DNA of 51,762 nt from a virus (lineage: Duplodnaviria > Caudoviricetes). Positions within the stretch are counted from its first letter, which is position 1; each line of letters opens with the position of its first letter. Location: positions 1 to 51,762 of the IMG/VR virus record IMGVR_UViG_3300020213_000040; one strand, 5' to 3'. The notes beneath the pieces were generated by a model, which was not told where the DNA came from, searched no databases, and saw nothing but the letters and a program-made list of their open reading frames with translations. Shown here one piece after another: positions 1 through 51,762 of the stretch. A program made the position numbers and the translations under genes.

Positions 1-5
1 GATTG

Positions 6-131
6 GTTTCGGCAAGAAGGCGAAGCTCAAGATGATTTATCACGGGCCGCGCTTCATGTACCTCGATATGTCGCAGGTGAAGCTGCCGAAACCAATCAGC
101 ATCGAGAGCGGCAAGATCATTCCGATGGATG
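6..131 (+). repeat. Terminal direct repeat, left copy (126 bp), marking circular closure
   Basis: Identical to 51637-51762; only the first 5 nt of the window differ. Confidence 0.95.
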
Positions 132-184
132 AAGCCGCGCAGCGCCTCGACGATGCTGGGGCAGGTGAGGCGGCGAAATCTTGA
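8..184 (+). CDS. dnaB: C-terminal end of DnaB-like helicase, wrapping from 50355
   Basis: Frame continues through the repeat (FGKKAKLKMIYHGPRF...GEAAKS*), TGA at 182-184. Confidence 0.85.
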   Translation, partial: FGKKAKLKMIYHGPRFMYLDMSQVKLPKPISIESGKIIPMDEAAQRLDDAGAGEAAKS

Positions 185-537
185 ACGCTGTCGATCAAGC
201 GCAGATTGCGCTCTGGGATTATGGCGAACCGGTTGATGTCGAGATGCGAAACCCTGTCATTCGTCGGCTCTTTCTGGAGACGAATCTCGCATATTTCAGA
301 GCGCACAGCCCGACGGCAAAGATGCTGATGAATCGCGCGCTGCGTGAATGGCGGCTGGTGATTCGCGTACCGGGTTTAGAGCCGATTCACCCTACTTTGT
401 TTGTGGATACACGGTGCAGCGCCATGCCCGAATGGGGTGATGTGCGGCTGCTGCAGCCGATGTGCGGCGAGGCTTTCTGGCCGTTGTCGCCGTTGATGAT
501 CGTGGTAATGAGCGGCATTCAGCCGATAGCGAATTAA
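181..537 (+). CDS. Hypothetical protein
   Basis: TTG start overlaps the helicase stop (TTGA coupling). Confidence 0.6.
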   Translation: MNAVDQAQIALWDYGEPVDVEMRNPVIRRLFLETNLAYFRAHSPTAKMLMNRALREWRLVIRVPGLEPIHPTLFVDTRCSAMPEWGDVRLLQPMCGEAFWPLSPLMIVVMSGIQPIAN

Positions 538-551
538 GAAAGGGAATTGAA

Positions 552-962
552 ATGACAGCATTGGCCCGTTTGACCCCGAAACAGCAGGAATTACTGGAGA
601 TGTACCACGAGGGCTTGGAAATCGACACGATCCGGCACGGTGTTTATCGAGTGAACAACGCTTTGCTGTCACGGGGGCTGATTCAATACCTGCCAATTGA
701 AGGGCAGTGGGAGCTTACGGACGCGGGTAAAGCCATGTTCGAGGAACGCGATCTCACTGGAAACATCGTTGATATGTTTGCTCCTAAGCAGAAAGTGGAA
801 ATCCTGACATGGAACAACTGGGGCGGCAAGTACCGTGCTATTTGGGACGCAGGCAGAGTGGTTAAGACGAGCAGCAGTCGGGTTCTCGTGGCCATTGATG
901 GAAAGGGCTACTGGCGCGATCCGCGCATGATGCGTCCTGCGCCTGTCGTCGAGGGGGTTTAA
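552..962 (+). CDS. Hypothetical protein (possible wHTH plus small beta-barrel)
   Basis: ATG at 552 after AAGGGA; MTALARLTPKQQELLEM... Confidence 0.65.
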   Translation: MTALARLTPKQQELLEMYHEGLEIDTIRHGVYRVNNALLSRGLIQYLPIEGQWELTDAGKAMFEERDLTGNIVDMFAPKQKVEILTWNNWGGKYRAIWDAGRVVKTSSSRVLVAIDGKGYWRDPRMMRPAPVVEGV

Positions 963-968
963 GCGATC

Positions 969-1913
969 ATGGCAGTAGCCAATCCGCTTTTGAGTCGTGA
1001 ACTTAAATTCAATACCAAACAGGTTGTGATCGACTACGTTCTCGACATGATCACGACCTCCGAGCAGATGCGTGTTGTTGGCACTGAATCACTGAGCCGC
1101 AATCCGCACTGGCGCACTCTGGCTGAGGTCAGAGCATTCTACGAACGACATGACTATGTGCTGGTGGAAGAAACCGAGGTCGGTCTGATTTACGAAAAGC
1201 CTCTGTATGGCGAAGTTCCAAAGGGCCGGCGGAAGACGCGCTTCGATCACCTTCCGACGTGCATCGTCTGTGGCGGAGTTCGCTGGAAAAAGAGTGTCTA
1301 CTGCAAGACACACTATCGGGAAATGAAAGGTCAACCACAACAGCAACCTAAATCGGGTGAGTGGGTGAGCGTCGATCCGCCGCAGCTCGCGCCGGGCCCG
1401 ACGGATGAGGAAATTCTCGCTCCCGCTTTCTTGGCGCAGGTCGAATCAGTCACGCCAGACGAGAAGTCTAATAGAAAGCCCGGACGACTAGCTCGGACAG
1501 AGTGTCCTGAATGCGGCGGATTGGTCTTCAAGAGAGGGTTGTGCCAGAAGCACTACTCCGAAAAACGAGAAGAGGAATATCAAAGATATTCTGCTCCTCA
1601 AAGACAGTGTAAGTCTGAAGGCTGCACTGAATCGCGTATCAAGTGGGAACAGTTCTGCGCTCGGCACCTTGAAGAATTGCAGACCGGCAATGTGGGTACG
1701 AGTGTAGGGCGGCGTACCTCTATTCCGGTGAAAGCCGTTCGTCGTGTAAAGATGACCATCGAAGCTGCCGAAACCGATCAGTCGGCGCGCTTCTGCTCAT
1801 TCTGTCTGACTGGCAAGCCGTTGTCAGCTTTCGATACGAGCAAAGATACAAAGTGGGGCGTTCTGAATTTCATCTGCCGGAAGTGTGAAGCGAAGAAGCA
1901 GCGAGTGAAGTAA
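969..1913 (+). CDS. Cys-rich multi-zinc-finger protein
   Basis: Repeated CxxC...CxxH motifs and a C-terminal CxxC...CxxC. Confidence 0.7.
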   Translation: MAVANPLLSRELKFNTKQVVIDYVLDMITTSEQMRVVGTESLSRNPHWRTLAEVRAFYERHDYVLVEETEVGLIYEKPLYGEVPKGRRKTRFDHLPTCIVCGGVRWKKSVYCKTHYREMKGQPQQQPKSGEWVSVDPPQLAPGPTDEEILAPAFLAQVESVTPDEKSNRKPGRLARTECPECGGLVFKRGLCQKHYSEKREEEYQRYSAPQRQCKSEGCTESRIKWEQFCARHLEELQTGNVGTSVGRRTSIPVKAVRRVKMTIEAAETDQSARFCSFCLTGKPLSAFDTSKDTKWGVLNFICRKCEAKKQRVK

Positions 1914-1919
1914 CGAGAA

Positions 1920-1952
1920 GAGCCGTCGACGGCGCTACACCGTCGACGGCTC
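1920..1952. repeat. Perfect 13-bp inverted repeat built from two CCGTCGACGG palindromes
   Basis: GAGCCGTCGACGG-CGCTACA-CCGTCGACGGCTC; intergenic, no U-tract. Confidence 0.8.
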
Positions 1953-1989
1953 CAATAGACCCTCGTAGTCTACGGAAAGGATACCACGA

Positions 1990-2442
1990 ATGCCAACTTG
2001 GAAAGTCGTCACGGTTTACAACCCTCATGCGATGTATATCGCGTGGGGTGATAAGTGTTTTGAGACACGTGGTTGGGAGCCAGATTCCAACACACTTCGA
2101 CCCGGCGAGATTTTAATGATTCATGCTGGCACTCACCGGCTGACCAAAAGGGACAAAGCGTTTCACACCAATCCGGTGAGCGCGATCTTTACCGAAATAT
2201 GGAAACGTCAGGGGATCACCGACCTCGATACGCTGCCTTACGGCGCGATTGTCGCGGCTGCCATTTTCAAAGGCGCTCATCGGGTCGAGACCTTGAAAGA
2301 CAAGCTCTCGGTCAAAGAACGGGCGCTCGGTGATTACAGTCCGGGCAGGTTTGCGTGGGAACTGGAGGTTGTCAGAGTGGCAGCCAAGCCGATTGTTGCG
2401 GCTGGCAAACAGGGCATTTGGCGGTGGAGCGAGGGGCAATAG
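1990..2442 (+). CDS. ASCH domain protein
   Basis: PHAMYIAWGDKCFETRGW...IHAG...GAIVA...GKQGIW matches the ASCH signature GxKxxExR. Confidence 0.85.
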   Translation: MPTWKVVTVYNPHAMYIAWGDKCFETRGWEPDSNTLRPGEILMIHAGTHRLTKRDKAFHTNPVSAIFTEIWKRQGITDLDTLPYGAIVAAAIFKGAHRVETLKDKLSVKERALGDYSPGRFAWELEVVRVAAKPIVAAGKQGIWRWSEGQ

Positions 2443-2473
2443 AAAAGAACTTATGGAAAGGCGGGGGGAGGTT

Positions 2474-2710
2474 ATGAGCGGGAGCGGGTATCGGATGGAG
2501 CGGCGGGTGATCGAACTGCAAATCGTGCATATTGTGCGCGGTTTGCAGCGGCGGATGGGGCGGGGCATTTTGCCTGTGGATGTGCAGCCGTGGCTGGTGG
2601 GGTACAGGGCAGAGCAGACGCTGCGGATGGATATGATGCGGCTCGTCGATGAGGGGTACTTGGAGCGCATCGGCGGGGATGGTTCGAGGCGGGGGTATCG
2701 GGTGGCGTGA
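2474..2710 (+). CDS. Small putative winged-helix protein
   Basis: GGGAGG RBS; TLRMDMMRLVDEGYLERIG resembles a wHTH recognition helix and wing. Confidence 0.55.
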   Translation: MSGSGYRMERRVIELQIVHIVRGLQRRMGRGILPVDVQPWLVGYRAEQTLRMDMMRLVDEGYLERIGGDGSRRGYRVA

Positions 2711-2804
2711 AGGTGGCTGATAGTCCCCATAGAAACATTCGGCGGGGACACCCGTCTTTAGACGGGCGGGGAAGCCGAAGTCTCCTTTCTGATTAAACGA
2801 ACGG

Positions 2805-2833
2805 TTGCAAGAGATAATTGCGCGTGGTATAAT
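2805..2833 (+). promoter_or_regulatory. sigma70-type promoter of tnpA
   Basis: TTGCAA-17 nt-TATAAT with extended -10 TG, 10 nt before the ATG. Confidence 0.75.
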
Positions 2834-2842
2834 TTGTTCACT

Positions 2843-3232
2843 ATGAGTGAACAAACGCGACACGCCCACTACAACATCAACTACCACCTTGTGTGGTGTC
2901 CGAAGTTTCGCCGCCCTGTTTTGGCTGGCGATGTTGGAAAACGTCTCACCGAACTCATTCCGCAGCAAGTGGAAAAGTTGGGCGGGCGTGTTTTGGAATT
3001 GGTCGTCCAACCGGATCACGTTCACCTGTTTGCGACGTTCCCGCCCACGATTGCGATTTCTCAAATCATGCACGGGTTGAAAGGTGCAACCGCTTTCCAA
3101 CTGCGGAAAGAGTTCCCGCATCTGAAAAGCCGTCTGCCTAGCTTGTGGACGCACTCGTACTATGTTGGCACTGCTGGTTATGTGTCGGCAGAAACAATTC
3201 GTCGTTACATTGACGACCAGAAGGGGCAGTAG
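2843..3232 (+). CDS. tnpA: Y1 HUH transposase TnpA
   Basis: YHLVWCPKFRR, PDHVHL (HUH motif), LWTHSYYVGTAG, catalytic Tyr in IRRYI. Confidence 0.97.
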   Translation: MSEQTRHAHYNINYHLVWCPKFRRPVLAGDVGKRLTELIPQQVEKLGGRVLELVVQPDHVHLFATFPPTIAISQIMHGLKGATAFQLRKEFPHLKSRLPSLWTHSYYVGTAGYVSAETIRRYIDDQKGQ

Positions 3233-3235
3233 CCC

Positions 3236-4414
3236 GTGAACCTGACCTACGAATATCGCCTGTTTACGCGCAAGGACGAAGCGCAAGCTCTCAACAATCT
3301 GCTTGAACAGGGGCGTGATGTTTACAATTGGGCGTTGGCTCAATGTAAAACTAGTTACGAAACGTCGGGTAAGCACGAAACGGGCTTGGGCCAGTGGGCG
3401 TATTTCCGCGAATGGCGCAAACAACCCGGTATTCTGCTCAATGCCAGCAGCTTGCAACAGCTTCTGCGACGGTTGGACAAGTCCTACAGCGCGTTCTTTC
3501 GTCGCATCAAAGCAGGTGAAACACCGGGACACCCACGCTTCAAACCCGCACAGCGTTTCAACAGCGTCGAGTACACCTACGGTGATGGTTGCAAGTTCAC
3601 ACCCGTAGCGGGAAACAGCGCCACGCTGTATGTGCAGAACATTGGCCACATCAAAGTCAAAATGCACCGCATTCTGCCTGAGAACGCGGTGATTAAGCAT
3701 GTTCTCATCAAGCGCAAAAACCGGAAGTGGTTCGTGTACCTGATGCTTGAACTGCCCGATATTGTCTTTGTGTCCAACGGTCTGCCTGCTGTTGGTGGTG
3801 ACATGGGTCTGCTGCGCTTGCTCACGCTCTCTGATAATACGCTGATTGACAACCCGCGCTGGCTGCGACACACGTTGAGTGAACTTCGCACCGCCCAACG
3901 GCGGTTGAGTCGTCGCAAAAAGGGCAGTCACCGACGACGGAAAGTCGCATTTCAAGTTGCACTTCTGCATGAGCATGTGTCCAAACAGCGCAAAGACTTC
4001 TGGCACAAACTCACGTTCGGTTTGGTCAACACATACGGATTGGTCGCGCTTGAAGACCTTGAACTCAAGTTTATGCTGCTCAATCGCAAGCTCTCCCTCA
4101 GTGCTCACGACGCAGGGTTGGGTATCTTCCAAAGTCTGCTGCGCTACAAAGCTGTAAAAGCTGGTTGCGCGATAGACTTGGTAGACCCCGCTTATACGTC
4201 GCAGGTGTGCTCCGGCTGCGGTTGCTTGGTTGAGAAAGCCCTGTCTGAACGTGTGCATCGCTGTCCTAATCCTGACTGCCTGCTTGTTCTTGACCGGGAT
4301 GTCAATGCGGCCCGGAATATATTGTCTCTAGCATTAAAGTCGGCGGGGACACCGCCGTCAGGCGCTAAGGTAGCGGATCGCCGCAAGCCTAGCCTGAGAA
4401 GCTCCCGTCTTTAG
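3236..4414 (+). CDS. tnpB: TnpB RNA-guided endonuclease
   Basis: RuvC-I GGDMG, RuvC-II ALEDL, zinc finger CSGCG...CPNPDC, RuvC-III DRDVNAARNI, all intact. Confidence 0.95.
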   Translation: MNLTYEYRLFTRKDEAQALNNLLEQGRDVYNWALAQCKTSYETSGKHETGLGQWAYFREWRKQPGILLNASSLQQLLRRLDKSYSAFFRRIKAGETPGHPRFKPAQRFNSVEYTYGDGCKFTPVAGNSATLYVQNIGHIKVKMHRILPENAVIKHVLIKRKNRKWFVYLMLELPDIVFVSNGLPAVGGDMGLLRLLTLSDNTLIDNPRWLRHTLSELRTAQRRLSRRKKGSHRRRKVAFQVALLHEHVSKQRKDFWHKLTFGLVNTYGLVALEDLELKFMLLNRKLSLSAHDAGLGIFQSLLRYKAVKAGCAIDLVDPAYTSQVCSGCGCLVEKALSERVHRCPNPDCLLVLDRDVNAARNILSLALKSAGTPPSGAKVADRRKPSLRSSRL

Positions 4415-4453
4415 ACGGGAGAGTTGTCACACACGGACATTGAAAGGATTGAG

Positions 4454-4699
4454 ATGAAACAGAAAATCACTATCCACAAACTGAAGCTCGAAATTGAAGT
4501 CGAGTTACCACTTACTGAGGAGTTGCGCGACAAGATTTATGCGCTGCTCAATGCCAACCCACGCAAGCCCATCCGTGAGCGATTGAAGGCATTGCGGGCG
4601 CGCTTGGTTTCAGCATACCCCGAACTCGCAGATGGGGCAGAGGCAGAACTGGCGGCGATCCAGCGCGCTTGGTTTCAGGACACGCCGAAAGTGAAATAA
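4454..4699 (+). CDS. Hypothetical protein
   Basis: AAAGGA RBS, ATG at 4454. Confidence 0.6.
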   Translation: MKQKITIHKLKLEIEVELPLTEELRDKIYALLNANPRKPIRERLKALRARLVSAYPELADGAEAELAAIQRAWFQDTPKVK

Positions 4700-4842
4700 A
4701 CGCGGTTATCAGCCATCAGAACGGGCTAAATTTGAACTCAATGTCCGTTTTCCCGGAAAGTTACGCGAGAAACGAATATCCGATAAGCAATTCGAGGTGT
4801 GAAATGGGAAGTCATCAGGGCAGGTTATGGGGACGGTGAACC

Positions 4843-5193
4843 GTGACTGAGAAACCCAAGATCGTCGTGCTGTGCGGTTCAACGCGCTTTTCCGAGGCGT
4901 TCCGTGAAGCCAATCTCCGCGAAACACTGGCCGGCAACATTGTCCTCTCGATAGGCTGCGACATGCGTTCCGATGCTGATCTATTCGCGGCGATGACCGA
5001 TGAGGAGCGCGCAGGCGTAAAAGCACGATTGGACGAGCTGCACCTGCGTAAGATCGATCTCGCGTCAGAAGTATTGGTACTGAATGTCGGTGGCTATGTC
5101 GGTGAATCGACCCAGCGCGAGATTTCCTACGCGCTGGAGCATGACAAACCGCTGCGTTGGTTGGAGGATAGCGACATGATCGCAGTGGCATGA
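4843..5193 (+). CDS. Nucleoside 2-deoxyribosyltransferase-like (DUF4406-like) protein
   Basis: LCGSTRF...LHLRKIDLASEVLVLNVGGYVGESTQREISYA motif pattern. Confidence 0.7.
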   Translation: MTEKPKIVVLCGSTRFSEAFREANLRETLAGNIVLSIGCDMRSDADLFAAMTDEERAGVKARLDELHLRKIDLASEVLVLNVGGYVGESTQREISYALEHDKPLRWLEDSDMIAVA

Positions 5194-5396
5194 AGATCAA
5201 ACGGTTCTGGCTGCCAACGAATGGCACGTTGCCGCTGCATGTGCTGAAAGATGTTGCGCGGGTCAACTGCATGTGGATTTCCATCAATGAAGATGGTTGT
5301 CGTCGCTACTTCCTGCGTCTGAGCGATAAGGGGCGTTGGACGTATGTCTCAACGTGTCCCATTGACGCGGATAAGTTCTTTCTGCGATGGGTTTAG
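5190..5396 (+). CDS. Hypothetical protein
   Basis: ATGA coupling to the upstream gene. Confidence 0.55.
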   Translation: MKIKRFWLPTNGTLPLHVLKDVARVNCMWISINEDGCRRYFLRLSDKGRWTYVSTCPIDADKFFLRWV

Positions 5397-5440
5397 AGCA
5401 ATGTACGTCGTAAAAGTTAATTAGAGGAGACAAATCCCAT

Positions 5441-6670
5441 AATGTCATTCGGCGGGGACACCCGGTTTTAACCGGGTGGGGAAGCCGAAACTATCCTTTC
5501 TACTCTGGCGTAATTCGCCAATACTTGGTACAATGTGCTTATGAAACTGATTGCTCAACTCAAGTTGCAACCGACGCCCGAACAACACGCCTTGCTTAAG
5601 CAAACGCTTGAGACTGCCAATGCCGCCTGTAACTTCGTGAGCGACATCGCCTGGGAACAACAGGTATTTGGGCAGTTCGCGTTGCATGGGTTGTGCTACA
5701 AAGACGTTCGTCAGCGCTTTGGCTTGGGCGCGGATGTAGTTGTGCGTGTGTTCGCCAAAGTTGCCGACGCCTACAAGTTGGACAATAAAACGAAGCGCGG
5801 ATTTAAGGTTCTTGCCGCCTTCCCGTTCAACGAACGCTTGGTGTCCTACAAACTCACTCCTCAAATCGTCAGTATTTGGACGATGGGTGGACGACAGAAA
5901 ATGCCGTTTGTGTGCGGTGAACAGCAACTTGCGCTCTTGCAGGGGCTTCGTGGCGAATGCGATTTGGTTTATCGCAATGGCGAGTTCTACCTGTTCCAAA
6001 CCTGCGATGTTGAAGAAGCGCCAGAAATCGAAGCCGATGAATTTCTGGGTATCGACGTAGGTATCGCCAACATCGCGGTAGATAGTGACGAGACATTTCA
6101 TCAGGGCAAGGGCGTCAAGAATGTTCGTCACCGTCACCGCAGTCTGCGTGAAAAGCTGCAACGCAAGCAGACCGATAGCGCCCGCCGCAAGCTGAAGCGC
6201 TTGTCGGGTAAGGAACGGCGCTATGCAACCAATGTCAACCACGTTATCTCGAAGCAAATCGTGAAAACCGCTCAAGACACCGGACGCGGTATCTCCCTTG
6301 AAAATCTCAAGGGTATCCGCAAACGGGTAACGGCTCGGAAGCGCCAGCGCACGGTTCTGCATAGTTGGGCCTTCAATCAATTGCAAGGCTTTATCAAGTA
6401 CAAGGGCAAACGTGCTGGTGTGCCTGTGGTCTTTGTTGACCCGCGCAACACCAGTCGTACCTGTCCTGATTGTGGTTATGTTGATAAAGCCAATCGCAAG
6501 ACCCAAGATAAGTTCCTCTGTATTCGGTGTGGAAAAGCTGGACACGCTGATTACTTCGCTGCGATTGAAATTGGTCGCAGGGCTTTTGTCAGTAAGCCAA
6601 ACGTAGGCACGAGCGCAGAACATCGCGCTCCCGACTTACAAGCTCCCGGATTGATCCGGGAGTAACTGAC
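5441..6670 (+). mobile_element. Non-autonomous IS1341-type element (tnpB only), inserted 3' of CCAT
   Basis: Left end nearly identical to that of 2731-4430 (CATTCGGCGGGGACACCCG...GGGGAAGCCGAA); right end CAAG-CTCCCGGATTGATCCGGGAG-TAAC-TGAC. Confidence 0.9.
5541..6665 (+). CDS. tnpB: TnpB RNA-guided endonuclease (second, divergent copy)
   Basis: GIDVG, SLENL, CPDCG...CIRCG, HADYFAA; ATG 7 nt after a TG-n-TACAAT -10, so probably leaderless. Confidence 0.95.
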   Translation: MKLIAQLKLQPTPEQHALLKQTLETANAACNFVSDIAWEQQVFGQFALHGLCYKDVRQRFGLGADVVVRVFAKVADAYKLDNKTKRGFKVLAAFPFNERLVSYKLTPQIVSIWTMGGRQKMPFVCGEQQLALLQGLRGECDLVYRNGEFYLFQTCDVEEAPEIEADEFLGIDVGIANIAVDSDETFHQGKGVKNVRHRHRSLREKLQRKQTDSARRKLKRLSGKERRYATNVNHVISKQIVKTAQDTGRGISLENLKGIRKRVTARKRQRTVLHSWAFNQLQGFIKYKGKRAGVPVVFVDPRNTSRTCPDCGYVDKANRKTQDKFLCIRCGKAGHADYFAAIEIGRRAFVSKPNVGTSAEHRAPDLQAPGLIRE

Positions 6671-6761
6671 TTCCAACTAACTATTGGAGCGGTGAAAAAG
6701 CCCGTTTGAGAGTTCAGTCCTTTATTGCCTTCTGCCGTGCAGGGCGTTTTAAGATTCGATA

Positions 6762-7103
6762 GTGCTGATGATCCAGTTACCGCTTTTGCTTTACGACGAT
6801 GTGGCGCGTGAGGTCGAGCGCGCCATTCGGCGGCTCGCTTACGATGACGCGCTTGTTCGTCGCGGCTGGCGATTGGAGTACGTCAGGCTGTCTTACGGAC
6901 TGAGCCACTTTCGGTTGTACCGCGGGAGTAGGTTGGTTGGCATTGTCGATGTTCGTTCGCGCTCCGTACTGCCGAGAGTGCATCACAATCTCGCAGCGTA
7001 TTTAGCAGGGCTTGGATTTACGGCAAGGAACACACGATTGGTTACGTTCGGCGCGAAGACGCCGCTGGATGCGAAGAAACACCGAATGCCGAAGTTATTT
7101 TAG
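6762..7103 (+). CDS. Hypothetical protein
   Basis: Co-directional ORF of 113 aa. Confidence 0.5.
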   Translation: MLMIQLPLLLYDDVAREVERAIRRLAYDDALVRRGWRLEYVRLSYGLSHFRLYRGSRLVGIVDVRSRSVLPRVHHNLAAYLAGLGFTARNTRLVTFGAKTPLDAKKHRMPKLF

Positions 7104-7228
7104 CGGCTGGTTAAGAGGATTGTCGAACCGATAGATACGGGCGCAGATCGCGCCCGTATTGCTGCCGACAAATGCTTTTTTGTTCCCTGCTACGCTGAAC
7201 AAAATTAAATATTACGGCAGGGAAGCCA

Positions 7229-7789
7229 GTGAGCAACAAAAAAAGAAAGAAGCGTGAACGAAAGTGGCTGCGCGATGAACAACTTCGGCAGCCACACCGT
7301 TCATCAACCTATTGGCAAAATCAGAATCGCAGGTTCGAGAACTGGCCGCCTCACGGCGTAACGGCTGCGGATTGGGATAAACAGCAGCAGCAGAATGCGC
7401 GAGATCGGGATGAAGCCGTTTGCGCTGCGGCTGAAGAAGTTGCCCGGCGCTTTCAGCCGGGTGCGTTGGGCGAGAGCGAATTCACCGTTGCGCTCGATCA
7501 CGCCGCCGACGTGCGGCACTGGCACGATGCGTACATGGCGAATCTTGTCGATATGCGTGTGGAATATGGGGAGGTCGGCGCGGCGCTGAAAAATGTCGAT
7601 TGGAAAGAGCGCGCGAAACCGACATGGTGGCAAGACCCGCATCTCTGGGCGAAAGGCGGCAACCGAAAGCGGCAGAGTCACAAGGCGTTTCTCGTTTTCG
7701 GGAGCATCATGCCGATAGCAGAGGAGGCGGCAATCATTAACGTTGGCAATGAGGCAAGTCTGATTTATTGGTCAATACGAGGCCGATGA
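7229..7789 (+). CDS. Hypothetical protein with a basic N-terminus
   Basis: MSNKKRKKRERKW...; AGGGAAG upstream of GTG. Confidence 0.6.
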   Translation: MSNKKRKKRERKWLRDEQLRQPHRSSTYWQNQNRRFENWPPHGVTAADWDKQQQQNARDRDEAVCAAAEEVARRFQPGALGESEFTVALDHAADVRHWHDAYMANLVDMRVEYGEVGAALKNVDWKERAKPTWWQDPHLWAKGGNRKRQSHKAFLVFGSIMPIAEEAAIINVGNEASLIYWSIRGR

Positions 7790-7852
7790 AGATGAGTGGG
7801 GTGCTTGACTACGTGAAAAGTCATGATATGCTTGTTCTATACGACAATACCA

Positions 7853-7884
7853 AAAAACGCCCAATTCCGGGCGTTTTTCGTTTT
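7853..7884. terminator. Intrinsic terminator, possibly bidirectional
   Basis: AAAAACGCCC-AATTCC-GGGCGTTTTT. Confidence 0.7.
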
Positions 7885-7996
7885 CTGGCACAACCGAGTA
7901 TCAAGGCCAAGTCCTATGACCAACTGAGATTGCTGACAGCAAAACGTGAAACCGTATCAGATATAGCGCAGGGTGGAACATCCGCCCTGCCAATAT

Positions 7997-8079
7997 GCCA
8001 GTGGGCGACCCTGAGCCAATTGGTGGGAGTCACGACGGATACATTCGTCTGCAACTGGGTTCGAGTCCCGGCGCTGGCA
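7997..8079 (+). ncRNA. tRNA-like cloverleaf with non-canonical D and anticodon arms
   Basis: Acceptor GCCAGTG/CGCTGGC+A; T-arm CTGGG-TTCGAGT-CCCGG; anticodon-position stem GACGG/TCGTC with a 6-nt loop. Confidence 0.6.
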
Positions 8080-8185
8080 CATAAACCATTTTCAACATTA
8101 GTTGTACGGGCTGTCGCCGAAATCGACAGGCAGGGGCGCGACTGCGAAACGCGCTTTCGTTTTGTCTTATAGGCGAGGTGCAGGT

Positions 8186-8446
8186 ATGGAACAGGAAGCT
8201 CAAACTCCGGCCAGTGTCATTCAACGACTGCGCAGCCGTTGTCGTTACCACACCTTCGAAGTGCGGATGAAGCTGCACCAATGGTGCGAAAAGGCGTTTA
8301 TGTGGTTCATCTGGAAGCTGCCACGCGGAATCATCTATTTTGCAGTCATCCGTATGTGGGCGCACGGAACGACAGGGCAGTATGGCAACACGCACCCGGA
8401 AGAATTGACTTGGAACGAAGCGCTGAAACGCTGGCGCGCAGGCTGA
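8186..8446 (+). CDS. Hypothetical protein
   Basis: GAGGTG RBS, ATG at 8186. Confidence 0.6.
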   Translation: MEQEAQTPASVIQRLRSRCRYHTFEVRMKLHQWCEKAFMWFIWKLPRGIIYFAVIRMWAHGTTGQYGNTHPEELTWNEALKRWRAG

Positions 8447-8467
8447 GAAGTTGTAACGAATGACATT

Positions 8468-9115
8468 ATGGCACGTCCAACCAAATTGACACCGGAATTG
8501 CAAACCGAGCTGGTCAAAGTGCTGCAAACAGGTGCGACGATTGAAGATGCCTGCACCCACGTCGGTATCGGCAAGAGTACGTTTTACTTGTGGCAGGCTA
8601 TCGGACAAGCGTGTGAGGATGGCATAGAGCATCCTCAAAAACCTCGCTATGTGAAAGACCGCCAGCCGTATATAGAGTTTTTGGACGCGATAACGCGCGC
8701 GCAAATCCGCACAAAAGTTTTAGCGATCACCGTTCTGCGGCAGGCGCTTGTCCCCACCGAGCAGACTTCCGAAACCATCGAGACCTTCAGTGAAACCCGC
8801 CTCCTCAAAACTGTCGATAAAAAGACTGGCAAGATCATCCAAGTGCCGTATGAATACACGCGCACGACGACGCGGAACTCGGTAACGACCTTCCCCGGCA
8901 ACACGCAGGTTGCTATCGAAGTCCTGAAACGGCGCTATCCCGACGAGTGGAGTGACCGTATCAAGGTCGAGGATGATCGGCTGCGGGCTATTGCCGACAT
9001 TCGAGCCGGGCGTATCACTTGGGAGGCATTAGCAGCATTAGATGTCGCAGTCGCTACCGAGCTATTTGACGCGGCTGGTGTTCCGAAGCCAATTGGAGCA
9101 GGCCCGGCAAAATAG
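8468..9115 (+). CDS. terS: Terminase small subunit (putative)
   Basis: N-terminal HTH (ARPTKLT...IEDACTHVGIGKSTFYLW) directly upstream of the large subunit. Confidence 0.75.
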   Translation: MARPTKLTPELQTELVKVLQTGATIEDACTHVGIGKSTFYLWQAIGQACEDGIEHPQKPRYVKDRQPYIEFLDAITRAQIRTKVLAITVLRQALVPTEQTSETIETFSETRLLKTVDKKTGKIIQVPYEYTRTTTRNSVTTFPGNTQVAIEVLKRRYPDEWSDRIKVEDDRLRAIADIRAGRITWEALAALDVAVATELFDAAGVPKPIGAGPAK

Positions 9116-10382
9116 CATTCAGCGTGAGGATGCACAGTGGCGCTCGACGGTCAAAGTCAGAACGCCTCACCCCAAACAGCAGCTTTTTCTGAGGAGTAAA
9201 GCCAAGCGCAAAGTCATTCGCGCAGGCCGGCGCGGTGGTAAAACAACGGGCATCGGCATCCTTGCTGCTGAGAAGTTCGTCGAAGGCTGGCGTATTTTGT
9301 ACGCGACGCCGACGCAAGATCAGGTCGCTAAATTCTGGGCTGAAGTCAAGCTCGCTTTAGCGGCACCGCTCGAAGCCGGAATCCTTTACAAGAACGAAAC
9401 CTCGCACATCATCGAAGTTCCCGGCACAGAGAATCGTATCCGCGCTAAGACGGCTTGGAACGCTGACACACTGCGCGGCGACTATGCCGACCTGCTCATC
9501 CTCGACGAGTATCAGTTGATGGCCGAGGAAGCGTGGGATGAAGTCGGCGCGCCGATGCTGCTCGACCATAACGGTGATGCGGTGTTTATCTACACGCCGA
9601 TCTCGATGCAGAGCCGGGCGCGCACGAAAGCAAAAGACCCACGCCACGCCGCAAAGATGTTCAAGAAGGCGGCGGCGGATAAGACCGGACGTTGGGAAGC
9701 GTTTCATTTCACGAGCCATGACAACCCGCACATTTCCGAAGAAGGGCTTGAAGACATCACCGGCGACATGACGGTGCTGTCGTACAAGCAGGAGATTCTC
9801 GCCGAAGATACGGACGAGGCTCCCGGCGCACTGTTCAAACAGCGTGACATCGACAAAGGGCGATTGACGCAAGCGCCGCAACTTGTTCGTGTGGGTGTTG
9901 CCGTTGACCCGCCCGGCGGCGTGACGGAGTGCGGCATCGTTGTTGGCGGCATCGACGCGAAGGGCGAAGGCTACATCCTTGATGATTTCAGTCTGAAAGG
10001 TTCGCCGGAAACATGGGCAAATGAGGTGTTAGCCGCATATTCGCTGCATGAGGCCGATCTTATCATCGTTGAAATTAATTTCGGCGGCGACATGGTAAAA
10101 ACTACGCTTCGCGCAACTGAAGGCGGCAAGGACGCCAACATCAAAACCGTTCACGCCAGCCGTGGTAAGGCCGTCCGCGCCGAGCCAGTCAGCGCGAAAT
10201 ACGAACAGGGCTTGGTGCATCACGTCGGCCATTTCGGGCTGCTCGAAGGTGAACTGACATCATGGGTGCCGGGAACGGGAATGCCTTCTCCGAATCGGCT
10301 CGATGCGTGTGTCTGGCTGCTGACCGAGTTGATGATTAAAAACCGCAAGAGAGAAGCCGAGAGCTATCAAGGTACGGGCTGA
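9042..10382 (+). CDS. terL: Terminase large subunit
   Basis: Walker A GRRGGKT, Walker B LLILDE, nuclease AVDPP...PNRLDA. Confidence 0.95.
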   Translation: MSQSLPSYLTRLVFRSQLEQARQNSIQREDAQWRSTVKVRTPHPKQQLFLRSKAKRKVIRAGRRGGKTTGIGILAAEKFVEGWRILYATPTQDQVAKFWAEVKLALAAPLEAGILYKNETSHIIEVPGTENRIRAKTAWNADTLRGDYADLLILDEYQLMAEEAWDEVGAPMLLDHNGDAVFIYTPISMQSRARTKAKDPRHAAKMFKKAAADKTGRWEAFHFTSHDNPHISEEGLEDITGDMTVLSYKQEILAEDTDEAPGALFKQRDIDKGRLTQAPQLVRVGVAVDPPGGVTECGIVVGGIDAKGEGYILDDFSLKGSPETWANEVLAAYSLHEADLIIVEINFGGDMVKTTLRATEGGKDANIKTVHASRGKAVRAEPVSAKYEQGLVHHVGHFGLLEGELTSWVPGTGMPSPNRLDACVWLLTELMIKNRKREAESYQGTG

Positions 10383-11929
10383 TGGAAGAACTCCAAGTTT
10401 CAAGCGATCTGAAGCGCGCCTACGAAGCGTTGAGCGGCAAACAAGCTCATTGCAATACGTACTGGTCGTACTACGATGGCGTGCATCCGATGGTCTACAG
10501 CGCCGAGCGGCTGCGGCAAGTCTTCGGCAGTGAGTTAACCAAGTTCTCTGAAAACTGGTGCGCCGTTGTCATTGACAGCGAAATCGAACGTATCGAGCTG
10601 CGCGAGATCACGGTCTCCAAGAACGAAACGGCAACGAGCCGACTTGCCGAACTCATGGAAAGCACGGGCTTGGGGTTGGACGCTGAAGACATTCACAAGG
10701 CGAGCTTGGTTTGCGGCGAGGCATTCCTGTTCATCTGGCGTGAGGAGGCTGAGGAGGTAGAAGCCTACTACAACGACCCCAGACTCGCTCACGCCTTTTA
10801 CGATGAGGAAAACCCGCGAAAGATGTCGTTCGCGGCGAAGTGGTGGGTTGGCAGCGACGGCAAGCGGTATCTCAATCTCTACTACCCGGATCACTTCGAA
10901 TACTACGTCTCACAGGGTAAATCCGAGGATGTAAACGCCGCAACGTCGTTCATGGCGACTGAAGAAGGGCGGGCAGATAATCCGAAAGGCAAAATACCCG
11001 TTTTTCATTTCAGAACGGAACGGCGCACGATCAAAAGCGAACTGGTCAACGTGATCGAGCCGCAGGACGCGATCAATAAGTTGTTCGCCGATATGATGGT
11101 GGCTGCGGAGTTCGCAGCCTTCCTCCAGCGTTGGGTTATTTCGAACGCCGATCTTAAGAAGCTGAAAAGCGCTCCGAATGAAATTTGGAAGATCCCGGCT
11201 TCGGATGGCGCAGAGCAGAATACTGAGGTTGGCGAATTCAGCGCCGTTGAGTTGAAGAACTTCCTCGACGCGATGGATAAGCTGGCGAACACCATCGCTG
11301 TTATCACCCGCACACCGAAACACTACGTCTTTAGTCAGAGCGGTGACCCGTCCGGCGAGGCACTCATCGCTATGGAGGCACCTTTGAATAAGAAGGCTGC
11401 CGGCCACATCAAGCGCTGGCTCGAAACGTGGCGTGCAGCCGCCGCGTTCCTGCTCGAACTGGACGGCGCGGGCGAGATCAAGCAGAGTGAAATCATGCCT
11501 GTGTTCGCTCGCCCGGAGACAGTGCAGCCGCGTACAACGGCGGAGATCGTCGAGATCAACGTTCGCAGTGGCATCCCGCTCCGACTGGCGCTGCGTCGTG
11601 AAGGCTGGACAGACGCCGAGATTAAGGCCCTCGACGCCGAGCCGCCGGATAAGGCAGAACTGATCGAGATGGCCAACGACGTGGCCGATCATCTCGACGA
11701 TCTAACATACCTCAAGACCGTCGCCCCTGCCTTTGGGTGGAATGAGCAAATGGTCAAGCAGATCGCGGCAGGTCTGGCCCTTGAACGCGAGTTGAAAGCA
11801 CGAGCCGAAGCGCGAGGGTTCGCTGAAGGCATCTTTGGCGCGGATGACGAGGGAGGTGAGGGCGATGGCAGCGAAGAAGCCGAAGAAAACGCAGCCTCAA
11901 GGTCAGCGTTCGCATATCCCGGCACTTGA
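10382..11929 (+). CDS. Portal protein (SPP1 gp6-like)
   Basis: Follows terL; YYDGxH, ENWCAVVID, IPVFHF, SGEAL motifs. Confidence 0.9.
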   Translation: MEELQVSSDLKRAYEALSGKQAHCNTYWSYYDGVHPMVYSAERLRQVFGSELTKFSENWCAVVIDSEIERIELREITVSKNETATSRLAELMESTGLGLDAEDIHKASLVCGEAFLFIWREEAEEVEAYYNDPRLAHAFYDEENPRKMSFAAKWWVGSDGKRYLNLYYPDHFEYYVSQGKSEDVNAATSFMATEEGRADNPKGKIPVFHFRTERRTIKSELVNVIEPQDAINKLFADMMVAAEFAAFLQRWVISNADLKKLKSAPNEIWKIPASDGAEQNTEVGEFSAVELKNFLDAMDKLANTIAVITRTPKHYVFSQSGDPSGEALIAMEAPLNKKAAGHIKRWLETWRAAAAFLLELDGAGEIKQSEIMPVFARPETVQPRTTAEIVEINVRSGIPLRLALRREGWTDAEIKALDAEPPDKAELIEMANDVADHLDDLTYLKTVAPAFGWNEQMVKQIAAGLALERELKARAEARGFAEGIFGADDEGGEGDGSEEAEENAASRSAFAYPGT

Positions 11930-12215
11930 TTCGCTCCAGCTTGAGGCAGCGCTGACACGGCTCGAAGCTGCGCCGATCAGCTCACTTGGCAAAGAGTATA
12001 TCCGCCGGATGCTGCAAGCGGGTGCGAATCCGAACTCCGAGAGCGCCGACGTGGTAATCGCCACGCTTCAGCCAGAGGAACAGGAGAATATCGGCGTTAC
12101 CAGCCAGACGGTGCAGGCACTGACAGCAAGCATTACCAGTCGCGGCGGTGCGGCACTGCTCGCAATGGACGATGCAGCGTGGGAAGCGTTGGTGAATAAT
12201 GAGTCAGCTAACTAG
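11865..12215 (+). CDS. Hypothetical protein overlapping the portal 3' end
   Basis: GGAGGTGA RBS, ATG at 11865. Confidence 0.55.
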   Translation: MAAKKPKKTQPQGQRSHIPALDSLQLEAALTRLEAAPISSLGKEYIRRMLQAGANPNSESADVVIATLQPEEQENIGVTSQTVQALTASITSRGGAALLAMDDAAWEALVNNESAN

Positions 12216-12810
12216 CACCATTGCGCTGCTGTACCGAATGGAAACTGGCGACGTAAAGCAGCTTGAAGCGGCTCTGCTGGAACGGCGCAAAACGGCGTGG
12301 GTAAGCAGCCTCGCTAATCAGGCCCGGGCCCACAATTGCAATCGGACGCCGAACGCGCCTCGCCGTGAGGATCTGCGCGAGATTAAGCGCATGTGCAAGG
12401 CGGATGCGAAGAGCATCTCCAACACATGGAATAGGGAAGTTACCCGCGAGATTGAGCGGCTCTACAACGCGAATCCCAAGGGCAACCGGCAGTATTACTT
12501 CGCCAACCTCGAACGCTGGAACAGTGCGCGGGATCAGTGGAAGCTGCCCCAGATCTCGCTCACAACCGAGATGACGACGCGGGAATATGCCGCGCAGCGC
12601 TTTCGACAAATGAATTACGAGACCGCGCTACGGTTCTTATTTGATGGCCCGCCAACGACGTGCGTGGATTGCACGCGGCGCTTTGCAGCCGGACTTGTGA
12701 ATGAGAACTACGTGCGCCGATACCCGACGCCCAGACACATCGGCTGCCCACATACATGGCGCGTTGTCAATGTCCCGCAAATCGACTGCGCCGAGTTATG
12801 GCTCGGCTGA
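12199..12810 (+). CDS. Head morphogenesis / minor capsid protein (gpF-like)
   Basis: Position after portal; C-terminal TCVDC...PRHIGCPH motif. Confidence 0.7.
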   Translation: MSQLTSTIALLYRMETGDVKQLEAALLERRKTAWVSSLANQARAHNCNRTPNAPRREDLREIKRMCKADAKSISNTWNREVTREIERLYNANPKGNRQYYFANLERWNSARDQWKLPQISLTTEMTTREYAAQRFRQMNYETALRFLFDGPPTTCVDCTRRFAAGLVNENYVRRYPTPRHIGCPHTWRVVNVPQIDCAELWLG

Positions 12811-12826
12811 AAGGCTTGCGATGCAG

Positions 12827-12876
12827 GTGACATACTCCCCACAGCTAAAGCTGGGGGCTTCCCGCGCCGATTTCCG
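12827..12876 (-). mobile_element. 50-bp single-hairpin IS200/IS605-derived mini-element
   Basis: Minus strand: TCAC|CGGAAATCGGCGCGG-GAAG-CCCCCAGCTTTAGCTGTGGGG-AGTATG-TCAC. Confidence 0.75.
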
Positions 12877-13183
12877 GTGAGCATTCTCAAACACGTTGCC
12901 CACAAACGCGGGAAAGAAATCCGCACGATTGGGCGTTGGGAACGCACGACAGGCAAGTGTTCGGGCTGCGGTCATGTTCAAGCGCTGGAACTGCGGGAAC
13001 GCACGTTTCACTGTGACTCCTGTGACCTAATCATTGACCGCGACCACAACGCAGCAATTAACATCCAACGCGCCGGGGCATCGGCGCATACTACTTTAGA
13101 GGCCGTTAGTCGCGTCCGTAAAACGACGCGCAGCCTTGCTTGACGGTAGAAGCCCCCGCCTTTAGGCGTGGGGAGTATGTCAC
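12877..13183 (+). pseudogene. tnpB: 3' remnant of tnpB (zinc finger + RuvC-III) with an intact IS right end
   Basis: TTGKCSGCG...FHCDSC...DRDHNAAINI, then GAAG-CCCCCGCCTTTAGGCGTGGGG-AGTATG-TCAC. Confidence 0.9.
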
Positions 13184-13188
13184 TTCTA

Positions 13189-13212
13189 CGCCCTACGGGG
13201 CGCTTTTTGTTT
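13189..13212 (+). terminator. Intrinsic terminator
   Basis: CGCCC-TACG-GGGCG followed by CTTTTTGTTT. Confidence 0.6.
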
Positions 13213-13223
13213 GTGGAAATACT

Positions 13224-13500
13224 CAGGCGAGATGCCTGTTTATTGGTCAACGCGGGCGAGATGCCCGCACTTATCAAGGGCGAGATGCCCGATGGAGTCG
13301 AGAGCGAGATGCGAACACGACTTACAACAGTTCGGACGGCGCGGCGTAAGGACGCGGAAGCAATCGTTGATTTGTCCATCCGCCGGCGCTGGTTCGCCGA
13401 CGAGGGGCAGGCCGACGGCCAAAACGGTCAAGGTAATCAGGGCGATGACCCACAAAACGCAGGCGGCGAGAAGCCACCTGAAGGACAGGGCGAGATGCCC
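13224..13500 (+). promoter_or_regulatory. Array of six hairpins with C-GAGAW-G loops
   Basis: Hairpins at 13224, 13252, 13278, 13304, 13460 and 13488 with different stems and the same loop. Confidence 0.6.
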
Positions 13501-14001
13501 ACAACGTGGGAGGAGTGGTTGGCGGCACAGCCGGAAGCCGAGCGTGCGAAGATCACCAAGTTCTACGAAACCAAAACGGGCGCGCTGAAAGGCGCACTCG
13601 ATAAGGAACGCGAACAGCGCGAAGGGCTTGAGACTGACCTGCGTAAGCTGGCGAAAGGGCAGAAAGACGGCAGCGAGCCGCAGAAGGAGTTGGAGCGCGC
13701 AGCCGACGAACTGGCATTGGCCAATCGTCGCGCTGACTTCTTCCAAGCTGCTTCTTCTTCTGAACTCGGACTCGTCGATGTTGTTGCTGCATGGACGCTG
13801 ATGAGTGTAGATGCTGAATCCTACTTTGACCGCAAAGGTGCTCCGAACTTCGAGTTGCTGAAGCAGAAGCACCCCGCCTTGTTCGTGCAGCCCAAGCCGA
13901 TGCCGAAAGGCAACGGCGGAGCCGGAACAGGCTCAATTCCTGAAAACAGCAACCCCGATATGAACAAATTCATTCGACAGAGTGCAGGTTATCAAACGTA
14001 A
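13309..14001 (+). CDS. Capsid scaffolding protein
   Basis: Coiled-coil protein before the major capsid gene; start uncertain (13261, 13285 or 13309). Confidence 0.8.
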   Translation: MRTRLTTVRTARRKDAEAIVDLSIRRRWFADEGQADGQNGQGNQGDDPQNAGGEKPPEGQGEMPTTWEEWLAAQPEAERAKITKFYETKTGALKGALDKEREQREGLETDLRKLAKGQKDGSEPQKELERAADELALANRRADFFQAASSSELGLVDVVAAWTLMSVDAESYFDRKGAPNFELLKQKHPALFVQPKPMPKGNGGAGTGSIPENSNPDMNKFIRQSAGYQT

Positions 14002-14040
14002 CCCGCGGCCTGCCTCTGCACAGTCACCCGGAGGTGACAG

Positions 14041-14982
14041 ATGCCTTTCAACAACTCGCTTACCCGTACCGGGGTTCAAGCGCTCATCCCTGAAAGCGTG
14101 AGCCGGGACATTATTCAGGGTGTCCCGAAAGAGAGCATGATTATGCGGCTGGGGAAGAAATTGCCCAACCTGCCACAATCGGTCTCGCGTATGCCGGTGC
14201 TGTCGGCTCTCCCGACGGCATACTTCGTCAACGGCGATACGGGTTTGAAACAAACGACCCAGATGCTGTGGGACAACAAGTATTTGTATGTGGAAGAACT
14301 CGCGGTGATCGTTCCGATTCCCGAAGCGGTTCTTGCCGATACGTCCTATGACATTTGGGGCGAGGTCAAGCCGCGTATCATTGAAGCCTTCGGCGTTGCT
14401 TTTGACGCGGCGGTGATCCACGACACGAACGCGCCCGCGAGCTGGCCCGACGGACTTGTGACTGGCGCGACGGCTGCCGGTAATACCGTCGATCTCAGCG
14501 ATTCCGTTGATGTGTATGAAGCTGTCATGGGCGAAAACGGCGTGATTGCCAAAGTCGAAGAAGACGGCTTCATGGTTACGGGGCATCTAGCTTCACTGAC
14601 CATGCGTGGCAAGTATCGTGGTCTGCGTGACGAAAACGGTCAGCCGATCTTCGTCCAAACCATGCAGGCGACGACGACTTACGCCATTGATGGTCAGCCC
14701 GCCATCTTCTCGGAAAATGGCGCGCTAGACGCAACTCAAGCGCTTCAGATCAGCGGCAGCTTCCGAGAGTTGGTTTGGGCACCGCGTCAAGACATGTCGT
14801 ACAAACTCCTGACCGAAGCCGTTCTTACGGATGGCAGCGGTAACATCATTCTCAACCTCGCACAGCAGGACGCGGTGGCTTTGCGCGCCGTGATGCGCCT
14901 TGCGTGGCAGATCCCCAACCCGATCAACCGTGTGCAGCAAACGGAATCGGCTCGCTATCCGTTCGCCGTTCTCAAGCCATAA
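14041..14982 (+). CDS. Major capsid protein (HK97 fold)
   Basis: LIPESVSRDII, AYFVNGD, ELAVIVPIPE, LAQQDAVALRAVMRL; GGAGG RBS. Confidence 0.93.
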   Translation: MPFNNSLTRTGVQALIPESVSRDIIQGVPKESMIMRLGKKLPNLPQSVSRMPVLSALPTAYFVNGDTGLKQTTQMLWDNKYLYVEELAVIVPIPEAVLADTSYDIWGEVKPRIIEAFGVAFDAAVIHDTNAPASWPDGLVTGATAAGNTVDLSDSVDVYEAVMGENGVIAKVEEDGFMVTGHLASLTMRGKYRGLRDENGQPIFVQTMQATTTYAIDGQPAIFSENGALDATQALQISGSFRELVWAPRQDMSYKLLTEAVLTDGSGNIILNLAQQDAVALRAVMRLAWQIPNPINRVQQTESARYPFAVLKP

Positions 14983-14994
14983 GCGGAGGCTGAC

Positions 14995-15369
14995 ATGAGT
15001 TGGTTTCCGAGTAATTCGCCGAAAGACTGCTCGTTTGTGGTCGGCGCGGAGGCGACGAACATTATCAACGTCGCCATTCAACTGAAGGACAGCGGTGGAC
15101 GCGATCTGGCTGCGCGTGGTGCTGTCGATGCGTATCTGACGACAGATGCCAACGGCGATAACCTCGTCGGTACGGCGCTGGATACGGTAGCGATTGGCAC
15201 TGACGGTGTGCTGCTTCCGCTCATCGCAGGCAAAGCGTTCCTGCTGATTAGCGAAGCCGACGGCGACATTGACATCAACATCACCGAAGACGCAACCGGT
15301 ACGTGGTATCTCGTCGTTGTCTTACCGTCGGGCAAGCTGAAAGTCAGCGGCGCGATCACCTTCGCTTAA
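14995..15369 (+). CDS. Virion structural / capsid decoration protein
   Basis: Beta-rich protein right after the capsid gene; GGAGG RBS. Confidence 0.6.
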   Translation: MSWFPSNSPKDCSFVVGAEATNIINVAIQLKDSGGRDLAARGAVDAYLTTDANGDNLVGTALDTVAIGTDGVLLPLIAGKAFLLISEADGDIDINITEDATGTWYLVVVLPSGKLKVSGAITFA

Positions 15370-15448
15370 TCGACTGTCCGCAGCTTCGCTTTGAGTGAAG
15401 CTGTCGGACGGTTCTATCCCTCAAACAAGTCAACAGGAGAACAAGCTC

Positions 15449-15826
15449 ATGGCTGGTTTTGACGATGGCGCGTATCGCGCCACATTGACCGCCGCGACGG
15501 TCACGACGGGGGGCGCGGTGCTGGCGCTGGCGAACCCCGAAGGGCGCGACATCGTGGTGACGCGCCTCATTCTCAACATCGCAACCGCCTCATCCGGCGC
15601 GGCGACGGTGGACGCGGGTATCGCGGCGGATGCGGTAACGAGCAACGACACGCTCATCGATGGCAAATCGGTGGCGACGGCGGGTATCTTCGACAACATC
15701 GAAGATCAGGGCACAAACGGTAAGAGTGCCGTCAAGTGGGGCAGCGGGCAGTATCTCACGATAACAGCTTCGGCGACCTTAGCTGGACTCGTGGGCGAGG
15801 CGATCATCGATTACGTCGCGCGCTAA
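15449..15826 (+). CDS. Virion structural / capsid decoration protein
   Basis: AGGAG RBS; Ala/Thr-rich beta protein; preceded by a long hairpin at about 15373-15412. Confidence 0.6.
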   Translation: MAGFDDGAYRATLTAATVTTGGAVLALANPEGRDIVVTRLILNIATASSGAATVDAGIAADAVTSNDTLIDGKSVATAGIFDNIEDQGTNGKSAVKWGSGQYLTITASATLAGLVGEAIIDYVAR

Positions 15827-15843
15827 TCGCTTAGGAGGCCCGT

Positions 15844-16287
15844 ATGTCTGCTACAGAAGCGATGATCACCCAACTGCGCCGGATGGTCAAAGAGCCGACT
15901 GAGGACACGTACAACGACGCAGCGCTGGCGACTTACATCGAGCAGTATCCGGTCATGGATGAACGCGGTGTGGATCCGTACTACTACGACACGACAACTG
16001 ATCCGCCAACACAAGTTACTACTGTAGGTTGGTACAGCTCCTACGATCTTCACGCAGCAGCATCGGACATCTGGGAAGAAAAAGCTTCAGACGTGATCGA
16101 ATGCGATGACGTAACGATTGAAGACACGACGTATCGCAAAAGTGAGCGTCACGACAGGTATCTAGAATTCGCACGTTTTCACCGCTCCCGGCGGACAGCT
16201 TCAACGGTAGAACTGTTGAAGTCACCGAACGAAAGTCGTCGCCGGGGCGCGGTATGGGTCGGCAATTTAGCCGAGGAGGACTATTAA
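15844..16287 (+). CDS. Head-tail connector (adaptor)
   Basis: QLRRMVKEP...YDLHAAASDIWEEKA; position in the head module. Confidence 0.7.
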   Translation: MSATEAMITQLRRMVKEPTEDTYNDAALATYIEQYPVMDERGVDPYYYDTTTDPPTQVTTVGWYSSYDLHAAASDIWEEKASDVIECDDVTIEDTTYRKSERHDRYLEFARFHRSRRTASTVELLKSPNESRRRGAVWVGNLAEEDY

Positions 16288-16290
16288 CCC

Positions 16291-16881
16291 ATGCGTTACT
16301 TTATCTATCGCAGCCCGAAGCATCGTGGCCCGGGCAAACTAGGCACGGAAAGCCAGCCGATTGCTGAGGGCGATTTGAGTTCCCGCAGGACGCTGGAAGA
16401 TCGCGGCTGGCAGATCATCAAGACCATTGGCGGTGAGGAATTGCCGGAAGAAAGCGCGGGCGAAACGGCGCTTGACGCTGACTTGATCGGCACGGTCTAC
16501 GACCTCGATCTCAAGCCTGACGTGGCCGAAGCGTTGGAAAACGCAGGCTATCTCACGCACGATCAAATCCGCGGCGCGTCCGACGATGCGCTGAAGGAGG
16601 TCGAAGGGCTGACTCCGGCTGTCTTGCGGAAGATGCGTAAGACGCTCGATCAGCGGCAGGTGCAGCAGTCTGCCACGCCGCCTGCTCCATTGAAACATTC
16701 GGAGTGGACGGATGACGAGCTGCGCGCTGAAGCAGGATTGCGCGAACTGGACATCCTAAATCGGCAGCCGGACGCAGACCGGGCCGCACTGATCGCCGAT
16801 CTGGACGCTTTCGACGAGGGTACGCCGGCAGCAGGCAAGGCGACGAAGCCCACCGGCAAGAAGCCCGCGCCGAAGGGATAG
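16291..16881 (+). CDS. Protein with a helix-hairpin-helix (RNAP alpha-CTD/NusA-like) domain
   Basis: LDLKPDVAEALENAGYLTHDQIRGASDDALKEVEGLTPAVLRKM. Confidence 0.55.
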   Translation: MRYFIYRSPKHRGPGKLGTESQPIAEGDLSSRRTLEDRGWQIIKTIGGEELPEESAGETALDADLIGTVYDLDLKPDVAEALENAGYLTHDQIRGASDDALKEVEGLTPAVLRKMRKTLDQRQVQQSATPPAPLKHSEWTDDELRAEAGLRELDILNRQPDADRAALIADLDAFDEGTPAAGKATKPTGKKPAPKG

Positions 16882-16884
16882 CCC

Positions 16885-17394
16885 ATGATCCGGGTCAAAG
16901 CTGAGATTGACACGGACGTGATACAGGCGCTTAAGGAAACTTATCGCGCTGCACCGCGCACACTGCTCACCGTCGTCAATCGCAGCATTCTCCCGCGTTC
17001 ACAGGATCGTATCGACGCCAAGCTGAACACCGAGCCGGGGCCGGTGGTGCATCCATTTGTATTCGCCTCGCCGGAATCACAGCGCTGGTATTTCGCTAAC
17101 AAAGTGCCGAAACAGCGGGGCAAAAAGAGGGGCAAGTATCCGCGCAGCGGCAAGATTCTCGCGTGGAAAATCTTGCTGCGTCCTTTCAACGGCGAATCCT
17201 TCGAACTGGAAGCGTTCAATCCCCGTGAAGAAGCGACTTTCGTGTTTGGTCCCCGGCAGGTGCTTGGTCATAGAAACACGGGCTGGCCGAACGCTCAGGA
17301 CTTCATGGCGCAGGAAAACGAGCGCCTACAGGATGAGCTGATCGACGCTTGGTGGTCGGTTACTGAACCGGGCAAGGGTACTCGGTTCGTCTAG
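16885..17394 (+). CDS. Tail completion / neck protein (putative)
   Basis: Position and size. Confidence 0.55.
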   Translation: MIRVKAEIDTDVIQALKETYRAAPRTLLTVVNRSILPRSQDRIDAKLNTEPGPVVHPFVFASPESQRWYFANKVPKQRGKKRGKYPRSGKILAWKILLRPFNGESFELEAFNPREEATFVFGPRQVLGHRNTGWPNAQDFMAQENERLQDELIDAWWSVTEPGKGTRFV

Positions 17395-17406
17395 AAAGGG
17401 CATCTA

Positions 17407-17880
17407 GTGACTGCATCGACGCCGGAAGAAGTTCGTGAGCGCATCTTGGCAGTCGCCCTCGAAGGCGGGGTAGCCGCATCAGGCTACACGGCTGAAGACT
17501 GCGATGACTGTGTGGTCGAGCCGGACGGTTTGCCCATGCTCATCGTCGCAACGCGCGGCACAAGGCGGGAACAGTCCAACCGTGATAAGCGCCTCGTGAC
17601 GACGGATTACGAGCTGCTGCTGCTCGTTGTGGAGTTCGATCCTCAATCGCGTGAAAGCAACGACGAGGCCCGGCGCGCAGCGGAAGCGGTTTATGAGCTG
17701 CTTCCAGACTATTTCGCCGATCACGCCCCGCGTCTTGAGGTGAACAATCAGCCGATGGATGGGATATGGCGCACGGATGCGATTCGAGATGACGGACCAA
17801 AAACCATCGAATGGGGCGGCAAGCACTACTACGACATTCTGTACACATTGCCCGTTGTGACACAGCGGGCACGATCATAG
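17407..17880 (+). CDS. Tail terminator (putative)
   Basis: Position, acidic 157-aa protein. Confidence 0.55.
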   Translation: MTASTPEEVRERILAVALEGGVAASGYTAEDCDDCVVEPDGLPMLIVATRGTRREQSNRDKRLVTTDYELLLLVVEFDPQSRESNDEARRAAEAVYELLPDYFADHAPRLEVNNQPMDGIWRTDAIRDDGPKTIEWGGKHYYDILYTLPVVTQRARS

Positions 17881-17890
17881 GAGGCCAGAT

Positions 17891-18349
17891 ATGGCCGAAA
17901 GTTGGTTGAACCCCGAACTCATCGGAGAGCGCGGGGAAAATGGCGATTTTGTGCGTCCGGCAGACTTTTCTATTCTGCCGCCGCATTTCAAAGTTCAGCC
18001 GGGGGACGTGCGAATCAACATTGCGGGTACGCCCCATTTTTACTATATCGCGGCTGCCGAGTTCCAGCGCATGAAGCCGGAAGAACGGCAGGCCATCCAT
18101 GAGCAGGTGCAGCACGCTGCCGAACGACTGCGGGAAACTGCTGCCGTTCCGTCAGCGGATTACGACACCTACGATCTTGATGCGCTGAAGGCGATGGCGG
18201 CTGATCGCAGCGTAGACATTTCCGGGCGGCGCACGAAGCCGCAAATCATCTCCGCGTTGGTGGCAGCCGATACGGCGAACCGCTTGAACGCCGGATTCAA
18301 CCTGCAACCAACGGCGGCAGATCAGCCCGCTAATGGCGAGGCGGAGTAA
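17891..18349 (+). CDS. Protein with a Rho-N/HeH-like motif
   Basis: YDLDALKAMAADRSVDISGRRTKPQIISAL. Confidence 0.55.
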   Translation: MAESWLNPELIGERGENGDFVRPADFSILPPHFKVQPGDVRINIAGTPHFYYIAAAEFQRMKPEERQAIHEQVQHAAERLRETAAVPSADYDTYDLDALKAMAADRSVDISGRRTKPQIISALVAADTANRLNAGFNLQPTAADQPANGEAE

Positions 18350-18354
18350 CGATC

Positions 18355-19197
18355 ATGCCGAATATTGCAAAATGGGCAGCGGCGGGTCTGGATGCCATTC
18401 ATGTGGCTGCGCGTTCGAGCGCGGGTTTCATGGCCGGCTATTCCAACCTCGTTGCTGCGAATACAAACATGGGTTCGGGAATGCGGCGCGTCAAAGGGGC
18501 AGTCACCGCCCCGATTGCTATTCCTGAGCCGACTCGCGTTCCCGTTCGCGGCGACAACGGGCGTATCACCACGTTCCAGTTCCAGAGCGATGAGGACAAT
18601 GCCTTTACGCTCGAAAACAGTGTGACGGACATCGAACTAGAGATGTACGCGCAGGGTGGCAACACCTATGTTCTCGGCGAATGGGATTTTGGTCTTCGCG
18701 GCTCGCTTTCACCGACCTTCAAAGACCTCATGTTCCTGCTGACACGCAATGCCGAATCACAGGAAGCTGGCAGTCAGGGCACAGCCGGCTTCGAGAACAT
18801 GCTGGTGCTCGACTCATCGGCCATGCCGCTCGGCGACGACCAGTGGGCTTATCAGGAGGAAGGCAGCGCACGCCTAAGCTGTCTCGCTAATCCGTCGCTG
18901 CTGCTTCCGTGGGGTGTGTTGTGTTCAAGCGCTTTCACCCTGACCGACGGCATCACAATCGTCTGGAAAAGTCAGTATCGCACTATGCTGCACGTTTTCA
19001 TCGGCGATGGCACTGAAGATGAAATCGTGGTCGATTACACCCCGATCAATGTTGCGAAGTCCAAGTGCTTCAATGCCGATACGGCTGCGGCGATCACTGT
19101 CTCAACTGTGACCCCCGGCACGAAGACCATTGCGCTGGCCGCGCCTGTGCCGATAAATAAGTATGGCGTTCTGCTGTACGAATGCGCCGGGTTCTAA
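18355..19197 (+). CDS. Major tail tube protein
   Basis: Precedes tail chaperones and tape measure; 280 aa. Confidence 0.7.
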   Translation: MPNIAKWAAAGLDAIHVAARSSAGFMAGYSNLVAANTNMGSGMRRVKGAVTAPIAIPEPTRVPVRGDNGRITTFQFQSDEDNAFTLENSVTDIELEMYAQGGNTYVLGEWDFGLRGSLSPTFKDLMFLLTRNAESQEAGSQGTAGFENMLVLDSSAMPLGDDQWAYQEEGSARLSCLANPSLLLPWGVLCSSAFTLTDGITIVWKSQYRTMLHVFIGDGTEDEIVVDYTPINVAKSKCFNADTAAAITVSTVTPGTKTIALAAPVPINKYGVLLYECAGF

Positions 19198-19207
19198 AGG
19201 CAGTCGT

Positions 19208-19639
19208 ATGAACACCAGACCGATTCAAAGTGGGAATGCGCGTGTCGTCGTTCGTCGTGAGATGGTTGGCGACGATCTGCGGCTGCGAGCATTCTCACGC
19301 AAGTTCCCGACTGCTGCTCCGCCGGATGCGGACGATGACACGCGAGAGCTGTTTACCACACGCTGGAACTTCATCTATGCGATGTCAAAGACCATTGAAA
19401 TCGTGGGGTTGAACGTCCCGCTGCTGGATCGTACAGCCTCCGCCGATGACATAGAGTCGGCGTTTCAATTGTTCCTCGAAGAGGTCGATGCCGAATTCGC
19501 TGACGATTGGTTGCTTGAAGCGGTAGCGGTGCAGGAAGCTATCAATAAACCTTCCGACGATGCCGATGCAGGTGACAGCGCCTCAAAAAACGCGACCCGG
19601 CGCGCTCCGAAGAAGAGGAGCGAGAGCGCGCCGAAATAA
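19208..19639 (+). CDS. Tail assembly chaperone G
   Basis: Position; slippery A-AAA-AAC near the 3' end. Confidence 0.75.
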   Translation: MNTRPIQSGNARVVVRREMVGDDLRLRAFSRKFPTAAPPDADDDTRELFTTRWNFIYAMSKTIEIVGLNVPLLDRTASADDIESAFQLFLEEVDAEFADDWLLEAVAVQEAINKPSDDADAGDSASKNATRRAPKKRSESAPK

Positions 19640-19989
19640 GCGAAAGCATTGATGACTTCGCGCGGGTTGAGCTTCAGCTACCCGTTTCGAGATCGTCACC
19701 AGAACCGCCATTCCCCAAGCTCACGCACCCTTTCGATTACATCTGGCCGCAGTTTGTCCGGTACTACCGTTCCGATTTCGTTGCCCTGCCCGACGTGGGC
19801 GGCTACGACGATCAGGACAAGCAGAAGATGGATGACTTCGAATGGCTGCTGATCTGGGTGAATCACCGAATGCGACAGCTCAGGCCGAGAGACAGAGACC
19901 GCCGTAAGCCGTCGCCGCCATCGAAGCCGAAACCGCCGCCGAAGCGCTTGAAACCAGCAACGTTTGACGACATTACCGGCGAGGAGTAG
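19585..19989 (+). CDS. Tail assembly chaperone GT extension via -1 programmed frameshift
   Basis: A AAA AAC at 19585-19591; -1 frame open to 19989 (…LPDVGGYDDQD…), ending 2 nt before the tape measure ATG. Confidence 0.8.
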   Translation, partial: KKRDPARSEEEERERAEISESIDDFARVELQLPVSRSSPEPPFPKLTHPFDYIWPQFVRYYRSDFVALPDVGGYDDQDKQKMDDFEWLLIWVNHRMRQLRPRDRDRRKPSPPSKPKPPPKRLKPATFDDITGEE

Positions 19990-19991
19990 CT

Positions 19992-22526
19992 ATGCCATCA
20001 ACAGAGCGTGATGCACGTCTCAGGCTGCGCGTTCTCGCCGAGAAGAAAGACATCGACAGCACGATACGCGAAGTTGGGCGTGTCGAGCAAAAGATCACCG
20101 ATGTTGACCGCACCAGTAAAGAGTTCCAAAAGACTCTCAGCAAGCTCGGCAAGGCGATTGGTCAGTCCGGGCGCACCAACGAAATCAAGGGGTTGACCCG
20201 TGATCTCGTCGAGGCCCACCAAAAGGGCGAGAACTTTGGGAATGTCGTCGAGCGCGCCGCTAAAGAACTGACGGCGTTAGGGGCGCGAAAGGAAGATATC
20301 CGCGCCGTAGGGCGTGCGCTCGGTGATGCCTCCGATCAAGCCGAGCGGTTGACCAACGCGCAAAAACAAGGCCGCCAGCTCAACGAGCAGATGTTTCGCG
20401 CTCCGGGTGGCGGTGGTGGTGGCGGCGGCGGCGGGCTTCCCGATGAAGGCGGGACAACTTTTGGGCGCAGCGTTTACAAGGCGGGTAGATCGCTTTTCAA
20501 TGCCCCCGATATTGGCGGCTCGACAACGCTTTCGAGAGCGATGGTCGGCATCGGCGCTTTATTCGACAAAATGGGCATCACGTTCGCCCAGTTTCTCATC
20601 TCGGCGTTGCCAATCGCGCCGGCCATCGTCGCGGCGGCCATCGCCGTTGATCGGTTCAACAAAGAGATTGCGATTTACAGAAGCCGACTCGAAGCTGCGC
20701 TGAAAGCAGAAGAAGCATTCGCGCAGGCACGACTCAATTCGACATCCGACGAAGCTGTCCAATCGCTTGAAGAAGCCGCACGGAGGCGTGAGGACTTAGA
20801 GCAGCGTGTCGCGGATGCACAGACTCGCATGAACGCGGCCTTCGCGGATACCGCTGCAAATCTCGGCGATCTGGGAGCGCGGCTGTTGGACAACAGCACC
20901 CCCGTTGCTCAACTGCGTGAAAACTATGAACGCTTGCGTAACGAGCTGTTCTACCAGACCGATCTTGTTTCGCAGTACACGCGGGGGCTGTCCAACGGCA
21001 CGTTTGCCACGAATGATGCCATTGAGGCCGAACGCACCTTACAGCAAGAACGCAATCGCACCGCGCAGGTCAACGTTAGCTCGGCGCTCACTGCACGTCA
21101 GCAAGCACGAACGCTGACGAGTGACGCAGCGGCTCAACTGATGGAGGATTTGCAGTTTGAATTCGACCAGTTAAACGGGTCGTCGATTGAAGGCGCTGGC
21201 AAACGCTTGCAAGAGATCTCCTATGAGATGATCCGGCTTGAGCGGGATGTTATCCCGGCGATTGCTGCCCGCGAACGCGAGACCGCCGCTATTCAGTCTT
21301 TTCTGGACTCGGCGAATGCCCGCATTGCAGCCGACACGGAATTCGCCAACCTCAACCGCACGTCCACCGTACCGCAGGTCTATGAGCGCATCCGTGCGTT
21401 GATGGACGAGAAAGCCGCGATTGAGGCAGCACTGCCGGAGCTACAAGCGCTTTCGCAGGGCAGCGCAGAGGGCGCAGCACGCTTCAGAGAAGCCAATCAA
21501 CGGCTTTCCGAGTTGAACACGGAAACGAGACGCTTGGCGCGGGAAACGGTGCCAGCCGCGCTCGCTCGACTGCTGCAAAGCAATACGAACGAGATCGATG
21601 GCATTCTCTTGGCGCGTGATGCCAAAATCGCCGAGATTGAAACCGAACTGGGCAATAAGCGGACGAGCATCCTCTCCGCCTACGATGACAAAATCACCGA
21701 TCTTGAAAGCGCCGCTGGCGACAATCGCACACAAATCGAGAGCAAGTTCCAAGATCGCATCAGCAAACTACGCGAGAAGGGCGATGCTGACGAAAATACG
21801 GCAATTGAAGATCGCAACGTCCGGGCCGCGGATAAAGCCCAAACCGCTCGTGAAGAAGAAATAGATGCCGCTGAAAAAGAGCGCAAAGATGCGCTCGGCG
21901 ATCTAGAACGCGACCTGAAGCGTCAGCGCGGTATCGCTCAGAGAGAACGCGATCAGCAGCTTAAGATGGCGGCTGATGGTGCGCGTATTGCAATCGACAT
22001 CGAGCGCCAGAAGGCACAGGCCGAGATCAACGTCAAGAATCAAGCGCTGCAAGCGGAACTGAGTATGTTGGCTTCGCTGCAAACCGGCGTTGCAAATACA
22101 GTGACCAGCGTCAACGCAATGCTGGCCCAGCTCGGGCGGGCCGGCGCGCCTCGTGCATCGGTGGGCGCTCGTGTAACCACGACGACAACCAGCCCAACCG
22201 TGAAATCCCCCACATTTTCCGGCAACTTCGGCGCATTCAGCAGCCGTGCTCTCGCGGCTGGTGGTACAGCGCGCACGAACGAAATTGTCCGCATCAATGA
22301 TGGCAGGGGCATGGAGTCCGGGCTGACCAAGAGCGGGCGGCTCGTGGCGTTTAGCGAGCCGATGCGTGTGTTCACCCACGAAAAGACCCGCGAACTGCTC
22401 TCCGGTGGCGGGGCACGGGGCGGCTTGACTTTCGCACCCAATTTATACGGGCTAACGATGTCGCAAACTGAACGCATGATGCTAAGTCAGTTCCGCGACT
22501 TTGTACGCAAGTGGAAGAAGCTATAG
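19992..22526 (+). CDS. Tape measure protein
   Basis: 844-aa Ala-rich coiled coil with a hydrophobic segment, after the chaperones. Confidence 0.85.
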   Translation: MPSTERDARLRLRVLAEKKDIDSTIREVGRVEQKITDVDRTSKEFQKTLSKLGKAIGQSGRTNEIKGLTRDLVEAHQKGENFGNVVERAAKELTALGARKEDIRAVGRALGDASDQAERLTNAQKQGRQLNEQMFRAPGGGGGGGGGGLPDEGGTTFGRSVYKAGRSLFNAPDIGGSTTLSRAMVGIGALFDKMGITFAQFLISALPIAPAIVAAAIAVDRFNKEIAIYRSRLEAALKAEEAFAQARLNSTSDEAVQSLEEAARRREDLEQRVADAQTRMNAAFADTAANLGDLGARLLDNSTPVAQLRENYERLRNELFYQTDLVSQYTRGLSNGTFATNDAIEAERTLQQERNRTAQVNVSSALTARQQARTLTSDAAAQLMEDLQFEFDQLNGSSIEGAGKRLQEISYEMIRLERDVIPAIAARERETAAIQSFLDSANARIAADTEFANLNRTSTVPQVYERIRALMDEKAAIEAALPELQALSQGSAEGAARFREANQRLSELNTETRRLARETVPAALARLLQSNTNEIDGILLARDAKIAEIETELGNKRTSILSAYDDKITDLESAAGDNRTQIESKFQDRISKLREKGDADENTAIEDRNVRAADKAQTAREEEIDAAEKERKDALGDLERDLKRQRGIAQRERDQQLKMAADGARIAIDIERQKAQAEINVKNQALQAELSMLASLQTGVANTVTSVNAMLAQLGRAGAPRASVGARVTTTTTSPTVKSPTFSGNFGAFSSRALAAGGTARTNEIVRINDGRGMESGLTKSGRLVAFSEPMRVFTHEKTRELLSGGGARGGLTFAPNLYGLTMSQTERMMLSQFRDFVRKWKKL

Positions 22527-22529
22527 CTC

Positions 22530-22943
22530 ATGCCCTATTGGTTTGAGTACGAAGTTGCTCCCGGTTGGGATGCTGACCCCGGCGACTTTTTGAATTTCGA
22601 GACGTTCTTCAATGTGCCGCTGCGTGGGCGGCGCGTACCGCTCGGCGCTGTCTCGAAGAAGACGCTGGATAAGGCGCAGCACTGGTACGGCAGCCGGGAG
22701 ATCTCCCTTTCGACAGAAGCCTGCACCTTCGACGAGCTGGACGCTTATGTGACGGAGATCTTCGGCGATTGGGACACTCAGAATCAACAGGTAACTTTAC
22801 GCACTCGCAACCGCGACAACACCTTTTCTTACTGGAACGCGAAAGCCCATATCCCGGTTGATGAGCAGGACTATCAGCACGTCACAGTCAACCAGCTTCG
22901 GGATGTGGCGCTGCGTTTCGACATTATCGGGGTGGCTGCTTAA
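22530..22943 (+). CDS. Distal tail protein (putative)
   Basis: Directly after the tape measure gene. Confidence 0.6.
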   Translation: MPYWFEYEVAPGWDADPGDFLNFETFFNVPLRGRRVPLGAVSKKTLDKAQHWYGSREISLSTEACTFDELDAYVTEIFGDWDTQNQQVTLRTRNRDNTFSYWNAKAHIPVDEQDYQHVTVNQLRDVALRFDIIGVAA

Positions 22944-22945
22944 CG

Positions 22946-25900
22946 ATGCCAAACCTAGACGCTTTTTCCTCGATTTTCGATAACGAGGCATACCGTTACG
23001 CTGCCCATCTGGGCACCCTGCCGGAAGTGATACGGTTTAGTCGCTTCGTCAACATGGCGACTGTGCCGGACTCGCTGACTGTTATCACTTTCGATGGCAG
23101 CGGCATCGGCGCGTACACCGACGTGCGTGAAGGGTTGACCCTTCGCGTTTTTCATCAGAATACAAGCACGGTTAAGGGTATTCTGCGCGTAGCTGCCGGG
23201 GGCGCGACGACCAACACAATACAGGTCAACGAAGTCGCCAAGCAAACCGTCGATGTCCGCGATAACGACAGATTCGAGGTGGTTGACGAATATCGGGTGT
23301 GGGATGTGTTAGTCAGCGCGACCAGTTTGTTCCTCAAAGATTCGAGAATCACCTACACAGATCAGCTTGAAGAACTTGCGCCGATAGCGACGGCTGGCGG
23401 GCCATGGTTTGGTTTCCATGATCGCGGTCAAGTCTACGCGACTGTGCCGTTCGACGCTTCCGGCTCGTATACGATTGATCGCAGCAGCAGCGGCACAAAA
23501 ACCTATCTTTGGGATGTCGGCGACGGCACGATCACCGTCGGCTCGACCACTACTGCCGCGATCACCGTGCGTGTTCCTGTCGGTTTTCGCCATGTCACGC
23601 TGACTGTCACCGACTCCAGCAACAGCAAAAGCGCGACGATTTATGTTCCCGTTCGTGTCTACAACCACACGACAGATCGCCCGCTCTCGGTGTTCGTCGA
23701 AGACGACGAAAGCGACGATGACAACGGCACGAACTTCAGTGTAGACGCTTCGGCTGCCGATGCCGTTATCGTCGCCGCGCTGCGTCATGGTGCGTTCGCA
23801 GCGCTGTTCATGGAAGAATGGCACGGCGAGACGCTCGGCTCGTATGGCAACGCTGTTGAGGGGCGTGCCCACATGAAGGGCTGTGGCTACTTCAGCAGCC
23901 AAACCATCGAGATTGACGCTGAAAGTGACAGCGTTCGCTTTGAGATCCTCGGCCCGCTGGCGATTCTGAAGGATACGCCGGCCCTGCCACAGTTGATGAT
24001 CTACTCCAACAATCCGGCCAGTTGGCAGGATGTCGAGGGGCTGACGCTGTGGTTGGCGTTGTGGTACATCATTCGTTGGGGCAGCTCGACGTTTAGCTAC
24101 TTCGACTTCTACTTCCCGGACGGCATTTCTTATCTCTACCGCCGTATCGGTGTGGATGGTGGGACGATCTTCGACCAGCTTGAAAATATCGCCAAGAGCT
24201 TCTGCGCCAAAATTAGGGCGGATCGTTTGGGCCGCATCCTTATCCAGCGCAGCCCCAATTACATGACCACTGCCGAACGCAATGCGCGCACAATTACCCG
24301 TAATCTGACGACGGCAGGTATCGTGCGTGTGCGGATCACACAAACGCATCGCAAGAAAGTTCGCACCGTCAACGGCGAGGGTCTCACCATCGCCGAGCAG
24401 CCAGTCTACAGCCGCGCGCCGCATGTGCCGGGGCCGGGCACGGTGATTGAAACGCTTGAGAGTCAGGTCGTCATCAGTCAAAGCGAAATTGATGATAGAA
24501 CCGGCCATAAAGCTGCGGAGATCGACGGTTCGTACTACGACGAAAGCACGGGTGTCATACGCGATGTGCCGATGGGCGTTGAGTTGGAAGTGCTGGACAG
24601 CGACGATCACTACGACCCCGGCTTAGGCGAATACACCGTTTTCATCCTGCCTGCCTCGACGAATAAGTGCGGCATCAGCTTCAGCAGCGCAGATCGTTGG
24701 CTGCTGCGAAGCCGTCGCGCCAGTTACGACGAAGACACGCAAGAAAAAACCATCATTCTGACGCTCGACCACGAAACCAAAGGGCGGGCCGGCACAGCAC
24801 AGGCAAAGAAGATTGAGCCGGAAGAACCACCGATTGATTTCGATGACCCGCAGTTCGATCCGGGCTTGATCGAAGTCGCGCCGCCAGTAGCCGCGCCGCC
24901 ACTCGTGACCGTCGGCATCGGCATCGGGCGCTATCTCGCGTGGAGCACAGTCGGCCCGTATGCCGCTCGCGTGACTTCACCGGACGGGTTCATTACGCCC
25001 GCGAACTACGTTTATACCGACATCAGCGCCGGACTAACGGGTAAATGCGTTCTGGCGCATGTCAACCCGCAACAGTTCGCACAGTTTTATGTCATCACGA
25101 CTGAAGGGTTATTTCGAGGCTATCCGCTGGCTGACCCGTTCACGGGTTGGTCGCTGGTGGCCGACAATGACACGATCTGGGGCGATGCGACAGCCGTTTC
25201 CGGCAACATCCGCCTGAGCATCAACCGGGCTGGCTGGCTTATCCTGCGTTCCGGCGACATGACGGCGGCGTGTGCGGACATCAACGCAAACCCGAATTCG
25301 TGGGTGAGGATTGGTATCAACGGCGGTACATGGAGTACCAGCGTATTCGGTGGTGGGCTGTTCCCGAATCTGAATAACGCTGGCTCGAAGGGGCATCTCT
25401 ATACTTCGGAGGGCGGGTACCCAACGACAGGGCGTGTATGGCGCAACACGACGTGGGGATTATCGGGCACATGGGGCGTGACACTCTACGCGACAATGGG
25501 CGGTGTCGTTGGCACGGATGTCGTTGCGCCGTTCAAACGACTGTCCGGTGCGCCCAACCTACCCAACGATACGGTGTCGCTGGTTTACGGCTGCGGTGTG
25601 AGCGGCACAGGCAACAGCAGCCTCATCTACTTGGATAACGGCTCGGCGGTGGACATCGCCGAAACCGAACTGCATCGCACCATCCGTCTCGGCGGGGAAA
25701 GCCAGCGTGGGCTTTGCGTCTCAGATGAAGACCCGCGCTGTGTCTACACCGGCGTACAACTCGTCATTTCTTCAGGAGGCAACGTCTATGCAATGACCGT
25801 AGCATTTGCGGACGATGCCGATGCCTTTGTTTGGAACAACCCGCTTATCACCTACACCGCCGCGAATTTCGCCAACTCGTATCCCGTCTACGGTATCACG

Positions 25901-26092
25901 CTCAACCCGGCCAACAAACAGTACGCGATGCTCTACATGGCGGGCTTCGGTCTGGCTGGCGCAGGTTGGGATACCAACGGCGGCGGTCTAGCAGCAACAG
26001 CGGATAAGGGTGTGACTTCGGTCAATCTCATGACACCGGAACTCGAAGCCATTCTTGGCGGCACAACCGTCGCTTATGCACAGGCGGCCTAA
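22946..26092 (+). CDS. Baseplate hub / central tail protein with a PKD-like domain
   Basis: TYLWDVGDG...VTLTVTDS PKD motif; beta-rich C-terminus. Confidence 0.7.
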   Translation: MPNLDAFSSIFDNEAYRYAAHLGTLPEVIRFSRFVNMATVPDSLTVITFDGSGIGAYTDVREGLTLRVFHQNTSTVKGILRVAAGGATTNTIQVNEVAKQTVDVRDNDRFEVVDEYRVWDVLVSATSLFLKDSRITYTDQLEELAPIATAGGPWFGFHDRGQVYATVPFDASGSYTIDRSSSGTKTYLWDVGDGTITVGSTTTAAITVRVPVGFRHVTLTVTDSSNSKSATIYVPVRVYNHTTDRPLSVFVEDDESDDDNGTNFSVDASAADAVIVAALRHGAFAALFMEEWHGETLGSYGNAVEGRAHMKGCGYFSSQTIEIDAESDSVRFEILGPLAILKDTPALPQLMIYSNNPASWQDVEGLTLWLALWYIIRWGSSTFSYFDFYFPDGISYLYRRIGVDGGTIFDQLENIAKSFCAKIRADRLGRILIQRSPNYMTTAERNARTITRNLTTAGIVRVRITQTHRKKVRTVNGEGLTIAEQPVYSRAPHVPGPGTVIETLESQVVISQSEIDDRTGHKAAEIDGSYYDESTGVIRDVPMGVELEVLDSDDHYDPGLGEYTVFILPASTNKCGISFSSADRWLLRSRRASYDEDTQEKTIILTLDHETKGRAGTAQAKKIEPEEPPIDFDDPQFDPGLIEVAPPVAAPPLVTVGIGIGRYLAWSTVGPYAARVTSPDGFITPANYVYTDISAGLTGKCVLAHVNPQQFAQFYVITTEGLFRGYPLADPFTGWSLVADNDTIWGDATAVSGNIRLSINRAGWLILRSGDMTAACADINANPNSWVRIGINGGTWSTSVFGGGLFPNLNNAGSKGHLYTSEGGYPTTGRVWRNTTWGLSGTWGVTLYATMGGVVGTDVVAPFKRLSGAPNLPNDTVSLVYGCGVSGTGNSSLIYLDNGSAVDIAETELHRTIRLGGESQRGLCVSDEDPRCVYTGVQLVISSGGNVYAMTVAFADDADAFVWNNPLITYTAANFANSYPVYGITLNPANKQYAMLYMAGFGLAGAGWDTNGGGLAATADKGVTSVNLMTPELEAILGGTTVAYAQAA

Positions 26093-26096
26093 CCAT

Positions 26097-27353
26097 ATGA
26101 ACTTCGATAACGAGATCCGCGATGCCAAACGTGCCACACAAAAAGAGAGCGGCGCAGTCGATACCTTCAAAGGTACGCTCGGCGCAACCGTTGGTGGGGT
26201 CTTTAAGCTATACACCGACGTGCTCAATCAATACTACGTCACCCGTTCCGACACGGGCGGCTATGAATCGGTATTCAACCATATTGCGCCGCCTGAGCCG
26301 GATTTGGAAGTGTTCTGCGGCAAGCTCTATGGCCATGACTATTTCGAGGTTGCCAGCTTCGACTTTCAAAGTCTGGCGCGCTTGGGCCGACGCATCGGGG
26401 CTGGGCCTCACCATCAACAGCACGAGGTACGCATTAAGTTCGGGCAGGCGGATGAGCCGACGGTGCAGCAGCTCGGGCCAGATCCGGTCTTTCTCTCCAA
26501 TCTGCAACTGACCAACCTCGCGCTTGCCCCACATCAGGGTATGGTCGTCAAGGCGCTGTCAGGGGCGTTTGAGATCAACGGCGTGCCGTATTGGTCGGAG
26601 GGTGGGCTGCTTGACGATCAGACGCCGGAGATGCCCGGCTCAGGAATGACCAAGCTGTGTCTGGTAGAGGAAGATAACGCCGGGGATTTCTACTACTCCT
26701 ACAGCGCCGAGTTCGCTACGACGACCAACGTTCCAGCCATCTTGACCAATACACCGACGCGCACGTCGGGACGCAAGGCACGAGGGTTGCTGCTGCTTGT
26801 CGATGGCGAAACAGCGCTCGGCTGGAATCGTATCCTGCCACTAGCGAGTATAACCGCCGATGCTGCGATACCGCCAGCCGTGATGATTGGTGCGGACGGC
26901 ACAGATCCCGGCGAAGAGGGCTTAGTCCCTGCGCCTGCTAATACCGACAATATCAAGTTTCTGCGAGGCGATGCGACGTGGGCAATGCCGCCTGCACCAG
27001 TGATCGTTAGTCAAGCCGTCTTTCACATCCCCGGCACACTGAGCGTCGGCGCATCGCCAATGCGGATATACAACAACTTCGGGGCAAGTAAGACGATCAC
27101 GAAGGTCATGATCGCCGCGCCGACAGCGCCGACAGGCGCTGCGATCAAGGTGGATGTCAATCTAGGCGGCACAACCATCTTTACCAATCAGGCTCATCGT
27201 CCAGAGATCGTCGCCAGCGCGAACACGGGCACAACCACCGACATCGACGTGCCGACGTGGGCGGCAAACAACTACCTGACTATCGACATTGACCAAGTTG
27301 GCAGCACCATCGCGGGCGCAGACCTGACCGTGCATGTGGTCTATCAGGGGTGA
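26097..27353 (+). CDS. Minor tail / tail fibre protein
   Basis: GLVPAP...KFLRGDATW fibre repeat; C-terminal beta-sandwich. Confidence 0.65.
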   Translation: MNFDNEIRDAKRATQKESGAVDTFKGTLGATVGGVFKLYTDVLNQYYVTRSDTGGYESVFNHIAPPEPDLEVFCGKLYGHDYFEVASFDFQSLARLGRRIGAGPHHQQHEVRIKFGQADEPTVQQLGPDPVFLSNLQLTNLALAPHQGMVVKALSGAFEINGVPYWSEGGLLDDQTPEMPGSGMTKLCLVEEDNAGDFYYSYSAEFATTTNVPAILTNTPTRTSGRKARGLLLLVDGETALGWNRILPLASITADAAIPPAVMIGADGTDPGEEGLVPAPANTDNIKFLRGDATWAMPPAPVIVSQAVFHIPGTLSVGASPMRIYNNFGASKTITKVMIAAPTAPTGAAIKVDVNLGGTTIFTNQAHRPEIVASANTGTTTDIDVPTWAANNYLTIDIDQVGSTIAGADLTVHVVYQG

Positions 27354-27356
27354 ATC

Positions 27357-27644
27357 ATGCGATTATTGACGCTTGGCTTCGAGATGGGTAGCAGCGCCGA
27401 ATTGAGCAGTCTAGCCGCTGGTGGCGCTGGTTGGTACTTAGCGGCGAAGGGCTTCAAATGCTTGCCAGCCTTCATTCGTCGGGCAGCGTGGTACATCCCC
27501 ATCTACCTCGCCGCAATAGCGTTGTTCGGACTGTGGTACGAAATCCGGCTGTTCACGCCGCTGCTGCCGATATTGGTTCCGGCGTTCCTTATCGGACTGC
27601 GAAAAGGAGTTAATCATGCAGATACTTCAAATCTATCGCGCTGA
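27357..27644 (+). pseudogene. Probable deletion chimera (tail protein N-terminus fused to membrane protein C-terminus)
   Basis: MRLLTLGFEMGS... abruptly joined to hydrophobic helices. Confidence 0.35.
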
Positions 27645-28002
27645 AACGGGTGCGTGGTACGCCGTCGTCCAGAACGATGATGGGCGTACTGCGGAGATCA
27701 AGTTTCGTTCGCGTCCATCGCGTGACGAGGCGATGGACGCGGTGCAGGCGGTCTTTAGTCCGCCGACAGTGGCGGTCATTGCCGAGGACGGCACGACGCT
27801 GCAACTGGCGGGTGTGAAAGCCGGAACGCTGAATATTTCGCCCGCGCAGAAAACGGCGGTGCGTAATGCGCTGCAAACGGTCAATACATTCGTAGACGCT
27901 GTGCTGAATGTACTGCCTACCGATGCCGATCAACGCTCCCGCCTGCGCGAACGTTCTCCGTTGTTGGATGGGCTGTTCAGTATCGCGGAAAGGCTGCGCT
28001 AG
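27616..28002 (+). CDS. Hypothetical protein, tail fibre-associated
   Basis: AAGGAG RBS. Confidence 0.6.
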   Translation: MQILQIYRAETGAWYAVVQNDDGRTAEIKFRSRPSRDEAMDAVQAVFSPPTVAVIAEDGTTLQLAGVKAGTLNISPAQKTAVRNALQTVNTFVDAVLNVLPTDADQRSRLRERSPLLDGLFSIAERLR

Positions 28003-29775
28003 GTGGCGACACGTACAGCGTCGGTTACGGAGCTATGGTCGAATACAGCAACTTGGGGCGGGGCCGCGGTTCCGGTTGACACGGATAATGTCGTCATCAA
28101 CACGGGCGTCACCGTAACCTTTAATGTTAATCAGAGCGCTTTCGCTTCTGGCATTGCTGGCATTGCCATTAACGGCACGGGGCGTCTGCAATTCAGCACC
28201 GATGGCACGGTGACGTACCTCAAGGCGTCCGGCAATATCTCTGGCGCAGGTAGTTTGTACATCGGCAACAGCGATGCCGATCCGATCCCCGCGCCTGCGG
28301 GATCAACGCCGGAAGTGGCAACACTCGCTTTCAACGGCAACTTCGGCATTACCATCACGGGCACAGTCGAAACACATGGCGAGTTACGCAACCCGGCGGC
28401 TGCGATTACGAGCAAGACCGACAATACGCATATCATCGTCGCGGCGGGCGGCCCAACCTTCCGTGCCGGAGATGTGATTTGTATCTCAGACAGCACCGTC
28501 ATCGGCAAGCACAGTCCGGCGACGGAGAGTTTTACGGTCAGTGCCTACAACGCGGGCACACGCGAGATCACGCTTGGCAGCAGTCTCACCCGTTCGGTCA
28601 ATCAGAACAGTGTCACCGATTACGTGCTGCTGGTCAGTCGCAATATTTTGCTTCTTGGAATGACCAACGCCAGCAATTTCCTCTCCGGCACGGGTGTAAC
28701 GCTGGTTATCAAGGGCGCACGTTTTTCGTGGAGTGTCGCGGGCGGCTCGGTAGTGACAGCGAACACGGGCGGTTCGGGGCCGGGCACAACCAGTGGTGCT
28801 GAGTTTGCCTACTGTACGGCAGATGGGCTGCCGAACACCTTTACTGGCTATGCGACTAGCACCACGCGCTATATCGCCATAACAGCGTGTGTGTCTATTA
28901 ACTCGACCAGCGGCATGGTCAGCTACTATGCCCCAACCGTCACCAACTGCTACGCGCTGAATTGCACGGTTGGCATACTGGGTAACGCGACACTTGCCGA
29001 CGGCGCGGCTGTTGGCTGTGTAGCGCTTAACTGTACCAACGGCGGGCTGATGGGGGCGACGAACTTTTCCAAGTTCTACATAGTTAACTGCATCGCCTAT
29101 AACTGCACCCACGGCATGTTAGGTGGATCGAACTCCGTGATGGGTCGCGGTAAAGTCGTCAACTGCACTTTCCGCCACAATACCAACGATATTAACGGCA
29201 TCTCCAATATCCTGCTGTTCAATACGCTGCTGGATGATGCGTCGGAAGTCGTTGTTGCGAATCTCTTTTCGCTGCCCAATACATCGGTGATGTCGTTCGA
29301 CCATGACCAAGTAGCAGGCGCGTTCAAGGCATGGACGTTCGGCGGCAACGTGACCAGCGTCAGTAGCCCGGTGTTCGACACCAGTCGCGTTCGCAGTTTT
29401 CAGCACGGGCCGACATCGGCCCTCTTCCCGGTTTTCATGGAGCGCGAAATTCTCGTTCCTGCGGGCGCTAGTCTGTACGTGCGCTGCTACGTCCGCAAAA
29501 CCGTGACGATGACTTATCTCCCGCGCCTGTGGGTGTTTAGCCTCGATAAAGAGCCACTCATCACGGGTTCTCCAGACAGTGAACAAATCATGACCAACAG
29601 TATCGACACATGGGAAATTCTGACGGCGACGGTGACGAACAGCAGCGACAGCCCTAAATTGTACATGGTCAGAACCCTTGCTAAAAATGCTTCGGGGCTG
29701 GTTTACTTTGACCCGATCATTCGCACGAGCAGCTTTATAGCCGACGCAGGTATGCTCGGCGGAATGGCTTCTTAA
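28003..29775 (+). CDS. Tail fibre / receptor-binding protein (G8-like N-terminus + beta-helix)
   Basis: WSNTATWGGAAVP...NVVINTGVTVTF; repeated NCxAxNC beta-helix rungs. Confidence 0.7.
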   Translation: MATRTASVTELWSNTATWGGAAVPVDTDNVVINTGVTVTFNVNQSAFASGIAGIAINGTGRLQFSTDGTVTYLKASGNISGAGSLYIGNSDADPIPAPAGSTPEVATLAFNGNFGITITGTVETHGELRNPAAAITSKTDNTHIIVAAGGPTFRAGDVICISDSTVIGKHSPATESFTVSAYNAGTREITLGSSLTRSVNQNSVTDYVLLVSRNILLLGMTNASNFLSGTGVTLVIKGARFSWSVAGGSVVTANTGGSGPGTTSGAEFAYCTADGLPNTFTGYATSTTRYIAITACVSINSTSGMVSYYAPTVTNCYALNCTVGILGNATLADGAAVGCVALNCTNGGLMGATNFSKFYIVNCIAYNCTHGMLGGSNSVMGRGKVVNCTFRHNTNDINGISNILLFNTLLDDASEVVVANLFSLPNTSVMSFDHDQVAGAFKAWTFGGNVTSVSSPVFDTSRVRSFQHGPTSALFPVFMEREILVPAGASLYVRCYVRKTVTMTYLPRLWVFSLDKEPLITGSPDSEQIMTNSIDTWEILTATVTNSSDSPKLYMVRTLAKNASGLVYFDPIIRTSSFIADAGMLGGMAS

Positions 29776-30983
29776 TGGCAAAGCTATGGCAAAAGAACGG
29801 GGTCACGTCGCTCATCCTGCGTGTGTTCATTCCCGACATCACATCCGTCATCGGCGCTGGAAAGACCGGGCTGACGTTCGGTTCTGTGGGACTGATTATC
29901 GCTACGATTGCCGATAATGAGGCAGCGGCGACACTCTATACGCAGGCAGCCGGAAACGTCGAGAACATCACAACGCTCGGCACTTTCGCCGCGCCAACGG
30001 CCAGCAAAGTGCGTTTCAAGGAAGTAGACGCCACGAACTTTCCCGGCATCTACGAAATCCAGATCGCCGATGCGCGCTGGGCGGTCTCTGGAGCGCGCAG
30101 CTTGCTTGTTTCGCTGCCCGGTGTGAGTGGCTTGGGCACAGGTTACGTGCGCGCTGAAATTCAACTGACGGCGGTTGACCCACAAAATGCCAACAACTTC
30201 GGCATGGCCTATCTCGACGCGGCGGTATCCACAGCAGGTGCGACAGCAGCAGCTATTTGGGCATATGTGAATCGCTCACTGACGGACAAGGCAGGCTTTA
30301 GCCTTGCTACGCCGCCGCCGACAGTACCGGAAATTCAGACCGGACTGGCTACATCGGCGAACCAGACGATCATCAACAACAATGTGCTGTCAGTGGCTGC
30401 TCTCGTAACAACCGTCATCAACCGGGTCGGCGCGTTGACCGGCACAGGCGTAAACACCATTTTTGGCTTCTTGCAAGCGATTATGCGTAGTAATGCCACA
30501 CTGCCCAGCGACGTGGGCGGCACGTATGACCCGACGACGGACAGCCTTGAAGCGGCCAGCTCGAGCGGCGGTCTCACGGCTGAAGAACACGCGAAGGTGA
30601 TGGCACTCGGCTCCGGCACGGTCACATTCCTCTCCGTCGTTAATGTAAGGACGGGCATTCCGGAACTCGTGCGCGGCGACGACTATACCGCCGCAACCGG
30701 ACGTGAGCTGTCGTGGCTGATCGAAGGTTTTCCGACGTTCACTTCGATGAAGTTCAAACTCAAGCGCAAGAGTTACGCTGGGTTGGTACTCGACATTCCA
30801 ATGACCATCACGCCGGAAGGCAGCGGCCAGCGCGTTAAGGTGCCCATCACTCGCACCCAAACCGCTGCACTCCTTGTCGGCGACAGCGTGTACACCTTCG
30901 ACTTGGAAGGCGTTATTGCCGGGGGCGACGTGATGACACCGATGGTAAACAAAAAAGTGGCCGTGCTCGCCGACACCAGATAG
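29775..30983 (+). CDS. Tail-associated structural protein
   Basis: GKTGLT...EVDATNFPGIYE pattern; C-terminal RGDD baseplate-upper-like domain. Confidence 0.6.
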   Translation: MAKLWQKNGVTSLILRVFIPDITSVIGAGKTGLTFGSVGLIIATIADNEAAATLYTQAAGNVENITTLGTFAAPTASKVRFKEVDATNFPGIYEIQIADARWAVSGARSLLVSLPGVSGLGTGYVRAEIQLTAVDPQNANNFGMAYLDAAVSTAGATAAAIWAYVNRSLTDKAGFSLATPPPTVPEIQTGLATSANQTIINNNVLSVAALVTTVINRVGALTGTGVNTIFGFLQAIMRSNATLPSDVGGTYDPTTDSLEAASSSGGLTAEEHAKVMALGSGTVTFLSVVNVRTGIPELVRGDDYTAATGRELSWLIEGFPTFTSMKFKLKRKSYAGLVLDIPMTITPEGSGQRVKVPITRTQTAALLVGDSVYTFDLEGVIAGGDVMTPMVNKKVAVLADTR

Positions 30984-30997
30984 GTGAGGAGAAACTC

Positions 30998-31831
30998 GTG
31001 CAGAAACTCGTGCAGAAACTGTGGAAGCAGATTGGGCGGCGCGGGGCGCTGTTGGTGACGCTGACGCTTGCCGTGTTCTGCTTGCTTGCCTTCCAAGTGA
31101 CACCGCAGCCAAGCCCCACGCCGCTCATTACTTTCGCGCCGCAGACGCCTGCGCCGGCTGTCGATGATGATCGGCTGTGGGATCTGCTGGATAAAGCGCT
31201 GCCGCTGCTGCTCGCGGGCGGCGCGCTCGTCGTCGCTATGGGTCGAAAGCAGGTCGATAAAGCGGGTGTCGAGGTTGAAGCCGCGAAAGAAGATGTCGCT
31301 GGCAAAGCGCTGATTAACCGTTTCGCTGAGAAGACGCTTTCTTCTTCCGATAGCGCAGAGGCAGCGGCAAAGTCAGCAGCAGAAGCGGCGCGCATCGCTC
31401 AAGGCACAGTCGAGACGGTTACCGTCTTGCAAGGACAGATCACCAATCTGAACACCAAGCTGGGCGACAGCGATATGACCATCATTGCGCTGCAAAATCA
31501 GAACAAATCGCAGCAGAATCAGATCGAAGACCTGCGCCGACAGTTGCTAGACTGGAAGGATGAGAACGAAACAAAGGGTCTGCTGCTGCTTGAGAAAGAC
31601 AAGCAGATGGCTCAAAAAGAGACCGACTGGCGGCGCACTGTCGAACTCCGGGACGTAGACATCGCACGGCTGAATAATCAGTTGTACAACGCGGCCCTCC
31701 AACTGACACCGCCGAATTTCAACAACACACTCCATCAGCCGGTGATTAACGCCGAGACGGTTCAAAAGGTGGAAATTCAGAATACAACGGAGAATCCCGT
31801 GCCGACCATTGACCTGCAGATGGAGCAGTAG
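30998..31831 (+). CDS. Membrane-anchored coiled-coil protein (lysis accessory?)
   Basis: Two hydrophobic segments then a coiled coil; upstream of the lysin. Confidence 0.55.
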   Translation: MQKLVQKLWKQIGRRGALLVTLTLAVFCLLAFQVTPQPSPTPLITFAPQTPAPAVDDDRLWDLLDKALPLLLAGGALVVAMGRKQVDKAGVEVEAAKEDVAGKALINRFAEKTLSSSDSAEAAAKSAAEAARIAQGTVETVTVLQGQITNLNTKLGDSDMTIIALQNQNKSQQNQIEDLRRQLLDWKDENETKGLLLLEKDKQMAQKETDWRRTVELRDVDIARLNNQLYNAALQLTPPNFNNTLHQPVINAETVQKVEIQNTTENPVPTIDLQMEQ

Positions 31832-31833
31832 CT

Positions 31834-32040
31834 ATGCCTCACCCGCGCCCCTGCTGGATACGCTGGAAAACTGGCTTTGCGCCCGCGCTCGGTCAGCCAC
31901 ACCCGGAGCGAACCGGGATATGGCAGGTTCTTGTACCTCCGAATTGGCAGCATGATCGCTCGGCAGAGGATAAGAGCGAAGTCGTCACGGTGCTGGCAAA
32001 TCAAGTGTTCGAAATAGTTGGAGAGGCGGTCAGCCTATGA
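31834..32040 (+). CDS. Hypothetical protein
   Basis: Fills the gap; ATGA coupling to the lysin. Confidence 0.45.
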   Translation: MPHPRPCWIRWKTGFAPALGQPHPERTGIWQVLVPPNWQHDRSAEDKSEVVTVLANQVFEIVGEAVSL

Positions 32041-34073
32041 GGCAGCCGATTGGGCTTCACGCCACAAATCAACGCAGTGCGGAACTTTTCACCGCCGTCG
32101 AGCAGCTTCAGCCGACGGCGGTTTTAATTCTGGACGGTCTCGGCGAGGCGGTTCACATCCACGAGCGGCTCGGCGTGCCCTATGTCTTTCATCGTGTGTT
32201 CAACGGCAATGAAGGCAGTCTATGGAATAACCGACTGAGTGCCTACAAAGCGCCATCGAAGTGGATTGATGAGTGGCGCAATCAGGGTCACCCGGAGATC
32301 GCCCGTGTCGTGCTGAATGAGCCGGGAATCAGCAGTGAAGAAGAGATGGCGCGCCTCTTTGATTACCTGATGGACGTGGGAGATCGCGCCGCTGCGGCTG
32401 GCTTCAAGGCTTCGCTCGGCGGGTTTGCGACAGCAAACACCATCCGCGAGGGCTGGCTGTGGAGTGAGCCGACGCGCACGGTCTGGCGCTCGACCACCGT
32501 GTATGACAGGTTTCTTCGATGGGCAGCCGATTGGACGACTGAGGGGCACGGCTTTGTCGATTGGCACAACTACAGCACGTTCCCGCCTGTCGATGGCAAT
32601 GGCGATGCCACTGCTCTCCTCGATCCGGCGCGCTGTCAGCGTGGACAGTGGAAGACACGTCAACAGGTCTTAGAGACGAACTGGCGCGATAACTGGCTCA
32701 TGTACCGCGACGTGTGGCTGGCGAAGCGCTGCGAGGCGCTCGGCGTGTCGATGCATCATGTCGTCTACGGCGAAGGCTGGGCAGATGCTATGCCGAATTT
32801 AGCCTCGATCTATAGCCAGCTTGAAGCGCAGCTTCCCGGTCTCAAGGTCGAAGGCCCGTTCAGCATGGGCGTGTTCTACGCCAACCGTTTCCCCGGACAT
32901 ACGCAACCAGAAGTTATGCGCTGGGTCGATGAGTGGATTATCGACACGATGCCGGCCTACGCGGTGGGCTTGTGCTTCTTCGCGTGGAACTTCAATGCGC
33001 CGTGGCACAACAACCGTGCCGCAGGCGGGCGGATGTACAACGTCGGCGAACGTCCCGACGTGCTTTCCGAGATGTATAGGTTAAAGGAGCGAGTTCAAAT
33101 GCCTGATTACGGCATACCCGTAAGCGCACGTATCGCCGCCGATTACAACCTGCGCGAGCAGCCGACGACGAGCGGCAAGCTGGTCGTGACAGTCACGAAG
33201 AACAGTGAGGTCAAATACTACCCCGTCAGTAAGACGGTTGGCGGTGCTTTTAACTGGCTGCGCGTCGATTTCGGCGCGAAATCCGGTTGGATGGCAGATC
33301 AGGGCCAGTTCGTACCGATTGATACCACGCCTGCGCCGTCGCCGACTGTGTTGGTGCATGTGCCGTTTCGTTCGCAGATCGGCAGCGAAGCGCCCAACGC
33401 CAACGACTGCGGGCCTGCCTGTGTCGCCAGCGTCGCCAACTGGGCGGGTTTGCAGTTGAACGATCCGGTTTTGCAAGCGGTCACGGTAGGCAATGTGAGC
33501 GCCTATTTGGGGCACGGCAACAACACGACCTCGCTGACGCAGCTTGAGCGCGCTTTGGAGCATTGGGCTGTGCCAGCCGTCGTGCAGTCAGGCCCATTCA
33601 ACGGCATGACTCCAGCCGCCATCCGAGCCGAATTGGACGCCGGACGCCCGGTCATCATGCTCGTCCATCGCGCCAAGCTCAAGCCGACGTTCTACAACTT
33701 CGACGGCTCTCACTTCATCGCTGTCGTCGGCTATGCGCCGGGCTGGATGTTCTACCACGATCCGCTCGGCGTCGATGCGGCTCAAGGCGCGATCATCCCG
33801 ATGAAGGATGTTGACTTCGAGGCGGCGATCTACGAGACCCCCGGCAACGCTGGACTGCACTATGCGGGCGTGACTGTGGCGTTGCCTGTCGTTGTGCCGC
33901 CTAACCCTAAGCCGGATACATCCAAGAGTTTGATTGTCAAAATCACCGGCCCAACTGAAGCGGATGTGGATGTGGTTATGGCGGCGATACGGACGATCAT
34001 CACGGTATCTGTGACCATCGCCAACAACGAGGCCGAGATTGAACTTGTGTCTGAAACGGACGCGGTGCAGTAG
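32037..34073 (+). CDS. Modular lysin: glycoside hydrolase-like + SH3-like + C39-like peptidase
   Basis: VLNEPG (GH-A type NEP); YNLREQP...WLRVDFGAKSGWM (SH3); VPFRSQ...DCGPAC...SHFIAVVGY...YHDP (C39 Cys-His-Asp). Confidence 0.8.
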   Translation: MRQPIGLHATNQRSAELFTAVEQLQPTAVLILDGLGEAVHIHERLGVPYVFHRVFNGNEGSLWNNRLSAYKAPSKWIDEWRNQGHPEIARVVLNEPGISSEEEMARLFDYLMDVGDRAAAAGFKASLGGFATANTIREGWLWSEPTRTVWRSTTVYDRFLRWAADWTTEGHGFVDWHNYSTFPPVDGNGDATALLDPARCQRGQWKTRQQVLETNWRDNWLMYRDVWLAKRCEALGVSMHHVVYGEGWADAMPNLASIYSQLEAQLPGLKVEGPFSMGVFYANRFPGHTQPEVMRWVDEWIIDTMPAYAVGLCFFAWNFNAPWHNNRAAGGRMYNVGERPDVLSEMYRLKERVQMPDYGIPVSARIAADYNLREQPTTSGKLVVTVTKNSEVKYYPVSKTVGGAFNWLRVDFGAKSGWMADQGQFVPIDTTPAPSPTVLVHVPFRSQIGSEAPNANDCGPACVASVANWAGLQLNDPVLQAVTVGNVSAYLGHGNNTTSLTQLERALEHWAVPAVVQSGPFNGMTPAAIRAELDAGRPVIMLVHRAKLKPTFYNFDGSHFIAVVGYAPGWMFYHDPLGVDAAQGAIIPMKDVDFEAAIYETPGNAGLHYAGVTVALPVVVPPNPKPDTSKSLIVKITGPTEADVDVVMAAIRTIITVSVTIANNEAEIELVSETDAVQ

Positions 34074-34107
34074 CCGCGTCCGTCTATCGTAAATCGAGTA
34101 TGGGAGA

Positions 34108-34335
34108 TTGAAGAAAGTGGTACGTGCAAAGTTTCAGGTCACGGAGATCAAAGCGGGTGAAGAAGGTGCGACGGTTTATCTGTCGCCCGTCACCAGCGGC
34201 AGCCGGGAAAACGAGCAGTTCTACAAGTGGACACCGGGCGGACAGATCATCCTTTCGACGATCAACTCCGATGCCGCCGCTCAATTCGTCGTCGACGACG
34301 AATTCTACGTCGATTTCACTCACGCCGACGCTTAA
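34108..34335 (+). CDS. Small conserved-looking phage protein
   Basis: VRAKF...ENEQFYKWTPGGQI...FYVDFT; GGGAG RBS. Confidence 0.65.
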   Translation: MKKVVRAKFQVTEIKAGEEGATVYLSPVTSGSRENEQFYKWTPGGQIILSTINSDAAAQFVVDDEFYVDFTHADA

Positions 34336-34399
34336 GCCTAACCTTAACCCCCATCCAGTCTGACCACTAGTTCTCAATCGAATATAGAAGGAGAAAGAC

Positions 34400-34990
34400 A
34401 TGCGTAAGCATTTCTCGGTTCTGCTGTTGTCTCTATTGTTGGTGTTGATGTTGCTGCTCGTGCCGGCAGCGTTCGCGCAGGAGCAAACGCCGGAAGCCCA
34501 GCCTCCGGGTGAGATCGTCAGCATGACCGAAGTCGAGGAAGGCGACACGAGTCTAACAGGCGAGGACGTAGGCTTGGCTGACTCGCCCAGTGATCCCACC
34601 ATCATTGGTTCGCCGACGGGCGCGGATGCGGAATTGCAAGCAGCGCTGGAACTGATAATCAAGATGGTGTCGGATGTGACGTTCATCCCCGGCGCTGCGG
34701 CGCTGGTGATCGCGCTAACGGCTATCCTCAAGCGCTTCCTGCCGATCAACGCGGCCTACATCGCGCTCGGCTTGCAGGTCATTGTCTGGGTGGCGTGGAT
34801 ACTGGTCAAAAACGCCGGATATGAACTGCAATTCCAATCGGTCATTGATTCGCTCACAACTGTTGTCAGTGGGCTTGTTGGACTTGTGCTTTCAACGGCA
34901 GCAGCCACCAAAGGTTACAACGCACTCGTTCGAGCTGAAGCGCCAATCTTAGGTGATACGATGGCGGCGATACGGGCGCAGCGCGAATAG
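34400..34990 (+). CDS. Holin-like membrane protein with N-terminal signal peptide
   Basis: Signal peptide (AFA-Q) plus three TM helices at the end of the lysis module. Confidence 0.6.
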   Translation: MRKHFSVLLLSLLLVLMLLLVPAAFAQEQTPEAQPPGEIVSMTEVEEGDTSLTGEDVGLADSPSDPTIIGSPTGADAELQAALELIIKMVSDVTFIPGAAALVIALTAILKRFLPINAAYIALGLQVIVWVAWILVKNAGYELQFQSVIDSLTTVVSGLVGLVLSTAAATKGYNALVRAEAPILGDTMAAIRAQRE

Positions 34991-35013
34991 TGTTGGTGAC
35001 CACATGAAGAGCG

Positions 35014-35041
35014 AAGACCCGGCACTGTGCCGGGTCTTTTT
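35014..35041 (+). terminator. Late operon terminator
   Basis: AAGACCCGGCA-CTG-TGCCGGGTCTTTTT between convergent genes. Confidence 0.85.
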
Positions 35042-35057
35042 GATTCCTCTGGGTTAC

Positions 35058-35108
35058 CCGAAAGAAGCGCCGTAAAGCCCCTACCTTTAGCTGTGGGGAG
35101 TATGTCAC
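35058..35108 (+). mobile_element. 51-bp single-hairpin IS200/IS605-derived mini-element (left/right end hybrid)
   Basis: TTAC|CCGAAAGAAGCGCCGT-AAAG-CCCCTACCTTTAGCTGTGGGG-AGTATG-TCAC. Confidence 0.75.
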
Positions 35109-35359
35109 GGGGTTCGATCTTGAGGATGCGGGTTCTCGTCGAAGATGCCGCTCAACTTGCAATCTGGGCAGAAACAACCCTCCGGGCATTGAAAAGGCTC
35201 TGCACTCAGCCACTCGTATGCGGTTTGACCTGCCCCAACGAAATTGTGCCAGTAGGCGTAGTATTGCGGCGCGATGTAAGATGCGTAGCCGGGTGCAACA
35301 AGATCGTGTACGTAGCCGGGCAGCGCTTCGCGGTAGTACATCGGATTAGACTTCTGCAT
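35105..35359 (-). CDS. Hypothetical early protein with a Cys cluster
   Basis: GAGG RBS; MQKSNPMYY...CPEGCFCPDC. Confidence 0.6.
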   Translation of the reverse strand: MQKSNPMYYREALPGYVHDLVAPGYASYIAPQYYAYWHNFVGAGQTAYEWLSAEPFQCPEGCFCPDCKLSGIFDENPHPQDRTP

Positions 35360-35392
35360 GATCGTTTGCCTCGTTTTCGTTTTAAGGTAGTC

Positions 35393-35439
35393 GGTTTTGA
35401 AAATGGGCTTGTAGGGGCGCGTGGATGACTGCGCGCCCC
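35393..35439. repeat. Intergenic repeat copy 1: 28-bp direct repeat plus GTAG-led hairpin
   Basis: GGTTTTGAAAATGGGCTTGTAGGGGCGC, identical at 36512-36539. Confidence 0.85.
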
Positions 35440-35447
35440 GATCTGGA

Positions 35448-36473
35448 TTAGCTCTTAGCCAGTTCAGCGAACATGCCGTAGCCGCGCTTGATGGTGCGAG
35501 CGCGATCACCGTCGATGATGTTCTGCGCCATCGACTGCGTTGTGCCTCGTCGGTAGGTCTCGAACTCGGCAACCGCGTTCCAGCCGGCCCATGCCGTGCC
35601 TTCCGTCGCTACGCCGGATAAGCCCGTGCCTTCGCCTTCATACAGGCGCACGACTGTCGAACGCGCACGAGTCACCCAATCACGGCGGTACTCGTAGGCT
35701 TGCAGCACATCGTCCCATTCGCGCTTACGCGGCGAATCAGCGTTCGGACGCTGCGGCAGCTTGTAGAGCGTGTCGGCGATCATCTTCACCTGCACCGTCG
35801 TCACAGGCTTGGCCGCCAGAATGTCGTAGGCTTCTTTCATCACTTCCAGCGACATGAGCGCGGCTTGGTAGGTGTCCTTCAGCCAGCGAGCCAGCAGCTT
35901 TGATGCGCCCTTGGTGTGGCGAATACGGAAATTGCTTTCGGAGCGCCCAATCGCGGCGCGAAGCGTGTTCGCGCACACGACGCGAATGTTGGCGACGTGG
36001 CCAGAAGCGGCTCCAGTGCCGTCCATTGGATTGTTGAGAATCAGGTAGTTATCGACGGCCTCACCGCGCACATCGAAGGTTGGCAGCTTGCCCGTGATGA
36101 ACAGCGAAGTGCCGCTCCGTAGGAATGCCATCGTTTCAACCGGCAGTGTGACCTGCGAGTCCCACATATTTGCAGCGCTGTACGGCGTGATGAGTTCGTA
36201 GTCGCTGCTGACCACGCCGAACTGAACAGCTTTCGGATCTTCCGGCATTCCAGCGCGAACGATGGCGCTGTAGCCGCTCGAAATCTGCTGTCCGTTGTAG
36301 TCGTAGCCGAGCGGTACGAGTTCGACCACCGGCTCTCCCATCAGCTTGAGAACATCGCCAGCCGTGCGAGTGCCATCGTCGGTGATGCCCAGCTCGTCGA
36401 GCAGGCTGATGTGATGCCACGCCGGAACGTTGCGAGCCGAGTAAAAACGCTTTGACCAGATTTCGTGTGCCAT
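35448..36473 (-). CDS. DUF932 / TIGR03299-like phage-plasmid protein
   Basis: PAWH, GVVSSDYE, YLILNNPMDG, IRVVCANTL, IRHT, GTAWAGWNAVAEF. Confidence 0.85.
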   Translation of the reverse strand: MAHEIWSKRFYSARNVPAWHHISLLDELGITDDGTRTAGDVLKLMGEPVVELVPLGYDYNGQQISSGYSAIVRAGMPEDPKAVQFGVVSSDYELITPYSAANMWDSQVTLPVETMAFLRSGTSLFITGKLPTFDVRGEAVDNYLILNNPMDGTGAASGHVANIRVVCANTLRAAIGRSESNFRIRHTKGASKLLARWLKDTYQAALMSLEVMKEAYDILAAKPVTTVQVKMIADTLYKLPQRPNADSPRKREWDDVLQAYEYRRDWVTRARSTVVRLYEGEGTGLSGVATEGTAWAGWNAVAEFETYRRGTTQSMAQNIIDGDRARTIKRGYGMFAELAKS

Positions 36474-36511
36474 GAGATTTGTTCCTCTCGTGTTTGTCGG
36501 TTAGGTTAGAT

Positions 36512-36556
36512 GGTTTTGAAAATGGGCTTGTAGGGGCGCAGCTTGCCACGCCCCTA
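36512..36556. repeat. Intergenic repeat copy 2
   Basis: Same 28 bp; TAGGGGCG...CGCCCCTA hairpin. Confidence 0.85.
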
Positions 36557-36567
36557 TCGTCGATTAG

Positions 36568-36822
36568 CTAGGCCAGAAAGCGGCGCATACGGTTGCGCTC
36601 GGCTACCGATTGCGTGTCGTAGCCGCCGAGCAGACGAACCTCAACCGGCTCATCGTCGTCTTCTGGCTCCGGCGCGATCTGGCATTCGTAGCACTGGGCA
36701 TCACCATTGAGTTCGCACTCGCAGGCGCACGTCGGGCAAATGTCCATCTGCTCGTCGTGAAGATCTGCAACGTCTTCGAAGTCGGGCCAATCGAGGATTG
36801 CTAACTGTGTGAGGAAAACCAT
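36568..36822 (-). CDS. Small acidic zinc-ribbon protein
   Basis: AAGGAG RBS; CPTC...CYEC. Confidence 0.65.
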   Translation of the reverse strand: MVFLTQLAILDWPDFEDVADLHDEQMDICPTCACECELNGDAQCYECQIAPEPEDDDEPVEVRLLGGYDTQSVAERNRMRRFLA

Positions 36823-36891
36823 CGTGATATACTCTCCTTGTGGGGCGGCGTCATCTTCCCGGACACCGCCGCCCCGCGAACAATAAAGGTT

Positions 36892-37182
36892 TTAGTAAGC
36901 GGCAGAGGCTACGGCTTCTGCCGTTTGCCATTCTAGGATCAGGTGCTCAAAGCCAAACCAGTGGTTGCGCCACTCCAACAGGATGTCATCCCAAATACGG
37001 ACGTAGGCATCTTGCCGCACTTCGTCGATCTTCAAAACGACGCCGATATATTCCCGGTAACTGGTCGCAACTGTTACAGTGAGATCCACGACAATGCGCT
37101 CAACAACCTCTTCCGGCATGACGTGATCGGCATCATCGGCTTCGTTGAAAAACAGATCACTAAACAGACTTTGGAGGGACAT
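36892..37182 (-). CDS. Hypothetical acidic early protein
   Basis: GAAAGG RBS; first gene after the leftward promoter. Confidence 0.6.
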   Translation of the reverse strand: MSLQSLFSDLFFNEADDADHVMPEEVVERIVVDLTVTVATSYREYIGVVLKIDEVRQDAYVRIWDDILLEWRNHWFGFEHLILEWQTAEAVASAAY

Positions 37183-37206
37183 TTTCAAGCTACCTTTCAT
37201 GTTTAC

Positions 37207-37272
37207 AGTGTAACACACGTCAAGCACGAAAGTCAAGCGGTTATTGCTAATGTTTACAATCTTTGCTATGCT
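37207..37272. promoter_or_regulatory. Divergent sigma70 promoters
   Basis: Minus: TTGACT-18-TACACT with extended TG; plus: TTGCTA-17-TATGCT; ATGTTTACA at 37199 and 37250. Confidence 0.65.
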
Positions 37273-37303
37273 GATAACTATGTCATTTGGAAAGGAGTTT
37301 TCT

Positions 37304-37510
37304 ATGGCTTCTCAAAGTCGGATTGCCACTAACCGCATTCCGATCACGCCTGAGCTGCACGAAGAACTGAGGGAGTTTCGGGACGGGCTGAAAGTCAGCT
37401 TTAACGAGGCTATCGAATTGATGTTGAGGGAGTTGAAGCAGGAAGACGATGCCTACACTGCCGGGAAGAAGTTGCGTCAGAAAGTAATGAAACAGCAAAA
37501 AGTGAGCTAA
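37304..37510 (+). CDS. Ribbon-helix-helix-like regulator
   Basis: NRIPITPELHEELREFRDGLKVSFNEAIELML; AAGGAG RBS. Confidence 0.65.
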   Translation: MASQSRIATNRIPITPELHEELREFRDGLKVSFNEAIELMLRELKQEDDAYTAGKKLRQKVMKQQKVS

Positions 37511-37603
37511 AAGCAAAACCCGCCGGGGCTTCGTGGCGGGCTTCACAGAGTCATATTTTCGCGGGCTGCGGTCAACAGCCCCTAGCCGATAGGATACCAT
37601 GAA

Positions 37604-38293
37604 ATGGCAAACCCTGATGGGCAAATTGGCGTTTTTGTACCTTTTGCCTTTATAGGCATTTGCGAAAGTTCCGCAGATGCGATTGTATTATCGACCATAC
37701 TTCAATGGACGAATATCAACACTGATGACCCACTACCGCAAGGCGTTTGCTGGTACGGTAACCATTTATGGGTTTCGAAAACCCACGAGGAATGGGCCGA
37801 GACGATACCCGTTGTTGTCAGCACTTTGGGTATGATTTTCCGCCGCCTAAAGAAGCAGGGGTATATTTTTTCGGAAGCCCACCGCTCGAAGCTGCACAAT
37901 GATCGCGTGGTAAATTTTGTGCGATTGAATGTGCGGTCTTTACCCTCTCTGGATGGCTACGCCTATCAAGTTCCTGTACGCGAATTGCCAGACGAACTAC
38001 CCAAACTGTCCAAGCGGGCAAGATTAAAAGCGGGGTGCGTTTATCTTATCCGGTCAGACGTGGGTTACTACAAAATCGGACGCACCGTCAACCCTGATAA
38101 CCGCATTACCACATTCGCTGTGAAACTGCCCTTCGACGTTGATTATATTTGCGTAATCGAAACGCCGGATATGTATGGGCTAGAACGTGAACTTCACCAG
38201 CGCTTTGCCAGTAAGCGCGTCAACGGTGAATGGTTTGCGCTCAACGACGACGATGTGGCGCATATCAAGTCATTGGTGGGGAAACGCGAATGA
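37604..38293 (+). CDS. Winged-helix domain fused to a GIY-YIG (T5orf172-like) domain
   Basis: WVSKTHEEWAE...RRLKKQGYI; VYLI...YKIGRT...LERELHQRF...GEWF. Confidence 0.8.
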   Translation: MANPDGQIGVFVPFAFIGICESSADAIVLSTILQWTNINTDDPLPQGVCWYGNHLWVSKTHEEWAETIPVVVSTLGMIFRRLKKQGYIFSEAHRSKLHNDRVVNFVRLNVRSLPSLDGYAYQVPVRELPDELPKLSKRARLKAGCVYLIRSDVGYYKIGRTVNPDNRITTFAVKLPFDVDYICVIETPDMYGLERELHQRFASKRVNGEWFALNDDDVAHIKSLVGKRE

Positions 38294-39078
38294 GTAACGA
38301 TCCATTCGAGGGCTTCGAGGGATTCGACTATCCCCGCGAAAACTGGTCGAAATTGCCGCATGTGTTTATCGAATATTTCCTGCCAAGAATTGATACGCTG
38401 GCGGAATTGAAACTGCTGCTTTATCTCTTGCGACATACGTGGGGCTTTGACGAATACGGCATCCCCAAGCACATTACGACAGATGAGTTTCAATTTGGGC
38501 GCAAACGAAGAGATGGCAGTCGATACGACAGCGGCACAGGACTTGGCAATGAAACCGTTCGGCGCGGACTCAAAGCGGCGCTGGCACATAATCTCATTCA
38601 GGTTGTGATTGATGACACTGATAAAGGGCGCATTGAAAAGCACTACACTTTACGCATGAAACAGACCCCTCAAGATGAGGGGTCGGCACGTAGACGGCGA
38701 GGGGTGCAACCCCCAGCACCGCAGACCGCAACCCCTGCCGCAAGGGAGCGATCAGAGAAAGAAACTCTCGAAAGAAACAGGGAGAAAGAAACTCTCGAAA
38801 GAAGCAAGTTCGAGAAAAGAGTGGGGGCGGTTCTCGCAAAACTAACGCGGGCGAAAATTAAGTTCGGCAACACGGACTATCCCGATAGGCGTGTCCTCAT
38901 CAAAGGCATCATCGAGGAATACGGCTACAAGACCGTTATGATGGCAATACAGGAAGCCGAGCGCGAAAACGCCCAGTGGTGGTCATACGTGGCTATCAAA
39001 CTCGAAGCGCAGCGTCAAGTTGTACTCACCGGAGAAGACTATATCTCAGGCGCACTTGCCGACTATATCGATCACTAG
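38290..39078 (+). CDS. Replication initiator-like protein (wHTH), plasmid module
   Basis: AELKLLLYLLRHTWGF...GTGL...; internal 22-bp repeats at 38755 and 38782; upstream of parA. Confidence 0.7.
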   Translation: MSNDPFEGFEGFDYPRENWSKLPHVFIEYFLPRIDTLAELKLLLYLLRHTWGFDEYGIPKHITTDEFQFGRKRRDGSRYDSGTGLGNETVRRGLKAALAHNLIQVVIDDTDKGRIEKHYTLRMKQTPQDEGSARRRRGVQPPAPQTATPAARERSEKETLERNREKETLERSKFEKRVGAVLAKLTRAKIKFGNTDYPDRRVLIKGIIEEYGYKTVMMAIQEAERENAQWWSYVAIKLEAQRQVVLTGEDYISGALADYIDH

Positions 39079-39086
39079 AGGTAAAT

Positions 39087-39884
39087 ATGTACATCGTTTC
39101 AGTTATCAATGAAAAAGGCGGCGTCGGAAAAACGACGGTTACAACTCATGTCGGAGCGGGACTAGCGGCTATGGGCTATCGTGTGATGCTGATTGACGCC
39201 GATCCGCAGGCACATACGACGTTTACGATGGGCGCGAAAAAATCAGGGCATCTTTATGACCTGCTCGTGCGTGAAGCCAGTTGGAAAGCTGTGTCTGAAG
39301 CCGTGAACCCAGCTTATTATGGTGACGACCCGGAAGCAAAGAGCCGACTGTTTCTCGTCGCGTCAAACACTGAGACGCGCAATATCGCTGGAAGCCTTCA
39401 AGAAGTTGGCGCTGGCGATACCGTATTGCGTGAACGGTTGATGGAACTAGCAGATGACATCGATGTGGTGCTGATCGACACCAGTCCGTCGCCATCCAAC
39501 TTCCACGCGATCATCTACATGGCTACTGATGCGATTCTGTATCCAACCGAATTAGAGGCACTTAGCTTCAACGGTTTGGGCGAGAGCCTCCGGCATCTCG
39601 CCCGCATCCAGAATCGGCGTATGAACGCAGGCTATGAGATGGCGAAGGTTATGGGCATCGTGCCGATGAAAACTCGGCCCAGACAAGTTGTTCATCAAGC
39701 TAACTATGAGCTGCTTTTGGAGCAGTTCAAAACCTACAAGATCTTCGAGCAGGTACAGCAGCGCGCAACATGGTCGGAAGCCAGCAAAGCGAAACAGCTA
39801 ATTTACACGTATGCTCCTCGCAGCGCGGCGACGAAAGAAGCGTGGCGGCTTGTTCAAGAGGTGAAGGCGAGGTTATCGGCATGA
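39087..39884 (+). CDS. parA: ParA partition ATPase
   Basis: KGGVGKTT deviant Walker A, IDADPQ, LIDTSP. Confidence 0.95.
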   Translation: MYIVSVINEKGGVGKTTVTTHVGAGLAAMGYRVMLIDADPQAHTTFTMGAKKSGHLYDLLVREASWKAVSEAVNPAYYGDDPEAKSRLFLVASNTETRNIAGSLQEVGAGDTVLRERLMELADDIDVVLIDTSPSPSNFHAIIYMATDAILYPTELEALSFNGLGESLRHLARIQNRRMNAGYEMAKVMGIVPMKTRPRQVVHQANYELLLEQFKTYKIFEQVQQRATWSEASKAKQLIYTYAPRSAATKEAWRLVQEVKARLSA

Positions 39885-40999
39885 GCAAGCTCAAGCGCAT
39901 GAGAGAGAACAGCAGCAATCCGTTTGCTGAAGAGGAAACGCCAACGACGAGCAATATCAGAGACTCGGACGGAGATCTCTTTGGCAATACGGCTCAGGCT
40001 GAAGCCAAACGTGGTGAACGCCTGAAGAAGTTGTCGATCTTCGACATTGAGCCTGACCCGACACAACCCCGGCGCACTATCCCTTCAGCCGTTCGCAATC
40101 TTTGGAATGGCGCGCCGACTATGCTGGGCAGAATGTTTGCCGATTGGGAGTCACTTGCTCAACAGGAATGCGGAAATCAAGCGCCGCTCATCCGGCAACG
40201 CCTAGATGGTCAGGAGGTCGAGAGCGACGATTCACTGCCGCCGATCACCGACGCGCTGCTGAAGCTGGTCACACTTGCGATCAGAATCAAACAAGAAGGC
40301 TTGACCAATCCGATCACCGTTGTCGAATACGAGCCGAGTCGCTATCGGCTTGTCACTGGCGAACGTCGTTGGTTGGCTCATCATCTGCTGTACGCTTACA
40401 GCACCGGCGATAAGCAGTGGTCGAATATCGCCGCACAGGTCGTCAAAAGGACTGACCGATTCGCGCAGGCCAGCGAGAACACGGCTCGCGGCAATCTCAA
40501 TATGGTTGCCCGAAGTCGGCAGTGGGCATTACTCGTCATGGCACAGCACGAAGCGAGTGGCGAATATCAGTTTGCCCCCTATGGCGAGTTCGAGAAAGAT
40601 GTGGACTACTATCGGCAGGTTGGCGAACTCGCAGCGCTTGACGCGGCAGCCGTGATGAGTGCCTGTGGTGTACGAAATAAAGCCTCTCTCAGTCAGTATC
40701 GGAAGGTGTTGAATCTCTCGCCACAGGACTGGACGAGAGCCGACGATGAGAACTGGGGACGTCGGCAGATTGATGAGCTTTTAGGGGTCATCGAGGAGTC
40801 TGATGCTGAGGGAAGGTTTACCGCGGTTAACCCTCCCTCGACTAAGCACAAAAAACGTACAAAGCCAAAAGGCTTCGACGACCACCTAGCGACGTTCATT
40901 TCCTCGGCTCGAAAACACAAGGCAAAAGCCAGCGCTGACGAGCGCCGGGCAACCGCTCGACTACTTCGGCAGCTTGCCGACGAGATGGAGCAAGGCTGA
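39881..40999 (+). CDS. parB: ParB-like partition protein
   Basis: PDPTQPRR, GLTNPITV, TGERRWLA, ENTAR. Confidence 0.9.
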   Translation: MSKLKRMRENSSNPFAEEETPTTSNIRDSDGDLFGNTAQAEAKRGERLKKLSIFDIEPDPTQPRRTIPSAVRNLWNGAPTMLGRMFADWESLAQQECGNQAPLIRQRLDGQEVESDDSLPPITDALLKLVTLAIRIKQEGLTNPITVVEYEPSRYRLVTGERRWLAHHLLYAYSTGDKQWSNIAAQVVKRTDRFAQASENTARGNLNMVARSRQWALLVMAQHEASGEYQFAPYGEFEKDVDYYRQVGELAALDAAAVMSACGVRNKASLSQYRKVLNLSPQDWTRADDENWGRRQIDELLGVIEESDAEGRFTAVNPPSTKHKKRTKPKGFDDHLATFISSARKHKAKASADERRATARLLRQLADEMEQG

Positions 41000-41307
41000 T
41001 GGCTGACGATGATTCGGCTTTGACATTTGAGTTGGAAAATCTAGGCTTCGATCTCTGGAGGGGCTTGATTTTGACTGGTCGGCAGCTTCAGCAAGGGCAG
41101 CCCGGTAGGTTAACGGAATTGATTATCGAGTCTCTCAACGAGATGTTTGAGGCCGAGGCAAACAAGTATGGAGTTGATCTGAAGGCGATTCGCGCCGCTG
41201 GTGGTGGTACGACAATTGCCGAAGAGAATGTGATTGGCGGCCTGCTGGTCGAGTTTGCATTTAGACTGAAAGGCAAAACCTTCAACCCGGCTGACCCAAA
41301 GATATAG
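40999..41307 (+). CDS. Hypothetical protein
   Basis: TGATG coupling to parB. Confidence 0.6.
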   Translation: MADDDSALTFELENLGFDLWRGLILTGRQLQQGQPGRLTELIIESLNEMFEAEANKYGVDLKAIRAAGGGTTIAEENVIGGLLVEFAFRLKGKTFNPADPKI

Positions 41308-41347
41308 AGTTATAGCTAACTCCCCTACTGCTATTTCTGCCTGTTGG

Positions 41348-41383
41348 AAAGCGCTCCGTCTAAGCTCAGACCGGGCGCTTTTT
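41348..41383 (+). terminator. Intrinsic terminator of the rep-par operon
   Basis: AAAGCGCTC...GGGCGCTTTTT. Confidence 0.65.
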
Positions 41384-41501
41384 GTTGTTTATTGCGGTGG
41401 GAGAGGGCAGTCGGCGACATAATTGCTGCCATAATTTACGTCGAACAGTTGACCCCGATTTGGGATAAATCGCCGGCCTGATAAATGACCCTCGGAGTAA
41501 T

Positions 41502-41999
41502 TTACATCAGCCGTCCGGCGATCACCACCGCGAGCGGTATAGCGATCAGAAGCAGCAGAACAAACATCAACTTTCGTAGGATGCCCAGAGCGCGCACTCC
41601 GGGCAGCGGCTCCCCGGCGAGTGCTTCCATGCGCTGACCTTCGTTGTGATAGAGGACATTGGCGATGATACCGGGGATGAAAAACACACAGTACAGTACC
41701 ATCACGATCACTACCGCGCCGGTGTAGCTTTTCATTCGAGCATTCGAGCGATCAAGATCATACGCAGTATAGCCGCGATTGCTCATGGCGCTCTGATTCG
41801 CATAAGCCGATGCAGGCAAGGGCGGCGGAGCCGGGATTACGGATCGTTGGCGTCGTGGTGGAGTAGCAACCTTAGCGAGCTTCGCCAGCCACTTTTGAGC
41901 CGTCGGCTCGTCGGGCATTGTCTCTAGCAACGTGCGTGCCTCGCCGTAACGTTTTTCTTGAATGAATTCGCGGGCAGCAAGCAGTTTGGCTTTCGACAT
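41502..41999 (-). CDS. Membrane protein with TPR-like N-terminus (possible superinfection exclusion)
   Basis: AREFIQEKRYGEARTLLE...; two TM segments; downstream of the repressor. Confidence 0.65.
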   Translation of the reverse strand: MSKAKLLAAREFIQEKRYGEARTLLETMPDEPTAQKWLAKLAKVATPPRRQRSVIPAPPPLPASAYANQSAMSNRGYTAYDLDRSNARMKSYTGAVVIVMVLYCVFFIPGIIANVLYHNEGQRMEALAGEPLPGVRALGILRKLMFVLLLLIAIPLAVVIAGRLM

Positions 42000-42085
42000 A
42001 TGCTTTGAACCTTAACCCGTTAGCAGATCTATGAACAAGTGTTATTACGGTTTACATCAATTTGGAATTTCATACGGCTGTTCTA

Positions 42086-42114
42086 TAGACAAAAGCGAAC
42101 ATTGGTTCTATTCT
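42086..42114 (+). promoter_or_regulatory. Promoter with a LexA (SOS) box between -35 and -10
   Basis: TAGACA-17-TATTCT with CGAAC-ATTG-GTTCT at 42096-42109. Confidence 0.7.
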
Positions 42115-42148
42115 TGGTAATATTCTATATGTTAAGGTTCTGTGATCT

Positions 42149-42349
42149 ATGCTTACGGTTTCCGAACTATATATATTAGCATGGTATAGATTACTCAACG
42201 ATGTCGAGCGCCTCATCGTTCGCTGTGGTATCTACACCGGAGATGCCAGTTTGATTATCTGGTTCTGGAGTGACGGCATCAGCAGCTACCCGCATGATGC
42301 CTCTGAGGTCGCCCTTGCGGAAAGCCATCAGCAGCTTCCACTCCTGTGA
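42149..42349 (+). CDS. Putative SOS-induced small protein (antirepressor candidate), antisense to the repressor
   Basis: ATG 35 nt after the LexA-box promoter; overlaps the repressor 3' end. Confidence 0.45.
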   Translation: MLTVSELYILAWYRLLNDVERLIVRCGIYTGDASLIIWFWSDGISSYPHDASEVALAESHQQLPLL

Positions 42350-42601
42350 TGTTAGTTCTTTTTCATGTAAGTGTTCGTCGTGTTTATCAACGAGTCCTAG
42401 TAACCAGTCGGCTGTTACTTCTAATTCTTCTGCGAGCCGCACCAATACATCGGGACTCGGATCAGCTTTACCATTTTCATATTTGTTAAGCTGGCTTTGA
42501 CCAGAACCGAGGCGCTCCGCGAGTTCCTCTTGAGTAAGATCGCGGCGTTCGCGTATTGCTTTTAAGCGGTCACCTCTAAATACATTGTTGCGCTTTGTCA
42601 T
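42191..42601 (-). CDS. CI-like XRE repressor without a peptidase domain
   Basis: RLKAIRERRDLTQEELAERLG...YENGKADP...ADWLLG. Confidence 0.9.
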   Translation of the reverse strand: MTKRNNVFRGDRLKAIRERRDLTQEELAERLGSGQSQLNKYENGKADPSPDVLVRLAEELEVTADWLLGLVDKHDEHLHEKELTSQEWKLLMAFRKGDLRGIMRVAADAVTPEPDNQTGISGVDTTANDEALDIVE

Positions 42602-42645
42602 TACAGACTCCAGTTGATTACAGAGAGAATAACTTAACTGATTGC

Positions 42646-42727
42646 TTGACACTATGTTCAAATAAGCATATAATTTTTATGCCTAAATAGGCATTTTTCT
42701 TGAGTTGATTTATGTCTACTTAGACAT
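42646..42727 (+). promoter_or_regulatory. Consensus lytic promoter with three operators
   Basis: TTGACA-17-TATAAT at 42646-42674; ATGYYYA-NN-TARRCAT palindromes at 42654, 42679, 42712. Confidence 0.85.
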
Positions 42728-42744
42728 AAAGAAAGGTATCCTAG

Positions 42745-43014
42745 ATGTCCATAAAGAAGGCTCATCGGCTGGAGGAGATCGCGCAAGAACGCGGTGTTTC
42801 TGTCGGTGAACTGCTTCCGGCGACCATTGAAAAACATGGCTCGGTGCTTGGGGCTGCTCATGATCTGAAGGTTGCTCCTAACACGATTCACAACTGGCTT
42901 GCCAACAACGGGCTTCATGTAGAAACACGGCAGGTTGCGACTGTTGTGCCTCTTAACAAACAGACTATCACGCAAAAGGCCCGTGTGCCGGAATCGCATC
43001 CAAATGGCACATAA
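42745..43014 (+). CDS. Cro-like HTH protein
   Basis: Divergent from the repressor; GSVLGAAHDLKVAPNTIHNWL HTH. Confidence 0.75.
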   Translation: MSIKKAHRLEEIAQERGVSVGELLPATIEKHGSVLGAAHDLKVAPNTIHNWLANNGLHVETRQVATVVPLNKQTITQKARVPESHPNGT

Positions 43015-43172
43015 ATCGCAGCAAAACAGCACACAAATCGACTATCGAACAGCAGCACTCGCCGCTTTATCGGCAGTGCTGATCGTCGCTTGGCGGAATG
43101 AGCGTCGTCGTCGTCATCACGCCGTAGCCGGCGCGGCTGTTCTTCGTGAACATGCGCGGTCAGGGGGCAACG

Positions 43173-43472
43173 GTGGGTAGGAAGTACATCGACGGCTACG
43201 ACAACAAGACCATAGCAAGAGAGGTGCGCGACCTCGTAGAGCGCATCATCGACAGCTCGCTAGACGGCGTGATGGCCAGCATTGAAGGCAACGACGCGGT
43301 GGTGCTGAAAAAGTACCGTGACGTGCTGGCAGATGCACGGAAGGTGCAAGAAATTGCCCGCCTGATGGCTGAAGGCGAGCATGAGGCAGCGATGGACATC
43401 GTTATGGACACCAATCCATTCATAAAGCCGCAGGAGGACATCGCACATGGACACAAACGCACCGGCAGTTAA
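43173..43472 (+). CDS. Hypothetical protein
   Basis: Co-directional helical ORF; start uncertain. Confidence 0.55.
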   Translation: MGRKYIDGYDNKTIAREVRDLVERIIDSSLDGVMASIEGNDAVVLKKYRDVLADARKVQEIARLMAEGEHEAAMDIVMDTNPFIKPQEDIAHGHKRTGS

Positions 43473-43743
43473 GCCGAAACGCAAGTATGTCACCAAGAAA
43501 ATGCGGGCTGCCCAGAAGCGCGAGGCACGTCGTCAGCGCCGAGCTGAACGGCTAGCAGAAGGGCGTTTCGATACGGATGCCCGGAACATTGCCCACGCTG
43601 AAAAGCAGCGTCAGAGCGGTAGCAATCAGCCGCGCCGATGGCCGCTCAACATGGAGCGCTGGGCACCCACACGTCGCCAGCGCTGGCAGGCGAAAACAGA
43701 ACGCCGTCTCGTTCGAGAACAGGAGCGGGGCACTGTCTCCTAA
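43447..43743 (+). CDS. Arginine-rich basic protein
   Basis: AGGAGG RBS; KREARRQRRAERLAE. Confidence 0.6.
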   Translation: MDTNAPAVKPKRKYVTKKMRAAQKREARRQRRAERLAEGRFDTDARNIAHAEKQRQSGSNQPRRWPLNMERWAPTRRQRWQAKTERRLVREQERGTVS

Positions 43744-43964
43744 TGAACTACGAAATCGTACTCCGGCCAGTAGTCGGCTGCGCTGACCGCTCGACTGGAA
43801 GCCTCTCAGAGCTAGTGATCCATCTCCGCGGATGGTTCCAAGCGCTGAATGATGCGGGCTACGTGATCGTCTACGAAGTCGCTAAATGCGAATGGTCGAT
43901 CTTACATCCGAACGTGGGCTTGTTGAGTCGTGTCACGCTCGAAGTATCCATCAAGAAAGGCTAG
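43743..43964 (+). CDS. Hypothetical protein
   Basis: TAATG coupling. Confidence 0.5.
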   Translation: MNYEIVLRPVVGCADRSTGSLSELVIHLRGWFQALNDAGYVIVYEVAKCEWSILHPNVGLLSRVTLEVSIKKG

Positions 43965-43966
43965 CT

Positions 43967-44350
43967 ATGGCAAAGAAATCCGGTTGCGACGAGATCGAGC
44001 TAGGCAAACTGTACGCGAACGCGCAGCAGCGAAACCCCGGCAACTGGCACGGCTTCTGCACGGCGGAGGTTGTGAGCAGCACTGGCGAACGGCGCATCAT
44101 TCGGATGCGGCAGCCGGAGATCGTGTTCGACCCAGATGAAACGCAGTCGGGTGAGCCTATGCAGGCGGTGGATTTCGTCGGCTTGGAAGAAGCGGCGCGC
44201 GTTGTTCGCTCGATTCGTAATCATCAACCACAGCCGGAGTCGGAGCCTGAATCAGCCGTATGGCTGCCGCTTCCCACGCCGCGCATGTTATGGCGCTTCA
44301 TTGTTTGGTACTGGAGCGTGGTCGCGGAGTGGTTCGATGAGCGCAAATAA
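43967..44350 (+). CDS. Hypothetical protein
   Basis: AAAGG RBS. Confidence 0.55.
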   Translation: MAKKSGCDEIELGKLYANAQQRNPGNWHGFCTAEVVSSTGERRIIRMRQPEIVFDPDETQSGEPMQAVDFVGLEEAARVVRSIRNHQPQPESEPESAVWLPLPTPRMLWRFIVWYWSVVAEWFDERK

Positions 44351-44615
44351 CGCACCCGAACGACGCCAGCTATTACAGCTCAAGCGCGGCACGAATTCCA
44401 ATCGCTACAGTCCGCGAGATGGCGGCATGAAGCTCGACAACTACCTGCTTGACCCGCAGCGCAGTCTCACGACGCTCGCCGAATCGCCGCAAACGGCTGT
44501 GCCAGCCGGCGCGCTGTCGGGCCGCGGCGCGCCGCTCAACTCAGGAACTAACCGCTCGATCATCGAGCGTGATCGTTCAACTTCGATCAATTCAGTACAG
44601 GAGGTCAGAGCAATC

Positions 44616-45065
44616 GTGAACGTGAAAAAGATCATGGTGAAAAAGGGCATCACGCTCAGTCTGGGCAACTTCGAGAACAAGCGTGTCGACGTGATGATGG
44701 AGGCAGAGATTCAAGCTGGCGACCATTGGGACGAGGCAACGGCAGAACTCGCGGCACGGGTTAATTCGGTGCTTATGGCTGAAGCGGAGCCATACCTGAG
44801 CTTGATGTGCGATGCACAGCGCGAAGACTGGCTCGTTCGTTTCGGGCAGTTGCCGACGGCGAAGCAGATTGACGAAGGCTTGCAAGAGCAACTTGCAAAC
44901 AGTGATCCCGGCACGAATCCGGCGGATGGCCCGTACCCCGGCTATCGCGGTGATGATGACGATAAAGATGACGACGGCGAAATCGAGCATCTTCGCGCCG
45001 ATGACGACGGTATGCCGCCGTCTGTCCGTGTGATCGACGGAGATCTCAACGAAACCCTTCAGTAG
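44616..45065 (+). CDS. Hypothetical phage protein with acidic tail
   Basis: AGGAGG RBS before GTG; SLGNFENKRVDV motif. Confidence 0.6.
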   Translation: MNVKKIMVKKGITLSLGNFENKRVDVMMEAEIQAGDHWDEATAELAARVNSVLMAEAEPYLSLMCDAQREDWLVRFGQLPTAKQIDEGLQEQLANSDPGTNPADGPYPGYRGDDDDKDDDGEIEHLRADDDGMPPSVRVIDGDLNETLQ

Positions 45066-45089
45066 CTCCTTTTGCCTTTAACCAAGCAC

Positions 45090-45117
45090 GGGGCGTTTTT
45101 AGGACGCCCCATTTTTT
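45090..45117 (+). terminator. Intrinsic terminator inside the early operon
   Basis: GGGGCGTT-TTTAG-GACGCCCC-ATTTTTT. Confidence 0.6.
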
Positions 45118-45148
45118 CCAAGTTCGATTTTAAGTGAGGATGAGAGAC

Positions 45149-46375
45149 ATGCCGATCAAGCGTTTTACAGAAATGAAACCGTTGGGCGCGGGACTTCCGC
45201 GTATCGCCAAGCTGTACAAAGGGGATGAGCGGCCCGAAGAAGGCAATCGTCCCGGCAAAGACCTGAACTATTTCCGTATCGAGTTCGAGGAGCCTTACGC
45301 GCATCTGCGTCCCGTTTGGGAAATGATGTACGGCAAAGAGCCAGCCGTATTCGAGAACGTGTTTTTCCCTGCACCAACCATCGACGAAGCAATGGAATCG
45401 TGGATGGAAGAATGGGTAGCTTCGAAGCGACTGCATCAATGCGACGGCGACGAGCAGCATACTTGGTACAACGCTGAACTCGGCATCCAAAGCACAGCAC
45501 GTATCCCCTGTGCCAGTCCAGCCTGCAAATGCAAGCACACGGGCCGGCTGAAGCTGTGGATGCCGGATTTCATGCAGGAAGCCGGTGTGTTCGGCTACCT
45601 CGCTCTTAACACACACAGCCAGTACGACATCTTGACGCTCGTTGGCTACATGCACGACATCCTACGTCTTCACGGACGACTCGACGGTGTGCCGTTCATT
45701 CTTGGCCGCGCACCACGCGAGGTCAGCGTTCCGAAGCCAAATGGCAAGCCCGGTGAGCGCATCAAGGTCAAAAAGTCGCTGCTCTATTTGCGGGTTACAG
45801 AGGTATTCGCACGACACATTCTTATTCCTGCGATTGCTGCCGGTGGTGCAATGCCCGCACTTCCAGCGCCGCAACCCGATCAGCTACCAACCAATGTGGC
45901 GCGTGAGTTACTTGGCGGCGGAGGCAAGCAGCGTCGTATGGGCGTAGAGCCGCCGACGCAGCAAGGGCAGGGCGAAGAAGCCGAAACGCCAGTTTCGTTC
46001 CTCGTCGATCTGACGCGCCGCACGAAATTCCTCGCGTGGGCCAAGACGCAACTCCGGCTAAACGATGCAGACGTTTATAGGGCGTTGAACATCGTCCATG
46101 CCATGTCGAATGATGGTGTGGCAATGGGGGATTGGGACGCTTTTGTCGGCAGTGAAAAGCTCGCTATGTCCGCATGTGTCGCAGCCGCAGGCCGCTATGA
46201 CGCAGATGAGATCAACGCACTGACGAGCAGCTCGGCGCTGAAGCTCAAAGAGGAAACGCGCCACGAACTGTATGAACTCACCTGCGATATTGCCGAACGC
46301 TACCAATCACGGGAGGTCGATGAAAGCGACGAGATCCTTGATGCCGAGATTCTTGAGGAAGAGCCGGAAGCATGA
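45149..46375 (+). CDS. Recombination-associated protein (resembles gp3/RDF-like family)
   Basis: PGKDLNYFRI, QCDG, CASPACKCK..GRL pattern. Confidence 0.55.
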   Translation: MPIKRFTEMKPLGAGLPRIAKLYKGDERPEEGNRPGKDLNYFRIEFEEPYAHLRPVWEMMYGKEPAVFENVFFPAPTIDEAMESWMEEWVASKRLHQCDGDEQHTWYNAELGIQSTARIPCASPACKCKHTGRLKLWMPDFMQEAGVFGYLALNTHSQYDILTLVGYMHDILRLHGRLDGVPFILGRAPREVSVPKPNGKPGERIKVKKSLLYLRVTEVFARHILIPAIAAGGAMPALPAPQPDQLPTNVARELLGGGGKQRRMGVEPPTQQGQGEEAETPVSFLVDLTRRTKFLAWAKTQLRLNDADVYRALNIVHAMSNDGVAMGDWDAFVGSEKLAMSACVAAAGRYDADEINALTSSSALKLKEETRHELYELTCDIAERYQSREVDESDEILDAEILEEEPEA

Positions 46376-46626
46376 TCGACGTTTGGGAGCGAGAAGCGCG
46401 ATTTCTCTCCGAGCGGCTTCTCGAAATGGAACTTGGCGACGAGCTGATATTCGCCAATGGCATGACGGTGAAGCGGAATCGAGGCCGCTTTACCGTCCTT
46501 GATCGGGGTGCAGCCCACGACGCTTTCATTGGCCGTTCAACTGCTGACAACGTTGCGGAAGCCGCTAATTCCGTGATCGACCACTTATCTTCGCTGCGCG
46601 GCGAAGCAGATCGGCGGCTGCCATGA
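46372..46626 (+). CDS. Hypothetical protein
   Basis: ATGA coupling. Confidence 0.55.
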   Translation: MIDVWEREARFLSERLLEMELGDELIFANGMTVKRNRGRFTVLDRGAAHDAFIGRSTADNVAEAANSVIDHLSSLRGEADRRLP

Positions 46627-46871
46627 ACGATACGGCTAACGATTGTCTACGGGATCGGGTACTGGCTACACATCTGATGGTACTGGGGCATCGGCGCAAG
46701 CTGCGCGCTGGTCGCGCTGTCGTCTATCGGGGTCGCCACAGCTTCGTCATTCTCGGCCCCGACGGCAGTACGCGGATTATGCGGGTTGGCCATCGGTTGG
46801 GTGAGTGCCGGAATTGGCTCAGTGCTGCCGAATGGGTTGTGAACGAACTTAACTGGTGGGGGTGGCTGTGA
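46623..46871 (+). CDS. Hypothetical protein
   Basis: ATGA coupling. Confidence 0.55.
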   Translation: MNDTANDCLRDRVLATHLMVLGHRRKLRAGRAVVYRGRHSFVILGPDGSTRIMRVGHRLGECRNWLSAAEWVVNELNWWGWL

Positions 46872-47479
46872 GCGAAATAGTGATGGATGCGTTTGAGGTC
46901 ATTGAGCAGGCGGCCAAAGCAGGCGATGACATTTGGGAAATGGCTATCGGGGCAGGGCTTCAGGCGCATGAAGATATGGATACCGGACGCTGGCTCATCG
47001 GTGATCTTTCCCTTCTTGTAAGCAAGCAATACGGCGAACACCGCATTGAAGATTTCGCCAAAAGCATCAAGGTCGAGGTCGGGCGAGCGAAGGAATATCG
47101 GACAGTGTGCCGGTTCTGGAGAAAATCGGTACGTACCGATTTTCTGGCAGATCGCCCGAATGTGACCTATTCGCACCTGCGAATCGCCATGCGCTTGAAG
47201 ATGCTGGAGAAGGCGATGGATTTCATTGAGGAGTGCAGCGATAGCGACTGGACAGCGGAATTTGCCCGCCTCGAACTGAATAGGCGGCTCGGCAAACCTG
47301 TTCCGCCGCCGCGAGTATTGGATGCTCAGGCAAATCTAAGACTCATCGACTCGAAGACCTTCACCCTGACACTTGAAGCCCTGTCCTTCATCGTTGGCGA
47401 TGGGCTAGGCATCGTTGATGGTAAGAGCGTTCGCATCGTCATGTACGAGCTGTCGAAGGATGAAAACGATGCTGTTTAA
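46868..47479 (+). CDS. Putative DNA-binding protein (WxIGD...YG...SH helical family)
   Basis: RWLIGD...QYGE...VTYSH; GTGA coupling. Confidence 0.55.
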   Translation: MSEIVMDAFEVIEQAAKAGDDIWEMAIGAGLQAHEDMDTGRWLIGDLSLLVSKQYGEHRIEDFAKSIKVEVGRAKEYRTVCRFWRKSVRTDFLADRPNVTYSHLRIAMRLKMLEKAMDFIEECSDSDWTAEFARLELNRRLGKPVPPPRVLDAQANLRLIDSKTFTLTLEALSFIVGDGLGIVDGKSVRIVMYELSKDENDAV

Positions 47480-49190
47480 TGAGAAACAGTACCAACCGCA
47501 GCGTTTGCGGGAGTATCAGGAAAAGGCCGTCGCTGCTATTCAACACGCATGGGACTCTGGCGATCCTGCACCGCTCGCAGCGCTGGCAACCGGCGCTGGC
47601 AAAACCACCATTCTGGCCCAGCTTCTCGTTGAGACCGTGACACCGATGATTCATCGTGCGCTGGTCGTTGGTCATACTGAGGAGATCGTGACCCAGCTTC
47701 ACGAGCGGGTTATCAACCAGTTCGGCGGAGAACTCAACCACTACTTCGGCGACGATTTCGCACCCGGCATCGGCATCGTGATGGCTGAACAGGATGCCGC
47801 CGATGCGCGTATTGTGGTGGCGACACGTCAGTCCCTCCATAAGAAACGACTGGCGAAGCTGCTCGAACACGGCGCTTTCGATATTCTGATTATCGACGAA
47901 GCACATCACGCACTCGCCGATAACAGCTACGGAAGCATCAAAGAAACGCTGACCGAAGCAAACCCGCTTTTGCGAACAGCAGGTTTCACCGCTACGCCGA
48001 AGCGCACAGACAAAGAAGCGCTGGGCAGCTTGTTCACATCGATCTGCTATCAATGGCTGATTCCTGAAGGGGTTGGCTCCGGCTATCTCGTACCAGCTAC
48101 CCGGCTGAAGGTCAGCACAAAAGTCGATGTCAGCGATTTAAGAACACAGAAGGGCGATTACGAGCAGAGCAAGCTGATCTCGGCTCTCGACACTGCTAAC
48201 TGGCGCGACCTGTGCGTGAATGCCTATCAGCAGTACATCGCGCCTTCTAACCGCATGGCATTAGCGTTCCTTCCCAATGTAGCGATGAGCCAGAATTTCG
48301 CGGCAGCGCTGCGGGAGATCGGGGTGGCAGCCGCGCACATCGACGGCGAGACACCCAAAGAGGAGCGGCGGCGTATCCTCGCGCAGTATGCAGCGGGCGA
48401 GATCCGCATCATCTCTAACTGCATGGTCTTTACCGAGGGCTTCGATTCACCTCAAACCAGCGCAATTTTATTGGCGCGTCCGACACGGCAGTCCACTTTA
48501 TTTACGCAAATCATCGGGCGTGGTCTACGTCCATATCCCGGCAAACACGACTGCCTGATCGTCGATATGACAGTGGTGGACACAAAGGCTTTGGAGGTCG
48601 GAACTCTGTTGGGGCGGTTGATCTCATGCCCGGAGTGCAAAGTCGAGTTCTACGCAGCGTTGAAGTGCTGCCCACAGTGTGGCGCGGAACGCAAGATCAG
48701 CCTCCGCGAAGCCTACGAGCGCGATCTGTTCGTTGGCGATGAGAACGGCGGTAGCAAACCCGGTCAAGGTCTGTTCGCCGATTATCAGCCGATGTTCGAG
48801 AAGGCGTTTGCAGCGTGGTATCGCGGGGCAGATGGTTTCTTCTCCTGTACGTTGAGTTTCGAAGATGGCGCGCTGGTGATCGTGCCGCCGCTGCAAGACA
48901 ACCTCTACCGCCTCGTGCATGTCCCCAAGATCAAAGACGCACCTTCGCAAGTGTTGGCGCGCAATGATGACCTAACGGCGCTGATGTTGGACGCCGACGA
49001 GCAGGTGCAGCAGCGATCCGAAGCCAGCATTACACAGAAAGATGCGTTCTGGCGCGGAGATCCGCCGTCGCCAGCGCAGATCAATTTATTGAGCAAGTTG
49101 GGGGTAGTCATACCCGATGGTTTATCGAAGGGTGCGGCGAGTCAGTTGATAACGCATACGCTGGCTGTGCGCCGCTTGGTCATGGAGTAA
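47469..49190 (+). CDS. SF2 DEAD/DEAH-box helicase with zinc ribbon
   Basis: LREYQ, ATGAGKT, IIDEAHH, TATP, TEGFD, QIIGRGLR, CPEC...CPQC. Confidence 0.93.
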   Translation: MLFNEKQYQPQRLREYQEKAVAAIQHAWDSGDPAPLAALATGAGKTTILAQLLVETVTPMIHRALVVGHTEEIVTQLHERVINQFGGELNHYFGDDFAPGIGIVMAEQDAADARIVVATRQSLHKKRLAKLLEHGAFDILIIDEAHHALADNSYGSIKETLTEANPLLRTAGFTATPKRTDKEALGSLFTSICYQWLIPEGVGSGYLVPATRLKVSTKVDVSDLRTQKGDYEQSKLISALDTANWRDLCVNAYQQYIAPSNRMALAFLPNVAMSQNFAAALREIGVAAAHIDGETPKEERRRILAQYAAGEIRIISNCMVFTEGFDSPQTSAILLARPTRQSTLFTQIIGRGLRPYPGKHDCLIVDMTVVDTKALEVGTLLGRLISCPECKVEFYAALKCCPQCGAERKISLREAYERDLFVGDENGGSKPGQGLFADYQPMFEKAFAAWYRGADGFFSCTLSFEDGALVIVPPLQDNLYRLVHVPKIKDAPSQVLARNDDLTALMLDADEQVQQRSEASITQKDAFWRGDPPSPAQINLLSKLGVVIPDGLSKGAASQLITHTLAVRRLVME

Positions 49191-49194
49191 AAGC

Positions 49195-50358
49195 GTGAGT
49201 TCAAAGATTCTGCCGAACACATTTATGAGTTTTAACCTCTACGTCGATGTGGCGATGGAACTGCTCACACCGGAAGAATACACGGTGCTTTCATACGCGA
49301 CCCGTCATATCCTCGGCTGGCAGGATAAGGTCAACAAACGACGTGGATTTATCAGCCTAACGATGTTTGAAGGTGGCTTCAGCACTGGTGAGGGGACTCA
49401 CTTCGGTGGTACTGGACTAGGCCGCGCCACGTTGCTCAAGGCGCTGGATGGACTGACACAGGCGAATTTGCTAGTCAAAATCGGTGAGCCGACAGCTGAT
49501 GGACAAGAGTGGGAACTCGGTGAAGAAATTCGTTGGGACTATTTACTTGCCCGTCAAGCGGCTAAAGACGAGCAGAATCGGCTTAAAACCGAAAAGGCGC
49601 GTAGTACCCGAAAAGCCCGCCAAGTGGTTAGTCCCACAAACCAGCAGGTGGTTAGTCCCACAAACCAGCAGGTGGTTAGTCCCACAAACCAGCAGCGGTT
49701 AGTCCCACAAACCAGTGCTGGTTTGTCGCACAAACTGAATCAAAGACATCTTCAAAGACACCTTCAAAACCATATTGCGCCTACCGGCGCACCGGCTTCT
49801 TCCATCACAGACGAAACGGGACTATATCCTTGCACATCAGCCGACATAGTGGCTCTCATCGGCGCATGGTGGGACTGGACACCGCGTCGGCCAACGAAAC
49901 GCGGGCAGGTCATTGAGTCAAAGCAGCATTTTGCTAATAAGACCAACCGCGAATACGCGCAGAACCTCGTCCAGCGCGGGGTGCTGCCTGCCGACTTCAT
50001 TCGCTGCTTGGGCGAGATTCGCAACGATGAGAACTCGCGCCTGCACGATAAGGAGATGACCTTCTGCTATGCCGGGGAAGTCGTCGAGGAGTGGGTGCAG
50101 GAAGATCGCGCAGAGAACTGGTACACCGAAGATGCGCCGCGCATCACGCCGCGTAAGCCGGATGTCGCGGTCAATATGGGCGAGATCGGCGAGGGCGATA
50201 ACCTGCTGGAGCGGCTCGCCAATGACCCGACTGTGATCGTCGATGTTCCTGCGCCGTACATCTCCCCACATGAAGCGAGTGAAGCTGAAGACGATGAGAG
50301 CGGCGAATTCTCTGCCGACGATGCCACACTGCTGGCGGAACTGGGGCTGCCGCTATGA
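49195..50358 (+). CDS. Lambda O-like replication initiator with internal iterons
   Basis: N-terminal wHTH (YATRHILGW...GTGL); internal repeats; directly before dnaB. Confidence 0.8.
   Translation: MSSKILPNTFMSFNLYVDVAMELLTPEEYTVLSYATRHILGWQDKVNKRRGFISLTMFEGGFSTGEGTHFGGTGLGRATLLKALDGLTQANLLVKIGEPTADGQEWELGEEIRWDYLLARQAAKDEQNRLKTEKARSTRKARQVVSPTNQQVVSPTNQQVVSPTNQQRLVPQTSAGLSHKLNQRHLQRHLQNHIAPTGAPASSITDETGLYPCTSADIVALIGAWWDWTPRRPTKRGQVIESKQHFANKTNREYAQNLVQRGVLPADFIRCLGEIRNDENSRLHDKEMTFCYAGEVVEEWVQEDRAENWYTEDAPRITPRKPDVAVNMGEIGEGDNLLERLANDPTVIVDVPAPYISPHEASEAEDDESGEFSADDATLLAELGLPL
49626..49770 (+). repeat. Iteron array, putative lytic origin
   Basis: GGTTAGTCCCACAAACCAG at 49626, 49650, 49674, 49697, a degenerate copy at 49720, then CAAAGACAYCTT twice. 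Confidence 0.85.
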
Positions 50359-51762
50359 ACAACCAAACAACATTGGCACAGCGGGCGAATCTCCCGCCTT
50401 ACAGTCAAGAAGCTGAAGAAGCGGTCATCGGCGCGATCATCAGTAATCCCGGAGCGCTGCATGATGTCGCCGCGTTCTTGGAGTCTAAGGGCTTTTATCT
50501 GCTACGCCATCAGCACATTTGGAACGCGCTGATTCGTCTCGACGAACGCGGCGAACCGATTGATTTGCTGACCGTCAGCGAAGAACTTAAGAACATGGGC
50601 GTATTGGACGAGATCGGCAGCGTTGCTTATCTGATGCAGCTCGTCAACAACACGCCGACCTCGATACATGCGGAGGCTTACGGGCAGCTCGTCGTTCGCA
50701 CCGCGATCCGTCGGCACATGCTCCGGGTAGGCGACGAAATTAAAGCGCTGGCACTGAATGGCGAAATCACCATCCAGCAAGCCTATCTGGAAGGCTTGCA
50801 GCGTTACGATGCTATTCAAGTGCATGACCGCCAGCAGTTCCTACCCGGCTCACTCTCGATCCAAAGCTACGATGAGACGCTCGAAGACCTTATCAGACGC
50901 AATCGGGCTGGCGAAATGCTCGGCTATCCGCTTCCGCCTGCGTTGAAACGATTGTCTGAAGCGCTTCCGGTGCTGCTGCCCGGACATCTGGTCGTCGTGT
51001 CCGGGACTTCGGGCAGCGGCAAATCGGCGCTGATGGAGCAGCTCGCGGAGTGGTACGCCAGTCTCGGTTTGTTGTGCTATTACGCGCATACCGAAATGAG
51101 TACCAACGATTTGCTGCACCGCCGCATGGCGCGACATTCGGGCATTCCATTTCATCTGCTGGCGACTGGCAGCATCCAAGACGCTCAGTATCCGACGCTG
51201 CTCGATGCTGATGTGGAGATCAAGAAGTTCACGACCAACATCGCCTATCACTGGCTGCCGGATGTGGAGTTCTCGGTACTGGCGACTCAGATGCGCCGTG
51301 CTGCCGAGCATGGCGTGAAGATCTTCTTCCTCGATCACTTTCAGGATGTGAAGCCGCCTTCAAAGGGGACAAGCGATGTTCGCGCTTTCGAGGAAATGTG
51401 CGTGTGGCTGAACGCCTTCGCCGAGCATCGTCATGTGCTGGTGATCGTCGCCAGTCAGCAAAACCAGCGCGGCGATACCAAGTGGACGAAAAAGCTCACC
51501 GAAAAAGCGAGCGTTTGGATCGGTGTCAAGCGCGAACGGCTGCTCGGCGAGTACGTCTACACGCATGAGGGTGTTGAAGTCCGGGCGCAAAAAGGTGAGG
51601 ACACGCCTGTCGTCGATGTGTCGATCAACAAAGCGCGTTTCGGCAAGAAGGCGAAGCTCAAGATGATTTATCACGGGCCGCGCTTCATGTACCTCGATAT
51701 GTCGCAGGTGAAGCTGCCGAAACCAATCAGCATCGAGAGCGGCAAGATCATTCCGATGGATG
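50355..51762 (+). CDS. dnaB: DnaB-like replicative helicase (continues across the junction to 184)
   Basis: LPPYSQEAEEAVIG N-domain, SGTSGSGKS Walker A, TEM, FLDHFQ, ASQ; absent from the ORF track because it runs off the end. Confidence 0.9.
   Translation, partial: MNNQTTLAQRANLPPYSQEAEEAVIGAIISNPGALHDVAAFLESKGFYLLRHQHIWNALIRLDERGEPIDLLTVSEELKNMGVLDEIGSVAYLMQLVNNTPTSIHAEAYGQLVVRTAIRRHMLRVGDEIKALALNGEITIQQAYLEGLQRYDAIQVHDRQQFLPGSLSIQSYDETLEDLIRRNRAGEMLGYPLPPALKRLSEALPVLLPGHLVVVSGTSGSGKSALMEQLAEWYASLGLLCYYAHTEMSTNDLLHRRMARHSGIPFHLLATGSIQDAQYPTLLDADVEIKKFTTNIAYHWLPDVEFSVLATQMRRAAEHGVKIFFLDHFQDVKPPSKGTSDVRAFEEMCVWLNAFAEHRHVLVIVASQQNQRGDTKWTKKLTEKASVWIGVKRERLLGEYVYTHEGVEVRAQKGEDTPVVDVSINKARFGKKAKLKMIYHGPRFMYLDMSQVKLPKPISIESGKIIPMD
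51637..51762 (+). repeat. Terminal direct repeat, right copy
   Basis: Identical to 6-131. Confidence 0.95.

What the first reader, a model, noticed from the sequence alone, without database searches (positions are those of the whole stretch)
12827..12876. 50-bp one-hairpin element that may be both ends of an IS200/IS605 transposon
Seen: on the minus strand, TCAC, 15 nt, GAAG, one hairpin, 6 nt, TCAC. Known from IS608/ISDra2: the tetranucleotide 5' of the hairpin selects the cut site by base pairing (GAAG gives TCAC), and the IS608 left guide sits at +16 to +19. Here GAAG is at +16 to +19 from the left TCAC and also specifies the right TCAC. Inference: one hairpin and guide could program both cuts, giving a minimal non-autonomous ssDNA transposon, smaller than two-ended PATE/MITE derivatives and REP-like in form.
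Basis: partly seen in the sequence, partly recalled or inferred. Interest (0 to 1): 0.8.

Follow-up and report, generated by a model that had tools for sequence, protein, structure and literature searches.

The report
Collapsed one-hairpin IS605 transposon relic
The 50-base hairpin element is real: it is the fused left and right ends of an IS605-type jumping gene that lost its middle, a kind of relic already described in salt-loving archaea and found here in a phage, with no sign that it still moves.

Summary
On the minus strand the order is TCAC, 15 nt, GAAG, an 8-bp hairpin with a bulged T, 6 nt, TCAC. The spacings (19 nt and 10 nt) equal those of IS608.

- The left TCAC is the first codons of a 5'-truncated tnpB (12877-13143).
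- That remnant's own right end (13149-13183) is an inverted copy of the same hairpin.
- A second, decayed 51-nt copy lies at 35058-35108.
- The phage also carries a complete tnpA-tnpB element of another subfamily.

The hairpin family is abundant in Chloroflexota genomes: 119 stretches held an exact 23-nt match. Comparison with full-length and two-ended copies shows the unit is a left-end segment plus guide, one hairpin, and a right-end tail.

I found 15 such one-hairpin units. Most differ from each other, none is amplified, and 14 carry a guide that fits only the left cut site. Two-ended relatives reach 13 to about 35 copies per genome.

The same 52-bp "terminal-only PATE", made by deletion between the two palindromes, was described in Haloquadratum in 2011, along with the idea that it might move.

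Verdict: a core-deleted relic and a new member of a known kind. Mobility is unproven.

The parts
12877..12880 (-). Left cut-site tetranucleotide TCAC (target or TAM position). On the + strand it is GTGA, the Val codon plus the first base of the Ser codon of the tnpB remnant.
   Evidence: In one search the relative L039 has TTC GTG AGT at the aligned codons, so GTGA belongs to tnpB.
12862..12876 (-). Left-end-type segment CGGAAATCGGCGCGG (15 nt).
   Evidence: It shares the 11-nt core AAATCGGCGCG with a left end that is present about 37 times in one Aggregatilineales genome. Its likeness to the other left-end family is weak: 161 of 2000 shuffles scored as well.
12858..12861 (-). Guide tetranucleotide GAAG, directly 5' of the hairpin foot.
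   Evidence: G-N-N-G guides go with TCAC at 97 of 104 ordinary right ends.
12837..12857 (-). Subterminal hairpin: 8 bp, loop TTTA, extrahelical T in the 3' arm.
   Evidence: The left end of the full-length element L116 has the identical hairpin.
12827..12836 (-). Right-end tail AGTATG plus cut site TCAC.
   Evidence: Identical to the tail of all right ends found with the pattern.
12877..13143 (+). 5'-truncated tnpB holding the last 88 codons (zinc ribbon and the DRDHNAA motif).
   Evidence: Pfam PF07282 at E = 8e-17. It is 84% identical to the C-terminus of a 399-aa TnpB. Homology starts at 12877.
13149..13183 (+). Right end of the tnpB remnant: GAAG, hairpin CCCCCGCC/TTTA/GGCG(T)GGGG, AGTATG, TCAC.
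13189..13210 (+). Terminator-like hairpin plus T run just beyond the right end. It probably terminates the upstream phage operon.
35058..35108 (+). Second one-hairpin unit in the phage: TTAC (35054-35057) | 16 nt | AAAG | decayed hairpin | AGTATG TCAC. It is intergenic and has no tnpB nearby.
   Evidence: The hairpin no longer folds: -2.7 kcal/mol and an open centroid structure.

Best explanation
The 50-nt unit is a terminal-only (core-deleted) derivative of an IS200/IS605-family element of the IS605/TnpB type that is common in Chloroflexota.

What the sequence shows: it keeps the left-end segment and guide, one subterminal hairpin, and the right-end tail with its cut site.

What I infer:
[quoted passage not shown] These hairpins are roughly 21-nt direct repeats, and the event removed everything between them, much as a solo LTR forms.
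- The parent, or the unit itself, had been placed by TnpA 3' of a TCAC chosen by its GAAG guide.
- The unit now lies back to back with a second, oppositely oriented relic of the same family, made of a tnpB 3' end, the omega-RNA region and a right end. This sits in a phage intergenic region between a 203-aa gene and its terminator.
- It is most likely inert. One TnpA dimer normally needs two hairpins, and a single guide cannot pair with both cut sites at the same time.
For: 1. Anatomy.
- Full-length relatives have left ends of the form T-Y-A-Y | 13-16 nt | guide | hairpin | ATATAAGGCG. Their right ends are guide | hairpin | AGTATG TCAC.
- The unit has the former's 5' half and the latter's 3' half.

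2. The class recurs.
- Among the hits to the right-end pattern, 12 loci are one-hairpin units, 104 are ordinary right ends and 9 are other forms. Two duplicate rows were dropped.
- Two more one-hairpin units came from the second left-end family. With L130, already among the 12, that makes 3 of that family's 37 left ends.
- None of the units has tnpB or tnpA within the 3.5 kb held on either side, apart from the remnant beside the finding.

3. Chimeric origin is visible. In genome G001 the two-ended copies have a left hairpin CCCCTGCC/TTCA/GGCATGGGG and a right hairpin CCCCCGCC/TTTA/GGCGTGGGG. The one-hairpin copies L054 and L067 have the left 5' arm joined to the right loop and 3' arm.

4. No amplification.
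- Two-ended forms reach 13 aligned copies, and 34 of 37 left ends of the second family continue into a core.
- One-hairpin forms are singletons with different joints. The one exception is an identical pair.

5. Guides.
- 97 of 104 ordinary right ends have G-N-N-G with TCAC.
- Of the 12 one-hairpin units, 11 carry left-end-type guides (AAAG 5, AAAA 3, GAAA, TAAG, GATA) that do not fit their TCAC.

6. The phage's other copy has a hairpin that no longer folds.

7. Precedent. Haloquadratum has 52-bp terminal-only PATEs. [quoted passage not shown]
Against: - No before-and-after pair was found for this family, so the deletion route is inferred here and not shown.
- Its left boundary falls exactly after a TCAC inside tnpB. 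That points to a TnpA-type joining, or to a 4-nt microhomology. I cannot tell whether a two-ended parent or the 50-nt unit itself was joined there.
- L054 and L067 are identical over 54 nt at two sites.
- The Haloquadratum authors report six strain-specific insertions that are all the 52-bp form and suggest it can move.
- Stem quality does not separate the classes: 5 of 12 one-hairpin units against 52 of 104 right ends have perfect stems.
- The likeness of the 15-nt segment to left ends rests mainly on one family, through the 11-nt core. It is weak against the other family.
Confidence: 0.7

Rival explanations
1. One reading: the unit is an active, minimal, non-autonomous single-strand transposon. 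One hairpin and one GAAG guide program both the left and the right TCAC cut, and a TnpA supplied in trans moves it.
For: - GAAG fits TCAC on both sides with IS608 spacing.
- The guide rule holds in nature.
- The left junction sits exactly 3' of a TCAC in tnpB.
- The same phage encodes an intact Y1 TnpA at 2834-3232. It is 43% identical to a TnpA linked to this right-end type.
- One identical pair of one-hairpin units lies at two sites (L054 and L067).
- Haloquadratum has six 52-bp-only insertions.
- A related Y1 enzyme, TnpA-REP, cuts 5' or 3' of a single REP hairpin (PMC8266576 passages).
Against: - No second copy of this version was found in the window, in IMG/VR, or among the 119 genome stretches that hold the right-end pattern.
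- No empty site was found.
- 14 of 15 one-hairpin units have guides unfit for their right cut.
- No one-hairpin form is amplified.
- In IS608 a stable synaptic complex needs both ends, each with its own guide and cut site (PMC3201880 passages).
Confidence: 0.15
2. It is only the right end of a second, inverted IS copy. The body of that copy was lost 15 nt upstream of the guide, and both the 15 nt and the left TCAC are coincidental.
For: - Guide GAAG, the hairpin and the tail are all right-end-like.
- The 15-nt segment is only weakly like the main left-end family: 161 of 2000 shuffles scored as well.
Against: - The 15 nt do not resemble the sequence upstream of ordinary right ends: 337 of 1000 shuffles scored as well.
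- They share an 11-nt core with a proven, roughly 37-copy left end.
- A TCAC exactly 19 nt from the hairpin foot, matching the guide, has a chance of about 1 in 256.
Confidence: 0.1
3. It is a REP/RAYT-type repeat, or simply a phage regulatory hairpin such as a terminator for the 203-aa gene.
For: It lies 17 nt after a stop codon. In form it is REP-like: a tetranucleotide followed by a hairpin.
Against: - No T run follows it on the + strand, and the terminator scan placed the terminator at 13189-13210 instead.
- The tetranucleotide is GAAG and not the GTAG of REPs.
- There are only 3 copies in the phage.
- Its sequence family is plainly that of IS605/TnpB ends.
Confidence: 0.03

Closest known systems
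Terminal-only 52-bp PATEs of Haloquadratum walsbyi (HqIRS46 and the collapsed ISHwa23), Dyall-Smith et al. 2011, PMC3119063 (section 30 read; supplementary tables not seen)
   Same: - About 50 bp in length.
- Both termini of an IS605-type element surround a single near-terminal palindrome.
- They derive from PATEs or from tnpB-bearing elements by loss of the core.
- The question of whether they move is left open in the same way.
   Different: - The hosts are bacterial (Chloroflexota) and phage, not haloarchaeal.
- The ends belong to an unrelated sequence family.
- Here the guide and cut-site anatomy can be read, and it shows that most such units are mismatched at the right cut.
- This family has no strain pair that shows the deletion.
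IS608 and ISDra2 ends (IS200/IS605 family), PMC3201880 (passages read)
   Same: - A subterminal imperfect hairpin.
- A 4-nt guide 5' of the hairpin foot.
- The left cut 19 nt 5' of the foot and the right cut 10 nt 3' of it.
- A and G directly 3' of the right hairpin.
- A cut site of the form T-N-A-N, with positions 2 and 4 set by guide positions 1 and 4.
   Different: IS608 has two hairpins with different guides for different cut sites. Here one hairpin carries both flanks. The hairpin sequences are unrelated.
Two-ended PATEs: Geobacillus (PMC10055086, passages), Halanaerobium 271-nt PATE (PMC7290912, passages), and the 180-330-bp PATEs found here
   Same: They are non-coding derivatives of the same elements, and they share the same left and right end sequences.
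   Different: They keep both hairpins and usually the omega-RNA region, and they are amplified. The finding keeps one hairpin and no core.
REP sequences and their Y1 enzyme TnpA-REP (RAYT), PMC8266576 (passages read)
   Same: A single hairpin is preceded by a tetranucleotide that helps choose cut sites. Cuts are possible 5' or 3' of the hairpin.
   Different: REPs have GTAG, CT or CA dinucleotide cut sites, hundreds of copies and a domesticated enzyme. None of these was seen here.

Membership tests
IS200/IS605 family ends | Subterminal imperfect hairpin on one strand, with an extrahelical base. | tested here: met
   An 8-bp stem with a bulged T on the minus strand. The bulge sits in the other arm when the + strand is read.
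IS200/IS605 family ends | A guide tetranucleotide 5' of the hairpin foot that matches the cut-site tetranucleotide. | tested here: met
   GAAG with TCAC on both sides. Family-wide covariation gave 38 of 41 at guide position 4 against site position 4. G-to-C at guide position 1 against site position 2 holds in the TCAT/GATA family. 97 of 104 right ends have G-N-N-G with TCAC.
IS200/IS605 family ends | Cut-site spacing as in IS608: left about 19 nt 5' of the foot, right about 10 nt 3' of it. | tested here: met
   19 nt and 10 nt, against the PMC3201880 passages. In the family the left spacing ranges from 16 to 21 nt.
IS200/IS605 family ends | Insertion 3' of the target without target duplication, shown by an empty site. 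| tested here: inconclusive
   No empty-site allele was found.
IS200/IS605 family ends | Linkage of the end sequences to tnpA (Y1) and/or tnpB. | tested here: met
   32 of 104 right ends follow a tnpB. 2 loci also carry tnpA. The finding abuts a tnpB remnant.
Terminal-only (core-deleted) PATE | Left terminus, one palindrome and right terminus, with no core and no gene. | tested here: met
Terminal-only (core-deleted) PATE | Origin by deletion between the two palindromes of a two-ended parent. | tested here: inconclusive
   Chimeric hairpins in L054 and L067 fit this origin. No parent-and-product pair at one locus was found.
Active non-autonomous transposon | Several near-identical copies at different sites, or insertion polymorphism. 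| tested here: not met
   This version is a single copy. One-hairpin forms are singletons apart from one identical pair.
Active non-autonomous transposon | Cleavage and circle formation by a cognate TnpA. | not testable with these tools
   This needs a bench assay.
REP/RAYT | A conserved GTAG 5' of the hairpin, high copy number and a linked RAYT gene. | tested here: not met
   The tetranucleotide is GAAG and the phage holds 3 copies. I did not look separately for a RAYT. The one Y1 gene in the phage sits in a tnpA-tnpB element.

The most novel reading that the evidence does not exclude
This copy is the one natural one-hairpin unit whose single guide (GAAG) fits both cut sites. It could therefore be a self-consistent 50-nt transposon that a TnpA moves in two sequential single-end reactions, as TnpA-REP handles a REP. 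On this reading, its exact junction with a TCAC inside tnpB records such an insertion, or a TnpA-made adjacent deletion.
Probability: 0.12. Interest if true: 0.7.

Novelty: new member of a known kind. Interest (0 to 1): 0.3.

Why it matters
The finding adds little new biology. One-hairpin relics of IS605-type elements have been in print since 2011.

It is useful in three ways:
- It shows that such relics also occur in bacteria and their phages and make up roughly 8-10% of end copies. Genome annotators may otherwise mistake them for terminators or REPs.
- The Chloroflexota families give a clean natural confirmation of the IS608 guide rule. The two variable guide positions covary with the two variable cut-site positions, and all four combinations occur.
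- The relics, the tnpB remnant and a complete tnpA-tnpB element tie this microbial-mat phage to Anaerolineae-type hosts, and they show repeated IS605 traffic into phage intergenic regions.

If the GAAG/TCAC-symmetric copy proved mobile, it would be the smallest known transposon of this family and a bridge to REPs.

Tried and rejected
- Rfam search of 11500-14500, both strands: only two chance-level lncRNA matches.
- INPHARED phages, blastn of 11900-14100: no match.
- Relatives of the 203-aa gene in IMG/VR: one locus, L139, at 49% aa identity. It is syntenic but carries about 1.4 kb of other genes at this spot and no IS sequence. It is too distant to serve as an empty site.
- Metagenome scan with the left flank: two unrelated chance matches, L140 and L141.
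- Sequencing runs and laying of contigs:
  - Only Logan contigs were available, from four microbial-mat runs, and X1 may be the source sample.
  - The contigs break at the hairpins.
  - No joint skips the unit.
  - X2 and X3 have no cover over 12770-13004 apart from the hairpins.
  - None of this bears on presence or absence of alleles.
- Orthologous loci of a bacterial one-hairpin unit (L054) in 40 relatives: at most 75% identity and no synteny, so it was useless for finding empty sites.
- Flank patterns for the L012 virus and for the window's second copy: only the known three contigs, and none, respectively.
- Patterns for the finding's own left half, and for its junction with tnpB, in IMG/VR: none.
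- Left-end 3' signature in the window: chance level only.
- The idea that one-hairpin stems are more mismatched than ordinary right ends: not borne out, 5 of 12 against 52 of 104 perfect.
- A tblastn extension of tnpB homology upstream of 12877 into the 203-aa gene's end: judged spurious.
- Supplementary tables S6 and S9 and Text S1 of PMC3119063 could not be seen. They may show whether the archaeal 52-bp forms keep matching guides.

Full report
**The observation.** Read on the minus strand, window 12880-12827 is TCAC, then CGGAAATCGGCGCGG, then GAAG, then CCCCCAGC-TTTA-GCTG(T)GGGG, then AGTATG, then TCAC. The hairpin is the predicted minimum-energy and centroid structure. Its energy alone is not unusual: z = -1.25, and 23 of 200 shuffles fold as well. 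The spacings are 19 nt from the left cut to the hairpin foot and 10 nt from the foot to the right cut. These are the figures given for IS608 in passages of PMC3201880. That paper also places A and G directly 3' of the right hairpin, as here.

**What surrounds it.**
- The window is a 51.8-kb, roughly 94% complete virus record with an SPP1-type portal gene just upstream.
- The + strand at 12877-13143 encodes the last 88 residues of a TnpB. Pfam PF07282 matches at E = 8e-17. The fragment is 84% identical to the C-terminus of a 399-aa protein, and 63 further full-length relatives were found, with Anaerolineae and Chloroflexota among the named sources.
The relative L039 has TTC GTG AGT at the same codons.
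- The remnant's right end is at 13149-13183: GAAG, CCCCCGCC-TTTA-GGCG(T)GGGG, AGTATG, TCAC. It is a 35-nt inverted copy of the finding, 89% complementary, and the stem differences are compensatory.
- A terminator-like hairpin follows at 13189-13210.
- A third copy, without any tnpB, lies at 35058-35108 after TTAC and carries the guide AAAG. Its stem no longer folds.
- The phage also holds an apparently intact tnpA (2834-3232; PF01797 at E = 2e-38) and tnpB (3236-4414). This element ends GAAG, hairpin, AGTTG, TCAC at 4430, but its stem sequence is different.

**The family.**
- The 23-nt loop, 3'-arm and tail pattern occurs in 119 stretches of the species-representative genome collection. Nearly all are Anaerolineae, Aggregatilineales or other Chloroflexota MAGs.
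- With the viral and window copies there are 127 hits.
- After dropping two duplicate viral rows, 104 are ordinary right ends, 12 are one-hairpin units and 9 are other forms.
- Of the 104 right ends, 32 follow a tnpB (21 reach its N-terminus). Another 30 have at least 1.3 kb of held upstream sequence with no tnpB, so they are PATE-like. The remaining 42 sit too near a contig end to classify.
- Two loci also carry a Y1 tnpA.
- Aligning 16 tnpB-less copies from one genome, G001, showed that 13 are a roughly 270-bp two-ended PATE. Its left end is TTAT | CAGAAAAGCGCCGT | AAAA or AAGA | CCCCTGCC-TTCA-GGCATGGGG | ATATAAGGCG.
- Full-length elements have the same left-end design after TTAT or TTAC. 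One of them, L116, has exactly the finding's hairpin in its left end.

**What the unit is.** The one-hairpin units have the left-end segment and guide, a single hairpin, and then the right-end tail AGTATGTCAC. In G001 the chimeric origin is visible. L054 and L067 join the left-end 5' arm (CCCCTGCC) to the right-end loop and 3' arm (TTTA-GGCGTGGGG).

The finding's 15-nt segment is only weakly like the main left-end family: 161 of 2000 shuffles scored as well. It is unlike the sequence upstream of ordinary right ends: 337 of 1000 shuffles scored as well. It does share the core AAATCGGCGCG with the one-hairpin unit L130. That core turned out to be the left end of a second PATE family in G001, with these features:
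- 39 pattern hits, and none in the reversed control.
- 37 of the 39 are hairpin-bearing left ends, all after TCAT and all with guide GATA.
- 34 of the 37 continue into a core.
- 3 are one-hairpin units (L130, L188, L195), each with a different tail.

**The guide rule.**
- Over 41 left ends, guide position 4 against cut-site position 4 is A-T in 24 and G-C in 14, with 3 exceptions. Two of the exceptions look like boundary artefacts.
- Guide position 1 against site position 2 is A-T in 34, G-C in 2 and G-T in 2, with 3 others. Two spurious rows and the duplicate rows were dropped, and L098 was not captured.
- The TCAT/GATA family adds about 37 more G-C cases.
- At right ends, 97 of 104 have G-N-N-G with TCAC.
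- This agrees with the IS608 pairings quoted. There the first guide base pairs with the second cut-site base, the second guide base pairs with the first, and the third cut-site base (A) is unpaired.
- The same rule argues against general mobility of one-hairpin units. 11 of the 12 from the right-end search, and both extra ones from the second family (guide GATA with tails ending TCAC or TTAC), carry a guide that fits the left site only.
- The finding is the sole exception.

**Is it mobile?**
- I found no second copy of this version and no empty site.
- One-hairpin units are singletons with different joints. The exception is one identical pair, whose identity is also what a crossover confined to the 5-nt stretch shared by the two hairpins would give.
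- Two-ended relatives reach 13 to about 35 copies in the same genome.
- An unrelated virus lineage (L012, L017, L019) has its own one-hairpin unit and shares nothing else with the window.
- This pattern fits recurrent, independent collapse better than spread.

**Prior art.** Section 30 of PMC3119063 (read) describes exactly this in Haloquadratum walsbyi.
- A PATE whose two near-terminal palindromes form a 22-bp direct repeat loses its core and one repeat copy in one strain but not in the other.
- A 1500-bp tnpB element is shortened to a 52-bp PATE by deletion between 19-bp repeats that resemble the palindrome.
- The authors remark that six strain-specific insertions, all in the 52-bp form, may mean that it can be mobilised.

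Searches for other print descriptions of single-hairpin IS605 derivatives turned up three further items: free-standing IS605 stem-loops in Borrelia plasmids (PMC2775950, abstract only), a 271-nt two-ended PATE (PMC7290912, passages), and omega-RNA-bearing PATEs (PMC10055086, passages).

**Local history (inferred).** At least three events are needed: an insertion in minus orientation (the unit or its parent), an insertion of a tnpB element in plus orientation, and a deletion. I see two possible orders:
- The minus-strand element inserted after the TCAC inside tnpB, and a later deletion removed the 5' part of tnpB up to the unit's right end.
- Both elements inserted side by side in the intergenic region, and a deletion joined the unit's own target GTGA to the GTGA inside tnpB through 4-nt microhomology. 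A TnpA-made joining of the left end to that TCAC would give the same result.

The data do not decide between them. The related phage L139 has different genes and no IS sequence at this position.

**Verdict.** It is wrong about novelty, and mobility is unsupported. The unit is a terminal-only IS605-family PATE, most likely an inert relic (0.7). The reading that this symmetric copy can still move is not excluded (0.12-0.15).

Noticed in passing
window 2731-4430 (boundaries inferred); tnpA 2834-3232, tnpB 3236-4414: A complete IS605-type element of another subfamily, with an intact Y1 tnpA and a 392-aa tnpB (29% identical to the remnant's relatives). Its right end is GAAG, CTCCCGTC-TTTA-GACGGGAG, AGTTG, TCAC. 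Its left end probably follows CCAT.
   Followed up: partly
window 13226-13312 and 13489-13498: Five copies of GGCGAGATGCC-like 10-11-mers at 24-29-nt spacing, between the IS relic and the scaffold-like gene, with one more inside that gene. They may be an operator-like or translated repeat.
   Followed up: no
L150 (G002:C486:3723-3764) and L151/L138 (G001:C118:1700-1741): 42-nt palindromes in which the right-end tail and its reverse complement flank one hairpin, as if two inverted right ends shared a hairpin. They lie in two genomes with unrelated flanks. This suggests hairpin-to-hairpin recombination also occurs between inverted copies, such as the pair in the window.
   Followed up: partly
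L021, L058, L073, L092, L111, L131 (mostly at contig ends): A class in which the right-end loop, 3' arm and tail are preceded by GTGGGTAATG(T/C)ATAGCC in place of a complementary 5' arm. I have no explanation for it.
   Followed up: no
L184 (G001:C9, about 4216-4400): A left-end hairpin of the TCAT/GATA PATE family is interrupted by an insert of roughly 95 nt, with the 3' arm duplicated. This recalls the small repeats that target PATE palindromes in Haloquadratum.
   Followed up: no
L029, L044, L057 and other loci of G001 (the 270-bp PATE): The two-ended PATEs keep a promoter-like TATAAT box and the conserved region that precedes the right end of tnpB-bearing copies, probably the omega-RNA scaffold. 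They may supply guide RNAs in trans.
   Followed up: no
L043 (a contig of a MAG labelled Campylobacterales): This is the only clear right-end match outside Chloroflexota among the 119 stretches. It may reflect horizontal transfer or a binning error.
   Followed up: no
runs X1-X4: Summed contig depth over the right-end hairpin (13146-13192) reaches hundreds to about 22,000 in the microbial-mat runs. This IS family is very abundant in those communities.
   Followed up: no
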